From an uncultured Chloroflexia bacterium (lineage in GTDB: Bacteria; Chloroflexota; Dehalococcoidia; SZUA-161), in assembly GCA_963827295.1 (NCBI GenBank), contig CAWHAI010000022.1:2324-66323 (forward strand): 64,000 nt of DNA, read 5' to 3'. The notes under the pieces are model-generated. The model was not told the DNA's origin and ran no database searches. It saw nothing but the letters and a program-made list of their open reading frames with translations. A program made the position numbers and the translations under genes. Shown in pieces: positions 1 to 64,000 of this stretch; the stretch's first letter is position 1, and each line of letters starts with the position of its first letter.

Positions 1-253
1 CGAAGCCGCCGTAGAATAGCTCGCCGTGCTGCGCGAGGGTGCGGGCCATCTCCGCAACATTTGCTTTAGCCGAGTTTATAAGCTCCCTCGCCTGATCGAA
101 TTCACCACGATGCACGGCCCGGATAGCATTGGCACTGAAGCGGATAACCTCTCGGGAGAGTCCCAGCCCCTTCTCACGAGCGCCGTCCTCGGCGGCAAAA
201 TAACCACGCACTTTTTCACCAACTGAATCGAGTCTTGAAGTAGGCCTGTTCAT
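1..253 (-). CDS. translin-family protein (N-terminal part; gene continues past window start)
   Basis: Reverse-strand ATG at 253..251 opens a frame running off the window: MNRPTSRLDSVGEKVRGYFAAEDGAREKGLGLSREVIRFSANAIRAVHRGEFDQARELI. This fits the RE..SR..AI..HRG..A pattern I associate with translin/TRAX-like proteins. ATGA overlap with the thiE stop. Absent from the ORF track because it is open-ended. Confidence 0.5.
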   Translation of the reverse strand, partial: MNRPTSRLDSVGEKVRGYFAAEDGAREKGLGLSREVIRFSANAIRAVHRGEFDQARELINSAKANVAEMARTLAQHGELFYGGF

Positions 254-1296
254 TGGGCACTCCCTCTATTCATTATCGCCGTCAGACGACCGCTTGCTTT
301 TTTAACGTCGTCGGCACCGAGCACGGCGCTGATCACAGCCACTGCGTCGGCGCCGGCGTTGATAACGTTAGCAACATTATCCTCGTTTATGCCCCCGATG
401 GCAACTACGGGCACCGACACTTTCTTTTTCACCCGTCGCAGCATCCTAAGTCCGGCAACCCTTGTCACCGTCTTCGATGGTGTAGGGAATATCGATCCTA
501 CAGCGATATAGTCAGCTCCCTGCTTCTCGGCTTCAATGGCCTCTTCCAGCGTAGCAGAAGAGCAGCCGATGATTTTGTCTGCCGGCAGCATATTTCGGGC
601 CACGGAGAACGGCAAATCTTCTTGCCCAATGTGGAGCCCATCGGTATCGGCGGCGATAGCGAGGTCGAGATAGTCGTTAACAATAAAAAGAACGTCAGAT
701 TCAGCGCAGACCTTCTGGAGTTCTCGAGCCAGAGGCACCAGCATCCCTTTGGGCCGCAGCTTATCGCGGAACTGTATCATCCTGGCCCCACCCTGAATCA
801 CCTGTCTGGCGACCTCGACTTCACTTCGCCCCCTCAGCGCTTCGGCATCTATTATCACATATAGCCCTGCTATCCTCTCCATCTTTTGGAGGCGAAGCAG
901 CCTCAGTACGATTTTTTGCTCAAGCGTATATAGGTTGAACCGGGCGTGCTTGAACTTATCCCAGTCTAGGCCCAATTCCTGGCCGCGTATTTTGGCTACC
1001 TCTTCGAGGACACGCAAAGATTGCTGTACACGCCTCGAGTTAGCACTAACCAGGCTTACGGCATCGGCCCGCTCTGCCTCATCACCGACATCCATAAAGG
1101 CACCCACATCATCATCTGACCGGCGAGCGTTCAGAAGCTTCCTTTGAGCTAATCGGCCTTTGGGCAGCAGTTCATGGCGCATGGCTTTCAACTGTTCGCT
1201 GATGTCAGGGTCATTCAAGATAAAACGAGTTATATCCTCGATGAGGCGCAATCCCTCGCCGATACGGTTGAGGTTAGCATCAACAATACGCAGCAT
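250..1296 (-). CDS. thiE: thiamine-phosphate synthase ThiE with ~130 aa N-terminal extension domain
   Basis: 348 aa ORF. The C-terminal half (YVIIDAE...IQFRDK...GLHIGQEDL...GADYIAVGSIFPTPSK...VVAIGGI) is a typical ThiE TIM barrel. The N-terminal MLRIVDANLNRIGEGLRLIEDI domain is often fused to ThiE in anaerobes. Confidence 0.85.
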   Translation of the reverse strand: MLRIVDANLNRIGEGLRLIEDITRFILNDPDISEQLKAMRHELLPKGRLAQRKLLNARRSDDDVGAFMDVGDEAERADAVSLVSANSRRVQQSLRVLEEVAKIRGQELGLDWDKFKHARFNLYTLEQKIVLRLLRLQKMERIAGLYVIIDAEALRGRSEVEVARQVIQGGARMIQFRDKLRPKGMLVPLARELQKVCAESDVLFIVNDYLDLAIAADTDGLHIGQEDLPFSVARNMLPADKIIGCSSATLEEAIEAEKQGADYIAVGSIFPTPSKTVTRVAGLRMLRRVKKKVSVPVVAIGGINEDNVANVINAGADAVAVISAVLGADDVKKASGRLTAIMNRGSAQ

Positions 1297-1308
1297 ATCG
1301 AGGCAGCT

Positions 1309-1683
1309 CTAGAGCAACTCCTTCAGTGGTTTAGGCATTTCCCCTTCTCTGGCGGCAGCGATTGACTCTTTAACTCCCGAGAAAGTATCTCTATATTCAT
1401 CACTATCCATATCCACGCCGAGGTCTTTGAGCCTCTTCTCGGTCCATCTGCCGATGTTGCGCGGGTCTTTGTAGTAGTCAGGGTCTTTAGGGATTGCAGA
1501 AGCCGGGCCGGACTGTTCCCAGACATCTTTCGTTGTCCTGTGGTAAGCGAATCCGGAGATGCAGCGGTCGAGTCCGCTGCTGCCGCAGGCAGGACATACC
1601 GGGTTCTGGGGAGGGTTAAAGCTCCTTACGAAGAAGCTTGCTTTCTGGTGACACGACTTGCAGAAAAATTCATAGATGGGCAT
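1309..1683 (-). CDS. FmdB-family zinc-ribbon protein (CxxC...CxxC)
   Basis: MPIYEFFCKSCHQ...CPACGS signature N-terminus, followed by a charged C-terminal tail. Confidence 0.7.
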   Translation of the reverse strand: MPIYEFFCKSCHQKASFFVRSFNPPQNPVCPACGSSGLDRCISGFAYHRTTKDVWEQSGPASAIPKDPDYYKDPRNIGRWTEKRLKDLGVDMDSDEYRDTFSGVKESIAAAREGEMPKPLKELL

Positions 1684-1689
1684 AGCTGC

Positions 1690-2094
1690 TCACTCCGCTT
1701 CCGCGCCTCCTGTTTCCGTGTCTCCTCCCATTTCAGTCTGTTTGAAATCCTCTACCACCTTGTTCATGTCCTCGCCCGCATCCAGACGGCTGAGAAGCTC
1801 CTCGGACTCGGGGGTAACATCCTCGCCGGTGGCGCGCGCCATCTTACGGCTCCACTCGGCGAGGGCGCGAGGGTCATTCCTCATCAGCCCGTGCGTGAGT
1901 TTGGAGTCAGAGAGTATCTCGTCGTAGACGCCTCTATCGTTTTTGGACCTGCGCACCGCAAAGGAGGAATAGATGCGGCTCAACTCTTTGCTGCCGCACT
2001 TGTTACAGCTCGGGTGGGTGGGTGGAGAGAATCCCTGGACAAATATATCCACGCGGCGTCGGCATTTACCACATCGGTATTCATAAATCGGCAT
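1690..2094 (-). CDS. FmdB-family zinc-ribbon protein, tandem paralog
   Basis: MPIYEYRCGKCRRR...CNKCGS. Lies 6 nt upstream of the paralog at 1309..1683. Confidence 0.7.
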   Translation of the reverse strand: MPIYEYRCGKCRRRVDIFVQGFSPPTHPSCNKCGSKELSRIYSSFAVRRSKNDRGVYDEILSDSKLTHGLMRNDPRALAEWSRKMARATGEDVTPESEELLSRLDAGEDMNKVVEDFKQTEMGGDTETGGAEAE

Positions 2095-2276
2095 ATTATG
2101 TGACCTGACAGCCTGGAGATTTTATCTTTCCAGATTGAATTGTACCATAATAAGGCATGCTCAGTAAACCGATGTGCGGAGATAGGACGTCATGCTATAA
2201 TGTAGGGAGCAGAACGTGGAGTTGCACATGAACATCGACTCAAGCCAAGCCATTAGGTATCACTCGTTGCGGCAAA

Positions 2277-3075
2277 ATGGAATTCAAATGGGGCCAGCGC
2301 ACCTATATTATGGGCATTGTTAATGTCGACCCTGATTCCTTCTCCGGCGACGGGCTGCGCGACGCGGAATCCGCTATTGCCCAGGGGAAGCGTTTCGCTG
2401 CCGAGGGCGCTGATATTATAGACGTGGGCGGGGAGTCCACGCGCCCCGGCTTCCAGCCTGTCTCCGCTGACGAGGAACTGAGGCGAGTGATACCGGTCAT
2501 CGAGAGGCTGGCTAGCGAATTACCTGTGCCGGTGAGCATAGACACTTATAAATCGGAGGTGGCGCGCAAGGCAGTGGCGGCGGGGGCGAAAATGATAAAC
2601 GATGTCTGGGAACTGAAGCGAGACCCGAAGCTGGCGCGGGTAGCGGCTGAGGCAGGCGTGCCGCTGGTCATCTCGCAGAATCAGAGGGAATCTCGCTTTC
2701 ATGACTTCTTCCCCGAGCTTATCGCCAGCCTCAAAAAGAGCATTCAGATGGCGCTGGATGCCGGCGTGGACTGGAACAATATCATCATCGACCCCGGCGT
2801 AGGCTTCGGCAAAACGGCTGGAGCAAAATGTGGAGATTGTGCGCCGACTGGCGGAGTTGAGGATGCTGGGACGTCCTATCCTCTTGGGCACCTCGCGCAA
2901 GTCGTTCATCGGGCACGTGCTCGATCTACCTGTGGACCAGCGCCTGGAGGGGACAGCGGCTACAGTAGCCATCGGTATTGCCAACGGAGCTGATATAGTG
3001 AGGGTGCACGATGTAGCCCAGATGGTGCGAGTAGTCAGGATGAGCGATGCCATCGTGAGAGGCAAGCCCTCGTGA
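2277..3075 (+). CDS. folP: dihydropteroate synthase (reading frame broken near 2817 in this sequence)
   Basis: IMGIVNVDPDSFSGDG, DVGGESTRPG, DPGVGFGKT in frame 0, then LEQNVEIVRRLAELRMLGRPILLGTSRKSFIG...VRVHDV in frame +1. One extra base around 2817 joins the two frames. Confidence 0.9.
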
Positions 3076-3525
3076 CTGGAGTCAAGGTATACCTCGGCCT
3101 GGGCTCAAATTTGGGTGACAGGATGGGCAATCTTGCGTCAGGCTTTAGACCGCCTATCCGAGAAGATAACCATCAGGAAGGTCTCATCCGTTTATGAGAC
3201 CGAGCCACTCTATTACAAGGAGCAGCCTTTGTTTCTCAACACAGTCCTGTCGGCGAATACAAGGCTCGATCCCTTCGACCTCCTCAGATTTATAAAGGGC
3301 ATCGAGAGCGAACTTGGGAGGCAACCCAGCTTCCAAAACGCTCCGAGGCTTATAGATATAGACATCCTTTTCTACGGAGACCAGATTATCGATACGCTTG
3401 AACTTACTATCCCTCACCCTCGTATTACTGAGCGCGCCTTCGTGCTCGTCCCACTTGCTGAAATTGCTCCGGAGTTGGTTTATCCGCTGACGCACGAGAA
3501 GGTCAGCGATTTGCTCTTAGGGTAG
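3072..3525 (+). CDS. folK: 2-amino-4-hydroxy-6-hydroxymethyldihydropteridine diphosphokinase (frame break near 3135)
   Basis: GTG at 3072 (GTGA overlap with the folP stop) gives VKVYLGLGSNLGDRMGNL. The frame then shifts into LRQALDRL...VSSVYETEP...RLIDIDILFYG...IPHPRITERAFVLVPL. Confidence 0.85.
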
Positions 3526-3661
3526 AAGGCTGAGGAGGGGTAAAAAAGATAGGTGAGTTAAGCCTAAAAGCAAACCCTGAATTCAAAATCTAGACGAATT
3601 CAAATCCTGTTCAGAGTTTAGATATTAGTATTTAGAATTTCTCAGCTTTTTGGGAGGAGAT

Positions 3662-4024
3662 ATGTACCAGGTATCAGTAAGGCAGCACTTCGATGCCGCC
3701 CATTACCTAAGGGGTTACGGCGGCAAGTGTGAGGCATTGCACGGGCACCGCTTTGAAGTTGTGGTGACTTTAGAAGCTAAGAAGCTTAATGAAATCGGTA
3801 TAGCCTACGATTTTGTGGAGCTAAAGAAGTATGTCAGTGAGATACTGAAGCGGTTCGATCACGTCTGTTTGAACGATATTAAGCCCTTCGATAAAATCAA
3901 TCCGTCCTCGGAGAACATCGCAGCAACCATCTACAGAGAGCTTAAGAGGCGGTTAAGCGGTGTGATTATCTCACAGGTTGAGGTTTGGGAATCCCCAGAG
4001 TCGAAGGTTACCTATATACCGTAG
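3662..4024 (+). CDS. 6-pyruvoyl-tetrahydropterin / 6-carboxytetrahydropterin synthase family protein (QueD/PTPS)
   Basis: FDAAHYL...GKCEALHGHRFEV...FDHVCLND motifs. GGAGGAG RBS 5 nt upstream of the ATG at 3662. Confidence 0.85.
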   Translation: MYQVSVRQHFDAAHYLRGYGGKCEALHGHRFEVVVTLEAKKLNEIGIAYDFVELKKYVSEILKRFDHVCLNDIKPFDKINPSSENIAATIYRELKRRLSGVIISQVEVWESPESKVTYIP

Positions 4025-4046
4025 AGGCAACTCTAGGCAATGCCAT

Positions 4047-4289
4047 TCAGGAAGTAGAGCCTGCGGCGCTTTTCTCTTTGGTTTGAGTTGAAGGGGCTTC
4101 CGCCGTACTCGACATCAGCCGCCCGATGGAGAACCCTATCCCCAGGGCTCCTAGGAAAGCAACGATAACGGGGGCAGCGATAGCCCAGGAGCGCCAGGGC
4201 TCACCAGCGACCAATCCCCATATAAAAAGGCCGGCAAGAACAATACATCCGAAACAAATCAGCGCACCACCTATTTGGAATCTATTCAT
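4047..4289 (-). CDS. small membrane protein, unknown function
   Basis: 80 aa with two clear hydrophobic helices. No family recognised. Confidence 0.45.
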   Translation of the reverse strand: MNRFQIGGALICFGCIVLAGLFIWGLVAGEPWRSWAIAAPVIVAFLGALGIGFSIGRLMSSTAEAPSTQTKEKSAAGSTS

Positions 4290-4324
4290 CTATCTGTTCT
4301 TACCTCCTAACTTTTGTATTGAAG

Positions 4325-4513
4325 TTAAGTTTTACTGCGAAGCTCAGGTGGCAGCAAGTTAGGGATTGCATCCTTGATAGGATAGTTCTCCCGGCACTTA
4401 AGGCACTTCAATGTCCCTGTGATTACCTCTTTCTCGTCCTCCTCTGTCACCTCGAGTTTAAGGTCACCCTTGCACACAGGACAAGCCAAGATCTCCATCA
4501 GGTCTTTTTTCAT
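4325..4513 (-). CDS. Trm112-family protein
   Basis: LMEILACPVCKGDL...LKCLKCRENYPIKDAIPNLL, the zinc-ribbon Trm112/UPF0434 pattern. Confidence 0.8.
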   Translation of the reverse strand: MKKDLMEILACPVCKGDLKLEVTEEDEKEVITGTLKCLKCRENYPIKDAIPNLLPPELRSKT

Positions 4514-4590
4514 TTGCCTCTCTCTAAGGACACCTAAATCAGAGATGATTGTAGTTTATGCCAAAGTTTAAGTCAAGGGGATAAAAAGAG

Positions 4591-5184
4591 TCACGGGGTA
4601 GATGCTGCTAATTCCAGCGATTTGTTGGGGGCAGAGCCCCAATCATGTAAAGGCCAAATGATGAGCCATGCTTTGCCTATAACCTTATTACGGGGGACCG
4701 GGCCTACCTCACGGGAGTCATAGCTGACGCTGCGGTTATCTCCCATAACAAAGTATTCCCCATCAGGTACTATCTTGGGACCGTAGCTGGCGCCACCGTG
4801 GTTCGGAGGCAGATATGGTTCTTCGAGTTTATCCCCATTGATATAGACACTGCCGTCCGTTCTTACCTCTACTGTCTCTCCAGGAAGTCCTATCACCCTC
4901 TTGACACGGTCGTCACTCGGCCGATCCGGCGCTTGAAAGACAATCACATCCCCTCGCTTCGGATTGTGGCCGAACCAATAGGCAGTCTTGTTGACTAAGA
5001 CATATTGATGATAATTCGGATATTGAGACTCACTACAGCCGCCATGGAGATTAGGTTCCATGCTGCAGCCATCAATGCTGAAGTTCTGCACCATGAAATG
5101 TATGGCGAAGAAGATGACTAGCGCTATGATAAAGATTTCCAATACTTCGAAGAATAGAGAGTTCAGCTTCATAAGCTCAGACAA
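4591..5184 (-). CDS. lepB: signal peptidase I
   Basis: N-terminal TM helix, SMEPNL, GDVIVF, RVIGLPGETV, GDNRSVSYDSR boxes. Confidence 0.9.
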   Translation of the reverse strand: MSELMKLNSLFFEVLEIFIIALVIFFAIHFMVQNFSIDGCSMEPNLHGGCSESQYPNYHQYVLVNKTAYWFGHNPKRGDVIVFQAPDRPSDDRVKRVIGLPGETVEVRTDGSVYINGDKLEEPYLPPNHGGASYGPKIVPDGEYFVMGDNRSVSYDSREVGPVPRNKVIGKAWLIIWPLHDWGSAPNKSLELAASTP

Positions 5185-5368
5185 GGGGCTTAAACCCCTT
5201 GTCCAATCCCTCCATATTTAACAATTGCCAAATTGTCCAGAATCAACTTGTTAGATTGCACTAGCTAAACATGGTAAAATGAACAAAACAACAGAACTAA
5301 GTATAAATAAGATATTGCCTTTCAGTCAAGCACACCGAAGTATACTTTATTTCCCAAGTGGAGCGTTA

Positions 5369-5953
5369 ATGGATGAACATGATTTAATCTCTCGAAGCCG
5401 TGACGGCGATGTAGATGCTTTCAACCTGTTGGTTGAGCAGTATCAACGCCTGGTTTATAACCTCGCCTTGAGGATGCTGGGCAATGCTGAGGCAGCCGAG
5501 GATGCCAGCCAGGACACGTTCCTTTCCGCATATAGAGCTATCGGTAGGTTCAGAGGCGGCAACTTTAAAGCTTGGATTTTGCGTATTGCCACAAACTCCT
5601 GCCACGACAAGATGAGAGTGGCCCGGCGTTGCCGCGTTATCTCTCTAGACACCCTGGTGATTGAGCCCGAAGCTCTCCCCGAGTCCGATAATGCTGAATC
5701 TCCGGAGGATTACGCCTTACGCAAGGAGCTGGGGCGGTACCTCAACGATGGTTTGGCCCTTCTCCCAGAGGACCAGCGTCTGGTAGTTATTCTTTCTGAT
5801 ATTCAGGGTTTTAGCTACGAAGAGATTGCCCAGATGACAGGCAACTCTCTGGGCACTGTCAAGTCACGATTGAACAGAGGGCGGACACGCCTAAAAGGCT
5901 TTTTACTCCAGCGCGAGGAACTTTTACCGCCTAAATTTCGTCTAAATAAATAG
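5369..5953 (+). CDS. ECF-type RNA polymerase sigma-70 factor
   Basis: Region 2 (AFNLLVEQYQRLVYNLALRML...DASQDTFL) and region 4 (FSYEEIAQMTGNSLGTVKSRLNRGR). ATG at 5369 follows a GGAG. The ORF is open from 5279. Confidence 0.85.
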   Translation: MDEHDLISRSRDGDVDAFNLLVEQYQRLVYNLALRMLGNAEAAEDASQDTFLSAYRAIGRFRGGNFKAWILRIATNSCHDKMRVARRCRVISLDTLVIEPEALPESDNAESPEDYALRKELGRYLNDGLALLPEDQRLVVILSDIQGFSYEEIAQMTGNSLGTVKSRLNRGRTRLKGFLLQREELLPPKFRLNK

Positions 5954-5963
5954 AGGGAATAAA

Positions 5964-6691
5964 ATGTTTCGATCCAGAAGGGAGCCCCTATGTCGAAAGA
6001 TACAGGGAATGCTCTCTGAATACATAGATAACCGCCTCGGTAGCGAGGACAAAAGGCTTGTCGAGCACCACCTCGAGTCATGTGAGGCTTGCTCAAAGGA
6101 GCTGGAATCGCTGCGCATGACGGTGCGGTTGCTGCACAGGGTGCCCGAGGTATCAGTGCCGAGGTCCTTCACCATCCCGGTGCCCGAGCCCAAGCGGGAA
6201 GGCGTCCTTGGCCCTCAAGCCTCCGCTGGTTGCGTCCGGCAACGGCAGTTGCTACCATAGTGCTTGTGGTGTTGCTAGCGGGCGATTTCCTCAATGTATT
6301 TGGACATGAGGCTGGATCCGGAAATAGAATACTTCTTGCGCCCACAGGCAATACTGTGTTCGTGACCACCCCTGAAGGGGAAGGTAATATGACCGACATG
6401 GGAGCAAATGTAACTGCCAAAGCTATTCCTGCGCCAACGTCGGAGGGCTTGGGTAATATCTCTGAGGGAAATATCACAGAAGGAAATGCTTCATGGGCAG
6501 GAGCCGGATTTACCGCTGCCGGCACACAAGCCGAAGGTGGGCCACCATCGTTACCTGGAAATCCAACAGTGAGCTGGCCACTGCGCCAGAGTGAGATAGC
6601 CATGGGGATAGTGGTCTTTGCCCTGGCTACGCTGACAATCTTCTCAGTAAGGCAACGCAGAAAGGATGTGAGGGCAGGGAAAGTTCATTAA
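5964..6691 (+). CDS. zf-HC2 anti-sigma factor, single-pass membrane (frame break ~6200-6225)
   Basis: HHLESCEACSKEL zinc motif immediately downstream of the sigma gene. A TM helix (ATAVATIVLVVLLAG) and the extracytoplasmic part lie in the +2 frame. Confidence 0.75.
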
Positions 6692-6728
6692 AGGAAACAA
6701 ATAAAAATCTGGTGAAAGGAGAGCACTG

Positions 6729-7457
6729 ATGAAAAAGGGACTGTTACTGGTAATAGCATTGGTTGCAGTGATGGCTCTGCTGCTGGTGGGCTGCACTGAG
6801 ACCAGCGGGGGCGGATCCAACACCCAGCAGACAGGCATCTGGGTAAGCGGTGAAGGTAAGGTGACGGCTGTGCCAGACCTCGCTATGTTGAATCTAGGGG
6901 TCGAGGCTCAGGAAAAGACCGTGCAAGAGGCACAGACCGAGGCGGTGACCACGATGACTGCGTTAGTGGCTGCACTCAAGTCAAATGGCGTCGCCGAGAA
7001 AGACATCCAGACCACGGTATATAGCATCGAGATGGTGACGAAATGGAATGTTGATACCAACGAGCAAATCACCATCGGATACAAAGTTACCAACACGGTG
7101 ACTGCTAAGATGAGGGACATGAGCAAAGTCGGCACCATCATAGACGCTGCAGCCGAGGCGGGGGGAAACCTGACCCGTGTCAGCGGCATCAGCTTCACTG
7201 TGGATGACCCGACTGCCTACTACACCCAGGCTCGCGAGAAGGCCATGGCCGATGCCAAAGCCAAAGCAGAGCAGATGGCCGGATTAGCCAATATAACACT
7301 GGGGAAGGCTTTCTACATAAGCGAGAGCGGCGGTTATATACCCACACCATATGCGATAAAAGACTACGCTGCCGGGGGCGCTTCGGGAACCACCCCCATC
7401 AGCGCGGGTGAGTTAGAAATGACAGTCACAGTGCAGGTAGCCTACTCCATCAAGTAA
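6729..7457 (+). CDS. SIMPL/DUF541 family lipoprotein
   Basis: Lipobox LLVGC. GEGKVTAVPDLAMLNLGVEA...YSI...ISAGELEMTVTVQVAYSI is typical of SIMPL-domain proteins. Confidence 0.8.
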   Translation: MKKGLLLVIALVAVMALLLVGCTETSGGGSNTQQTGIWVSGEGKVTAVPDLAMLNLGVEAQEKTVQEAQTEAVTTMTALVAALKSNGVAEKDIQTTVYSIEMVTKWNVDTNEQITIGYKVTNTVTAKMRDMSKVGTIIDAAAEAGGNLTRVSGISFTVDDPTAYYTQAREKAMADAKAKAEQMAGLANITLGKAFYISESGGYIPTPYAIKDYAAGGASGTTPISAGELEMTVTVQVAYSIK

Positions 7458-7487
7458 GAGGACAGGTTCTAGGAATTGGGCAACCCT

Positions 7488-7523
7488 AAAACGGTAGGGG
7501 GCACGGATGCCCCCTACCGTTTT
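7488..7523. terminator. perfect 16-bp hairpin, A/T-flanked (bidirectional-type terminator)
   Basis: aaaacggtagggggca-cgga-tgccccctaccgtttt, read directly from the sequence. Confidence 0.75.
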
Positions 7524-7636
7524 ATTACCGAGTCGTCATGGTTGTACTCCCGAACCTAGAAGTTGCACTTAGACGAGTGAGGTGATAGAATGACCATACC
7601 TAGGAGAGGTATGCCTAAATCCAAGAGGGGCCGTAT

Positions 7637-8268
7637 ATGTTCACCGGCATTATCGAAGAGATAGGCACTGTTAAGTCGCTGCAGCCAGCCAGGCTTACTA
7701 TCTCGGCTGGCGATGTCCTTAAAGGATCAAGGCTGGGCGACAGTATCGCCATCAACGGTGCCTGCCTCACAGTTACTACAATCAGCGGCGGTACTTTCTC
7801 TGTAGATATTATGTCCGAGACCCTGCGCCGCACCAATCTGGGTGTTCTGCGCCCTAGCGATGGTGTCAATCTGGAGCGGGCCTTGCCCGCGGATGGCCGT
7901 TTTGGGGGGCACTTCGTCCAGGGACATGTGGATGGGACTGGGAGGGTCAGCTCAATGGTTCCGGAGAAAGAAGCAATCCTGATGAAAGTCGCTGCCCCCT
8001 CAGACATAATGCGTTATGTAGTGGAGAAAGGGTTTATCGCTGTTGATGGCGTCAGCCTCACCGTTATCATCTATTGCGATACTGATATTTTATGGTCTCT
8101 CTTGTTGCCTACACCCAGCAACATACTACACTGGGACTTAAGAAACCCGGAGATGTAATCAACCTGGAGGTTGATATAATCGCTAAATATGTGGAGAGGT
8201 TGAGAGGGGAGAGTAAGGCCGGTGTGAGCCTTGAGTTCCTGGGCAAGCACGGTTTTCTGGCTACCTAG
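7637..8268 (+). CDS. ribE: riboflavin synthase alpha chain (frame break at T-run 8088-8091)
   Basis: MFTGIIEEIGTV...INGACLTV...GHFVQGHVDGTG...DGVSLTV. After one missing T the frame reads FMVSLVAYTQQHTTLGLKKPGDVINLEVDIIAKYVERL. Confidence 0.9.
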
Positions 8269-8285
8269 ACTTTAGAGGTTATGAA

Positions 8286-9491
8286 ATGACTTTAGCAGCG
8301 ATACCTGAGGCAATTGCAGATATAAAGGCAGGGAAGTTCCTCATCATCGTGGATGATGAGGGTAGAGAGAACGAAGGTGACCTGGTTATCGCTGGTGAGA
8401 AGGTCACCCCTGAGGCAATCAACTTCATGGCCAAGCACGCCCGAGGGCTTATCTGTATAGCCATGACCGGCGAGAGGTTGGATGAGTTGAAGATTCCCAT
8501 GATGGTTCAGGACAACACCTCGAAGTTCTCCAGCCCGTTCACCGTGTCTGTGGAAGCCAAGCATAGGGTGAGCACAGGTATCTCAGCACATGACCGTGCA
8601 GCCACGGTAAAGGTGCTCATCGATCCTGCTACCAAACCTGAAGATATATCTCGTCCCGGCCACATGTTCCCCTTACGGGCCAGGGATGGCGGCGTTCTGG
8701 TTCGTGCCGGACACACCGAAGCATCAGTAGACTTGGCGAAGGCAGCAGGGCTCTACCCGGCAGTGGTTATCTGCGAGATTATGAATGAGGATGGCAGCAT
8801 GGCACGGGGGCCCGAGCTGGAAGCAATGGCATCCAAGTACAGCATCAATATGATAAGCGTGGCCCAAATTATCGCCCATCGCCGTCGCCACGAGAAGTTG
8901 ATCATGAAGGTGGCTGAGGCTAAGTTGCCCACCAAGTATGGCGATTTCCTAGCCATCGCCTATAAGAGCGCCATCGACCCCGATGAGCACGTGGCATTGG
9001 TTAAAGGGGAACTGAACGGCGACAAGCCCGTGTTAGTAAGAGTGCATAGCGAGTGTCTCACCGGCGATGTGTTCCATAGCCTGCGCTGCGACTGCGGCGA
9101 GCAGATCGACCTTGCCATGAAGGCCATCGCTGCCGAGGAACGAGGGGTATTCCTCTATATGCGACAGGAAGGACGTGGCATCGGGCTACACAACAAGATT
9201 CGCGCCTATGCTTTGCAAGACCAGGGATTGGATACCGTGGAAGCCAATGAGGCACTCGGCTTCGGCAGCGACCTGCGTGATTACGGCATCGGGGCACAGA
9301 TTTTGGCAGACCTTGGAGTGCATAACATTAGATTGCTTACAAATAATCCCCGGAAGGTCATCGGCCTTGAGGGATATGGGCTGAAGGTGGTGGAGACCGT
9401 GCCCATTATCTGTAAACCCAATCCGCAGAACGTTAGATATCTGGAAACCAAACGCAAGAAAATGGGCCATCTCATCAAGTTGGATGAGTGA
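8286..9491 (+). CDS. ribBA: bifunctional 3,4-dihydroxy-2-butanone-4-phosphate synthase / GTP cyclohydrolase II
   Basis: 401 aa intact. [19 protein letters not shown], then [21 protein letters not shown]...EGRGIGL. Confidence 0.95.
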
Positions 9492-9582
9492 GCCTCTAAT
9501 AAAATAGGTAGCCTGGAGCATCTGCTCCGGAAGTCAGCAGTGGCTGTTCGACTGAACGCTAAAAACTTTGGGGAGGTGAATC

Positions 9583-10059
9583 TTGGCTAAGCGTTATGTA
9601 GGCAAGTTGGTAGGGGAGGGGCTCAAGTTCGGGGTAGTGGTCTCTCGTTTCAATGAGTTCATAACCAGCAAGCTTTTGGATGGAGCCCAGGATACGCTCG
9701 CTCGCCATGGTGTCAAAGAGGCAGATATAGATGTTGCCTGGACGCCTGGCTCCTTCGAGATACCTCTTATAGCCAAGAAGATGGCTGAGTCAAAGAAATA
9801 CGATGCGATAATCTGCCTTGGTGCCGTGATACGTGGCGGAACACCTCACTTCGACTACATCGCTGCCGAGGTCAGCAAGGGCATTGCCAATGTAAGCCTG
9901 GATACCGGCATACCGGTCATCCTGGGAGTTATCACCGCTGACAACCTGGAACAAGCCATAGAGAGAGCTGGGACAAAGTCAGGGAATTACGGCTCCCAGG
10001 CTGCGCTGCATGCCATCGAAATGGCTAACTTGGGCAAAGAGATACCTCGCTCCAAGTAG
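9583..10059 (+). CDS. ribH: 6,7-dimethyl-8-ribityllumazine synthase
   Basis: [13 protein letters not shown]...VPGSFEIP...[17 protein letters not shown] start after a GGGGAGGTG RBS. Confidence 0.9.
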
Positions 10060-10105
10060 CCGAAGACTAGCGAGCGCTGAGTGACCTACCAACCCCGTGG
10101 AGACC

Positions 10106-10360
10106 TCATGCAGTGACCTTGTAGACATGGTCTCCAGATCGTACCCTGTCAGGGACCTTGATTCCTATGGAATCCCCGGCTTTTGCCTCCTGCACATTCA
10201 CGTTGTGGATTTGCATCGACTCGATTGTAACCTCAACGTCGGTGGTGTGACCCTTGATGTGGATTTTGTCACCGACCTTGACAGGCGCAGTCAGGTCGAT
10301 GCCTGCCACTACCGGGCGGGCGAAGAAGGTGCTCACCTTACCAACTTCCTGCTCAGGCAT
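10106..10360 (-). CDS. small EF-Tu-domain-2-like (translation elongation factor-like) beta-barrel protein
   Basis: 84 aa from the ATG at 10360 (AGGAGG RBS). VKVGDKIHIKGHTTD...AKAGDSIGIKV...GDHVY resembles a GTP_EFTU_D2 barrel. Confidence 0.55.
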   Translation of the reverse strand: MPEQEVGKVSTFFARPVVAGIDLTAPVKVGDKIHIKGHTTDVEVTIESMQIHNVNVQEAKAGDSIGIKVPDRVRSGDHVYKVTA

Positions 10361-10477
10361 TTTTAAACCTCCTCCCTTTTTACCTCCGCTTATTTTGTCT
10401 GAAGTGGTTGATAGTATAGCCATTCTTTTTTGGTAAATCAACGCCTGAGAGGGTTCAAAATGATTCCACCCCACTTG

Positions 10478-10507
10478 TTGACAATAAGCAAGCGATAGGA
10501 CTATAAT
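10478..10507 (+). promoter_or_regulatory. sigma-70 type promoter of dinB
   Basis: TTGACA (10478-10483), 18-nt spacer, TATAAT (10502-10507). Confidence 0.65.
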
Positions 10508-10512
10508 CTTTT

Positions 10513-10526
10513 AGAACATATGTTCT
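10513..10526 (+). promoter_or_regulatory. LexA (SOS/Cheo) box AGAACATATGTTCT
   Basis: Perfect GAAC-N4-GTTC palindrome 6 nt after the -10 element and 16 nt before the dinB start. Confidence 0.75.
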
Positions 10527-10541
10527 TACAAAGAATATGAA

Positions 10542-11759
10542 ATGGCTCGTTGCATCTTTCATATCGACCTAGACGCCTTTTTCGTCTCTGTGGAGCAGGT
10601 GCTCAATCCTGCCCTGCGAGGCAAGCCTGTGGTGGTCGGCGGCGACCCCAAGGGACGTGGCGTGGTCGCCTGTGCCTCTTATGAAGCGCGAACCTATGGG
10701 CTGAAATCAGGCATGCCTCTGGGCAAGGCACATCGTCTGTGTCCCCACGCCATCTTCCTGAGTGGCAACTTCCATCACTACCGCGACGCTTCTGAGAAGT
10801 TCATGGCGATGCTGAGCGAGCTCACGCCAGACATCGAGCCTATAGGTCTGGAGGAGGCTTATCTGGACCTCACCGGCTTCGAGCCACTCTACGGTCCTGC
10901 CAGGGAGACTGCGCTGGGCATAAAGCACCGGATAAAAGACGAGTTGGGTATAACAGCCTCCGTAGGGATCGCAACCTCTAAGGTAGTGGCCAAGGTCGCC
11001 TCCGGTCTGTCCAAGCCCGATGGTCTGATAGAGATCCCACCGGGCGAGGAACGGCTTTTCCTCGCCCCTTTACCGATTTCCAAACTACCATTTGTCGGAA
11101 TTAGAGCTGAGAGCACGCTGAGAAGGATGGGCATCTCAACTATAGGCGAATTAAGCCGCCTGCCTCTCCCTTTTCTAAAGCAATCCTTAGGCATACAGGG
11201 CGAGGTGCTGTATCGCTACGCCAACGGCATAGATAACAGCAAGGTGGAGCCGTTCGGCCCACCCAAGTCCATAAGCCGCTCCACCACATTCAACGAGGAT
11301 ACTTTGAACCGCAGCTTTCTCAAATCAGTGCTGCATTACCTGACCGAGCGGGTAGGCGCCGAACTGCGCGACCAGGGCAAATCGGCGAGGTGCATAACCC
11401 TGAAGCTGAGATACACCGATTTCCAGACCATAACCCGTAATCATACCTTGAAGCAAGCTATCGATACCGATTGGACTATCTTCGAAATTGGATGTGGCTT
11501 ACTGGATAAGGCGCTGGAGCAGAGGGCTGTGCCGGTGCGGCTCATCGGCATCGGGGTATCGCACCTGGTCGAGGGAAGGCAGCTCAATATGCTTGACCCC
11601 TGGGCTGAGCTGCTGGAGGGGCTCAACCTGGCTATAGACCGCATTCGAGATAAATACGGCTTCACCGCCATCGAGGTTGGCTGCACCCTGCCTCTGAGGG
11701 AGGTGTTCCCCACCGAGGACAATCGCTATCTCTTAAGAACCCCTTCGTTGTCACGGTAG
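10542..11759 (+). CDS. dinB: DNA polymerase IV
   Basis: 405 aa intact. IFHIDLDAFFVSVEQ...VVVGG...ASYEAR..G...SIDEAYLD-like LEEAYLDLTG. Confidence 0.9.
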   Translation: MARCIFHIDLDAFFVSVEQVLNPALRGKPVVVGGDPKGRGVVACASYEARTYGLKSGMPLGKAHRLCPHAIFLSGNFHHYRDASEKFMAMLSELTPDIEPIGLEEAYLDLTGFEPLYGPARETALGIKHRIKDELGITASVGIATSKVVAKVASGLSKPDGLIEIPPGEERLFLAPLPISKLPFVGIRAESTLRRMGISTIGELSRLPLPFLKQSLGIQGEVLYRYANGIDNSKVEPFGPPKSISRSTTFNEDTLNRSFLKSVLHYLTERVGAELRDQGKSARCITLKLRYTDFQTITRNHTLKQAIDTDWTIFEIGCGLLDKALEQRAVPVRLIGIGVSHLVEGRQLNMLDPWAELLEGLNLAIDRIRDKYGFTAIEVGCTLPLREVFPTEDNRYLLRTPSLSR

Positions 11760-11819
11760 ACAAAGCGCTTCCATTTTGAGTATGCTGGCGCTATACTTAC
11801 GCCATATTGGAGGTACACA

Positions 11820-12652
11820 ATGGCTGTTCGTATAACCACCTTGAGCGAGAATACTGCCCAACTGGGCTTCCTCGGCGAATGGGGCTTGAGCATCCTGGTG
11901 GAGACGGAAAGCGCCAAGGTCCTGTTGGATACCGGCATGAGCATATCGGCTGTCCACAATGCTGACCTCATGGGCATCGACCTTTCCACCATAGACAAGA
12001 TTGTGCTCAGCCATGCTCACGGAGACCATACAGGTGGTCTGCGCGAGGTGCTGAGGAGAGTGCGGAAAGGTATCGAGGTCATAGCTCATCCGGATATATG
12101 GATACCGAAATATGTGCACTATGGCGAGATCAGTCGCTATGCTGGTATACCTTACGTAAGAGAAGGACCTCGAGGCGCTTGGCGCCACTTTTAAGCTTAG
12201 TAAGAGAGCCGTTCAAGATTAGCGATGACATGATGACCACCGGCGAGATAGAGATGACCAATGATTACGAGACGATTGACGACAGGCTATATCTAAAGAA
12301 GGACACTCGGATGATACCCGACCCTCTCGCTGACGACCTCGCTCTAATAATTCGAACCAGTGAAGGACTGGCGTTGATTACAGGATGTGCCCACCGCGGC
12401 ATCGTCAATACCGTCCGCCATGTTCAGAAGCTCACCAAAGGTGAACACATACATACCATAATCGGCGGCATGCATCTCATGGTAGCTTCGCCGGAGCGTA
12501 TCGAAAAAACCACCCTTGAGCTTAAGGAGCTTGGTCTGCAAAGGCTGGGCGTGTCCCATTGCACCGGTTTCAACGCCTCCTCAGTTTTGGCTAGGGAATT
12601 GGGAGATGTTTTCTTCCTCAATAATGCAGGAACTCAGCTAACCATAGATTAG
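11820..12652 (+). CDS. MBL-fold metallo-hydrolase (frame broken, probably twice, 12150-12215)
   Basis: LSHAHGDHTGGL in the first frame. LEALGATFKLSK appears in a second frame. EPFKISDDMMTTGEI...ITGCAHRGIVN...GGMHL continues in a third. Confidence 0.75.
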
Positions 12653-12723
12653 GGACTTCCTTTCTCTGAAGGATGCCCCTAATTCTTGAATTGGCTCCTC
12701 CCCACAGTTATACTTTACTTATT

Positions 12724-13920
12724 GTGAAATACTGCGTTGTGATAATCGACGGTGCTTCGGGCTGGCCACTCCCAGAGCGTGGTGGAAAGACCTGCCTGGA
12801 GCTGGCACACACCCAAACCTCGACCGGATGGCAAGGGAGGGCACTCTCGGCCTGGTGCAGACCGTGCCGCAAGGGATGGAGCCATCCAGCGCCTGTGCCT
12901 GCATGTCCATACTGGGCTACGACCCCAAAGTCTACTATAAAGGCCGGAGTGCCATCGAGGCGGCCAGCATGAGCATCCCTATCAATAAAGGCGAAGTAGC
13001 CTTTCGCTGCAATCTGGTCGCTGTTCGCGATGGCAAAATGTGGGACTACAGCGCAGGGCACATCGGAGACAGCGAGGCCCATGCCTTGGTTGAAGCGCTG
13101 AACGAAAGCCTTGGGAACAAGGAAATACATTTCTACCCTGGCGTTGGTTACAGGCACATCTGCAAGATAAAAGGGCATACAGATACCCTTAAAGCCGTTT
13201 GTACGCCGCCGCACGACATCCCGAATAAGCCCATTGATAAATACCTCCCGCATGGCCCTGGGAGCGACCTGTTGCGAGACCTCATGGCACGCTCTATAGA
13301 AGTGCTGCGCAACCATCCTGTGAACAAGGCGCGCCAGTCCCGAGGAGAGCCCCCGGCTACCATGATCTGGCTCTTCTGGGGCAGCGGTGAAATCCCTGAA
13401 TTGCCCTCCTTCAAAGAAGTCTACGGCCTTAGCGCAGCCATGACCTCTGGTGTCGACCTTCTTAAGGGTCTGGCTAAGATGGCTGCAATTGAGAACCTGG
13501 ATATCCCCGGAGTAACTGACGGCATGGACAATGATTGCACTGCACAAACAGCAGAGTGCGCTGAAGGCGCTAGAAAGACATGACCTGGTAGTCATGCATA
13601 TCGAAGCGCCCGATGAGTCCGCCCATGGGGGTCGCATCGATGACAAGATAGAAGCCATAGAGCGCGTGGATAAAGAGGTAATAGGCAAGCTAATGGCATA
13701 TAAAAAGGATAGTTTTCGTGTACTGGCCTTGCCTGACCATGCCACACCTATCGAGGTTAGAACCCATGTTGCAGACTCGGTCCCATTTATGCTCTGGGGG
13801 ACAGGTTTTAAAGCCAAAGGCGCCAAGTCGTTCAGTGAAAAAGAGGCCAAAAATACTGGAATTTTCATCAAAGATGGATATACTATCATGAGTAAGCTAA
13901 TCCAAACTGATGTCGTTTAG
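12724..13920 (+). CDS. cofactor-independent phosphoglycerate mutase, archaeal ApgM-like / 'proposed homoserine kinase' subfamily (frame breaks at 12812-12814 and ~13550)
   Basis: GTG start gives [27 protein letters not shown] appears after restoring one C in a C-run. [12 protein letters not shown] and LPDHATP metal-site motifs follow. Confidence 0.8.
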
Positions 13921-14057
13921 TCATTGGGGAGTGCAGAGGGGCAAAGCCCCTTTTGCCAGTGGTTTGGGGGTGTCCACCCCAGCATCTACAAGACACCCAG
14001 GACTGGGGGGATTTAGGGGGGTTGAAAAGAGTTGCTGACGACTCTACAAGGGAGAGG

Positions 14058-15282
14058 ATGATGGCAATAGTTGTGCAAAAGTATGGCGGCAGCTCGGTGG
14101 CTGACGCTGACAAGATTAAGAACGTCGCCCGCCGCGCTATAGCAGCCCAAGAGAGGGGTAACCAGGTAGTGGTGGTAGTCTCAGCCATGGGCAAGACCAC
14201 TGACAACCTGATCAAACTTGCCCAGCAGGTTACAGACGAGCCAGACGAACGCGAGCTGGATTTCCTACTCTCCACCGGTGAGATCGTGTCCTGCACCCTC
14301 CTGGCAATGGCATTGAAGGCAATGGGAGCGAAAGCGATCAGCCTCAGCGGCGCACAGGCGGGGATAAAAACCGATGCCGTCCATAGCCGTGCACGCATCC
14401 TGGGAATCGATCCTCGCCGTGTCACCAAGGAGCTTAATAGAGATAAGATTGTAATAGTTGCTGGTTTTCAGGGCATTACGGACAAGATGGATATCACTAC
14501 GCTCGGCCGAGGCGGCTCGGATACCACAGCAGTGGCATTGGCTATAAGTCTGAAGGCAGATAGTGTGCGAGATATATACCGATGTCGATGGCGTATACAC
14601 AGCCGACCCCAGGCTTGTCCCTGAGGCAAGATGGCTGAAAGAGATAGGTTACGAGGAGATGCTGGAATTGGCATCCTACGGTTCCAAGGTTATGCACTCC
14701 CGTGCTGTTGAGCTGGGTGAGCTATATAAAATGCCCATACTGGTAGCTTCAAGTTTCAGCAATAATCCAGGTACCCTTATTCATGGAGGTGCTTCTATGG
14801 AAGTCAGAAATAAAGTGCAAGGAATTGCCCACGATTTAAACGTGGCTAAAATAACCATAGTCGGTGTTCCCGATAAGCCAGGGGTTGCCAGCGCCATATT
14901 CGACCCCTTGGCTAAGGCGAACATAAGCGTGGATACCATTGTCCAGAATGCCAGCATCAATAAAGTCACTGATCTCACCTTCACTGTAAGCAAGACCGAC
15001 CTAAATAAAGCTATGAAGGTGATCGAGCCTGTAGTCAAAACTGTAAAAGCTCGAGAGTGTGTCAGCGATCCCAAGATGGCTAAGGTAAGTATAGTAGGTG
15101 CCGGTATGCAGAGCGCGCCAGGGTATGCTGCCAGGATGTTTCGTGCCCTCTATGAGGAGGGTATAAACATAGAGCTAATCACTACCTCAGAGATAAGAAT
15201 AACCTGTATTATAGACGAGTCCAAGGTAAACAGCGCCGTTCGTGCCTTGCACAAGGCTTTTGAGCTGGAAAAAGGGGTATAA
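14058..15282 (+). CDS. lysC: aspartate kinase (frame break ~14562)
   Basis: [36 protein letters not shown], then [16 protein letters not shown] in the +1 frame, followed by two ACT domains. Confidence 0.9.
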
Positions 15283-15321
15283 AGATAAGATTCTAAGTGG
15301 GGTATCCAAGCGGTAAAATGG

Positions 15322-15348
15322 GGAGTTGCATCCTGCGGATGCAACTCC
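15322..15348. terminator. 12-bp hairpin between convergent lysC and nfu
   Basis: ggagttgcatcc-tgc-ggatgcaactcc. No long U-tract. Confidence 0.5.
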
Positions 15349-15360
15349 TCATTAAACTCT

Positions 15361-15600
15361 TTAGACTTCGACTACCTCGACTACCTCGGGTACCTGTTCC
15401 TTTATCACCCGCTCCACACCACGATGCAGGGTCATAGCTGCCATGGGGCATCCGCCGCAGGCTCCGGTCAGCTTCACCGTAACCTTACCGTTGCTAACAT
15501 CGACCAGCTCGACATCGCCGCCATCTGCCTGCAGGTGAGGCCTTATCTTAGCTAGAGCAGCCTCTACCTTCTTTCTCGTAGCACCTTGATCTTTCACCAT
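15361..15600 (-). CDS. NifU-like (Nfu) Fe-S cluster domain protein
   Basis: IRPHLQADGGDVELVDV...VKLTGACGGCPMA. Confidence 0.85.
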   Translation of the reverse strand: MVKDQGATRKKVEAALAKIRPHLQADGGDVELVDVSNGKVTVKLTGACGGCPMAAMTLHRGVERVIKEQVPEVVEVVEV

Positions 15601-15710
15601 ATTCCTCCAGAGTCCACAGAGGGACTACTTTAGTCTTGACTCTACCTTAACATTGTGAGGTAGGGTTGTCAACTCGGAGCAATAGCAAGATAGAGATGCC
15701 TAGTAATGCA

Positions 15711-15739
15711 TTGACAACTTAAGATAAACCTGCTAAAAA
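15711..15739 (+). promoter_or_regulatory. candidate rRNA promoter P1
   Basis: TTGACA, 17 nt, TAAAAA(T). Confidence 0.4.
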
Positions 15740-15778
15740 TACTTCCTGTAGCAAGTACAAAATGATGGTCTGACAATC

Positions 15779-15807
15779 TTGACAAAATCATTGAAATCCC
15801 TTAAACT
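15779..15807 (+). promoter_or_regulatory. candidate rRNA promoter P2
   Basis: TTGACA, 17 nt, TAAACT. Confidence 0.4.
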
Positions 15808-15826
15808 ATAAATTCGGTTAATAGCA

Positions 15827-15850
15827 CCTTAACAACTGGATAGTGGAAGG
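15827..15850 (+). other. 5' half of 16S precursor processing stem
   Basis: ccttaacaactggatagtggaagg is complementary (22 of 24) to 17441..17464. Confidence 0.7.
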
Positions 15851-15861
15851 AAGTAAGGTTT

Positions 15862-17359
<1,498 letters not shown>

Positions 17360-17440
17360 AGGGAGTCGTGAGGCTTCGGCCTCAAGAGTTCCAGGTCGGT
17401 CGATGGAGGAAACTCCATCGCGATATCAAGATTACCTCTC

Positions 17441-17464
17441 CCTTCCACTATCCAGAGGTTAAGG
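17441..17464 (+). other. 3' half of 16S precursor processing stem
   Basis: ccttccactatccagaggttaagg pairs with 15827..15850. Confidence 0.7.
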
Positions 17465-17484
17465 TTCTTTTTTGAGCATAAAAC

Positions 17485-17511
17485 GTAGGGGCGCGGTAAC
17501 CGCGCCCCTAC
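17485..17511. terminator. 12-bp GC-rich hairpin; terminator for hypBA (minus strand has a T-run after it) and possibly for rrs
   Basis: gtaggggcgcgg-taa-ccgcgcccctac. The minus-strand continuation is gttttatgctcaaaaaa. Confidence 0.6.
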
Positions 17512-17553
17512 TTGCCTGATACGCTCCACAAGAAGTAAAAAATGACAACGCCC

Positions 17554-17928
17554 TCAGGTCAGGATCTCAATCTTCTTCACTCGACATTCCTTCCCACGTT
17601 CTACTGTTATCTCGCCTGAGCCACACTGCGGGCATTTGAATATTGGGGTCACGAAGTGAAACAGGGGGTCGTCCTTGGTCTCAAGGGTGCCTATATAGCC
17701 ACACGAGGAACAATGCACCTCTGGCTTCACCACCTCAATCTTCAGTTCCGCCTCGCTGGCAGGAGTTTTCTCAAAAGCAAGTTTGATCCAGAACTCCACC
17801 TGCTCCGGATTGAGCAGGGAAAGCTCTCCAATCTCTAGCTCCACCAGTAATATCTTTTTAGCCTCTTGCTTTGCGGATTCCTTGAGGACTAAATCAGCTA
17901 TCGCGTGCGAGATGGAGACTTCGTGCAA
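17554..17928 (-). CDS. hypA: hydrogenase nickel insertion protein HypA
   Basis: MHEVSI start, CSSCGY...CPQCGS zinc site. Confidence 0.9.
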   Translation of the reverse strand: MHEVSISHAIADLVLKESAKQEAKKILLVELEIGELSLLNPEQVEFWIKLAFEKTPASEAELKIEVVKPEVHCSSCGYIGTLETKDDPLFHFVTPIFKCPQCGSGEITVERGKECRVKKIEILT

Positions 17929-17956
17929 ACCACAACCTTCTAGAAAAATAGGAGGG

Positions 17957-18627
17957 CTATAAGCCCAGTGCCTTTGTTACTTCGGCTATCCCCTCTCCGG
18001 TGACGCAGTTCGTCCGTACTGTTTTGATAGTTGGCTTCAACCCACTAAGCTGCTTCTCAAATTCCGCTGGGTCGATACCTGTTGCCTTAGAGAGGTCAGC
18101 CTTGTTAATCGCCACTACATCGGCATCCATAAATGAGAAGGGATGTTTCAGTACCACATAAGGGCCCTCAGTGAGCGAAAGCACCACTATGCGTTTGTGC
18201 GAGCCAAGAGGGAAATCAGCCGGGCAGATGATGTTGCCCACATTTTCAATTAATAGCAAATTCAATTTCTTCAGATCCAATTCCCCGAGCGCTTTCCTCA
18301 CCAGATTGGCATCGAGGTGACATTCCTTGCCGGTGTTTATCTCCAGCACCTCCGCGCCAGCTGATTTTATGCGCTCAGCATCTATGGTCGTAGTAGTATC
18401 TCCCGGCTAAAGCTGCTATGCGATACTTCCTCTTCAAATTCATTTACGAGGTGTTCTACAAGCGAGGTCTTCCCTGAGCCTACTGAGCCCATGATGTCAA
18501 TGGCCAGAATCTTGTGCCTATCCAGGAGCTTCCGGTTCTCCTCAGCCAGCTTACGATTCTTGCGCAGAAAATCCTCGTCCAGCTCGATATCAAAGACCTC
18601 TCCTTCATCAGGTCGAATTATCTTCAA
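17957..18627 (-). CDS. hypB: hydrogenase nickel incorporation GTPase HypB (two frame breaks, ~18400 and ~18426)
   Basis: GSVGSGKTSL P-loop. YRIAALAG and DTTTTIDAERIKSAGAEV lie in shifted frames. Then ECHLDA...ENVGNIICPA...INKADL. Confidence 0.9.
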
Positions 18628-18719
18628 GACTCTCCTTTCAAATACAGTCTGTTAGTATCTAATATTATATCAAGAATATGCTAAAGAGGTTAATATCCAG
18701 ACGTTCCCATATAGAAATA

Positions 18720-18749
18720 TTGATTAAAACATTTATCACATGCTATAAT
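18720..18749 (+). promoter_or_regulatory. candidate promoter of tRNA-Ile
   Basis: TTGATT, 18 nt, TATAAT, ~65 nt upstream of the tRNA. Confidence 0.45.
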
Positions 18750-18812
18750 CGAACTCGCAGAACTTCGCTACCAAAATGAAGATATGCCCCAGCCTCAGGG
18801 GCGTAATATTTT

Positions 18813-18889
18813 GGGCGGGTAGCTCAGTTGGCTAGAGCACTACTCTGATAAAGTAGGGGTCGAAGGTTCGAATCCTTCTCCGCCCACCA
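18813..18889 (+). tRNA. tRNA-Ile (anticodon GAT), CCA encoded
   Basis: Cloverleaf folded by hand: GGGCGGG/TCCGCCC acceptor stem, CTGATAA anticodon loop, GGTTCGAATCC T-arm. Confidence 0.92.
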
Positions 18890-19102
18890 ACAACTCAGTG
18901 TCAATGGACAGCTGTTAGGGGCAACGCTCGGAAACCGTCTTTCAAGTGGGGGGCCTCATCTCGATTGCAGAATCATTATGATTGGAGGAACGCTCCCTCG
19001 TATATTCAACCACCTGCTCCAAAGTCTCGATTTTAAGTAGCCAGATATATGCTATCCATCTAATCATCTTATTTATTCCCATCATTTCGTGTCCGTTTGC
19101 CC

Positions 19103-19318
19103 CTATTGCTCCTCAGGGGTAGTAGGTAAGGAGTTGGGAGCCTCCGTTGATTCCTGAGATTGCTGCTGCTTTAGGCTGTACAGCAAGTATTCCCCCATCA
19201 CTATAAGCACGCAGAGCGCCGTTAAAGGGCACCTTTCACTACAATATCTGCAATACCTTCGGGCCATTTGGCCCAAGCACTCAGGATGTTTGATTACCCT
19301 TAATTTTCTGGTCCCCAA
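19103..19318 (-). CDS. hypothetical Cys-rich small protein (doubtful)
   Basis: 71 aa ORF in an otherwise non-coding tRNA-flanked region. No RBS or family recognised. Confidence 0.2.
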   Translation of the reverse strand: MGTRKLRVIKHPECLGQMARRYCRYCSERCPLTALCVLIVMGEYLLYSLKQQQSQESTEAPNSLPTTPEEQ

Positions 19319-19606
19319 TTTTGTCCTGTCCGCTCTAGTAAATACTCCAATTTGGACTAACGGACTAACGTTATCACCTGTATGAATCTATCAAAATAGT
19401 TAAGTCCGTATATTATTCGGCAAAATACGGACTGTTTGTACCACTTTTTTTCGAGTTTGTCAAGCCCCCTGCGCTTAGAAGTCTGTTTTTTATGACTTCT
19501 TTACTGAGGAAATGCCTTAACTGTAGATTGCTAGAGGTATAAGAGTTCCTCAAACCGAGAGGCAAATGGGGTTATGAGAAGAAAAGGATTTAAGCGAGAT
19601 AAAAAG

Positions 19607-19680
19607 TCGGGGAGACAGGATTTGAACCTGCGACCCCTTGCACCCCATGCAAGTGCGCTACCAGGCTGCGCCACTCCCCG
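19607..19680 (-). tRNA. tRNA-Pro (anticodon GGG)
   Basis: CGGGGAG acceptor stem, ATGGGGT anticodon loop, GGTTCAAATCC T-arm. CCA not encoded. Confidence 0.88.
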
Positions 19681-19993
19681 ATTTCGTTCGCTTATTAACT
19701 TTTGGCAGGTGCTATTACAGCCTTATTAAATATAAGCATCTCGCCTGTTTTTGTCAATCGAAAATTGTCGGCGGTATCGTTCAAATTTGGCTTTTCCTTG
19801 AGTTAACACAACCGCAGCTTTGACCTTCTCAGTTAGCATTCAACCTATTGGCCGTAGTACTAAAGTAGTACTAAATTGGGATATGTAGAAGCGGATTGAT
19901 AGAGTATAGTGCTTTCGATGTACTATCGTGGACGTGCGTCGGGGAAGAAATAGATGTCAGGACTCTCTTAGATAGGAGCCTGGGAGGGATCAC

Positions 19994-20917
19994 ATGAAGT
20001 TCAAGTCATTTAGAATTGTTACTGTGGGAATGCTGGCAATCTTGATTGTGTGTATGTGTTCGGCCTGTAGCAGTCAGGTCGCAGGTAGCGATCAGGTGGC
20101 AACCTATCGCCTTCTCCTGCCGGTGGTGAACGGCCAGGCATAATGGGTAGCGGCTATAACTCGTATGGCTTCGATGATATCCAGGATGTCCAGGACAAAG
20201 TCGATCGGCAGGAATTTTCTTACCGCCGTGATGATCCTGTTACTACGACGTTGCAATTCATGCACGACCGGGAACAATTTGTCCTAACCTGCAATGTGAT
20301 CAGTGCCACACTGGTTTGGGTCGATCCTGATCGCTCCGCCCTAGTTTCCGTCGAGACCGATTGCTGCTGGTATAGATTCATGCTTCAGAAATTGCTGAGG
20401 CAGGACTCCAGCGGTGCATGGTTTGTCGTTGGATACGATTCACAACCCAGGGAATATGGGCCCTTTCTTACCCTCCGGACTCAGAATGTCGACGAGGCTC
20501 AGCAAAACATCCCCTTCGAGATAGTATTGCCCACATATCTGCCCGGGAATATGGAGTCTCCGCCCTGGATTTCGGGACCAGTTGGGAATAATTCAGATGG
20601 AGACTTCTATCTCGTGTCATTAAATTACATTTCCGCTGAGCCCGATGTACATTCTACGGCGTTTATCACGATACAGGAATCAAATCAGCCAGGGAATGAC
20701 AGCGTTAAGACAGGATATGGCCACGAAGTAATCGATGGGGTAGAAGTGCTATGGTATTCGTCTCCTGTGCCTGACACGGATGAAGCTCTCGATATTCGTT
20801 TTTGCCATTTCGTCTGGAATCAGGAGGGACACCGGATACTATGTCGTAATTTTTGGCTTCCCACAGTCCGAAGCCCTGAAAGTGGTAACATCGATGATCC
20901 AGAGTGGGGCATCCTGA
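19994..20917 (+). CDS. DUF4367-like lipoprotein (frame breaks ~20140 and ~20828)
   Basis: GGGAGGGA RBS. The lipoprotein signal MKFKSFRIVTVGMLAILIVCMCSAC is in one frame. The body, with IPFEIVLPTYLPGNM, is in another. The C-terminus DTGYYVVIFGFPQSEALKVVTSMIQSGAS returns to the first frame. Confidence 0.6.
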
Positions 20918-20942
20918 GCGATAAAGGGCGACAGGACTATAC

Positions 20943-22333
20943 TCAGGCGTTTTTCCTGATAATCTCCCGTGCTGCTACTACACCCGAGGCGGCAGCCTGT
21001 ATCAAGCCGCGGCTGACCCCTGCGCCATCGCCTATGGCGAACAGGTTGGGTATCTCGGTCTCAAGGTTCTGGGTCAACTCGAGGCGCGACGAGTAGAACT
21101 TGACCTCGATGCCATAAAGAAGCGTGTCGGGAGAGGCTACGCCAGGAGCCAGGTTATCCATGGCGGTGAGCATCTCGTTGATTCCCTTCAAGAAGCGATA
21201 GGGCAGCACATAGCCGAGGTCGCCCGGGGTAGCGCTCTTCAGGGTGGGCTTAACTGTACCTTTCTCAATAGAGTTCACCGTGGAAATATGACCCTGCCCT
21301 CAGATCACCCCACCTCTGCATAATCACCCCACCGCTTATGATATTGGCCAAGCGAGCCAGATACCTCCCGTAGCCTATAGGCTCGCGGAAGGGCGGGGAG
21401 AAGGTAGCGCTGACCAAGAGGGCAAAGTTGGTGTTAGCTGTCTTACGATGAGCATAGCTATGACCATTCACCGTTATCACAGGTTCGAGGCCGCCGGTAG
21501 TCTCCATGGTTACCTCGCCCGAAGGGCACATGCAGAAGGTCCTGATTCGGTCACCGTAGGTAGGGGAATGGAACTCAAGCTTAATCTCGTAAAGGGCGTC
21601 AGTCACTTCCTCAAGCACCTTCATGGGCACCTCTACCCTGACCCCAACGTCAATAGGATTATTATGTAGAGTAAGTCCAAGCCTGGCAGCCTCTTTGAGC
21701 AACCAGTCAGCCCCTTCCCTGCCCGGGGCGATAATAAGGTAGCGGGATTCTATTCTCTGGCCGTCATCGGTCTGGATGCCTTTGATTCTGCCATTCTGTC
21801 TGATGATGAGAGATGGCGGCAGTGTCGGTTTGGCTCTCGATACGGTCAGCCAAGAACTTGTGCATGTCCTTCAGGACCTCACGGCAGCTCTCCGTGCCCA
21901 TATGGCGAATCGGCACTGGAATCAGCCTCATGCCAGCCTTCTCCGCTTTCCTCCCAAGTTGCTCCACCTCAACGCCAGCTCCATAGACCTCCTTCGATGC
22001 GCCGAACTTTAGGTAGATATCATCGACATAGTGAATTAGCTCGGCTGCCTTCTTCGCTCCCAGATACGCTTCAAGCTGGCCACCTACCTGCGGAGACAAC
22101 GTCAGCTTGCCATCACTGAACGCCCCGGCACCCCCCCATCCGCTGACCAGGTCACAGGGCGAGCAGGGCGGACAGCTTCGATTTTTACCGATGATGGGGC
22201 ATCTGCGGAGATTGAGGTCTCTTCCCTTCTCCAGGAGCAAAATACTTAGCTTGGTTGACTGGCTCAATTCCAAAGCGGCGAATATGCCTGCAGGGCCACC
22301 GCCGACGATGATCGCATCGTATTTACTTTGCAT
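20943..22333 (-). CDS. FAD-dependent oxidoreductase, COG2509-like (frame breaks ~21813 and ~21293)
   Basis: YDAIIVGGGPAGIFAA dinucleotide fold. APGREGADWL...NPIDVGVRVE sits in the middle piece. The C-terminal piece carries LFAIGDGAGVSRGLIQAAASG. Confidence 0.8.
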
Positions 22334-22501
22334 CTCTTTTACCCAAAGCTTGATTGTATATCTCTATCTATACCTTGTCAAAAGATGCTCGCCGAGGCAG
22401 TTAAAAACCTTTTTGCAGATATCCGACCGTTAAGAGTTAATAGCTATCGTCAAATTGACTTCTCGCTCGGCAGGGTGATAGAATTGAGTTGGAGGAAGGG
22501 G

Positions 22502-22735
22502 ATGCCAATTTACGAATATTGTTGCCCCAAATGCGGGCTTAAGTTTGAGCTGCTTCGTCCCATGAGCAAAGCCAACGAAGATGCGCCCTGCCCTACCTGT
22601 AAAAACGGGGCGAAGCGAGCGGTGTCCTCGTTCTCAGCCTTCACTAAGAGTTCGAGCGGGGCCTCAGCTTCTGTAGCCGGAGCTGGCGGTGGCTGCAGCG
22701 GCTGTACCTCCCCGAGTTGCTCTAGCTGCCACTAG
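22502..22735 (+). CDS. FmdB-family zinc-ribbon protein with Ser/Gly/Cys tail
   Basis: MPIYEYCCPKCG...CPTCKNG...SSSGASASVAGAGGGCSGCTSPSCSSCH. GGAGGAAGGGG RBS. Confidence 0.75.
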   Translation: MPIYEYCCPKCGLKFELLRPMSKANEDAPCPTCKNGAKRAVSSFSAFTKSSSGASASVAGAGGGCSGCTSPSCSSCH

Positions 22736-23420
22736 AGTTTGACGGGGGTGGCACTGGTTCAGTCCCAGACTTACTTCTAAGCCTCAAGTAACCCCAGGCG
22801 AGCCCGCCGATAATTATCGCTTCCAGGATGATTGCTCCTCCCACGAACAGGGCGGCATCGTTGAAGAAACCCTCGGGGAACATCGCCAGCAGTTTATCGC
22901 CAGGGTACAGTTGCCACAGGTCGTTGCGGAAGCTGACCAAGTGAAAAAGCAAAAAGAACTGGTCGAAGTCGACGAGCGCTATGATACCCAGGACTGCCAG
23001 AATAGCAATAGTGGTCAAGCTACCCCAGATAAGCCGCCTTGCAAGCTGTCGCCAGAAAGCGCCGCGCAGAAGGAGGAAGTTGAAGCCGATATATAGGGCG
23101 ATGTAAGCCAGCGAAACAAATTGAAGGCGATACGCCAACTGAATCAGCCCCTTGACGTCCTTCAGATGCTGTATGTCGCGCTGGTTGTAAACGCTAATGT
23201 CAACGAATTCTTCGTCTGAGTTGAAATAGGTGATCAGCTTGTGGGCGATTTCGGTGAGATTTCCCTTATCCAACCCCGTGTCCTCGCTGACGTGATATTT
23301 ATTGAAGCCGTACTCATAGAGTCGAACGTCATTGACTGCGAACCTTAAATCGGTGGTGATGAGCAATAGTGGGACGCAGATGACGAAAAGGATGACGTTT
23401 ATCGCTGCCAGCGCTTTCAC
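22722..23420 (-). CDS. TIGR01906/DUF1461-like integral membrane protein
   Basis: 232 aa. An N-terminal TM helix, then RLYEYGFNKY...ITYFN, then 3-4 C-terminal TM helices. Confidence 0.65.
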   Translation of the reverse strand: MKALAAINVILFVICVPLLLITTDLRFAVNDVRLYEYGFNKYHVSEDTGLDKGNLTEIAHKLITYFNSDEEFVDISVYNQRDIQHLKDVKGLIQLAYRLQFVSLAYIALYIGFNFLLLRGAFWRQLARRLIWGSLTTIAILAVLGIIALVDFDQFFLLFHLVSFRNDLWQLYPGDKLLAMFPEGFFNDAALFVGGAIILEAIIIGGLAWGYLRLRSKSGTEPVPPPSNSSGS

Positions 23421-23514
23421 TTAATCTCTCAACCCCGCTCAGGATATGGTAGTCGAGTACCTTCTTTCTTGTCAATGAGAGATGGTGGCTATATAATGAC
23501 TTGAGGGAGACAAC

Positions 23515-24578
23515 ATGACTAAGAACGATTTATATACGAGTCTGGCGGAGAGACATGGCTACAAGGATTCACTCCGCTACCGGTGCATTCTGGAATACTT
23601 GATGACCCCAAAGCAGGCTGAGCTCGTGATCCTTATGCCCATGAAGTACGATGAGTTGGCGAAGAAACTCAATATGAGTGCATCAGCGGTAAAGGAGGAG
23701 GTTGAACGCCTATATCGCAAAGGGGTCATCTTCGCCAGAGGCCCGGAAAACCTAGAGGAATCCAGCTTCGCCCTCGCCGTGGTGCAGCTCCATGACATAA
23801 CCATGTGCTCCTTCGACTGCGACGATGTTCGCGATAAGAAGCTCTTCGAGCTTTGGGACGATTTCTGTGTCAATGAGTGGGACCCTGACCAGGTTGCTGA
23901 CTGGATAAAGAGGGAGCAGCCCCAGGGAAGGATTGTCCCAGCCTATAAAGCTATCCCCAACAGTCCTGAGACACTGCCCTGCGAGGATATGCGGCAGATA
24001 ATAAATTCGGCGCGCTCGATAGCCGTCTCCTATTGCACCTGCCGCAGGCGAAAGGGAGCCATTGGCAAAAAGTGCAATAAGTCCCATGCCATGGTCGATA
24101 TCCAGTTCAATGTCTCCGCTGAGTACCTAATTAGCCGCAATGCTGGGAAGAGACTTAGCCGCGAAGAGGCTTTGGCCCTGATAGACCAGTGTGAGGGAAT
24201 CGGGCTGATTCACACCTGCGAGAACTCCACACGCATGAGGCCCCGTTGGGGTATGTGCAACTGCTGCACCGACTGCTGTATGATTTACGAGCCTATCAAC
24301 AGATTCCAGGCATCGGTGACCAAGTGCATCGCTAAAAGCAGGTACGAAGCCCAGCTTACGATGGTGAACTTTGCACCGGCTGCGAGATATGCGTGGACTG
24401 GTGCCCCTTCGGTGCTATAAAGATGACAAAGCCAAAAGGATTAAAGGAAGAGAAGGCCTTCGTAGATACCGAAAAGTGCATGGGCTGTGGCATTTGCGTG
24501 CTCAAGTGCGATTACCAGGCGTTGAGCCTGAAACTGGTGAGGCCCCCGGAGCATATACCGCAAGCATTGCCAGTTTAA
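23515..24578 (+). CDS. uncharacterised Fe-S protein: N-terminal wHTH-like region, CNCCTDCC Cys cluster, C-terminal 2x[4Fe-4S] ferredoxin domain (frame break ~24358)
   Basis: CTCRRRKG, MCNCCTDCCM, then CTGCEICVDWCPFGAI and CMGCGICVLKC after the shift. Confidence 0.65.
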
Positions 24579-24587
24579 AAAAAGCTT

Positions 24588-25364
24588 ATGGAACAAGACC
24601 TTTCCAGTTTTGACACCCTGGAGAAAATCGTGGCCAAGCTCAGGGCGCCCGATGGCTGCCCCTGGGACCGTGCCCAGACCCACGCCTCCATAAAGCCCTA
24701 TCTCATCGAGGAGGCCTACGAGGTGCTCCAGGCCCTGGATGAGGAGAACACCGACAAGCTCTGCGAGGAGCTGGGCGACCTGCTGTTGCAGATTCTGCTG
24801 CACGCCCAAATAGCCAAGGAAGCCAAAGAATTCAGCATCCGTGACGTCGTCAAGGGCATCAGCACCAAGCTCATCCGCCGCCATCCCCATGTCTTCGGCA
24901 AGTCAAAGGCAGCGAACGCGGAGGAGGTAGCGCTGGAATGGGAGGAATTGAAACAGAATGAGCGCAAGAAGGATGATTCCCTGCTTTCCAGCGTGCCCAA
25001 GGGTTTGCCTTCGCTTAGCTATAGCCATTCCATACAGCGCAGGGCCGCAGGGGTAGGCTTCGACTGGAAGGAGTTCGAAGGGATACTAGACAAGCTGGTC
25101 GAGGAGCTAAGCGAGCTGAAGCGAGCGAACACTCAGCAGCAGAAAGTACACGAGTTCGGCGATATCCTGTTCGCTCTAGTGAATGCCGCTCGCTGGCAGG
25201 GGGTAGACCTTGAGGAAGCTCTACGCCTGGCTAATGAGCGGTTTTCTCGCCGCTTCCATTATATGGAAGAGTCCTGCCACAAGCATGGTAAGACCCTTCG
25301 CGACCTCTCCTTCGAGGAGCAGAATGCCCTGTGGGACGAAGCGAAGCGAAACCTGGACGATTGA
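24588..25364 (+). CDS. mazG: nucleoside triphosphate pyrophosphohydrolase MazG
   Basis: LRAPDGCPWDRAQTH...EEAYEV...ELGDLLLQ, plus a second EFGDILFALVN repeat. Confidence 0.9.
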   Translation: MEQDLSSFDTLEKIVAKLRAPDGCPWDRAQTHASIKPYLIEEAYEVLQALDEENTDKLCEELGDLLLQILLHAQIAKEAKEFSIRDVVKGISTKLIRRHPHVFGKSKAANAEEVALEWEELKQNERKKDDSLLSSVPKGLPSLSYSHSIQRRAAGVGFDWKEFEGILDKLVEELSELKRANTQQQKVHEFGDILFALVNAARWQGVDLEEALRLANERFSRRFHYMEESCHKHGKTLRDLSFEEQNALWDEAKRNLDD

Positions 25365-25384
25365 CTCCTGCAACGTTACCAGGC

Positions 25385-25699
25385 TCACACACCTTCAGCT
25401 ATAGAGCGGGGCGTGGTGGCAAATATCGAGACCTTGCTCTTAGCTTTCAAAAGCTTCTCTATCTGGTCCACAATCGCTGTCCGCTCCGGGTTTTTCTCCC
25501 AGGCTCTCCACTCACGCAAGCTTTCCCAGGTACTGATTGCCACATGCGTACCAGAGTGATCCACTGAGAATAGCGTTTCTCCGGATATGTACCCCTGCTG
25601 ACGGATTGCTTTTGACCTGAGTTCCTTCAACAGCTCTGCCACCTCCCCCTGGTTGTCGGGACTGACTGACCTCTCGATAATTATCTTTATAGCCATCAC
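25385..25699 (-). CDS. antibiotic-biosynthesis-monooxygenase (ABM) domain protein
   Basis: 104 aa ferredoxin-like fold pattern (GYISGETLF...ISTWESLREWRAW). Confidence 0.6.
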   Translation of the reverse strand: MMAIKIIIERSVSPDNQGEVAELLKELRSKAIRQQGYISGETLFSVDHSGTHVAISTWESLREWRAWEKNPERTAIVDQIEKLLKAKSKVSIFATTPRSIAEGV

Positions 25700-25918
25700 C
25701 GCCTCCTTCCTCGTTACACCTATGAGAGGTTATTTTTGTGAGTGCCCATGATAACACCTGATTCTGTGAATTGCAATATCCAGACAGTGGACATTCCTTT
25801 TTATGCAGGACTACCCCCAGATGGCAGAAGCTTCCGCTATATGCCTTGGGTGGGGCATGGGTCAAGATTTTGTCGGGGATTCGGGGTCTGAGGACTTACC
25901 TATAAAGCACTTACGAAA

Positions 25919-27255
25919 TTAATTACTCAGGGCACGCGGATTAACCCAACGACCTCGGCTTACCGGACTTCCATTACGACGCATCAGGCCGGGCTTTATG
26001 ACCATCCCTTTGGGAACAACTACTACCCCAGACTCTGATATTGTACAGCCTCTCCGCTTATCTGCCTCATGGTCATAGCCGATATAGGCACCAGCCTGGA
26101 TTCTGGATTCCTTGTCGACGATCGCTCGCCTTACCCTCGCCCCAGGCTCTATGCTAACGTCATCAAATATGATCGATCTCTCCACCAGAGCGTCCCTCTC
26201 AACAACCACGCCCGGAGACAGGATAGAACCCCAGACCGTACCGCCGCTAATGATACAGCCATCAGACACCAGAGAATCCGGCGTACTTCCTCCCAGGACA
26301 CACTTAGTCGGAGGGCGCGGCTTCTGATATGACCTGAATGGCCATTTCTCCCCGTAGAGATTAAAGAGCGGGTCCACACCTACAAGGTCCATGCTAGCTT
26401 CGTAGTAAGAGTCGATATCGCCCACATCCTTCCAGTAGGACAGAATCACGAGTTCTATCGACCAGGACTTTATTTCTTTTGCCTTCCTTCACTTCGATCA
26501 CGAAATCCTCTATCCTGTTCTCATTCTCGTAGTCGTAAACAAAGATTTTATACCCCTTACCCGTCATTCTGGGAATGACCTCTTTGCCGAAGTCGTCTTC
26601 CGTTCCTTGCAGGGCCTCTCTTAAAGCACTCATCTTAAAGATGTAGACACCCATTGATGCAAGAACATGGTCTGGCGAATCTGGAACCGTCTTTGGCTTA
26701 GCAGGCTTCTCCTCGAACTTGACTAATCTAAGATTTCGATCTACTGCCAATACCCCAAGTTTTGAGGCAGCTTGCTCTTTTTTCACCCTGATACCGGATA
26801 TGGTCAGACCCGCCTCCTTCCTCTTGTGGTAGGCCAGCATCTGACGGTAGTCCATCTTGTAAACATGATCACCGGAGAGAATCAGAATATTTTCAACTTC
26901 TCTTCTTGTAATCAGATCGAGGTTCTGCCGTACGGCATCGGCTGTACCACGGTACCAATCCGCGCCGAGCTTCTGCTGAGCTGGCACCGTGTATATATAT
27001 TCTCCTAACCCCGAGCTTGAAATACCCCAGCCCTCCTGGACATGGACATTCAATGACCCCGACCTGTACTGTGTGAGCACGAAAATCTTGCGCAAGCCCT
27101 GAGTTGATGCAATTACTCAACGCGAAATCGATTAGCCGGTATTTACCCCCGAATGGAAGGGCTGGCTTAGCTCGCTCCCTTGTCAAAGGTTGCAACCTCT
27201 CACCCGTGCCCCCAGCCATTACTATTGTTTGCAGCTTTTCCATTTCCACTACCAC
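25919..27255 (-). CDS. glgC: glucose-1-phosphate adenylyltransferase (frame breaks ~27094 and ~26450-26490)
   Basis: [50 protein letters not shown]...[24 protein letters not shown], and left-handed beta-helix repeats. Confidence 0.9.
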
Positions 27256-27572
27256 TTTGGGTGCGACAGCACCAGCTAAATCAACCCTCTGTCATGAAGA
27301 GATTATATCAAATTGAAATCCATATCACCAATTATGTATGAATAGTTGCCAGCGCAAGCATCTCCTTTCTAGATTCATGACAGAGATCTTTGGGATCCCC
27401 GCCTTAGTGCCCTCAGTCATTCAATTAAGAGATAGACAAGTGTTGAACAAGTATAAAGCACCCTTCAATATTCTTCGCAATTCAGATATACTAATACTTA
27501 AAGAATGCGATAATTGCTATGGAATCAATATCAGGCGATCTCGCTTCAAAATAACACGCAGAAACTACGGAT

Positions 27573-29067
27573 ATGGTTGAAGGTGTTTCCAAAACCCCGC
27601 CGCTGCATGTACTCATGGCCTCACCGGAGATTACTCCTCTAGCCAAGACCGGCGGTCTTGGCGATGTGCTAGGTTCTCTACCCAGAGCTCTCGAACGACT
27701 TGGACTTCGCCTCTCCCTTATCATGCCTGCGTACCGCTCCGTCCTTAATTCTGGGTTCCCCCTGGAGGATACGGGCATAGGCTTCCCCGTCCTGGTATCT
27801 CAATCGCATGGAAGAAGGAAGACTACTGAAGACAAAGACAGGAGGTGCTATCTCCATTTATCTCATCCGTGCCGACCAGTACTTCGACCGGGATAGCCTT
27901 TATGGTACGCCAGACGGGGACTATGCCGATAACGCCGAGCGGTTCGTATTCTTCGCCCGAGCCATTCTTGAAGTCTTAAAGTTGGATCCACCTGCGATTC
28001 TCCATGTACACGACTGGCAGTCGGCTCCCGCTGTAGCCTTTCTCAAGGCCCAACCTCATCTCTATCCAGAGCTTTCCTCTATGAAGACCATCTTGACAGT
28101 ACACAACCTAGGATACCAAGGCCTTTTTGATTATGTGGATTGGCATCTCCTAAACCTCGAAGAGCGTTTCTTCACTCCCCCTTATCTTGAGTTTCATGGG
28201 AGAATCAACTTTCTCAAAGGAGGTCTCGTCTTCGCTGACAAGATTACCACAGTGAGCCCCACTTATGCCCAAGAAATCAAGACTGCCGAGCAAGGCTTTG
28301 GGCTGGACGGGGTCTTCCGAAAGCGGGCGAAGGACTTAGTTGGTATTCTCAACGGGGCTGATTATGAAGTCTGGGATCCTGAGACCGATCCGTTGATCTA
28401 CCAAACATATGGTTCCGAGAATCTTTCGGGGAAGAGATTTTGCAAATCCGATCTACAAAAGGTTTTTCGCCTTCACATTGATCCCGATATTCCTCTCATT
28501 GGCATGGTCTCGCGCCTAACATCACAGAAGGGCTTTGACCTTTTGGAAGAGGCAATGGATGATTTGCTCTCTCGGGGGACTCAGTTCGTTCTCCTCGGGA
28601 CAGGAGACAGGCGCTACGAGCAAATTTTTAGCAAGATGCCTGAGCGATACCCCGGGCGAACTGCGGTACAAATTGACTTCGACGAGTCTCTGGCCCACAA
28701 GATTATTGCAGGATCAGATCTGCTACTCATGCCTTCCCGCTACGAGCCAAGCGGCCTTACTCAGCTATACAGTCTCCGATACGGTACTATTCCCATCGTG
28801 AGAGCCACGGGCGGCCTAAGAGACACTATCAGCGAGTTTGATCCGAAGACAGGGAAGGGGAACGGCTTTCTCTTCGTTCCCTACGAGGTTCCCGCGCTTT
28901 TACTTGCTTTGGATCGGGCTTTGAACTTGCTGCGTCAGAAGAAAGAGTGGTCAACGATAATGAAGAATGCAATGGCTGCCGATTTCTCCTGGGCTCGCTC
29001 CGCCCGATTGTATGCTGACCTTTATCAAGAGCTTGCGGAGCAACCTTCATTCAGAGACATAGCCTGA
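27573..29067 (+). CDS. glgA: glycogen synthase (frame break ~27800)
   Basis: EITPLAKTGGLGDV in the first piece. HVHDWQSA, TVSPTYAQE, SRLTSQKG and PSRYEPSGLTQLY in the second. Confidence 0.9.
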
Positions 29068-29887
29068 GCTTTGTGTTAAGTCCCTGCTTAGCAGACAGAC
29101 GATTAACTACAGAAGCAAGCCTTTCTGCGTACGCATCGCTGGCAGATGCATTAAACAGGATGCGGCGATAGTCTTCCACAAGGTGTGGGAAATGCTCCTG
29201 TAGAAGGCCCAGCAGCGATTTCCAAACCCCGAAGCGCAGGTTAAGTCGGTCTACGTAGAAATAGTCTGCGCCAACCTCTTTGACCACTCTAAGCAGCGAC
29301 AGGATACTCCCTTCGCTGTCAGAAAGATAGGGCAATAGCGGGCCCAGGAAAACGTATGTCTTAATACCTCTGCTCTTGCCTTCCTGCAATAGCACCAAGC
29401 GTTCTTCCGGCGGCGAGCTTCTGGGTTCGAAAAGCCTGGAGAGGTTCTCATCCAGCGTGGTGATAGTAGCGCCTAGTTCCACACTGTCCTTTGATTTCAA
29501 TAGGTCGAGGTCGCGTTGCGCTAAGGCGCTCTTGGTCAGAATCGTCACCGGAAAGCCCTTGCTGAGAAGTATCTCCAGACACTGCCTGGTCAAGCGGTAA
29601 TTCGCCTCCGCAGGCTGCCAGCCATCGCATACAGAGCTCATGAACACCCTGCCCACCTGTTTCCGCTTGACCTCACGTGTCAGAACGCCGGGGGCATTTA
29701 CCTTAATGTCTACGAAGCTTCCCCAAGTCTCTCCGGGGTGAGAGAATCTGGTGGCAAACCTGGCATAGCAATAGTGACATCCATGCTCACAGCCTGCATA
29801 ACAGTTGACAGCGTAGTCAGCAAGCCCTGACTTGTTGAGCACAGACTTGCACTCCACCTCAACGACTTTGCAGCCTTCCTCAGCCAA
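29051..29887 (-). CDS. radical SAM protein, SplB/'DNA repair photolyase' (COG1533)-like
   Basis: CEHGCHYCYA CxxxCxxC motif at residues ~33-42. 278 aa intact. Confidence 0.75.
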   Translation of the reverse strand: MAEEGCKVVEVECKSVLNKSGLADYAVNCYAGCEHGCHYCYARFATRFSHPGETWGSFVDIKVNAPGVLTREVKRKQVGRVFMSSVCDGWQPAEANYRLTRQCLEILLSKGFPVTILTKSALAQRDLDLLKSKDSVELGATITTLDENLSRLFEPRSSPPEERLVLLQEGKSRGIKTYVFLGPLLPYLSDSEGSILSLLRVVKEVGADYFYVDRLNLRFGVWKSLLGLLQEHFPHLVEDYRRILFNASASDAYAERLASVVNRLSAKQGLNTKLRLCL

Positions 29888-29912
29888 CTCCGTCTCCCTA
29901 TAAATAAAAAGG

Positions 29913-29987
29913 TCGGGGCGAGTGGATTTGAACCACCGACCTCAGCGTCCCGAACGCTGCGCGCTAACCAGGCTGCGCTACGCCCCG
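29913..29987 (-). tRNA. tRNA-Pro (anticodon CGG)
   Basis: CGGGGCG acceptor stem, TTCGGGA anticodon loop, GGTTCAAATCC T-arm. Confidence 0.88.
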
Positions 29988-30183
29988 AATGAGATTGATT
30001 ATAGCCTAATAGGCCCTATTTGGCAAAGACTAGGAGCGACCCAACGGCTCGTTCCTATTGACTGTGTGACGTGACTAAAGTCACATACGGAGATAGCAGT
30101 TTCATGTAGATTGTTCCTATATTGAATCTGGCTCTGGGATTTGGGCCAAAACGAAATAATAGCTAGAAAAGGAGGTGCTCAAA

Positions 30184-30363
30184 ATGATGGCCAAATTTAA
30201 ATGTAATGTCTGCGGGTATGTCTATCAGCCAGCGGTGGGAGACAAGAGAAACAAAGTCGATCCAGACACTCCATTTGAGGATCTCCCTGAAGAATGGAGA
30301 TGTCCCTCCTGCGGAGCGCGGCAGGAGAAGTTCCACAAGGATGAGCCAATTTGTAGCAGATAA
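30184..30363 (+). CDS. rubredoxin
   Basis: KCNVCGYVY...WRCPSCGA pair of CxxCG knuckles. AGGAGGTG RBS. Confidence 0.9.
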   Translation: MMAKFKCNVCGYVYQPAVGDKRNKVDPDTPFEDLPEEWRCPSCGARQEKFHKDEPICSR

Positions 30364-30491
30364 TTCTTGACCACATGGGAGTGGTATCCAGCGAAACATT
30401 GCTATAGGTGATTTACATGGCTCTTGCCATATGATAAAATGAAAGATGGTGAATTGTGTCTCTAATACCTAAAAGGTAAAAAGGAGTAAAG

Positions 30492-32448
30492 ATGGCCGAC
30501 AAAAAGAGCATAGACCCAGTAGTAGTCGAAATGCTGAAGAAGGCGGAAGCCGAGGGCGTTTCTACGGCTTTCAAACGTGCTGATGAAACCAAACCCTGTC
30601 CTATAGGACATGAAGGGAATTGCTGTAAACATTGCTTTATGGGGCCTTGCCGCCTGACGGGCAAGACAACGGTGGGCATCTGCGGTGCCACCAAGTCGAC
30701 CGTCTCGGCCAGGAACATGGCTCGTGGTGTCGCCGGTGGTGCGGCTGCCCACTCCGACCACGGTCGTGGTATGGCCATGACACTGCTGGCTGCTGCTACA
30801 GGCGAAGCGCCGGACTACTGTGTGAAGGATGTGAGGAAGCTGTATAGGGTGGCCGGTTACCTGGGTGTCCCTGTGGAGGGTCGGCAGATAAATGATGTTG
30901 CCATAGATGTGGCCAAGACTGCCCTGGGCGAGTTTGGCAAGCAAAACGGCGAATTGATTTATATAAACAGAGCTCCCCCCAAGCGTCAGGCAATTTGGCG
31001 CAAGCTGGGCGTTGTGCCCCGTGGCATTGACCGCGAAATTGTGGAGACCCTGCACCGCACCAGCATAGGTGTCGACCAGGATGCTGAGCATATCCTGGAT
31101 CATTCTGTACGGACTGCTCTGGCTGATGGCTGGGGCGGCTCCATGCTCAGCACCGACATCAGCGACATACTCTTCGGCACTCCCGGCCCGATAGCTGCGG
31201 GATCCAACTTCGGCGTGCTCCGAGAGGACGAGGTAAACGTCGTGATACATGGCCACGAGCCCACTCTTTCCGAGTTAATCGTGGCAGCAGCCAGCGACCC
31301 AGAGATTATCAATTACGCCAAGTCTAAGGGAGCCAAGGGTGTGAATTTGGCGGGTATCTGCTGCACTGCCAACGAAGTCCTGATGAGACAGGGCGTGCCT
31401 CTGCTGGGCAACTTCCTGTCTCAGGAGCTGTCTGTTCTCACCGGCGCAGTTGATGCGATGGTGGTGGATATCCAGTGCATCATGCAGGGTCTGGTTGAAG
31501 TCGCTAAGAACTACCATACCAAGATAATTACCACCTCACCCAAGGCAAGGATCGAGGGTGCGACCCACATCGAGTTCGAAGAGCATAAGGCTATGGAGAT
31601 CGCCAAGACAATCCTTCGCATGGCTATCGACAATTATCCCAAGCGGGGCAAGGTGCAATATCCCCGACATCCAGGACCACCTGGTCGCCGGCTTCTCCCA
31701 TGAGTATATTGCGTATATGTTGGGTGGAACCCTGCGCGAGTCCTTCCGTCCGCTGAACGATGCCATTATGGCCGGACGCATACGCGGCGCTGCGGGCGTG
31801 GTTGGCTGCAATAACCCCAGGGTGACCATGGATGACCCGCACCTTTACACTGTTCAAGAATTGATTAAGAACGATATACTTGTGGTTACCACAGGATGCA
31901 ACGCCATAGCCTGCGCCAAGGCGGGCCTGCTCACTCCTGAGGTCATGGAGCAGTGCGGGCCTGGGCTCAAGGAGATCTGCCAGACCATTGGTATCCCGCC
32001 GGTGCTGCATATGGGCTCCTGCGTGGATAATACCCGTATCCTGACCGTACTTACTCAGTCTGCCTGTGAAGGCGGCCTGGGAGAGGACATCAGCGACCTG
32101 CCTGTGGCAGGGTTCGCTCCGGAATGGATGTCGGAGAAGGCGCTCACCATCGGCACTTACTTTGTAGCTTCTGGCGTGACCACCTGGATGGGCGTTGGCT
32201 CACCGGTCGCTGGCAGCCCAGAGGTTGTGAAGTTAATCACCGAGGGATACCAGAAGAAGTTCGGAGCTGCCTGGTACTTCGAGCCCGACCACAAGAAGGC
32301 TGTGAAGGATGCCATAGCTCACATCGATGGTAAGAGGAAGGCGCTCAAGCTGGTGGAGTACGACCCCAAGAAGTTTGCCCAGAGCAAGACCTATCTGCCG
32401 GGCGATTACTTCCCTGCAGAGAAACACGGCGCTTACTCGTTGAAGTAA
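30492..32448 (+). CDS. cooS: anaerobic Ni,Fe carbon monoxide dehydrogenase catalytic subunit (frame break ~31652)
   Basis: CPIGHEGNCCKHCFMGPCR (B/D clusters). C-cluster ligand contexts IHGHEP, GICCTANE, DIQCIM, GCNNPR, TTGCNA and GSCVDN are all present. Confidence 0.9.
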
Positions 32449-32473
32449 GCATAGGCTTTGTAGAATGTAAAAA

Positions 32474-32502
32474 GGGCTCAGCCTGAAAGGCTGAGCCCTT
32501 TT
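32474..32502 (+). terminator. rho-independent terminator after cooS
   Basis: gggctcagcc-tgaaa-ggctgagccc followed by tttt. Confidence 0.85.
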
Positions 32503-32642
32503 CCTCATCCCAAATAACTTGTAGGGGCAAGTCTCCCAGTCTTCTTCTTGACAAATACCGCTTGCCATGTTAGAAATCAGCGCACAAGGGTCATGCTAAT
32601 TGCATTAGTCAGAATTAATCTGAGAGCAGGAAGGGGGACTAA

Positions 32643-33758
32643 ATGGCTAAAACTAAAAAAGGCAGAGCAGCAGTCTATCACGGGTTGGGTCATCCTATGG
32701 AGATCAGGGAATATCCCGTGCCGGAACCCGAGCCGGGCGCCATCCTGGTCAAAATAAGAAGAGCCGATATCTGTGGGTCTGACCTCCATATGTGGCGAGG
32801 GGAAGTAGACCTCGCTGGTTGGGGACAGCCCATGCCGGTGATACTGGGGCACGAGATGGTAGGCGAAGTAGCCAAGCTGGGAGAGGGCATAACCACCGAC
32901 TCAGCAGGCCAGCCGCTGTCGCCTGGAGATAGGGTAGTCTACCGCTATTTCCTCCCCTGCGGACGATGTCACGCGTGTCTGAGAGGAGATGACGCTGCCT
33001 GCCCTGCAGCTTCTATCACTGTGGTGAACCCCTGTGAGCCACCTCCTCACTTCCGCGGGGCTTATGCAGAGTATTACTATCTCATGCCCAATCAGACTGT
33101 TTTTAAAGTGCCTGATGACCTGACCGACGAGATAGCAGCCCCTGCCAACTGCGCTCTCTCCGAGGTAATCTACGGTCTGGAGAAGATAAATCTCAGATTC
33201 GGGGAGACCGTCGCCATACAGGGTGCAGGTGGTTTGGGCATTTATGCCACCGCAGTCGCTAAGGAGATGGGCGCTGCCAAGGTAATCGTGATAGACGGCA
33301 TCGAGGAGCGGCTCAAGCTGGCGAAAGCCTTTGGTGCCGACGAGATAATCGATATGAGGGAGCTAAAGGAACCGTACGAACGCTCCGACAAATTGAAGAA
33401 GCTTACCGGGGGCTGGGGTGCTGATGTTGTGGTCGAGGTTGTGGGCTTCCCCCAGGTGATCCCTGAAGGCATAGACATGTTGGGCAAGGGGGGACGCTAT
33501 CTGGAGCTGGGCAACGTCAGCCCCTTGAAGACCTTTGAGTTAGACCCTTCCATGCTTGTGAATGACAACAAAAGCATTTTCGGGATAACACTTTACTCGG
33601 CTGAGGCTCTGAAGAAAGCCCTCGATTTCCTGAGCCGAACCAAGGATAAATACCCCTTCGATAAAATACTATGTTGCTCCTATCCTTTGGAGAAAATAGA
33701 CAAAGCGTTTGACGACCAGAATAAAGGGCTTGCTACCAGGACCAGTATAATTCCTTAG
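32643..33758 (+). CDS. zinc-dependent alcohol dehydrogenase family (MDR) oxidoreductase
   Basis: [17 protein letters not shown], structural-zinc [23 protein letters not shown] Rossmann motif. Confidence 0.85.
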
Positions 33759-34447
33759 CTGAAGCCGAGCCCTCTTTCCTTGAGGCTGATGTAGCGCTGC
33801 TGGCCGATGATGAGGTGGTCGAGCACTTCGATGTCGAGGAGCTTGCCTGCTTTCACAATCTGCTCTGTGACCTTGATGTCCTCGGGACTGGGTGTGGGGT
33901 CTCCTGAAGGGTGATTGTGCACCACCACCAGGGCGGGGCAGTTCTCTCTAACCGCTTCTTTGAAAAGCTCGCCTACCTTTATCAGTGAAGTGTTGACATT
34001 GCCCTTATAAACGCGGGGGACGGCGAGCACCTGGTTCTTGGTGTTGAGCAGCACGAGCCGTAGCTCTTCCTGTTCCAGAAAGCTCATCTCTGCCTGCAGC
34101 AGGTTGGCGATGTCAGCGGGTGACTTGACTACCAGGCGTTCCTCCGGCTGGGTGGACATCAGCCTGCGTCCCAGTTCCAGTGCAGCTTTGAGCTGGGCTG
34201 CCTTTGCTTCTCCAAGGCCACGCTCCTGACAGAGTTCGCCGAAGCCAGCTTTGGCCAGCCCGGCCAGGCCGCGGAACTTGGTGAGCAATCTCGCCGAGAG
34301 ATTGAGCACGCTCTCGGAGGCAGCGCCGGTGCGCAGTATGATTGCTACAAGCTCGCTGTTGGATAGTGAGGCAGCGCCGTATTGCTTGAGGCGTTCCCTG
34401 GGGCGCTCTGTGGCGGGTAGCTCCTTGATGAGAGGGTAATACTCCAC
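33755..34447 (-). CDS. radC: RadC-family JAB-domain protein
   Basis: [42 protein letters not shown] prefer the GTG at 34447 (AAGGGGG RBS). The ORF is open to 34501 but that start lies inside a hairpin. Confidence 0.85.
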
Positions 34448-34491
34448 TTCTTCAACCCCCTTCCCCGCAATAATCGTCCTGCAGTCAGCGT

Positions 34492-34519
34492 GTAGGGGCA
34501 CGGTGTACCGTGCCCCTAC
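34492..34519. terminator. 12-bp hairpin downstream of rplL
   Basis: gtaggggcacgg-tgta-ccgtgcccctac. No U-tract, so the function is uncertain. Confidence 0.4.
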
Positions 34520-34556
34520 GGCTCGTGTCTAACTCAATGAACACTGCGAACTGAGG

Positions 34557-35062
34557 TTACTTAACCTCGACAGTGGCGCCGGCTGCGGTGAGCTTCTCCT
34601 TGAGCGTGGCGGCCTCGGCCTTGTTCACGCCCTCTTTAACCGTCTTGGGAGCAGCTTCAACCAACTCCTTGGCTTCCTTCAAGCCCAGAGTTGTCACCTC
34701 GCGCACTGCCTTGATTACGCTGATCTTGTTAGCGCCGACCTCTTTGAGTATCACGGTAAATTCAGTCTGTTCCTCAACAGGGGCAGCGGCAGGGGCACCA
34801 GCGGCAGCGCCAGCCACGGCAGCAGCGGGGCAGCGGCCATCATGGGTACGGCGGCGCTGACCCCGAACACCTCCTCGAGGGCTTTGACCAGCTCTGACAG
34901 CTCGATTACAGTCATTTCCTTTATAGCAGCAATGACTTCATCCTTGGTCAGCGTCTTCGTTTCCTTCTTGGCAGCAGGAGCGCGCTTCTTGTGGGCTTTC
35001 TCCTCCTCTGCTGCTACCGCAGCGGCCTCTTCCTTCTTCTCGGCGGCATCCTCATGAGACAT
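34557..35062 (-). CDS. rplL: 50S ribosomal protein L7/L12 (frame break in Ala/Pro hinge at G-run 34827-34830; atypical N-terminal extension)
   Basis: [34 protein letters not shown], a hinge, then [35 protein letters not shown]. The ATG at 35062 has a GGGAGGG RBS. Confidence 0.9.
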
Positions 35063-35588
35063 TTGCTATCCCTCCCATTTGTTGAATTCTAGCGTTTAAT
35101 ACTACGCAAAGGCCACGCAAGTTGGCCGTGAGTACATTGTGCAGTGAATATATAGGGCTCTGCATCACCCCGAGTAACTTGGCTCTCAGAACTTCTATCG
35201 GCGGCATAGTGGCAAGGCTGGTTATTTCCGCGGAGCTGAGCGCCCTGACATCGAGAATCCCACCTTTAATACTGAGGGCAGTCTTAGAGGTACGCGCATA
35301 GGCAGTCAAGGTTTTCGCCAGTTGTGCGGCATCCCCCTTACAAAAGGCAAGCGCTATCGGGCCCTGAAGGTATTGGGAAAGCCCTGGTTTACCTGTCTTT
35401 TCAGCGGCAAATTTGGCCAGGGTGTTTTTGACCACATGAAATTCGGCGTTTACCTCACGAAGCTGGCGTCGCAGTTGCGACATCTCAGCAACCGAGAGCC
35501 CTCGGTATTCGGCGGCGATTATGAACTTATTTTGAGAGAGCAGTTCAGTTAATTGCTCCAAAATCTCAGCCTTTTTTTGTGTAGGCAT
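35052..35588 (-). CDS. rplJ: 50S ribosomal protein L10
   Basis: 178 aa. [20 protein letters not shown]...VVKNTL. Confidence 0.92.
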
Positions 35589-35740
35589 GTCCTTTATCCT
35601 CCTACAAAAAGAGAGTCCTTATGCCTGCAACATAAGGACTACTCATCCAAATTTAAATTGCTTCGGCAGGCATAAGATTAAGCCATTAAGGCACCCGCTG
35701 TCTTCAGCGTATTCAGTTGTTGTATTAGTCTATATCAAAA
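35589..35740 (-). ncRNA. structured rplJ 5' leader (candidate L10-leader autoregulatory element)
   Basis: ~185-nt untranslated gap before rplJ. It contains a 10-bp hairpin (35614..35640, agtccttatg/cataaggact). The family assignment is not verified. Confidence 0.3.
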
Positions 35741-35775
35741 CCCCCGATTATGCAAGTCCGGGGACACTACCCTTT

Positions 35776-36954
35776 TTAGCGGCCTGGGACACCGAAGATG
35801 CCCATGCTGCACATGAAGGTGCCGGGATGCCCTCCTTGGTTATGAGCTATCCCCAATTGGACATTCTTGAGCTGACGCGATGGCTCCTGGGCCTTGCCCT
35901 GAATCTGCTTGTATATCTCGTAAACCTCTCTGACACCGCTGGCACCTACAGGGTGGCCAAATGACTTCAGGCCGCCGCCAGCGTTGAAGGCCACCTCACC
36001 ATTCAGCGCGAACGTACCGGCTTCGATATCGTACTTGGCTTTTCCCCTCTCGCAGAAGCCCATAGCCTCATAGCACATGAGCTCAGCGATGGAGAAGCAG
36101 TCATGGCACTCCACTATATCTATCTCTTTGCGAGGGTTCTTGATTCCAGCCTGTTGATATGTCTGAATGGTTGCCCTATAGGTTTCTTCCCAGTGTGCCC
36201 AATCGTAGGTTGTCATCATCTTGCCGCAGCCTGGTCCTGCTGCATTGCCCAAAGCCTTAACAGTGATATAGTCCTTCCTATACTTTTTAGCGTCCTCGGC
36301 GCGGCAGAGGATAGCGGCCGCTGCGCCGTCAGTTACGCCGCAGCAATCGAAGAGCCCCAGAGGCCACGCGATTATAGGGGCATTCAGTGCCTGATCTAGC
36401 GTTATCTCACGGCGTAGGTGAGCCTTGGGATTGCGGGCGCCGTTATAATGGCTCTTCACCGAGATCATGGCCAGGTGCTTCTTCTCAGCCCCGTATTGGG
36501 CGAAATACCTGGTGGCTGCCAGGGCGTAGCGTCCCGGCGGAGTTGCCTGGATGCCAAACACAGGGTGTATGCCCCCCATCGGCTCTCCGGAGCCGAGGCC
36601 TCCGACGCCGCGGTCTTTAGTCTTTTCAAAGCCAACGCAAAGTACAAGGTCATAAGCCTTAGAGATGAGTGCGTAAGTGGCCCCTCTGATTGTCTCCAGC
36701 CCTGTGCCGCAGAGGTTCTCCACCCTAACGATGGGTATATAGTCCAGCTTAAGAGGGTAAGCCAAGCTCTGGCCTCCGGCGAACCCCAATGTGCCAGACC
36801 AAGCTGCCTGAACGTCTTTGAGTTCAACTCCTGCATCCTCGAGAGCCTCAGAGGTCGCTTCGACAACAAGGTCCCATGCACTGGAATCCCAGCGCTCTCC
36901 AAATTTGCTGCAGCCCATGCCTACTATGGCAACTTTATCTTTAATGCTTTCCAT
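35776..36954 (-). CDS. thiolase-domain protein, SCP-x/archaeal acetoacetyl-CoA thiolase type
   Basis: 392 aa intact. VAIVGMGCSKFG, nucleophile context VENLCGTGLE, GHPVGASG, AHNQGG. Confidence 0.85.
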   Translation of the reverse strand: MESIKDKVAIVGMGCSKFGERWDSSAWDLVVEATSEALEDAGVELKDVQAAWSGTLGFAGGQSLAYPLKLDYIPIVRVENLCGTGLETIRGATYALISKAYDLVLCVGFEKTKDRGVGGLGSGEPMGGIHPVFGIQATPPGRYALAATRYFAQYGAEKKHLAMISVKSHYNGARNPKAHLRREITLDQALNAPIIAWPLGLFDCCGVTDGAAAAILCRAEDAKKYRKDYITVKALGNAAGPGCGKMMTTYDWAHWEETYRATIQTYQQAGIKNPRKEIDIVECHDCFSIAELMCYEAMGFCERGKAKYDIEAGTFALNGEVAFNAGGGLKSFGHPVGASGVREVYEIYKQIQGKAQEPSRQLKNVQLGIAHNQGGHPGTFMCSMGIFGVPGR

Positions 36955-36966
36955 GCTTCACCTTCC

Positions 36967-38383
36967 TTAGGCCCCCCTCAGAGGACGGCACTTCCAGTAG
37001 TAGTTGCGAATGCCTCGTTCGCTGTGCATCCATCTGAAGGTAAGCTCTACCGGCATCTCGTATTCTATCTTATCGGGGTCGCGGTCTGTCATCTGAGCGT
37101 AGAATCTCCCACCCTCGTCGAAGTCTATAATACATAGTATGATGGGTGAATCGAGGCTTGGGCCTAGGTTGTCTTTGCTGTAAGTGAACAGCTTGCCTCT
37201 TCTATCAGCAAGGCGGATCTCCTCGAACTTGTCCCTGCTCTGGCAATACATGCAAATCCGCTGGGGAGGGAAGTTGATGTTGCCACAGGACAAACACTTG
37301 CCGCCGCGGCAGTTGATATTCCACCTGCGGTCCCGCCATGAAATGGTGGCAGCTGATTGATTCTCCCAGAAAGTGTATCCCTGAATGATACCTCGATAGC
37401 GGAGGTACTTATCATAACTCATTAAAGGTAGCTTCGAATCCAGATGATATTTTATGCCCCGCCATGCTTTCAATTTCTTTACCCCTTTGGTGATGGTTAG
37501 GATGAAAGCATCGGCCCCATCTCCGTAGTTAGCGAGCAGCAACTTGTCCTCAGCTTTTGCCTCCTCCAGAGCACCGACCAGCATCATAAGAGCATAGGCA
37601 CTGCCAGTATTGCCCACATTGGAGAAAAAGCTCTCTTGAACTTGGGTCTTGTAATCAAAACCGAGATTTCTTGCTAATTGCTGATGTCTTCTGGCGTCGA
37701 AAGCGTAGAGGACAGCCTTGGTGAAATCGGCAGGTTTCAGCCCATTTTCACTAATGATAGCTTTGACAGCCTCTGCGGTGTTATCCAGATAGCCATGCTC
37801 GACGATAAAGCGGTCTTCCCAAAATCTGACAAAGGTGTCGGTGTCCAATCGCCACAGGTCCATAATATCGTTATAGTGAGTAGTGGCTTCCATCAATGCT
37901 TGCGATCAGTTCAGCGCTGCCCAGGAGTATGGCGGCAGACCCGTCTCCGAATGCCTGCTCGTATTCGGTGGAAGGCTGCCCCATGCGGCAATCCGCAGCA
38001 ACTACCAAGACCTTCTTTGCCGAGCCGGCAGCAATGGCATCCATGGCCGCTCTCATGGCAATGGTAGCAGACCTTAAGGAGTTGGTGAAGTCGGCGGTTC
38101 TGATGTTACGCTTGAGGTCGAGCGCTTCTGCAACGATGCCGGCACATTGTTTCTCTTTATAAGGGGTTGTAGTGGAAGCTAGAAATAGAGCGTCGACCTC
38201 GTCTCGGTTGAGACCCTGTAGACAATTGTTCCCGGCTTCCACTGCCATGGTGATGGTGTCCTCATCGAAGTTGGCGACCGACCTTTCTCCTCCGACAGGC
38301 AGCCCGCCCCACGTCAACCAAGGCATGTCACGACTCAGCCTGTAAATAGGTATATAAGCGCCGTAGGAAACAATCCCTACCAT
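36967..38383 (-). CDS. HMG-CoA-synthase-like domain fused to DUF35 (zinc ribbon + OB fold); frame break ~37897
   Basis: N-terminal MVGIVSYGAYIPIYRL, FDEDTITMAVEA, GDGSAAILLG, VGNTGSAYALMML. C-terminal CLSCGNINFPPQRICMYCQS...GKLFTYS...YAQMTD. Canonical catalytic Glu/Cys/His positions appear substituted (see finding). Confidence 0.7.
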
Positions 38384-38450
38384 TTGGCTCTCCTTTCACG
38401 CAGTCGTGTCTAACTATCTGCCCTTACTGGAAATGGGATAAAGTCGTATA

Positions 38451-39164
38451 CTAAGAGGTAGTCAGGGAAAGAGTTGGTGTTAGATCGAGTTTGATTCCTG
38501 GCCCCATAGAGGTCGTTAGTGTGGCAGTTTTTATATATTGACCTTTAGCGCCGCTGGGCTTTGCCTTAACCACAGCTTCGACCAGAGCAGCCAGGTTTTC
38601 CAGTAGCTTTTTTTCATCGAAGCTGACCTTGCCTAACGGTGTATGAATAATAGCAGTCTTATCCAGTTTGAATTCTACACGGCCTTTACGAGAGTCAGCG
38701 ATAACCCGTGGCAGGTCGGCAGCCTGGGAAATAGTCCCCGACTTTGGATTGGGCATGAGCCCCTTCCGTCCCAGGATCTTGCCCAGTTTACCGATCCTGG
38801 GCATCATGTCTGGAGTAGCGATTGCTATATCGAATTCCAGCCAGCCCTCTTCTATCTTCTTGATGAGCTCATCGCTGCCAAAAGAGTCAGCTCCAGCATC
38901 CTGGGCGATTTTCTGGGCCTCGCCCTGGGCAAAGACCAGAACTCGCACCGGTTTGCCCAAGCCGTTTGGCAATAGAGCCACACCACGAACCTGTTGGTCA
39001 GCATGACGTGGGTCAACACCCATACGCAGATGGAGCTCAACCGTCTCATCGAATTTAGCGAAGGATGTTTTCTTAGCCAAGCTAATCGCTTCCTCCGGAC
39101 TATACGTCTTGGCACTATCTATAAACTTAGTTGCTTCCAGATATTTCTTACCGTGTTTCACCAT
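38451..39164 (-). CDS. rplA: 50S ribosomal protein L1
   Basis: [11 protein letters not shown]...[27 protein letters not shown] at 39164 with an AGGAG RBS. The longer track ORF overlaps rplK. Confidence 0.93.
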
Positions 39165-39171
39165 ATTGCTC

Positions 39172-39597
39172 CTAATTTGTGATCTCGATCCCCATACTAC
39201 GCGCTGTGCCCTCCACCATACGCTCCGCTCCCTCGAGATCGATGGCATTTAAATCCTTTAGTTTAATCTTGGCGATCTCGCGGATTTTCTCCCGCGGCAG
39301 AGTGCCAATTTTGTTTCGATTGGGGTCATTGCTCCCCTTTTCCGCACCCAGCGCTTTCTTCAGCAGATCAGTTGTAGGTGGTGTCTTTGTAACAAAGGTA
39401 AAAGAGCGGTCTTCGTAAATAGTGATCTCCACCGGAACTATCGAGCCAGCGTGGGATGCTGTCTGCTCGTTATATTCCTTACAGAAGGCCATGATATTGA
39501 CGCCATGCTGCCCTAGCGCCGGCCCCACTGGTGGGGCTGGGTTCGCTTTCCCAGCCTCGATCTGAAGTTTGACTACTGCCTTAATCTTTTTTGCCAT
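39172..39597 (-). CDS. rplK: 50S ribosomal protein L11
   Basis: [34 protein letters not shown]. Confidence 0.95.
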
Positions 39598-39628
39598 TTC
39601 CTTTAACCTTTTGCCATTGATTTACTGG

Positions 39629-40198
39629 TTAGAGCCTTTCCACCTGAAGAAAGTCGAGTTCAACTGGAGTCTCGCGGCCAAAGAAAGAAACCAGCACCTT
39701 TACTTTGCCCTTTTCCACATTGATGTCATCAACCACCCCTATGAAATCGATGAAGGGCCCATCAACGATACGAATGCTCTGCCCCCTGGCAAAGCCGACC
39801 TTGACTCTCGGTATCTCGGCCTCCATCTGCTTGAGAATCGTCTTTACCTCCGGCTCATCCAAGGGAACAGGCTCAACCTTGCCTTTGTCATCCTGGGCGC
39901 TTACTATTCCAGTGACCCCTGGGGTATTGCGCACAACATGCCAAGTCTGTTCATCCATAACCATCTCAACCAGTATATAACCAGGGAATATCTTTTTAGC
40001 CACAGTACGTCGTTGCCCATCCCTGATCTCAATCTCGTCTTCAGTGGGCACTACTACTTGGAATATCTTATCACCCACATCCATTGACTTTATGCGATGC
40101 TCAAGGTTGGTTTTAACTCGGTTCTCATACCCCGAGTAGGTATGGATGACATACCATTTCTTCTCTTTTTGTTCCTTAAGGGTCTTATCCATGATCAA
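39629..40198 (-). CDS. nusG: transcription termination/antitermination factor NusG
   Basis: KWYVIHTYSGYENRVK...FPGYILVEM, with a KOW motif at the C-terminus. Confidence 0.93.
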   Translation of the reverse strand: MIMDKTLKEQKEKKWYVIHTYSGYENRVKTNLEHRIKSMDVGDKIFQVVVPTEDEIEIRDGQRRTVAKKIFPGYILVEMVMDEQTWHVVRNTPGVTGIVSAQDDKGKVEPVPLDEPEVKTILKQMEAEIPRVKVGFARGQSIRIVDGPFIDFIGVVDDINVEKGKVKVLVSFFGRETPVELDFLQVERL

Positions 40199-40281
40199 TG
40201 CTCAGAGGTAAGAACCAATCGAGGCAGAGACTGCTGTCACGATTCCACCGCTTTTAATTGCCTGACTCAATCATCCGCCCA

Positions 40282-40497
40282 TCATCTCAGAAGAATTACA
40301 TTCATTAACTTGGAAAAACCGAAGTCGATTACGCCGAGAATTATAGCAACCACTACTGTGAAGACAATCACGAGAGTGGTTAAATAGGTGGCTTCCCGCC
40401 TTGACGGCCAAACTACCTTTTTCAGTTCGGCGATGATCTCGCCTATGAATTTGAATCTCTGTTTTCCTTGATTCTTTACCGCAGCCTGACCCTTCAA
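40282..40497 (-). CDS. secE: preprotein translocase subunit SecE
   Basis: 71 aa. ELKKVVWPSRRE followed by a single TM helix. Conserved position between rpmG and nusG. Confidence 0.88.
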   Translation of the reverse strand: MKGQAAVKNQGKQRFKFIGEIIAELKKVVWPSRREATYLTTLVIVFTVVVAIILGVIDFGFSKLMNVILLR

Positions 40498-40513
40498 TAC
40501 TTCTCCCTGTTTG

Positions 40514-40681
40514 TTACTTTGTCTCTTTATGCAAAGTATGAACTCGACAACGGGGACAGTACTTCTTTAGCTCCAACCTCCCCGGGTCGTTCTTCTTGTT
40601 CTTGACACTGGTGTAAGTCTGCTCCCTGCACTGAGTGCAGGCAAGATAGATAATGTTTCGAGCTTCAGATTTCTTAGCCAT
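40514..40681 (-). CDS. rpmG: 50S ribosomal protein L33
   Basis: Hand translation: [55 protein letters not shown] (55 aa, below the ORF-track cutoff). Confidence 0.9.
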
Positions 40682-40683
40682 TT

Positions 40684-41886
40684 TTACTCAAAAACTTTTG
40701 TTATCAGGCCTGACCCAACTGTCCTACCACCCTCCCTGATAGCGAATCTAACCCCTTGCTCCAAAGCCATGGGAACAATCAGCTTTACTTTCAGATTGAT
40801 GTTGTCACCGGGCATCGCCATCTCAACTCCCTGTGGTAGCTCCGCAGTTCCAGTGATGTCCATAGTTCTAATATAGAACTGGGGCCTGTACCCGTTAAAG
40901 AACGGTGTGTGGCGGCCACCCTCTTCCTTAGTCAGTACATATACCTGACCCTCGAAAAGAGTGTGAGGCTTTATGGAACCGGGCAGAGCCAGCACCTGTC
41001 CTCGTTCTATCTCCTCTCGTTCAATACCCCGCAGCAGACAACCGACAGCGTCCCCGGGTTGCTCCTTCCTCCAGCGTCTTGTGGAACATCTCCACACCAG
41101 TGACCACTGTCTTTCTGGTTTCCTTCATCCCTACTATCTCAACCTCTTGCCCAACTTTGATGACGCCTCTCTCTATCCTGCCTGTGGCCACAGTACCTCG
41201 TCCTTTGATGGCAAAGACGTCCTCTACGGACATGAGGAATGGCTTATCTGCAGGACGCTTGGGTAGCGGGATGTAGCTGTCCACTGCGTCCATGAGAGTC
41301 CAGATAGGGCCACACCACTGGCAGTCTCTCTTGCCGCAGCCGCACTCCAAAGCCTTGAGGGCGCTAACTCGTATAATGGGGGTCTTGTCACCAGGGAAAC
41401 CGTATTTGGGTAGTAGCTCCTCTCTCAACTCTAGCTCGGTGACCTCCAACAGATCAGGGTCATCCACTGCATCAACCTTGTTCAGGGCGATCAGCACGGA
41501 GGGAACTTCTACTTGGCGGGCGAGGAGGAGGTGCTCTCTGTTTGAGGCATGACTCCGTCATCGGCAGCCACTACCAATATGGCTCCGTCCATCTGGGCAG
41601 CGCCGGTTATCATGTTCTTGATATAGTCGGCATGGCCAGGACAGTCCACATGGGCGTAGTGGCGCTTTGCCGTCTCGTACTCTATGTGAGCTATAGCGAT
41701 TGTCATGCCCCTGGCTTTCTCCTCGGGGGCATTGTCAATAGAGTCAAAGGGGCGAAACTGAGCATACCCCGCAGTGGCTAGGATCTTCGTTATTGCCGCC
41801 GTCAAGGTTGTCTTGCCGTGGTCTACGTGTCCGATGGTGCCGACGTTGACATGTGGTTTCGTCCTCTGGAAAACTTTCTTTGCCAC
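40684..41886 (-). CDS. tuf: elongation factor Tu (frame breaks ~41540 and ~41058-41075)
   Basis: [18 protein letters not shown], then [23 protein letters not shown] after a 1-nt gap, then [24 protein letters not shown] in a third frame. Confidence 0.95.
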
Positions 41887-41919
41887 TTTATCTTCCTCCC
41901 GATCCGATTAAAGTTCTTC

Positions 41920-41991
41920 AGCCCACAACCAGATTTGAACTGGTGACCCCCTTCTTACCAAGAAGGTGCTCTACCGCTGAGCTATGTGGGC
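41920..41991 (-). tRNA. tRNA-Thr (anticodon GGT)
   Basis: GCCCACA acceptor stem, TTGGTAA anticodon loop, folded by hand. Confidence 0.88.
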
Positions 41992-41999
41992 GCGCTGCA

Positions 42000-42087
42000 T
42001 GGTGGAGGGGGCAGGATTCGAACCTGCGTAGCCATTTCAGGCGACAGATTTACAGTCTGTTGGTATTAGCCTCTCACCCACCCCTCC
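42000..42087 (-). tRNA. tRNA-Tyr (anticodon GTA), long variable arm, CCA encoded
   Basis: GGAGGGG acceptor stem, CTGTAAA anticodon loop, ~17-nt variable arm. Confidence 0.88.
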
Positions 42088-42100
42088 GGCCTCTGCCCGG

Positions 42101-42172
42101 AGCCCGAGAGCGGATTCGAACCGCTACCCTACCGATTACAAATCGGTTGCGCTGCCGTTGCGCCACTCGGGC
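42101..42172 (-). tRNA. tRNA-Thr (anticodon TGT)
   Basis: GCCCGAG acceptor stem, TTTGTAA anticodon loop. Confidence 0.88.
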
Positions 42173-42241
42173 CTTTTCGACCTTTTTCTAAATTGTTATA
42201 GCTAACTAAGTACATAAGTATAAAAGTAAAAAGAGTCAAAG

Positions 42242-43633
42242 TCAAGGTTTTTTGTATCTCCAAACCGTTCCCTGGGGGTGTCCTCAAGGGTGACACCAAG
42301 TCGCTTGAGCTTATCGCGAATCTCGTCGGCGCGCCGCCATTCTTTCTTTCTCCGCATCTCGTCTCGTTCTTTGATAGTCGGTGCTATGACCTCGTTAATG
42401 TTAACGCTCTCATCGACAACTTGTAAGTAATATAGCGCTCTTGCGCAGAATTGAGTTCAGCCCAGCACTCTAGCAAGCTCCCGCAATGTCTTTTGAGCTT
42501 CAACTATATTCATACCTTCATCACGGCCGCGATTAATTTCCCGTGCCAGGTCGAAAAGAGCAGCTACGGCCTGCGGGGCTGTTGAAGTCATCGTCCATAG
42601 CCTCGATAAATCTCGACGATAAGGTTGTGGGTCTACTGTATTAGCTGTGGTTTCCTGAACATCAATGTAGGCTGTGTTGCGCAGCCTCTCCAGCCCCTTT
42701 TCAGTCGCTGTCCAGGTTCTCATCGGAGTAGGTTATGGGGCTGCGGTAATGAGAGCTGAGCACCCAGAGCCTGATGGCATCAGCACCATATTTCTCTAGA
42801 ACCTCCCTGATGCCTATCAGCTTCCCCGTAGACTTGCTCATCTTCTCCTCGCCCAATTGCATCAGCCCATTGTGCAGCCAGTAGCGAACAAAAGGTTTGA
42901 CGCCAGTGAAGGACTCAGACTGGGCGATCTCATTTTCGTGATGTGGGAAGATGAGGTCTTGCCCTCCGCCGTGGATATCCAGAGTCTGCCCCAGGTATTT
43001 GAGCGACATGGCAGTGCACTCGATATGCCAGCCTGGCCTACCCTGCCCCCAGGGGCTCTGCCACTGCGGCTCGCCTGGCTTGGCCGCCTTCCACAAGGTG
43101 AAATCCAGAGGATGTTCCTTGGCTTGGCCTACTTCAATGCGGGCACCTGCCATCATGCCGTCCAGAGTGCGATGGCTGAGCTTGCCGTAGTCGGGGTCGC
43201 TCTTCACCCGAAAATAAACATCGCCTCCCGCCTCATAGGCATGCCCTTTTCGTATCAAACCCTCGATGACCTCAAGCATCTTGGGTATTTCCTCAGTGGC
43301 CCGGGGGTAGACATCAGCCCGTTTTATATTAAGGGCATCCATGTCAGCAAAATATTGATCGATGAATTTCTGGGCTAGTTCCCTAGCTGAGATGCCAGAC
43401 TCGTTGGCACGGGCTATGATTTTATCATCTATGTCGGTGAAGTTCTGCACGTACTTTACTTTGTAGCCACGAAATTCAAGATAACGCCTGATAGTATCGA
43501 AGACGATGTAGCTCATGGCATGGCCGAGATGGCTGGGAGCATAAGGGGTGACCCCACAGACATACATCTTGACTGTATCGCTTTGGGGAATGAAATCCTC
43601 TTTGCGGCCGGACAGGGTATTATATATCTTCAT
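42242..43633 (-). CDS. cysS: cysteine--tRNA ligase (frame break ~42714, in-frame TGA 42457-42459, frame break at G-run 42274-42278)
   Basis: [16 protein letters not shown] (HIGH), KMSKS, and a C-terminus [15 protein letters not shown] recovered after restoring one C. Confidence 0.9.
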
Positions 43634-44106
43634 CAGGCTTTTTCCAGTAAAGCCACAGCATAGGCAGCGATTCCCTCTTCTCTCCCCGTGAAGCCCATGC
43701 CTTCGTTAGTGGTGGCTTTTATCCCAACCTGGCTGTCGCTGATAGACAAAGCTCGACTTATGTTCTGCTTCATCTGAGCAATAAAGGGTTGGAGAAAGGG
43801 GCGCTCCGCAATTATTGTAGCATCGATGTTGCCTACGCGCCAGCCCTGGGCCCTGAGCAAACCGCCGACGCTGTCAAGTAGAGTGATGCTGGAAATACCT
43901 TTATAGGCTGGGTCATTGGGAGGAAAGCGGCTTCCGATATCTCCCAAGGCTGCGGCGCCTAGCAGTGCATCCATTATGGCATGCACGAGGACGTCGGCAT
44001 CGCTCCAGCCCTCGAGGCCTTTGTCGAAGGGGATTTCCACGCCGCCTAGAATAAGAAGACGGCCCTTAGTTATTTGATGGGCGTCGTAGCCAATACCGAC
44101 GCGCAT
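43633..44106 (-). CDS. ispF: 2-C-methyl-D-erythritol 2,4-cyclodiphosphate synthase
   Basis: RVGIGYDAH...[11 protein letters not shown]...GDIG. Confidence 0.93.
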
Positions 44107-44822
44107 AAGGCCTCCGTGGTCGCAGGCTGCCCTGCCCCCTTCTTTTGCAAAAAGACCTCGGCCACCGCTAGGTCCTCAGGTGTGGTCACCTTTATATTAT
44201 GATAAGACCCCATGTAGACCTCAACCCTGTGACCCAGCTTTTCCACCAGCGCAGCGTCATCGGTGACCTCATCATCAGCCTGCCGATAGGCTTCCGCTAC
44301 CAAATCATAGCGAAAAACCTGGGGTGTTTGTGCAGCCCACAGGCTTTGGCGGGTCGGTGTCTGCTGGACGAAGCCGCGGCGAGATACAATCTTGATGGTA
44401 TCTTTAACTGGCACCCCAGCGATAGCAGCACCACTTTCTCGGGCTGTTATCAGCCCTCGTTCGATAAGGTCAGTACTGATACAAGGCCTAGCCCCATCGT
44501 GGATCACAACCCATTCGCAATCTATAAGCCGCCGCAGCCCTTCCTTGACCGAATCCTGACGCCTGGGCCCTCCCGGACACACAGCAATCACTTTATGCCA
44601 ATGGTGGTCCTTTATCAGCCTCCGACCTTGCTCCAGGCTCTTCTTCGCTAGCACAATAACTATCTCATCCACCAAGGAGCAATCGTTGAACACAGTTACC
44701 ACCTTGGCGAGAATGGGCTCTCCCACTAGGGTAGCAAAGACTTTGTCTATGCCACCCATTCGGCTGCTGGTGCCAGCAGCGACGATTATTACGCCGACCT
44801 TACCGCTTACTTCTTTCATCAA
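44070..44822 (-). CDS. ispD: 2-C-methyl-D-erythritol 4-phosphate cytidylyltransferase
   Basis: VIIVAAGTSSRMGG...DKVF...VIHDGARP. The 3' end overlaps ispF by 37 nt. Confidence 0.9.
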   Translation of the reverse strand: MMKEVSGKVGVIIVAAGTSSRMGGIDKVFATLVGEPILAKVVTVFNDCSLVDEIVIVLAKKSLEQGRRLIKDHHWHKVIAVCPGGPRRQDSVKEGLRRLIDCEWVVIHDGARPCISTDLIERGLITARESGAAIAGVPVKDTIKIVSRRGFVQQTPTRQSLWAAQTPQVFRYDLVAEAYRQADDEVTDDAALVEKLGHRVEVYMGSYHNIKVTTPEDLAVAEVFLQKKGAGQPATTEALCASVLATTPIK

Positions 44823-45879
44823 CAGGCTCTTTGGGTTGAGCGAAAATCATACGACCAGCCGCAGTTTGTAAAACCCTGGTAACAGCGATGCTGAGCTCGG
44901 TATTAAGATGGCGACGTCCCCCTTCGACCACCACCATAGTGCCATCGTCAAGGAAACCAATGCCCTGGCCTGGCTCCTTGCCCTCCTGAACGATGCGTAT
45001 CATTAGTTCCTCTCCGGGCAAGATAACAGGTTTGACAGCATTGGCCAGCTCGTTGACGTTCAGTACCTTTACGCCTTGAAGGGTGGCCACCCGATTTAGG
45101 TTGTAGTCATTGCTGACAATAGGGCAGTGGAGTGTTTTGGCCAACCTCACCAACTTGGAATCTACCTCATGAGTATCATCGAAGTCTATATCAGAAATCT
45201 GCACCGGGACATCTGTCCCTTTCTGAAGTTGAGTCAGCATCTCTAGGCCCCTCCTGCCCCGATTACGGCGTAGCGCATCAGGGGAATCAGCAATGTGACG
45301 AAGTTCATCCAGGACGAAGCGGGGGACGATCAGAGTGCCCTGTATGAAGCCTGTTTGGATAATGTCAGCAATTCGTCCATCTATGATGGCATTGGTGTCC
45401 AGTATAATAAGATTATTTCTGGCATCCCTATGCGTAGGCACGCCCGGGCTACCACTAAAAAAGAATCGGAGCACCGCAGGTCCCTGCAGGACCATGATTG
45501 GTACGAAGAGAAAGCACAAAAAGACACCGAGAATGAGAGGAGACCATTTGCCCCAAGGGTCCGGGAGCATCGATAAAGGAAGTGTCGCCAAGGCTGTAAT
45601 AACCAAGGCGAATGCCAGTCCTATACCCCCGGCCACAATGGCCTGCACCGGCAGCATCCTGGGCATTCTTTGGATGCGCCCTCTCAGCCAGCGCCACGGA
45701 CGTATAGTTAGATAGGGGGCGAGCAAATAGCCGAAGACATATCCACCGATAGAGAGAGCCAATATCCACGCTAACTCATCATTAGGATCTACTGTCCTCC
45801 CAGCGATGAATTTGCCTAGCCCCCATCCTCCGACGCCGATGACTATAGCGACAATTGCACGAAAAAGTACTCCCCGCAT
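44800..45879 (-). CDS. PIN/TRAM-domain membrane protein (YacL-like)
   Basis: 4 N-terminal TM helices, a PIN domain (ILDTNAIIDGRI), a C-terminal TRAM domain. Conserved yacL-ispD-ispF order. Confidence 0.8.
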   Translation of the reverse strand: MRGVLFRAIVAIVIGVGGWGLGKFIAGRTVDPNDELAWILALSIGGYVFGYLLAPYLTIRPWRWLRGRIQRMPRMLPVQAIVAGGIGLAFALVITALATLPLSMLPDPWGKWSPLILGVFLCFLFVPIMVLQGPAVLRFFFSGSPGVPTHRDARNNLIILDTNAIIDGRIADIIQTGFIQGTLIVPRFVLDELRHIADSPDALRRNRGRRGLEMLTQLQKGTDVPVQISDIDFDDTHEVDSKLVRLAKTLHCPIVSNDYNLNRVATLQGVKVLNVNELANAVKPVILPGEELMIRIVQEGKEPGQGIGFLDDGTMVVVEGGRRHLNTELSIAVTRVLQTAAGRMIFAQPKEPVDERSKR

Positions 45880-46228
45880 AAATACCGCTTCCCACCTGTT
45901 TTCGGCAGTTAAAAATAATATTTATATAAAACACTGCCTTCTCCGGAGGATAGGTCTCCTAAGAATTATTAATCCAAGAAGATAGTAGCATAACATCTGG
46001 GATAATGCAACACTACTGAATTTAAATCACATGCGAGTATCTAGAACAAACGGGGTGGTGAAAAATAGGATTTTTCCATGACAATAAAAAGAATGGGCGA
46101 ATATGCGAGCGGGGCAGGGTTCGTTCTTTAAAAAATGGAGGCCTCTGTCAGACAGTATGTACTTACCACTTATAATATGGATTTAATTTAGAAATGTTTT
46201 AATTTTGTTGCACCAGATGCAGGTTATG

Positions 46229-46717
46229 TCAACTTCGACGAAGCAGGCTGACCGCTACAACGACGCCAATGGCAAGTGCAACTAGTCCATATACACTGAC
46301 GAACGCATTAAAAAGACCCTGATCAGACGCCTCGATAAGGCCTCTAACGGCGTAGCTCACAACAACGCTTATCCCGGCGATTATCTGCAGGCCTGGGCCA
46401 CGTTTTCGGTTCACGGCCAAGCTCACCATTTCCCCCACGGCGTAGCCAATGCCTAAGGCTATAAAAAACAGAAGAAAGCCGCCAAGGGGTATAAAGTTCC
46501 AGATAGCGCCTAATACCGCGCCAGTTGCTAAGCCTGCTGCAATCGCCCTTATATAGAAAATAGTGGAGACTTCATAAACAGGCAGCTTTTTCAATGCGGC
46601 ACATTTCGGGCAGCGCAGTCCCACCGGAGTTTGAATCGCGCATTTGGGGCAGATGGGCTGCTCACATTTACCACACCTGAGGTCAGTCTCGATGTCGGGG
46701 TGGCGGGCACACCTCAT
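46229..46717 (-). CDS. B-box-type zinc-finger membrane protein
   Basis: CARHPD...[12 protein letters not shown]...CPKC, followed by 4 TM helices. Confidence 0.55.
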
Positions 46718-47172
46718 TCCTGCTTTTCCCCCGGGGCCTCTCCAGAGCTAGTAAGGGCAAAGGTCAACTCGCCTTCAGCAACCGTTCTGTCCTCCACCAT
46801 CGCTTTAGCAGTGCCCTTGCCTATGGGGCCTCGCATCTTAGTGAGCTTTACCTGCAAGCGCAGGGTGTCCCCGGGAAGCACTGGCTTGCGAAAGCGAAAT
46901 CCGTCAACTCCGGCGAAGAGGACTATCTTGCCTTTGTTCTCAGCAAGGCTCAATATTGCCACGGCACCGACTTGGGCCAAGGCTTCGATAATAAGCACCC
47001 CTGGGAAGATAGGATAGCCCGGGAAGTGTCCCTGGAAGAAGATCTCGCCAGCAGAGATATTTTTGATCCCAACTGCTTCTTCACCTGGCTTTAAATCGAT
47101 AATCTTATCCACCAGAAGGAAAGGCCAACGGTGTGGAATAATCTGCTGAATCTCTCTGCAACCTAGCATCAT
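46714..47172 (-). CDS. fabZ: 3-hydroxyacyl-ACP dehydratase
   Basis: [11 protein letters not shown]...[23 protein letters not shown]. Confidence 0.93.
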
Positions 47173-48012
47173 GAGCTTCCCCCCCTTCCTTGCTTCGATA
47201 GCGAGACAAGTTGCTCCACAGACTCTCGAGGTACGTCTACGCTGCCCATACTTGCGCCGATGCTGTCATCCAAACCGTGGTAGTCGCTGCCCCCGCAGGC
47301 TACAAGGTTGTGTTTCTTGGCAAGCCTCTTAAGCTGGTCTATCGTCTTCGAAGCGTAACCATTGTAGTAGATTTCGATGCCTACCATCCCTGCTCTTTTC
47401 AGTTCAAGGATAAAAGGCTCAAGGGATTCAATGTCCGCAGGATGGGCGAGGACTGGCAGGCCTCCAGCATTAATTACTAACTTAACTGCTTCAATGGGGA
47501 GCAGTTTTTTGCGTTCAACGTACGCAGGGCCATTGCGCCCGATATACTTGGTGAAAGCTTCCTGGAGAGAGGATATATATCCTCTCTCCAACATTGCCTG
47601 CGCGATATGAGGTCGCCCCACCGAACCCTCCCCAGCCAACTCCAAGCACCCTTCCCCAATCGATATGGACGCCTATCTCTGCGAGCCTGGCCACCATCTT
47701 CTTCCCCCGCTCGTAACGCGAATTACGCAGCTCCTCCAGAGCATGGTTGAATTCTGTATCGCGATAATTTATAAAATAGCCCAGGATATGAACCTCCCCC
47801 TTGGGGACATCTGTATTTATCTCTACCCCTGGTATTACCATGAGTTGGGGAAAGCTCTTAGCTACTTCAAGTGCAGGCGATATACCTCCTACCGAATCGT
47901 GATCGGTGATAGCGATCACATCGAGTTTAAGCTCTACCGCCTGTCGCACTAGCTCCTGCGGGGTTAACTTTCCGTCGGAGGCGGTGGTGTGAAGATGCAG
48001 GTCTGCCCTCAT
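47169..48012 (-). CDS. PHP-domain phosphoesterase (frame break ~47650)
   Basis: [12 protein letters not shown]...ITDHD in the first piece. [10 protein letters not shown]...LAHP...GGSDYHG in the second. Confidence 0.85.
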
Positions 48013-48014
48013 CT

Positions 48015-48782
48015 CTACGTCAGCTCCAGGTCAAGGCGGCATATGCTCAGTGCTCTGCCGCTGTTGTCTTCCGCATCTACCAGTACCGAGTTGAACATCG
48101 GATTCCCCTTCCCTACCGACAGGCGATGTGGCATCATGGTGAGAAACCTCTGAATTACCGAATCCGTATCATCACCAATGACCGAGTTTGTAGCTCCCAC
48201 CATGCCAACATCGCTGACGAAGGCAGTCCCCTTGGGCAAGATCCGTGTATCGATGGTGCCAACATGGGTATGGGTACCGAGCACCGCGCTAACTCGACCA
48301 TCCAGATACCAACCCAGGGCGACTTTCTCTGCGGTTGCTTCACCATGGAAATCGACCAGGATGACCTGCGGCCTGGGATTGACTTCTTCAAGCAGACAAT
48401 CCATAGCTCGAAAGGGGCAATCGAAGTGCCCCACAAAGACGCGCCCCATAAGGCTGACTACCATCGCTTTCTCTGTGATCAGATAGCCATGGCCTGGCAC
48501 GCCCGGCGGCATATTCAGCGGGCGCAGGACACGCGGCTCGTTTTCAATGTATGGAATAATCTCCTTATGGTGCCAGATGTGATTGCCCGAGGTGATGACA
48601 TCCACACCAGCTTGGAAGAGTTCCTGAGCAGTTTCCGGCGTAAGTCCAATGCCACCGGCGGCATTCTCTCCGTTGGCAACAATTAGGTCAATACCATGCT
48701 TTTCGCGCAACTCTGGCAGCAGCACCGATGTCGCTTTTCTTCCAGGTTTGCCTACCACATCGCCGACCATCAATATTCGCAA
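48015..48782 (-). CDS. YmdB-family (TIGR00282) metallophosphoesterase
   Basis: MRILMVGDVVGKPG...ANGENAAGG...GNHIW...DFHGEATAEK. Confidence 0.9.
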   Translation of the reverse strand: MRILMVGDVVGKPGRKATSVLLPELREKHGIDLIVANGENAAGGIGLTPETAQELFQAGVDVITSGNHIWHHKEIIPYIENEPRVLRPLNMPPGVPGHGYLITEKAMVVSLMGRVFVGHFDCPFRAMDCLLEEVNPRPQVILVDFHGEATAEKVALGWYLDGRVSAVLGTHTHVGTIDTRILPKGTAFVSDVGMVGATNSVIGDDTDSVIQRFLTMMPHRLSVGKGNPMFNSVLVDAEDNSGRALSICRLDLELT

Positions 48783-48803
48783 TAGGCCTCCCTTGGCTCT
48801 TTA

Positions 48804-50345
48804 TTACTTGGCATAATCCACTGCCCGTGTCTCGCGAATGACAGTGACTTTTATCTGCCCCGGGTACTCCAGGCTTTCCTCTATCCTCTTCACAATGTCC
48901 CTGGCTAACTTTGCTGCAGCCAGGTCATCTATCTCCTGAGGTTTGACCAGAATGCGAACCTCACGTCCAGCCTGGATAGCGAACGATTTCTCCACGCCGG
49001 GGAAACTCGAAGCCACATTCTCCAATGCCTCGAGTCGTTTCAAGTGTTGTTCCAGAGATTCTCGTCTCGCTCCCGGCCTTGAGCTGGAGATAGCATCAGC
49101 AGCAGAGACAATGAACCCGTAGACGCTGGTTGAGTCTGTTTCTCCGTGGTGCTCGCCAATAGCTCGAGACACTTCAGGGGATTTACCCAGCCGCCTCGTT
49201 AGGTCAGCGCCGATAGCAGCGTGGGGCCCCTCTACTTCCTGGTCTACCGCCTTACCGATGTCATGCAATAGTCCTGCTGTCTTAGATATGTTGACATTGA
49301 CCCCCAATTCAGAAGCAATCATCCCTGCCAAATACGATACTTCGATGCTGTGGATTAGCACATTCTGTCCATAGCTGAAGCGATACTTAAGTCTTCCAAG
49401 TAGCTTGATCAGTTCGGGATGGAGGCCAACCACCCCTGCTTTATACGCTGCTTGCTCCCCTTCGGTATGGATAATAGCATCCACTTCTTCCCTAGCCTTA
49501 GCCACTACCTCCTCAATGCGAGCAGGGTGGATGCGGCCATCGAGAATCAGAGTCTCCAGTGCCAGTCTGGCTATCTCGCGGCGTATTGGGTCGAAGCAGG
49601 AGATAGTCACCGCCTCGGGGGTATCATCTACTATCAGGTCCACGCCGGTAGCACTCTCCAGCGCTCTGATATTGCGGCCCTCACGGCCGATGAGGCGTCC
49701 CTTCATGTCATCTGAGGGCAAAGGTACTACCGATACCGTGGTTGTGGAGACGACATCGGTAGCACATCTTTGAATAGCAAAGGCAACGACCTCTCGAGCT
49801 TTTTGTTCTGACTCCTCTTTTAGCTGAGCCTCTACCTCCCGAATGCGCTTTGCCATATCCTGGCGTGTCTCCGCCTCGACTGCAGCCAATAGATGTTCTT
49901 TGGCCTCCGATGTGGACATGCCAGAGATAAGCTCAAGTTGATGTACTTGCTTTTTCTTGAACTCCTCGAGCTGTGACAGGGATTTCTCCATCTCTTTTTC
50001 CTTAGCACTAAGGCTACGCTCTCGGCGCTCAATGCCTTCGGTCTTGCGGTCGAGGTTCTCCTCTTTCTGGGCGATACGTCTTTCCTGGCGGTGGAGCTCA
50101 GCGCGGCGCCCTCTAGTCTCAGACTCGACCTCCGCCTTTATTTTTATTGCTTCCTCTTTAGCCTCCAGAAGCATCTCTTTCTGTTTAGTAGTAGCATCTT
50201 CGAGAACCTTGGCAGCATCTCTTCTGGCGAGGCGAATGCTCCTTGACATTATGATGTTGCGGATGAGGAAACCGATTGCCCCCCCAACAACTAGTGTTAC
50301 GATAGCTATCACTATTATATACACGACGTTCATTGTTATATTCAT
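48804..50345 (-). CDS. rny: ribonuclease Y
   Basis: N-terminal TM helix, coiled coil, KH domain ([15 protein letters not shown]), HD domain (LLHDIGKA). Confidence 0.95.
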
Positions 50346-50347
50346 TT

Positions 50348-51016
50348 CTAAAACCCTCTTTCTGTACTACAGGACTGCAGGTCGGGTTGTTGATTACCCT
50401 GCTCTTGCCATACCCGCTCAATAGTAAGATTTATTAATCCGTAGGCAAAACCGCGCTGCCTCAGAAAAGCCCCCAAACGTTTACGAAAGCTGGGGTAGTC
50501 CAACCCTGCAAGCGAGCTAGCTTTTCTTCTTGCTGCTCGATAGGCGCCAAGCTCATCATCAATCCCTGAAGTGGCCTCGGCGACAGTCTCAGCATCAACT
50601 CCCTTTTGCCTTAGCTCAAGGTCAATGAGTCGGCGGCTGCGAGGTTTAAAGTGCTCCCTGTTCTCACGCCAAAATCGAGCAAAGGAGACATCATCCACAA
50701 GCCTTTGCTCTCTTAATTTGGCAACCACCTCCTGGATAGTGTCAGTGTCGAAACCGTGACGACGCAGCCGGGCTCTTACCTCCGCCTCACTCCTGGGGCG
50801 CGGGCTCAGATACCTTAGCGCGCTATTAAACGAGCGATGAAGCAAGTCTGCTTTCTTAAGCCTCTCGATATCAGAAGGTGATAGCTTCTGCCCTTCTTGG
50901 AGGCCGAATTCAGCAGCCACAAGGGAGCCCAGACTGAAGGCGAAACCTCCGTCTAAAAATAGGTTGACCCTTCCCTTCTGCGCCTTCTGAGGCTCGATAG
51001 CAGTTACCGTCTTCAT
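50348..51016 (-). CDS. recX: recombination regulator RecX
   Basis: Immediately downstream of recA. Repeated three-helix pattern ([15 protein letters not shown]...). Confidence 0.8.
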
Positions 51017-51102
51017 CCTAGTCCTCTGAATTCACTCAAACTGTGACAGCATTGGACATCTTATTGAGGGCCAGGCTGAGGTGCTGGGGGCGTTAGTTAG
51101 AG

Positions 51103-52137
51103 CTAGTCTTCAGATGAAGTCTCAGCAATGGGAGAGAAGAATTCTTTTTGTGCGCTAGCAGTTGCCCTGATTTGGCACTCCACTTCTTCGGCAAGGTCTT
51201 GGTGTTGCCTAAGATAGTCTTTAGCGCTCTCGCGGCCCTGACCAAGGCGGGTATCACCGAAGGAGAAGAAGGCACCGGCTTTCTTTATTATCCCCATCTC
51301 GACGCCCAGGTCGAGGATATCGCCCTGCTTGCTGATGCCTTGGCCGAACATGATGTCGAACTCGGCTGATTTGAAGGGGGGGGCGACTTTGTTCTTGACG
51401 ACCTTAGCTCTGATTCTGGTGCCTACTATTTTGGTGCCCGATTTAATGTTATCCACTTTCCTGAGATCGATTCTTACAGAGCTGTAGAACTTGAGAGCCC
51501 TGCCACCCGGCGTCACCTCCGGATTACCAAAGATAATGCCTACCTTCTCCCTCAACTGGTTAACGAATACCACCGCGGTTCGCGACTTACTAATAGCCGC
51601 TGACAATTTACGTAGCGCCTGGGACATTAACCGCGCTTGCAATCCGACATGGGACTCGCCCATCTCACCTTCGATCTCTGCCTTGGGAGCCAGAGCTGCC
51701 ACACTATCGATGGCCACAATATCTATCGCTCCGCTACGAACCAGAGTCTCGGTGATCTCCAGGGCTTGTTCTCCGGTATCAGGCTGGGAGACAAGCAGGT
51801 CATCCAGCTTAACACCGCAAGTGGCGGCGTAAGCAGGGTCAAAGGCATGTTCCACATCTATATAAGCCGCCTTCCCACCAGCTTTCTGTGCCTCAGCCAT
51901 GATGTGCTGGCACAGGGTAGACTTACCTGCAGCCTCAGGACCGAAAATCTCACTCACTCGCCCTCTAGGGATACCGCCAACACCGAGGGCCAAGTCCAAA
52001 GAGAGCGAGCCGGTGGGAATAACCTCAACCGCTACCCTTGCGGATGCCTCCCCCAGCCTCATGATCGAGCCCTTGCCGAATTGCTTCTCGATCTGGCTGA
52101 TCGCTATATCGAGCGCCTTCTCCTTCTCTGTCGCCAA
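51103..52137 (-). CDS. recA: recombinase RecA
   Basis: [21 protein letters not shown] Walker [20 protein letters not shown]. Confidence 0.97.
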
Positions 52138-52330
52138 TCTCCTAACTCTCCCTAACTAACCTCCCACAGCCCATTCCTGGGCAACTCATCCTTAGCCAAT
52201 TTCATAGCATGATAGCATATCAGGGAAATAAATACAAGTGACTTGTTACGAGAATCCTGCGAGAATTATATTCAGTTGTTGCAAATCCCTCCGATTCTGA
52301 TTATAGTCAACAGATATAGGCCCTAGTTTG

Positions 52331-52834
52331 ATGATTAGACACGCAGTCGCTGACACTAAATTGGGATGGATAGGAATGGTTAGTTCTGAGAAAGGGCTGA
52401 CTTTTATTACACTTCCTGAAGCGTCTCGCAAAGCAGCACTATCCAAGATCAAAGGATTTATCAGCAATTCAGTAGAGGATGCCTCAGCTTTCGGTGACCT
52501 TCCCTCCCGCCTTCAGCATTACTTCGCTGGCAACAAGGTGAACTTTCCTGATAGGCTCGACCTCAGCGGCGCTACTGCCTTTCAGCAAGTTATCTGGAAT
52601 CTAACTCGCGCTATTCCTTACGGAGAAACGAGGAGCTACGCCTGGGTAGCCAGGCTGGGCGGAAGTCCAAGTGCATCGCGGGCGGTGGGAGGGGCACTGG
52701 CTAGAAATCGCTTGCCTATAATAGTGCCCTGCCATAGGGTGGTCGCCAGCGATGGCGGACTCGGGGGATTTAGCGGGGGCAAGGAGTTAAAAAAACAACT
52801 TCTTGACCTTGAGGCTCTCGCCTATAAGTGCTGA
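52331..52834 (+). CDS. ogt: methylated-DNA--protein-cysteine methyltransferase
   Basis: IPYGETRSY...ASRAVGGALARN...IIVPCHRVV. Confidence 0.9.
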   Translation: MIRHAVADTKLGWIGMVSSEKGLTFITLPEASRKAALSKIKGFISNSVEDASAFGDLPSRLQHYFAGNKVNFPDRLDLSGATAFQQVIWNLTRAIPYGETRSYAWVARLGGSPSASRAVGGALARNRLPIIVPCHRVVASDGGLGGFSGGKELKKQLLDLEALAYKC

Positions 52835-52836
52835 CT

Positions 52837-55800
52837 TTAAATCTGACCTCTATTCTCCGCTTTAAAGTTCTCCTCCCCGACTATATCAACAAGTTGGTGA
52901 TGTAGCTCAGGGCAATAACCAGTAGCCAAGTCAGGCATCTCTAGCTTGGTAACCCCTTCGCTGCCTAGAATAGCAAGGGCTACTTTATCTTCACCAGGGA
53001 ATTGCTTGATTGTGTCAACAATCTTTCTCAGGCGTACGACATCGGCCTCAGCATTTTCAGAAGTGGTGATTCTGATTTGCAGCTTTCGGCGGGTTGGGGC
53101 TGCTTGGGGCTGCGCTGGCATATCAGGAGACTCTTCGGCACCGCCTGGCTGATACAAGGATGCGCTCAGGCAAGTCAGTTGTACGCGTTCACCTCTGGCT
53201 TTAACTTTTCCCTTGACAATGAGGTTATTCCCCTCCTGCCAGAGGTTCTTGGTTCGTTCATATACCTCGGTCCAGGCCGTGACCTCTATACTGCCACCGA
53301 AATCCTCCAGAACAGCGCTGACGAAGGGCCGCTTATCCTTGGTGAACATCTGCCGCACTGAGGTTATCGTCCCTGCTGTAACCACCGTCTGGCCTACCAG
53401 TTCCTCGCCAATCTGCCCACAGAAGACATCAACCTTTGCAGCCAACCGTTGCGAGAAGTGGCTAAGCGAATGATCGGAAAGATATACGCCCAGTAGTTCC
53501 TTCTCCCAAGCCAGCTTCTCTCTTACAGGGACTTCCACATTTGGCAGCTCAATGCCGGGCAGTGGCACTTCTACATTCTGGCCCCATAGGTCGAACATAG
53601 TGGACTGGCCTTTCTCCTTGAGACGTTGCTCAGTTTGAGATAGAGAAAGGATACGGTCAACCCCAGCCAGAAGGGCACCACGGTTTCCCAAAGAGTCCAG
53701 CGCCCCGGCCTTAATTATGCTCTCCAGAGCTCGTTTGTTCAGGTTTCTCAGGTCAGCCCGGCGGCTAAAGTCCTCGATTGACTTAAACGGGCCGCCTTGT
53801 TCACGGGCAGCTATGATAGGTCTAATCGCTGCAGCACCGACGTTCTTAATCGCCGCCAAGCCGAAGCGAATAGCCGGCGGAGCGCCTTCATCCCGTTCAA
53901 TAGTGAAGATCTCTCCGCTTCGGCTGACATCCGGTGGCAATACTCTAATGCCCAGGCGCTGGCATTCTGCAATTGCCAACGCCACCTTCTCTGCCTGCCC
54001 CATGTTTATGGTGAGGAGTGCGGACATGAACTCCAATGGGTAGCTCGCTTTGAGATAGGCGGTCTGGTAAGCAATCATGGCATAGCTTATACTGTGCGCC
54101 TTATTGAAGGCATAGCCAGCAAACGGCTCAATAAGGCTCCAAACCTGTTCCGCCAGTTCCTTGGGGAAACCATTCTTTCTTGCCCCCGCGATGAAGCGTT
54201 GCATCTCTTTCTTCATCACCTCAGGGATTTTCTTCCCCATAGCCTTGCGTACGATATCGGCCTCACCCAGGCTGTAGCCTGCAAACGCTTGAACAATAAG
54301 CAGCACTTGGTCTTGATATACAATAACACCATAGGTTTCCTGGAGGATTTCTGCGAGGGTAGGATGAGGGAAGCGAATGGGCTCCAGCCCATGTTTTGCT
54401 CTGATGAAGGTAGGAATATGCTGCTTCGGTCCTGGGCGATAGAGCGCTATCATGGCAGCAATATCGCCGAAGCAACTGGGCTTGAGTTCTTTTATAAAAC
54501 GGCGCATGGGCGCACTTTCAAGCTGAAACACCCCGGTGGTCTCGCCTTCTGAAAGGAGACCGAAGGTCTTCTTATCATCAAGCGGAAGACGGTGTAGGTC
54601 CAGATCAATGCCTTGGGTTTTAGCTATGTTTTGCTTCGCCTTCTCCAGGATAGTGAGATTCGCCAGCCCCAGGAAGTCCATTTTAAGTAGACCGATCTTG
54701 GCGATGTCGTCCATAGCGAACTGGGTCATGTTTATGCTCTGCTCATCGCCCCTGCTGGGACGTTGCAGTGGGACATGGTTGATGAGGGGCTCCCTAGATA
54801 TGACTACACCAGCGGCGTGGGTGGAAGCATGACGGGCTACCCCCTCCAGTTTCTTTGCAGTATCGATAAGATGTTTGATATGGGCATCGCTATTATAGCT
54901 GTTACGTAGGTCGCTAATGGTTTCGAGTGATTCACCTATGGTGACCGCTGGACCGAGAGGTATCTGTCTTGCTACCAGGTCTACGTCTCCATAGGGCATC
55001 CCCAAAGCTCGTCCTACATCCCTAATAGCTGCCCGAGCACCCATGGTGCCGAAGGTGATAATCTGGGCTACATGGTCGTGCCCGTATTTTTGAGCTACGT
55101 ATGAGATAACCTCATCGCGGCGGTTGTCCTGAAAATCGAGGTCAATATCGGGCATCTCCTTGCGCTCTACATTAAGGAAACGCTCGAAAACCAGCCTGTG
55201 CGCCAACGGGTCTATATCCGTGATGCCCAGACAGTAGAGGACGATGCTGGCAGCAGCGCTGCCCCGGACGCCGAACAGTATATTCTGTTTGCGGACAAAA
55301 GAGATGACATCGTGAATCACCAGGAAATAATTGGCGAATTGGGTCCGCTTTATAACCTCTAGCTCATATTCAAGCCTCTGCAGTACCTGAGGAGGAAACT
55401 CAGGGTAACGTACTGTGATCCCCTGATGTGAGAGCTCCGCAAGATATTCATCGGCAGTTTTGCCCCGGGGCAACTCTACTTCGGGGAGATGGAGACGGCC
55501 GAATCCCAGGTCAAGGTTGCAAAGCTCAACAACGCGCTCTGTATTGGTCAATGCTTCAGGTTGCTCAGCAAAGAGCTCTTCCATCTCCTTAGGGCTCTTG
55601 AGGTAAAAAGAGTCCCCGGACATCTTAGGGCGTTTATCGTTATAAATAGTGTTGTTAGTCTGAATGCAGAGCAGGATGTCATGAGCGTAGGCATCGTCTT
55701 TATTTATGTAATGAACATCGTTGGTGGCCACAAGAGGGATATCCAGCTTACGACTTAGATTAACCAATTCTTTGTTTATCTGAGCAAGCTCTGGTACATC

Positions 55801-56319
55801 GTGCTTCTGTAACTCGAAGTAGAAATCGCCGAAAACCTCCTTGTGCCAACGGGCAGCCTTCTCTGCATCCTCGAGGCGACCTTCCACTATAAGGCGTCCC
55901 ACTTCTCCATTGGGACAGGCAGAGAGCGCGATCAGCCCTTCGTGGTGTTTAGAGAGCAGCCCTTTGTCCACCCTTGGCTTGTAGTAGAATCCCTCGAGGT
56001 GGGCTGTAGTGACGAGTTTGAGCAGATTATGATATCCGACTTTGTTCTTGACCAGAAGGATGAGGTGATAAGAAGTCTTCTCGGCTGCGAGCTTGTTCTC
56101 TCTCTCCTTGGGGGCTACATAAACCTCGCAGCCCACGATAGGCTTTATCGCTGCCTCTTTGGCTTCGCGGTAGAATGTGATTACGCCGTAGAGCGCCCCA
56201 TGATCAGTGATAGCCAGGCTGTGCATGCCCAGCTCTTTAGCTCTAGCAATGAGAGGTTTGATTTGGCACATCCCATCGAGGAGGCTATATTCAGTATGGA
56301 CATGAAGGTGAGTAAACAT
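52837..56319 (-). CDS. dnaE: DNA polymerase III alpha subunit
   Basis: MFTHLHVHTEYSLLDG PHP start at the ATG at 56319. About 1160 aa, uninterrupted. Confidence 0.95.
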   Translation of the reverse strand: MFTHLHVHTEYSLLDGMCQIKPLIARAKELGMHSLAITDHGALYGVITFYREAKEAAIKPIVGCEVYVAPKERENKLAAEKTSYHLILLVKNKVGYHNLLKLVTTAHLEGFYYKPRVDKGLLSKHHEGLIALSACPNGEVGRLIVEGRLEDAEKAARWHKEVFGDFYFELQKHDVPELAQINKELVNLSRKLDIPLVATNDVHYINKDDAYAHDILLCIQTNNTIYNDKRPKMSGDSFYLKSPKEMEELFAEQPEALTNTERVVELCNLDLGFGRLHLPEVELPRGKTADEYLAELSHQGITVRYPEFPPQVLQRLEYELEVIKRTQFANYFLVIHDVISFVRKQNILFGVRGSAAASIVLYCLGITDIDPLAHRLVFERFLNVERKEMPDIDLDFQDNRRDEVISYVAQKYGHDHVAQIITFGTMGARAAIRDVGRALGMPYGDVDLVARQIPLGPAVTIGESLETISDLRNSYNSDAHIKHLIDTAKKLEGVARHASTHAAGVVISREPLINHVPLQRPSRGDEQSINMTQFAMDDIAKIGLLKMDFLGLANLTILEKAKQNIAKTQGIDLDLHRLPLDDKKTFGLLSEGETTGVFQLESAPMRRFIKELKPSCFGDIAAMIALYRPGPKQHIPTFIRAKHGLEPIRFPHPTLAEILQETYGVIVYQDQVLLIVQAFAGYSLGEADIVRKAMGKKIPEVMKKEMQRFIAGARKNGFPKELAEQVWSLIEPFAGYAFNKAHSISYAMIAYQTAYLKASYPLEFMSALLTINMGQAEKVALAIAECQRLGIRVLPPDVSRSGEIFTIERDEGAPPAIRFGLAAIKNVGAAAIRPIIAAREQGGPFKSIEDFSRRADLRNLNKRALESIIKAGALDSLGNRGALLAGVDRILSLSQTEQRLKEKGQSTMFDLWGQNVEVPLPGIELPNVEVPVREKLAWEKELLGVYLSDHSLSHFSQRLAAKVDVFCGQIGEELVGQTVVTAGTITSVRQMFTKDKRPFVSAVLEDFGGSIEVTAWTEVYERTKNLWQEGNNLIVKGKVKARGERVQLTCLSASLYQPGGAEESPDMPAQPQAAPTRRKLQIRITTSENAEADVVRLRKIVDTIKQFPGEDKVALAILGSEGVTKLEMPDLATGYCPELHHQLVDIVGEENFKAENRGQI

Positions 56320-56649
56320 GAGCTTGCTGCTATTATAGCATGGGTTTCTTATCCCTGGGAGATAATGTAAGCTGATGCGAAAAGTGTTGAAAAATTCTTC
56401 AGAAAAGGAACAACCACCGTGCACATAGAGATACCTATTCGGTGCTAATAAGTAGCATGTGAATTAAGAATAAGACAAATTTCCAGTAAGGGCAGGGTAA
56501 GCGAGCCTCTACCTCCAAATAACCTCCAGGATGAAGTTGACATGGTCTCTGGAGATTGTTATTGTAAAGTAGTTACTCGCTCCAAGAATTTTTAGCAATC
56601 CTTTCGCCCGTGAAGGGCGTGTGGAGTTTTCCTGCTAGGGGAGACTGCG

Positions 56650-58046
56650 ATGACAGATCAGGATATCTGCTGGATGAGCGCTGTGGACCTGGCCAAGGCG
56701 ATTAAGAAGAAAAAGCTCTCCCCTGTAGAAGTGGTCAGAGTTGTTCTGGAGCGCATGGAAGATATCAACCCCAAGGTCAATGCCTATGTTACAGTAACTG
56801 CAGATTCAGCCCTGGCCGAGGCGAAGAAGGCCGAGAAGGCTCTGATGAAAGAGAACGAGCTAGGGCCTCTTCATGGTGTGCCTTTTTCCGTAAAGGACTT
56901 GATTTTCACCGAGGGCGTGCGCACCACCTTTGGCTGCAAGCTGCTGGAGGACTTTGTCCCTGAGGAAGATGCTATCTGTGTTACCCGCTTGAAAAAAGCG
57001 GGGGCTATCTTGCTGGGGAAAACCAATACCTCAGAGTTTGGCTTCAAGCCGCTCACCGACAACCTGCTCTTCGGAGCAACTCGCAATCCCTGGAATCTGG
57101 ACAAAACATCGGGAGGCTCCAGCGGGGGCGCTGCCGCTGCTGTGGCTTCCGGGCTGGGGCCCCTGGCTGTTGGAGCCGATGGCGGGGGCTCAATCCGCAT
57201 TCCCTCAAGCTGCTGCGGCGTCTTCGGCATCAAGCCTCAACTGGGACGTATACCTCGTTATCCCAGCATCGCCTGGAGGCGAGTTCATAACCCATGAGGG
57301 GCCTATCACAAGGACGGTCAGGAGATGCGGCTTTGATGCTCGATGTTATGGCTGGCTTTCATTGGGGTGACGGGTACTCTTTCCCTTCGCCTAATGCCAA
57401 ATTCACCAAATCGCTTGGAGCCGGAGTTAAAGGGCTCAAGATTGCCTGGAGCCCCGACCTGGGCTATGCCACCGTTGACCCGCAGGTCAAGGAAATCTGC
57501 GCACGGGCGGCAAAGGAGTTTTCCAAGCTGGGGGCAAAAGTAGAGGAAGCATACCCTGGCTTCGCTAACCCTGAAATCCACGTTGGGACAATTTTCGGCG
57601 CCGATGCCCTGGAAGCACTCTCGGTGCTCGGGCCTATTGACCAGCTTCTTGACAAGCTGAGCCCTCTCTCAGCAGCGATGCTGTTCGTGTCAGGTGGGCT
57701 GAAGGCTACTGACTACGCCAGGGTTTTACTCGCCAAGCAAGAGCTCACAATTAAGTTAGGCAAGTTCTTTCAGGCCTATGACTTGCTGCTAACCCCTACC
57801 CTCCCCTCACCCCCTCTGCCCGTAGATTTTGAAGACCCGATCGGCTTTCTAAAGTGGGCAAATTTTACCTTCCCTTTCAATTTAACGGGCCAGCCGGCTG
57901 CTTCCATACCAGCCGGGTGGGTTGATGGTTTGCCTGTGGGGCTTCAGATTGTGGGCAGGCCCTACGATGAGATAACTGTATTCCGTGCAGCGGCGGCATT
58001 TGAAGCAGCACATCCCTGGACGCACAGGAAACCGTCTCTAGGCTAG
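56650..58046 (+). CDS. amidase-signature family protein (GatA-like amidase; two frame breaks ~57270-57290 and ~57320)
   Basis: GKTNTSEFG, GGSSGGAAAAVA, GADGGGSIRIPSSCCG. THEGPITRTVR is in a second frame. DAALMLDVMAG... is in a third. Confidence 0.85.
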
Positions 58047-58219
58047 TTGGTGCTGTAAATCGGCGGAGTACTTTTTTACTATGGTACATTAGGAGTATTG
58101 GATGCCTCCAGACCTCTCGTAGACGTTGCTTCTGTCCGTTGTTTTTGATATTATGGGCCTTAAATAAGGCCGCTGATTTGGGTTTGCTTTATCGAGGGGT
58201 TCGGGGGTGCAATAGCATC

Positions 58220-60119
58220 ATGGGAGTGGACATAGAGGGGAAGCACAGAGGAAAAACAAGACAACAACTCCTGAAGGAACTGGATGCCCTGCAAGTGCAA
58301 GTGGCAGAATTAAAAGAGGCTGTAGTCCGAGAGCAAGTGGGCAGAGGAGGCGCTGAGGCAAGGCGAACGTGTAGCGGCAGCAACCATCGAGGGGATGCCC
58401 GATGGTGTTATGCTGGTAGACATGAAGGGCGAGATAATCTACGTAAATAAAGCCTTCGAGAGACTGCTCGGATATAAAGCCAATGACCTTATTGGAAAGT
58501 CAGCCCTCAGGCTGCCAACATATAGCAAGTCGAAAGATAAAGCCAAGGCCAGGGAATATCTAACAAGTGTCATTAAGAAAAGCAGCTTTATCCCTATTGA
58601 TATGAGTGCCGTCACCAAATCAGGTGATGAAATCCCCATCAATTTTACAGCTTCGGTGATAAAAGATGCCAAGGGCAACCCCAAAACCTTAGTTGCTGTC
58701 ATCAGAGATATCTCGGAACGTAAGCGGGCTGAGGAGGCACTGCGCGATTCCGAAGAATTGTCCCGAGGTATGCTAGAGGCCGCTACCACAGGTATATATA
58801 TGTTGCGGGATGGACAGTTCCAATATGTCAATCGCCTGTTTGAGAACATATTAGGCTATAAGAGTAAGGAGTTGATAGGTAGATATTCCCTCGATTACGT
58901 TCACCCTGATGATAGGCAGACAGTCAGAACAAAAGCAATAGAGGTTCTCAAAGGTCAGAGCAGCTCGCCTTATGAGTTCAGGCTCATCAGAAAGGATGCT
59001 CAAAGCATTTGGGTTCTGGACAGAGTCGCTTCCATACAATACAAGGGAAAACGCTCGATTTTGGGAACCCTCATGGATATCACTGAAAGGAAAATAGCTG
59101 AGGATGAGGTTGGGATCTATACCAAGCAACTCGAGACGCTGTTTAATATCGGGGCTACGGTGAGCCAAACATTGAATCTTGAAGAGCTTCTGAATAGCGT
59201 CCTTGATAAAGCAATAGAAGTAATGGGTATAGAGGCAAGCGGGATATTTTTGTTAGACGAGCCAACTAATAAACTTGCCCTAAGAGCACATCGCGGAATG
59301 TCTGCACAACTTGTTAAGGAGATAAAGGAACTAAATGTCAGTGATGGATTCATAGGGCAAGTGGCTAAATCAGGGAAGCCATTGCTAATGGAAGATGTCT
59401 CTGCCAATCATAGGCTTTCCCGAAGCAGGGTGAAAGCAGAAAAACTCAAATCCTTCGCTGCCGTTCCGATAATATCCAAGGAGAAGGTCCTGGGGGTGAT
59501 GGGCGTGGGTAGCCATAATCATCGCGAATTCCCGGATTGGGAAGTGAGGATGCTCGAAAGCATTTCTAATCAAATAGGCATGGCTATTGAGAACGCCCGG
59601 CTATATGAGCGTGCCCTGGAGCTTGCTTTTACCGATGGGTTGACTAGCCTCTACAATCGACGATATCTGATGGAACAAATAGAGCGAGAGTTCAGCCGAG
59701 CTGAGCGAAACAAAGAACCCCTGTCACTGATAATGGTTGACCTAGACGGGCTTAAGGAAATAAACGATCGCTTTGGCCACAATGAAGGCGATCAATTTCT
59801 AAGAGAAGTGGGGAGGATTATCAAAGTCAACACGCGTGCCTCCGACGTTGCGGCCCGGTGGGGAGGGGATGAATTCATGCTTCTCACTCCAGAAACCGAT
59901 AGTTCGAGATCCGCCAAGATTGCCGAGAGGATCAGAACTCAGGTAGAGCGGTACCGGATGAACGTAAATGGACGAGAAGTGGGAATTACAATAAGCGCTG
60001 GTGTGGTATCTTACCCAGCTCATGCTTCAGTGATTTCAGAGCTTATCAAAAATGCAGACGAGGCCATGTACAATGCTAAGAAACGCGGGAAGAACCAATC
60101 GTGTATTTTCTCGAACTAG
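58220..60119 (+). CDS. PAS-PAS-GAF-GGDEF diguanylate cyclase (frame break ~58325)
   Basis: Coiled-coil N-terminus, two PAS domains (...DISERK, ...DITERK), a GAF domain, then RxxD I-site + GGDEF (RASDVAARWGGDEFML). Confidence 0.88.
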
Positions 60120-60136
60120 AAAGGTGAGGAGGAAAC

Positions 60137-61192
60137 ATGAACATAGAAGAGCTATTGCGCTTGATGGTGCAAAAAGGAGCATCAGACCTACATTTGAGAG
60201 TGCCAAGCCCACCGGTGCTTCGTATTGACGGCACCCTGAGACCTCAAGAGGATTTACCAAGTGTCACTCCCCAGTTCATAAAAGAGTCGCTAGAACATAT
60301 AGCTAACGAGAGGCAACTGGAGAGGTTCTATAACGAGCTGGAACTAGATATGGCGCACGGTATTCCTGGGTTAGCTCGTTTTAGGGTCAATGCCTTTTTT
60401 CAAAGAGGAACAATCAGCATCGCCATTCGGCAGATACCGATCAAGGTGCCAACCATTGATGAATTAGGTCTTCCCCAAGTTTGCAAGACCCTAGCCATGA
60501 AGCAGAGGGGATTGGTTTTGGTGACTGGTCAAACTGGACAGGGTAAATCTACTACCCTGGCTGCCATGATTAATCACATAAACAAGAATGACAGGCGAAA
60601 TGTAATCACCATCGAGGACCCAATCGAGTACCTACACCAACATGAAAAGTGTCTCATTGCCCAGAGGGAGTTGGGGGATGACACCAAATCTTTCGCCAAC
60701 GCCTTAAAACACTCCCTGCGAGAAGACCCTGACGTCATACTCGTAGGGGAGATGAGAGATTTGGAAACAATATCCACAGCAATCACCGCTGCAGAAACAG
60801 GCCACTTAGTCATGAGCACAGTGCACACCGCGAACGCTCCCCAGACCATCGACCGCATAATAGACGTATTCCCGCCTCACCAGCAGGAGCAAATCCGATT
60901 CCAGCTATCGCTGGTGCTAGAAGGTGTGCTCTCGCAGCTTCTCATACCCAGGGCTAGCGGCAGAGGAAGAATAGCCGCTATAGAGATTATGATAGCCACC
61001 GATGCTATACGGAATCTCGTCCGTGAAGGCAAAACAGAGCAAATCCCTAGTTACATGCAGACAGGCAGACAGTTAGAGATGCAGACTATGGACCAAGCCC
61101 TGCAGGAGCTCGTCAGAACCGGCATTATCACTTTGGAAGAAGCACTGCTTCGATGCACTAAACCTGAAGAACTTAAACGCATGCGCGTCTAA
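60137..61192 (+). CDS. pilT: type IV pilus retraction ATPase PilT
   Basis: ASDLHL, GQTGQGKSTT Walker A, RQDPDV-like REDPDVILVGEMRD, VMSTVHT. Confidence 0.9.
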   Translation: MNIEELLRLMVQKGASDLHLRVPSPPVLRIDGTLRPQEDLPSVTPQFIKESLEHIANERQLERFYNELELDMAHGIPGLARFRVNAFFQRGTISIAIRQIPIKVPTIDELGLPQVCKTLAMKQRGLVLVTGQTGQGKSTTLAAMINHINKNDRRNVITIEDPIEYLHQHEKCLIAQRELGDDTKSFANALKHSLREDPDVILVGEMRDLETISTAITAAETGHLVMSTVHTANAPQTIDRIIDVFPPHQQEQIRFQLSLVLEGVLSQLLIPRASGRGRIAAIEIMIATDAIRNLVREGKTEQIPSYMQTGRQLEMQTMDQALQELVRTGIITLEEALLRCTKPEELKRMRV

Positions 61193-61528
61193 GTGTACTC
61201 GCTAAAGGTGCCCCTGCTAGAAGATGGGAGCCTGTGCTCTTGTCTGACTTCTGGGCTTGGGATTATCCCCGGCCAAGTTGACCGTTTGAGTGCTGGTCAT
61301 AAATACCATAAATAATTACACTGAGGTAATTCAGCACGAAATAGATTCAGTTCGAGGGCGGTTAGCTCAACGGATATGGCGCTTGCTTCCCATTCAGACG
61401 CTCCCCAGCAAGCTACATCTACCGGAAGAAAGACCGACCTTGCCTTTTCGCCGCGCTTGTATTATAGTTTTGACCGAAATAGGGATTCTCATATAAAAGA
61501 TGCATTCTAGCTGCATGTTAGAGGTCTT

Positions 61529-62165
61529 TTGCAGATAAAGTTTTCCACGGGTCTCAAATATGGCCTGGCGATGGCCATAATCTTTGGCATAGCACTATTT
61601 CTGCGTATTAAATTTCCCTATCATAATGTTTTTACGAATGGCTGGGTCAACTTCCAGGAGACCGATTGCTACTATAACATGCGGCAATTGGAGATTCTGG
61701 CTCGTAATTTCCCGCACCGGATGCTCTTCGACCCTTATTACTTATATCCCGGGGAGGAGCAATTGGTTCGCCACCATTTTTCTACCTGTTTCTTGGCTTT
61801 TTTGCCTGGGTCTTCGGTGCTGGCTCCCCCACTGAAAAAGTTGTAGAGACGGTAGGTGCCTATTTGCCAGCCATCCTGGGAGCTCTAGTGACCGTGCCGG
61901 TGTATTTTATAGGGAGAGAGCTACTAAACAAGAAGGCTGGCCTTCTGGCTGCAGCTCTGATTGCCATTTTACCCGGTCAATTCCTATGGCGCTCCATGCT
62001 GGGATTCCCCGATTACCATGTCAGCGAAACCCTGTTCAGTGCCCTAGCTATGATGTTCTTAATAATGGCACTGAAAAGCGCAAAGCAAAAAGAAATCTCT
62101 TTCAAGAGCCTACTGAAGAGAGATTGGGGAACATTAAGAAGGCCTCTAATCTATTCCCTGCTGGC
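61529..62165 (+). CDS. STT3/AglB-type oligosaccharyltransferase-like membrane protein, 5' part only (frame break ~61775; truncated at composition junction ~62150-62166)
   Basis: FQETDCYYNMRQLE...FPHRMLFDPYYLYPGE, then (shifted) PPFFYLFLGFFAWVFG...YLPAILGALVTVPVYFIGREL...FPDYHVSE. The start codon is uncertain. Confidence 0.6.
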
Positions 62166-62438
62166 TGGGACAACAAGTTCGACCGCTCCGGCAGGAAGAA
62201 CAACTGGCCGTTCTGGCAGGCGACGTCCTACTAGGCGCTGTGGTCGTATTTCATTGAGGCGTCCGCGAAGAACAAGGATTTCAGTGCGCTCATCGTGAAG
62301 TGCTTTGAGATCGACTACGCCGAGACGAAGGACGACGTGGATTTCAAGGCGGGCGAGATGATCTTCCGGTCCAGCTATCCCCACGTTGAAGAAGATCCGA
62401 TGCGCCCTACTCTCTGGCGCGGCGGCTCTATTAGGTGA
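62166..62438 (+). other. 3' fragment of an unidentified gene with in-frame TAG (62232-62234)
   Basis: WDNKFDRSGRKNNWPFWQATSY*ALWSYFIEASAKNKDFSALIVKCFEIDYAETKDDVDFKAGEMIFRSSYPH...GGSIR*. GC content is visibly higher than the flanks. No start codon. Confidence 0.35.
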
Positions 62439-62624
62439 GAAAACAAGGGTGGCAGTACCTTCCCGAAGTGATAGTGTCTAATCCCATGCTTTAACCACAC
62501 TTAAATGCTTTTAAATTGGATCGTGTGACTAAACTTTACATGAGTACAACTGCATGATCGGGTAGTGAGCACTCTTAGAGATAAACACATTCTTGATGAA
62601 GATAGATTACCCTAACCATGAAAT

Positions 62625-63569
62625 CTACGGAAATATTGATTGCTTCTCTCGTGCCCCGGTCGATTTTGACATCATTGAAAAAACGTTCCGCGCGAAGCCC
62701 GCCCATCCCCACGGCGCGGTGTCCACCCAGCTCCAGCCGTAGAGCGGATCAAGCATCCAGGCGCCCGTGCTGTAGGGCACCCATCCGGCTGACATCGCGG
62801 TCGGGACCCAGACGGGGCCGTAGGTGGGCACGACTCGCCAGGTCCCGTAGCGGTCGAGATCGCTCACACCGTACGTCCCGGGAGCGACATACCGGGCGCT
62901 CACCGCGTCCAGGAGCGCGTCGGTGCGGGCGTAGTTCCATTTGTCCCAGTCATCGAGCTGTGGCGCCACATACGAGGTGACTTGCGGGTTCGCCGTACCC
63001 TCGATAACCACCTCCTCGCTCGGCACGATGGCGACGGCTTGCCCGCTGCCAGGGGTGACGGTGGCCTGGCCGGCTCGGCGGCTGATGAACGAGGTGCGCT
63101 CGCCGGTGACGTCCACGCGGTAGTAGCCCGGACGCTCGATAGTGAAGGCCGCGTTCGGCGTGTCCACCTCCACCGTAAGCCCGGGCTCGAGCGCGCGCAG
63201 GTCAAAGGAGGCGTGCCCCGCGGTCACCTTGAATTGAAGAAAATCCGGTTCCTGGTTCTCCAGGCCGATCTGGGTGTTCGCCCACCCGCGCACGAAGGCG
63301 CGCGCGCCGATCTGAAGTTCCAGATTGCCCGGGGACCCGGTAGAGAGTTCGTCACCCGGGGCGAGAGGGGTATTGACCCGCGCCTGCGCCCAGTCCTGGG
63401 CGCCCGGGCGCCAGAACGATACCTGGCCTTCCACCATGCTCAGCCGCGGCGGCGTCCGGCCGATCGCGGCCTGTTGCGGCTCTGGCGCGTCGGCCCCCCG
63501 CGCGGTCGCCGGCACGCCCGTCAGCACGGCGAGCGCCAGCATGAACCTGATGATCCTTCTGGCACGCAT
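62625..63569 (-). CDS. secreted FecR-like / DUF6600-like protein, C-terminally truncated at a junction near 62695
   Basis: Signal peptide MRARRIIRFMLALAVLTGVPATARG. A G-x-V-x-x-x-R-P-G FecR-like beta region. YGTWRVVPTYGPVWVP...WVPYSTGAW...GWSWVDTAPWGW repeats. Very high GC. The last ~25 codons are AT-rich read-through. Confidence 0.55.
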   Translation of the reverse strand: MRARRIIRFMLALAVLTGVPATARGADAPEPQQAAIGRTPPRLSMVEGQVSFWRPGAQDWAQARVNTPLAPGDELSTGSPGNLELQIGARAFVRGWANTQIGLENQEPDFLQFKVTAGHASFDLRALEPGLTVEVDTPNAAFTIERPGYYRVDVTGERTSFISRRAGQATVTPGSGQAVAIVPSEEVVIEGTANPQVTSYVAPQLDDWDKWNYARTDALLDAVSARYVAPGTYGVSDLDRYGTWRVVPTYGPVWVPTAMSAGWVPYSTGAWMLDPLYGWSWVDTAPWGWAGFARNVFSMMSKSTGAREKQSIFP

Positions 63570-63809
63570 CCCCGGATCCTCTCTTGCCTGTTAGACCGAG
63601 TGCCTTATAGCGGAATGCGGCCCCGGCCGCCCGCCCGGCCCTCCTCGTGACATGCGGGAATCTCTTCGCGGTGATTCTGGGCGACATTCAAGGCGCAATT
63701 GCACAGCCGGCATGGATAATGACTCACTGAGCATTCACCAGCAAGTGAAATAATACATGAATGCGCGGGTGCTCCCTCGTTGCCGAGGCCCCGACCCGCG
63801 GACCATGCG

Positions 63810-63841
63810 AACGGTCGGGAGCTTGGTTGTTCCCGACCGTT
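63810..63841. terminator. 11-bp hairpin in high-GC segment
   Basis: aacggtcggga-gcttggttgt-tcccgaccgtt. Confidence 0.35.
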
Positions 63842-64000
63842 TCGAGCGCGAAAGAACTCATGCGAGCCAAGACCGGGACCGGGGCGCCCCCAGGACAAGA
63901 GTCTTTAGGCAAGGTGTCACAAGCGCCGCCAACCAAAGCCCCCACCCCGCCGCCATCCGTGGCCGCCGATGCCTTTGTGCAGTTCGCCCCATTTCGCCAT

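Follow-up and report, generated by a model that had tools for sequence, protein, structure and literature searches.

Why should a ribosomal protein gene cluster of a Dehalococcoidia bacterium harbor a thiolase and an HMG-CoA synthase-like protein, and what could this pair do if the synthase-like partner no longer carries the residues of its active site? The question is raised by a stretch of DNA of 64,000 nucleotides, here called the window. On its minus strand, the open reading frames follow the order nusG, rplK, rplA, two frames (38383..37871 and 37896..36967), a thiolase (36954..35776), rplJ and rplL. A gene fusing an HMG-CoA synthase (HMGCS)-like domain to a DUF35 module, together with the thiolase gene, separates the rplKA unit from the rplJL unit, as an earlier note on this DNA had read it. 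In the direction of transcription, the features are as follows.

38451..39164, minus strand: rplA (L1), the upstream flank of the insertion.
38384..38450, minus strand: spacer of 67 nt that separates rplA from the fusion gene and contains AAAGGAG as ribosome-binding site; the 3' half of the spacer is conserved in the clade.
36967..38383, minus strand: HMGCS-like::DUF35 fusion gene, 471 aa once one extra T is removed, two open reading frames in the window as read.
37378..38383, minus strand: HMGCS/KAS-III-fold domain, aa 1 to about 335 of the fusion protein, from the phmmer match to 6ESQ_I and an AF2 model with Foldseek.
37882..37882, minus strand: one surplus T (CCAC-T-ACTCAC), the cause of the frame break, located by alignment to the 98%-identical contig L002.
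36970..37344, minus strand: DUF35 module, aa about 347-471, a zinc ribbon plus OB fold (Pfam zf-ChsH2 and OB_ChsH2_C).
36955..36966, minus strand: spacer of 12 nt separating the fusion gene from the thiolase gene; ribosome-binding site GGAAGGTG.
35776..36954, minus strand: SCP-x/archaeal-type thiolase gene, 392 aa (NCBIfam PRK06157, 489 bits against a cut-off of 403).
35742..35763, minus strand: weak hairpin CCCCG...CGGGG followed by TTTT, past the thiolase stop codon; non-conserved, found in the window and L002 only.
35600..35725, minus strand: L10 leader preceding rplJ, a match to RF00557 with 59.8 bits (gathering score 44).
35052..35588, minus strand: rplJ (L10), the downstream flank of the insertion.

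Fusion and thiolase genes form a tightly coupled pair, and the terminator scan called no terminator in the spacer 38384..38450 between rplA and the fusion gene. Downstream, rplJ does keep a leader of its own, as had been claimed: the covariance-model score of RF00557 exceeds the gathering threshold, and the element ends 12 nt upstream of the rplJ start. The hairpin and T-run that had been taken to follow the thiolase are present in the sequence, but the scan did not call them and only the window and L002 have them in common; a terminator after the thiolase was consequently rejected as a defining boundary of the island. Other flanking genes include radC and a zinc-ADH-type oxidoreductase, and with the ribosomal protein genes they leave the locus free of PKS or NRPS neighbors. 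The same window encodes ispF (43633-44106) and ispD (44070-44822) of the MEP pathway, and no other beta-oxidation genes were found within its 64 kb.

The two frames upstream of the thiolase together represent one gene, since positions 2-176 of the archaeal HMGCS model PRK04262 match the first and positions 177-345 match the second; removal of one nucleotide places the HMGS fold and DUF35 on a single polypeptide of 471 aa. Pfam assigns ACP_syn_III, ACP_syn_III_C, zf-ChsH2 and OB_ChsH2_C to the split gene, which bears out the earlier assignment of a DUF35 zinc ribbon and OB fold to the C-terminus. The AF2 model of the fusion protein (pLDDT 89.3 and pTM 0.91 over the whole chain) has the archaeal HMGCS chain 6esq_I as its best Foldseek fold match (TM 0.91, rmsd 1.6 A); PhlA and MucA come next. 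The proposed correspondence of the three parts with the archaeal thiolase/HMGCS/DUF35 subunits likewise stands, with E = 1.9e-37 for the HMGCS-like domain against 6ESQ_I by phmmer, E = 3.7e-15 for the DUF35 module against 6esq_E, and E = 2.8e-56 for the thiolase against 6esq_A. In the zinc ribbon, the four cysteines C363/C366/C377/C380 (37243-37296) are invariant in 61 sequences.

The former active site of the HMGCS-like domain is where the fusion protein departs from its archaeal relative. In the phmmer alignment to 6ESQ_I, with codons checked, the catalytic Glu E82 is replaced by T71 (LASTTTPY, codon 38171-38173), the catalytic Cys C114 by L103 (TNSLRSA, codon 38075-38077) and the catalytic His H238 by Y226 (VLYAFD, codon 37705-37707), so the by-eye claim that Glu, Cys and His are missing is upheld. 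The tetrad Asn is retained (N270 of 6ESQ_I is N258, codon 37609-37611), a point absent from that claim. The E-C-H-N tetrad has lost three of its four residues, the nucleophile and both acid/base residues, and the PRK04262 scores of the two halves (131.9 and 91.3 bits) fall short of the HMGCS equivalog cut-off of 244.

The loss extends across the family. In a set of 131 full-length cluster representatives, the six residues most often found at each of the three former catalytic positions include no Glu, Cys or His; T stands at the Glu position in 112 of them and L at the Cys position in 96, and Y, P, S or A takes the place of His. Around the former site, T71, S102, R104, R231, E189 and R191 are invariant or near-invariant in homologues at 50-99% identity, while the Y226 and N258 positions vary over the wider family and N258 is kept in the window's clade. 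The dN/dS values of 0.05-0.14 for the HMGS-like domain (0.047 against L001) show a dead domain that is, by this measure, maintained under strong purifying selection; against L001, the DUF35 module and the thiolase give 0.023 and 0.028. The suggestion of a different chemistry finds no support, because the Cys position is a leucine and no substitute nucleophile is conserved there. The conserved polar residues do leave room for a putative ligand-binding role beyond that of a pure scaffold.

The thiolase (Pfam Thiolase_N and Thiolase_C_1) presents the opposite picture. Its nucleophile context is kept, as proposed, with Cys82 in NLC82GTG (codon 36709-36711), the H284-D-C286-F (HDCF) motif at 36097-36105 and G-H334-P at 35953-35955, and C82, HDCF and GHP are invariant in all 75 partner thiolases. 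The motif comparison shows that the thiolase carries the only intact active-site motif set of the pair and is its predicted catalytic subunit.

The fusion family is large, occurring in several bacterial phyla and in haloarchaea, and full-length homologues from Proteobacteria, Actinobacteria and haloarchaea at 24-35% identity have the ASTT and S-L/T-R signature in common. Of the 79 loci with a fusion gene, 68 also contain the thiolase cluster, typically directly downstream of the fusion gene. Elsewhere, recurrent neighbors include enoyl-CoA hydratase (25 loci), acyl-CoA dehydrogenase (25), SDR (18), 3-hydroxyacyl-CoA dehydrogenase (8) and CoA-transferase III (8), and annotated plasmids of Novosphingobium, Azoarcus and Natrialba hold the same beta-oxidation-type context. 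Some copies at the ribosomal site also lie with acyl-CoA dehydrogenase (L052, L091). Fusion proteins of the clade that conserves the rplA/rplJ placement are 75-99% identical; in a weakly resolved neighbor-joining tree, the window clade L001-L010 is monophyletic and the ribosomal-site copies L032, L052 and L062 branch outside it, a pattern that either independent capture or replacement by a paralogue might produce. In one Dehalococcoidia lineage, the rplA|rplJ gap holds a thiolase island whose content varies, a curiosity that is unusual but minor.

Although the earlier note implied novelty, the architecture has already been described. Liao et al. 2026 (Nat Commun) reported from P. fluorescens a fused HMGS-DUF35 protein that has lost the E-C-H-N tetrad and whose ACAT partner still has Cys, HDxF and GHx, and counted about 1,000 "minimal" bacterial HMGS/ACAT/DUF35 loci; the P. 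fluorescens complex performed acetoacetyl-CoA thiolysis only, with no HMG-CoA and no condensation product accumulated, and the type was called an "evolutionary intermediate" (PMC12960953). Prior characterization of the subfamily had been named as evidence against the note's proposal, and such characterization largely exists. By predicted architecture and motif pattern, the Dehalococcoidia pair is of this bacterial ACAT/HMGS-DUF35 type, and only its location is unusual. Both systems hold HMGS-like and DUF35 parts in one chain, have lost the HMGS Glu, Cys and His, adjoin an ACAT with Cys, HDxF and GHx, and are without PKS/NRPS neighbors; they differ in the tetrad Asn, kept in the Dehalococcoidia protein, and in the position of the Dehalococcoidia pair inside a ribosomal protein cluster. 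The P. fluorescens protein is likened here by its described features, its closest proxies (proteobacterial plasmid copies) being only 29-35% identical. A literature search found nothing linking Dehalococcoidia, thiolase and HMG-CoA synthase, and papers on oestrogen degradation and archaeal fatty-acid synthase mention DUF35 pairs, not the HMGS-DUF35 fusion.

Three further systems frame the comparison. The archaeal thiolase/HMGCS/DUF35 complex (6ESQ) has the same three homologous modules, its chains A, I and E being the best or near-best PDB matches, and the same thiolase Cys, HDxF and GHx set. However, DUF35 is a separate chain in archaea and fused in Dehalococcoidia, the Dehalococcoidia organism encodes MEP-pathway genes, and its fusion protein has replaced the HMGCS Glu, Cys and His, so the second condensation, to HMG-CoA, is impossible. 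PhlACB (P. protegens, 5M3K/5MG5) and MucABC (S. macacae, 9VBO) likewise combine a dead HMGS-like partner, a thiolase-like subunit and a DUF35 module, and in them the HMGS-like subunit is an obligate partner of the thiolase-like catalytic subunit. Their thiolase-like subunits have lost HDxF and act on small-molecule acceptors, whereas HDCF is intact in the Dehalococcoidia thiolase; their DUF35 is a separate chain, and they belong to PKS or NRPS clusters in place of a ribosomal context. In the BbsAB benzoylsuccinyl-CoA thiolase (7PXP) and Ltp2-ChsH2 (6OK1), a DUF35 module also partners an SCP-x-type thiolase-fold enzyme of CoA-ester catabolism, and the HDxF motif that BbsB shares with the Dehalococcoidia thiolase serves reversible thiolysis; these systems contain no HMGS-fold domain, and their substrates are aromatic or steroid CoA esters.

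Taken together, the pair probably forms a two-polypeptide, functionally tripartite thiolase complex of the ACAT/HMGS-DUF35 type with a non-catalytic HMGS-DUF35 partner. Complex formation is here extrapolated from homologues. The HMGCS-fold domain and its fused DUF35 module would act as a conserved non-catalytic partner that keeps the thiolase soluble and conformationally competent and contributes a shared CoA-binding chamber like that of PhlACB, MucABC and the archaeal complex; on its own, MucB is inactive or insoluble, and an interfacial CoA chamber is retained in every solved relative (PMC12960953). The reaction would be the reversible thiolysis or Claisen condensation of a 3-oxoacyl-CoA rather than HMG-CoA synthesis, most likely as the closing reaction of a beta-oxidation-type route for a short acyl chain. 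Transcription probably proceeds by read-through from rplKA, or from a putative promoter of the pair's own.

Could the HMGS-like domain be more than a scaffold? Its remodeled pocket might have gained a ligand-binding or catalytic role in a two-site reaction, for example by holding a carboxylated or bulky acyl moiety or by carrying out a second step. The (near-)invariant polar residues, the retention of N258 in the window's clade, the low dN/dS of the domain and the interfacial CoA chamber of all solved relatives speak for it, yet we consider it rather improbable. The Cys position is a hydrophobic leucine with no alternative nucleophile conserved there, Y226 and N258 vary in the wider family, and the K/R at 104 and D98 are structural, as both are also found in the true HMGCS and PhlA. 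Moreover, the P. fluorescens complex gave thiolysis only, and an obligate structural partner would show equally strong purifying selection.

A second alternative assigns the pair an anabolic, growth-coupled role, in which acyl-CoA condensation would serve ACP-independent primer or fatty-acid-type synthesis and the ribosomal site would tie expression to growth. The conserved rplA/rplJ placement, the window without nearby beta-oxidation genes and the reversibility of thiolases fit such a role, and fatty-acid synthesis has been proposed for archaeal ketothiolase/DUF35 pairs (bioRxiv 10.1101/2024.07.05.601840). Nevertheless it is unlikely, given that paralogues and some ribosomal-site copies adjoin genes for acyl-CoA dehydrogenase, enoyl-CoA hydratase and 3-hydroxyacyl-CoA dehydrogenase, that the P. 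fluorescens complex accumulated no condensation product, and that no reductase or dehydratase is coupled at the locus. Doubtful to a similar degree is a growth-coupled housekeeping enzyme of the lineage, co-transcribed with rplKA, in which the strictly conserved, remodeled pocket of the HMGS-like domain (T71, S102-L103-R104, Y226, R231, E189 and R191) would bind an effector or the acyl part of one specific substrate. If this were true, the pair would be a previously unrecognized two-site enzyme and not a thiolase with a passive scaffold, and the repeated arrival of thiolase modules in the rplA|rplJ gap would be a sign of selection for expression linked to the ribosome.

A Friedel-Crafts C-acyltransferase of the PhlACB/MucABC type, acylating a small-molecule acceptor, is very improbable. 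PhlA, 9SKH and MucA rank next among the sequence and fold matches of the HMGS-like domain and likewise lack the catalytic residues, but the thiolase keeps the HDCF motif lost in PhlC and MucB, and it matches PhlC over the C-terminal part only, with 70 bits against 194 for the archaeal thiolase. The fused DUF35 in place of a separate subunit, together with the absence of PKS/NRPS neighbors, also argues against it.

The frame break invites the reading of a decaying insertion, with a true frameshift that would make the fusion gene of this organism a pseudogene. The break does exist, although at about 37882 rather than the 37897 first noted, and it stands in the sequence as given; L042, a distant copy, likewise consists of two frames. 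In comparison with L002, however, the window also shows indels in two essential genes, tuf (41062) and rplL (34805-34826), its hcp is split over two frames, and the close relatives have unbroken fusion homologues of 471 aa at 93-99% identity. With similar indels in tuf and rplL and the relatives intact, the extra T is probably a sequencing or assembly error. The fusion gene has no further lesion and a dN/dS of about 0.05, which leaves decay with a very small chance. Programmed frameshifting was rejected on the same indels and on the fact that every relative is in frame.

A genuine mevalonate thiolase/HMG-CoA synthase complex is barely credible: the best HMM and PDB matches are archaeal HMGCS and many homologues are named "hydroxymethylglutaryl-CoA synthase" by JGI and NCBI, but the alignment already contradicts it with Glu, Cys and His all replaced, the summed PRK04262 scores (132 + 91 bits) remain under 244, the archaeal quadruple tetrad mutant makes no HMG-CoA (PMC12960953), and the presence of ispD and ispF renders a mevalonate role unnecessary, as had been pointed out before.

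For the organism, the finding means that a thiolase island interrupts one of the most conserved ribosomal gene clusters. For the family, the alignments show that homologues named HMG-CoA synthase are predicted to be incapable of HMG-CoA synthase chemistry, and such names from the JGI and NCBI pipelines could wrongly credit Dehalococcoidia and other anaerobes with a mevalonate pathway. The broad distribution, the strong purifying selection on the dead domain and the beta-oxidation contexts suggest that the ACAT/HMGS-DUF35 type, with the Dehalococcoidia pair as a member, is a maintained thiolase complex of CoA-ester catabolism, with a function in primary metabolism, and not a functionless evolutionary intermediate.

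On the minus strand, the genes of the window run in the order tuf, rpmG, secE, nusG, rplK, rplA, two ORFs, a 392-aa ORF, rplJ, rplL and radC. The core observation of the earlier note, a thiolase and a catalytically dead HMGCS-like::DUF35 fusion between rplA and rplJ, is correct.

38451..39164, minus strand, rplA
38383..37871 and 37896..36967, minus strand, fusion gene, read as two ORFs
36954..35776, minus strand, thiolase ORF, 392 aa
35588..35052, minus strand, rplJ

The two ORFs between rplA and the thiolase are, on sequence grounds, a single gene, because the match to PRK04262, the archaeal HMGCS model, is split across both (positions 2-176 and 177-345) and the homologues are unbroken, with single 471-aa proteins at 93-99% identity and GSHTHYND read across the ORF junction. 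DNA alignment with the 98%-identical metagenome contig L002 traces the break to a single additional T near 37882 (CCAC-T-ACTCAC). It also reveals a 1-nt insertion in tuf (41062), and in rplL an indel of 2 nt (34826) and one of 3 nt (34805). The hcp gene lies in two ORFs (30492-32448), the cysS ORF (42701-43633) has only 310 aa where the relative L001 encodes a 495-aa product, and in the glgA ORF (27808-29067) the starch-synthase model is matched over the later part only. Since essential genes are also broken, which is not expected in a living cell, the frame break in the fusion gene is almost certainly an assembly error. The small indels and apparent truncations in several genes, some essential, suggest that the assembly behind the window is prone to indels, and any frame break in it is to be distrusted.

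Some other features of the window are worth recording. Three consecutive tRNA genes lie directly upstream of tuf (41920-42172, minus strand). A complete 16S rRNA gene (15863-17357, plus strand) is followed only by tRNAs (18813-18886 and 19607-19680), and no 23S rRNA match was found anywhere in the 64-kb window, which looks like an unlinked rRNA arrangement. A zinc-ADH/MDR-family oxidoreductase (32643-33758, plus strand) adjoins radC, and the 93%-related genome L001 carries different genes at this place. In some ACP-independent pathways the enoyl-CoA reductase is an MDR enzyme, which does not by itself imply a link to the thiolase pair here.

Structurally, the fusion presents the Pfam domains ACP_syn_III, ACP_syn_III_C, zf-ChsH2 and OB_ChsH2_C, in that order. 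The top PDB match of the repaired protein is archaeal HMGCS 6ESQ_I (1.9e-37), followed by PhlA 5M3K_A (1.6e-34), 9SKH_A and MucA 9VBO_A, and its last 125 residues align with the DUF35 chain 6ESQ_E (3.7e-15), with an intact zinc ribbon (C363, C366, C377, C380). The AlphaFold2 model, built from a 61-sequence alignment, is confident as a prediction (pLDDT 89.3, pTM 0.91), and its closest fold is 6esq_I (TM 0.91, rmsd 1.6 A), with PhlA and MucA next. The by-eye register of the earlier note, which placed no Glu, Cys or His at the catalytic positions, was right, as the 6ESQ_I alignment sets T71, L103 and Y226 (codons verified) opposite archaeal E82, C114 and H238. The fourth residue of the catalytic tetrad, Asn, is kept (N258 opposite N270). 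The HMGS-like domain thus lacks the nucleophile and both acid/base residues, and its reading as a pseudo-enzyme is supported.

The only intact set of active-site motifs is that of the thiolase, which retains Cys82, H284-D-C-F and G-H334-P; none of these varies among 75 partner thiolases. It scores above the NCBIfam PRK06157 cut-off (489 vs 403 bits) and matches the archaeal thiolase 6ESQ_A (2.8e-56). The fusion and thiolase genes form a tightly coupled pair, separated by 12 nt that include a ribosome-binding site.

This type of enzyme pair is not new: it has been described and its biochemistry characterised, and it belongs to a very large family. Liao et al. (Nat Commun 2026, PMC12960953) solved the structure of the MucABC complex, and genome mining returned 1,030 bacterial HMGS/ACAT/DUF35 loci, 1,001 of them without secondary-metabolism neighbours (PMC12960953). 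In the same study, a P. fluorescens locus was expressed, comprising a fused HMGS-DUF35 without the E-C-H-N tetrad and an ACAT keeping Cys, HDxF and GHx; the complex cleaved acetoacetyl-CoA, and a mutant of the HDxF His was nearly inactive (PMC12960953). The window pair has exactly the same architecture and motif pattern, and is likened to it on these two grounds, but its fusion keeps the tetrad Asn.

When 1.84 billion cluster representatives were searched with a profile (E <= 1e-30), 1,088 matched, the best 150 being nearly all full-length fusions. Across 131 full-length representatives, T replaces the Glu in 112 and L replaces the Cys in 96, and the His position is occupied by Y, P, S or A; E, C and H are not among the six residues seen most often at these three sites. 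Members occur in Dehalococcoidia, other Chloroflexota, Thermodesulfobacteriota, Nitrospinae, Binatia, Armatimonadota and Pseudomonadota, and on plasmids of sphingomonads, Rhodococcus, Mycobacterium, Variovorax, Azoarcus and haloarchaea. The examples checked have the ASTT and S-L/T-R signature in common, and HDCF and GHP are present in the thiolases that accompany them. The thiolase cluster is found in 68 of 79 fusion-bearing loci, as a rule directly downstream. In locus L042 (6001-7557), from a MAG labelled Dehalococcoides mccartyi BE2012_46_32, the fusion is broken into ORFs of 187 and 300 aa and lacks a thiolase directly downstream. It may have become a true pseudogene, or the break may again come from the assembly; the MAG's species label looks doubtful.

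Genes that recur beside the fusion are enoyl-CoA hydratase (25 loci), acyl-CoA dehydrogenase (25) and SDR (18), followed by ADP-forming CoA ligase (9), CoA-transferase III (8), 3-hydroxyacyl-CoA dehydrogenase (8) and methylmalonyl-CoA mutase (5), and annotated plasmid loci give the same picture. This context in other loci points to a probable role in beta-oxidation-type catabolism; the 64-kb window holds no other beta-oxidation genes. Judging from its homologues, the fusion would be an obligate structural partner, forming the shared CoA chamber and holding the thiolase in a soluble, competent state, and the reaction would be the reversible thiolysis of 3-oxoacyl-CoA. In the clade of the window, dN/dS relative to L001 is low (HMGS-like domain 0.047, DUF35 0.023, thiolase 0.028), so the dead domain is maintained rather than decaying. 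Together with the broad distribution and the beta-oxidation contexts, this suggests that selection maintains the family as a thiolase complex of catabolism.

The module lies in the gap that separates the rplKA unit from the rplJL unit, since rplJ retains a leader of its own, as the earlier note had claimed; this is an L10 leader (RF00557, 35600-35725, 59.8 bits). The rplA, fusion, thiolase, rplJ order is common to all relatives with a 75-99% identical fusion (L001-L004, L006-L010), and the truncated contigs L005 and L016 each show one side of it. The hairpin and T-run proposed to mark a self-contained insertion are present but weak, and are shared only with L002, so this terminator is not a conserved boundary. 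In L007, L009 and L010, the L10 leader begins about 25 nt past the thiolase stop codon, and in the latter two this stretch contains a -10-like TGnTATACT. The 3' half of the rplA-fusion spacer (38384-38430), GACACGACTGCGNGAAAGGAGAGCCAAATG, is conserved beyond the ribosome-binding site in L001-L006 and could be a regulatory or processing element.

Among 59 informative metagenome contigs found with an RplA profile, rplA adjoins rplJ in 35 (gap 150-430 nt), is followed by thiolase modules in 11, plus two further short contigs, and by something else in 13. The cargo varies as follows.

L052 and L091: acyl-CoA dehydrogenase, fusion and thiolase
L062 545-6053, L100 5037-10868 and L102 975-6806: two tandem fusion-plus-thiolase pairs after rplA
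L103 1255-2821, L107 3039-4668 and L136 836-2417: a second, divergent SCP-x thiolase right after rplA, then a separate 137-aa ORF (protein cluster c46)

In L062, L100 and L102 the whole module is tandemly duplicated, and in L062 both copies lie between rplA and rplJ. The fusion-thiolase pair and rplJ follow the divergent thiolase and small ORF in L107 and L136, and L103 has these two only, with no fusion gene. In these Dehalococcoidia contigs, the size of the 137-aa ORF is consistent with a putative stand-alone DUF35. Because of this second thiolase and ORF, the gap is a thiolase island of variable cargo. A neighbour-joining tree shows the window clade as monophyletic and places the other ribosomal-site copies elsewhere, which reflects either repeated use of the site or poor resolution of the tree.

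Three modest points of novelty are left: a Dehalococcoidia member with the tetrad Asn, the evidence for a maintained catabolic complex, and the variable thiolase island in the rplA-rplJ gap. Many dead fusions (P0002, P0003, P0048, P0074, P0103 and others) are named hydroxymethylglutaryl-CoA synthase in their sources, and such systematic misannotation could yield false mevalonate pathways in metabolic reconstructions.
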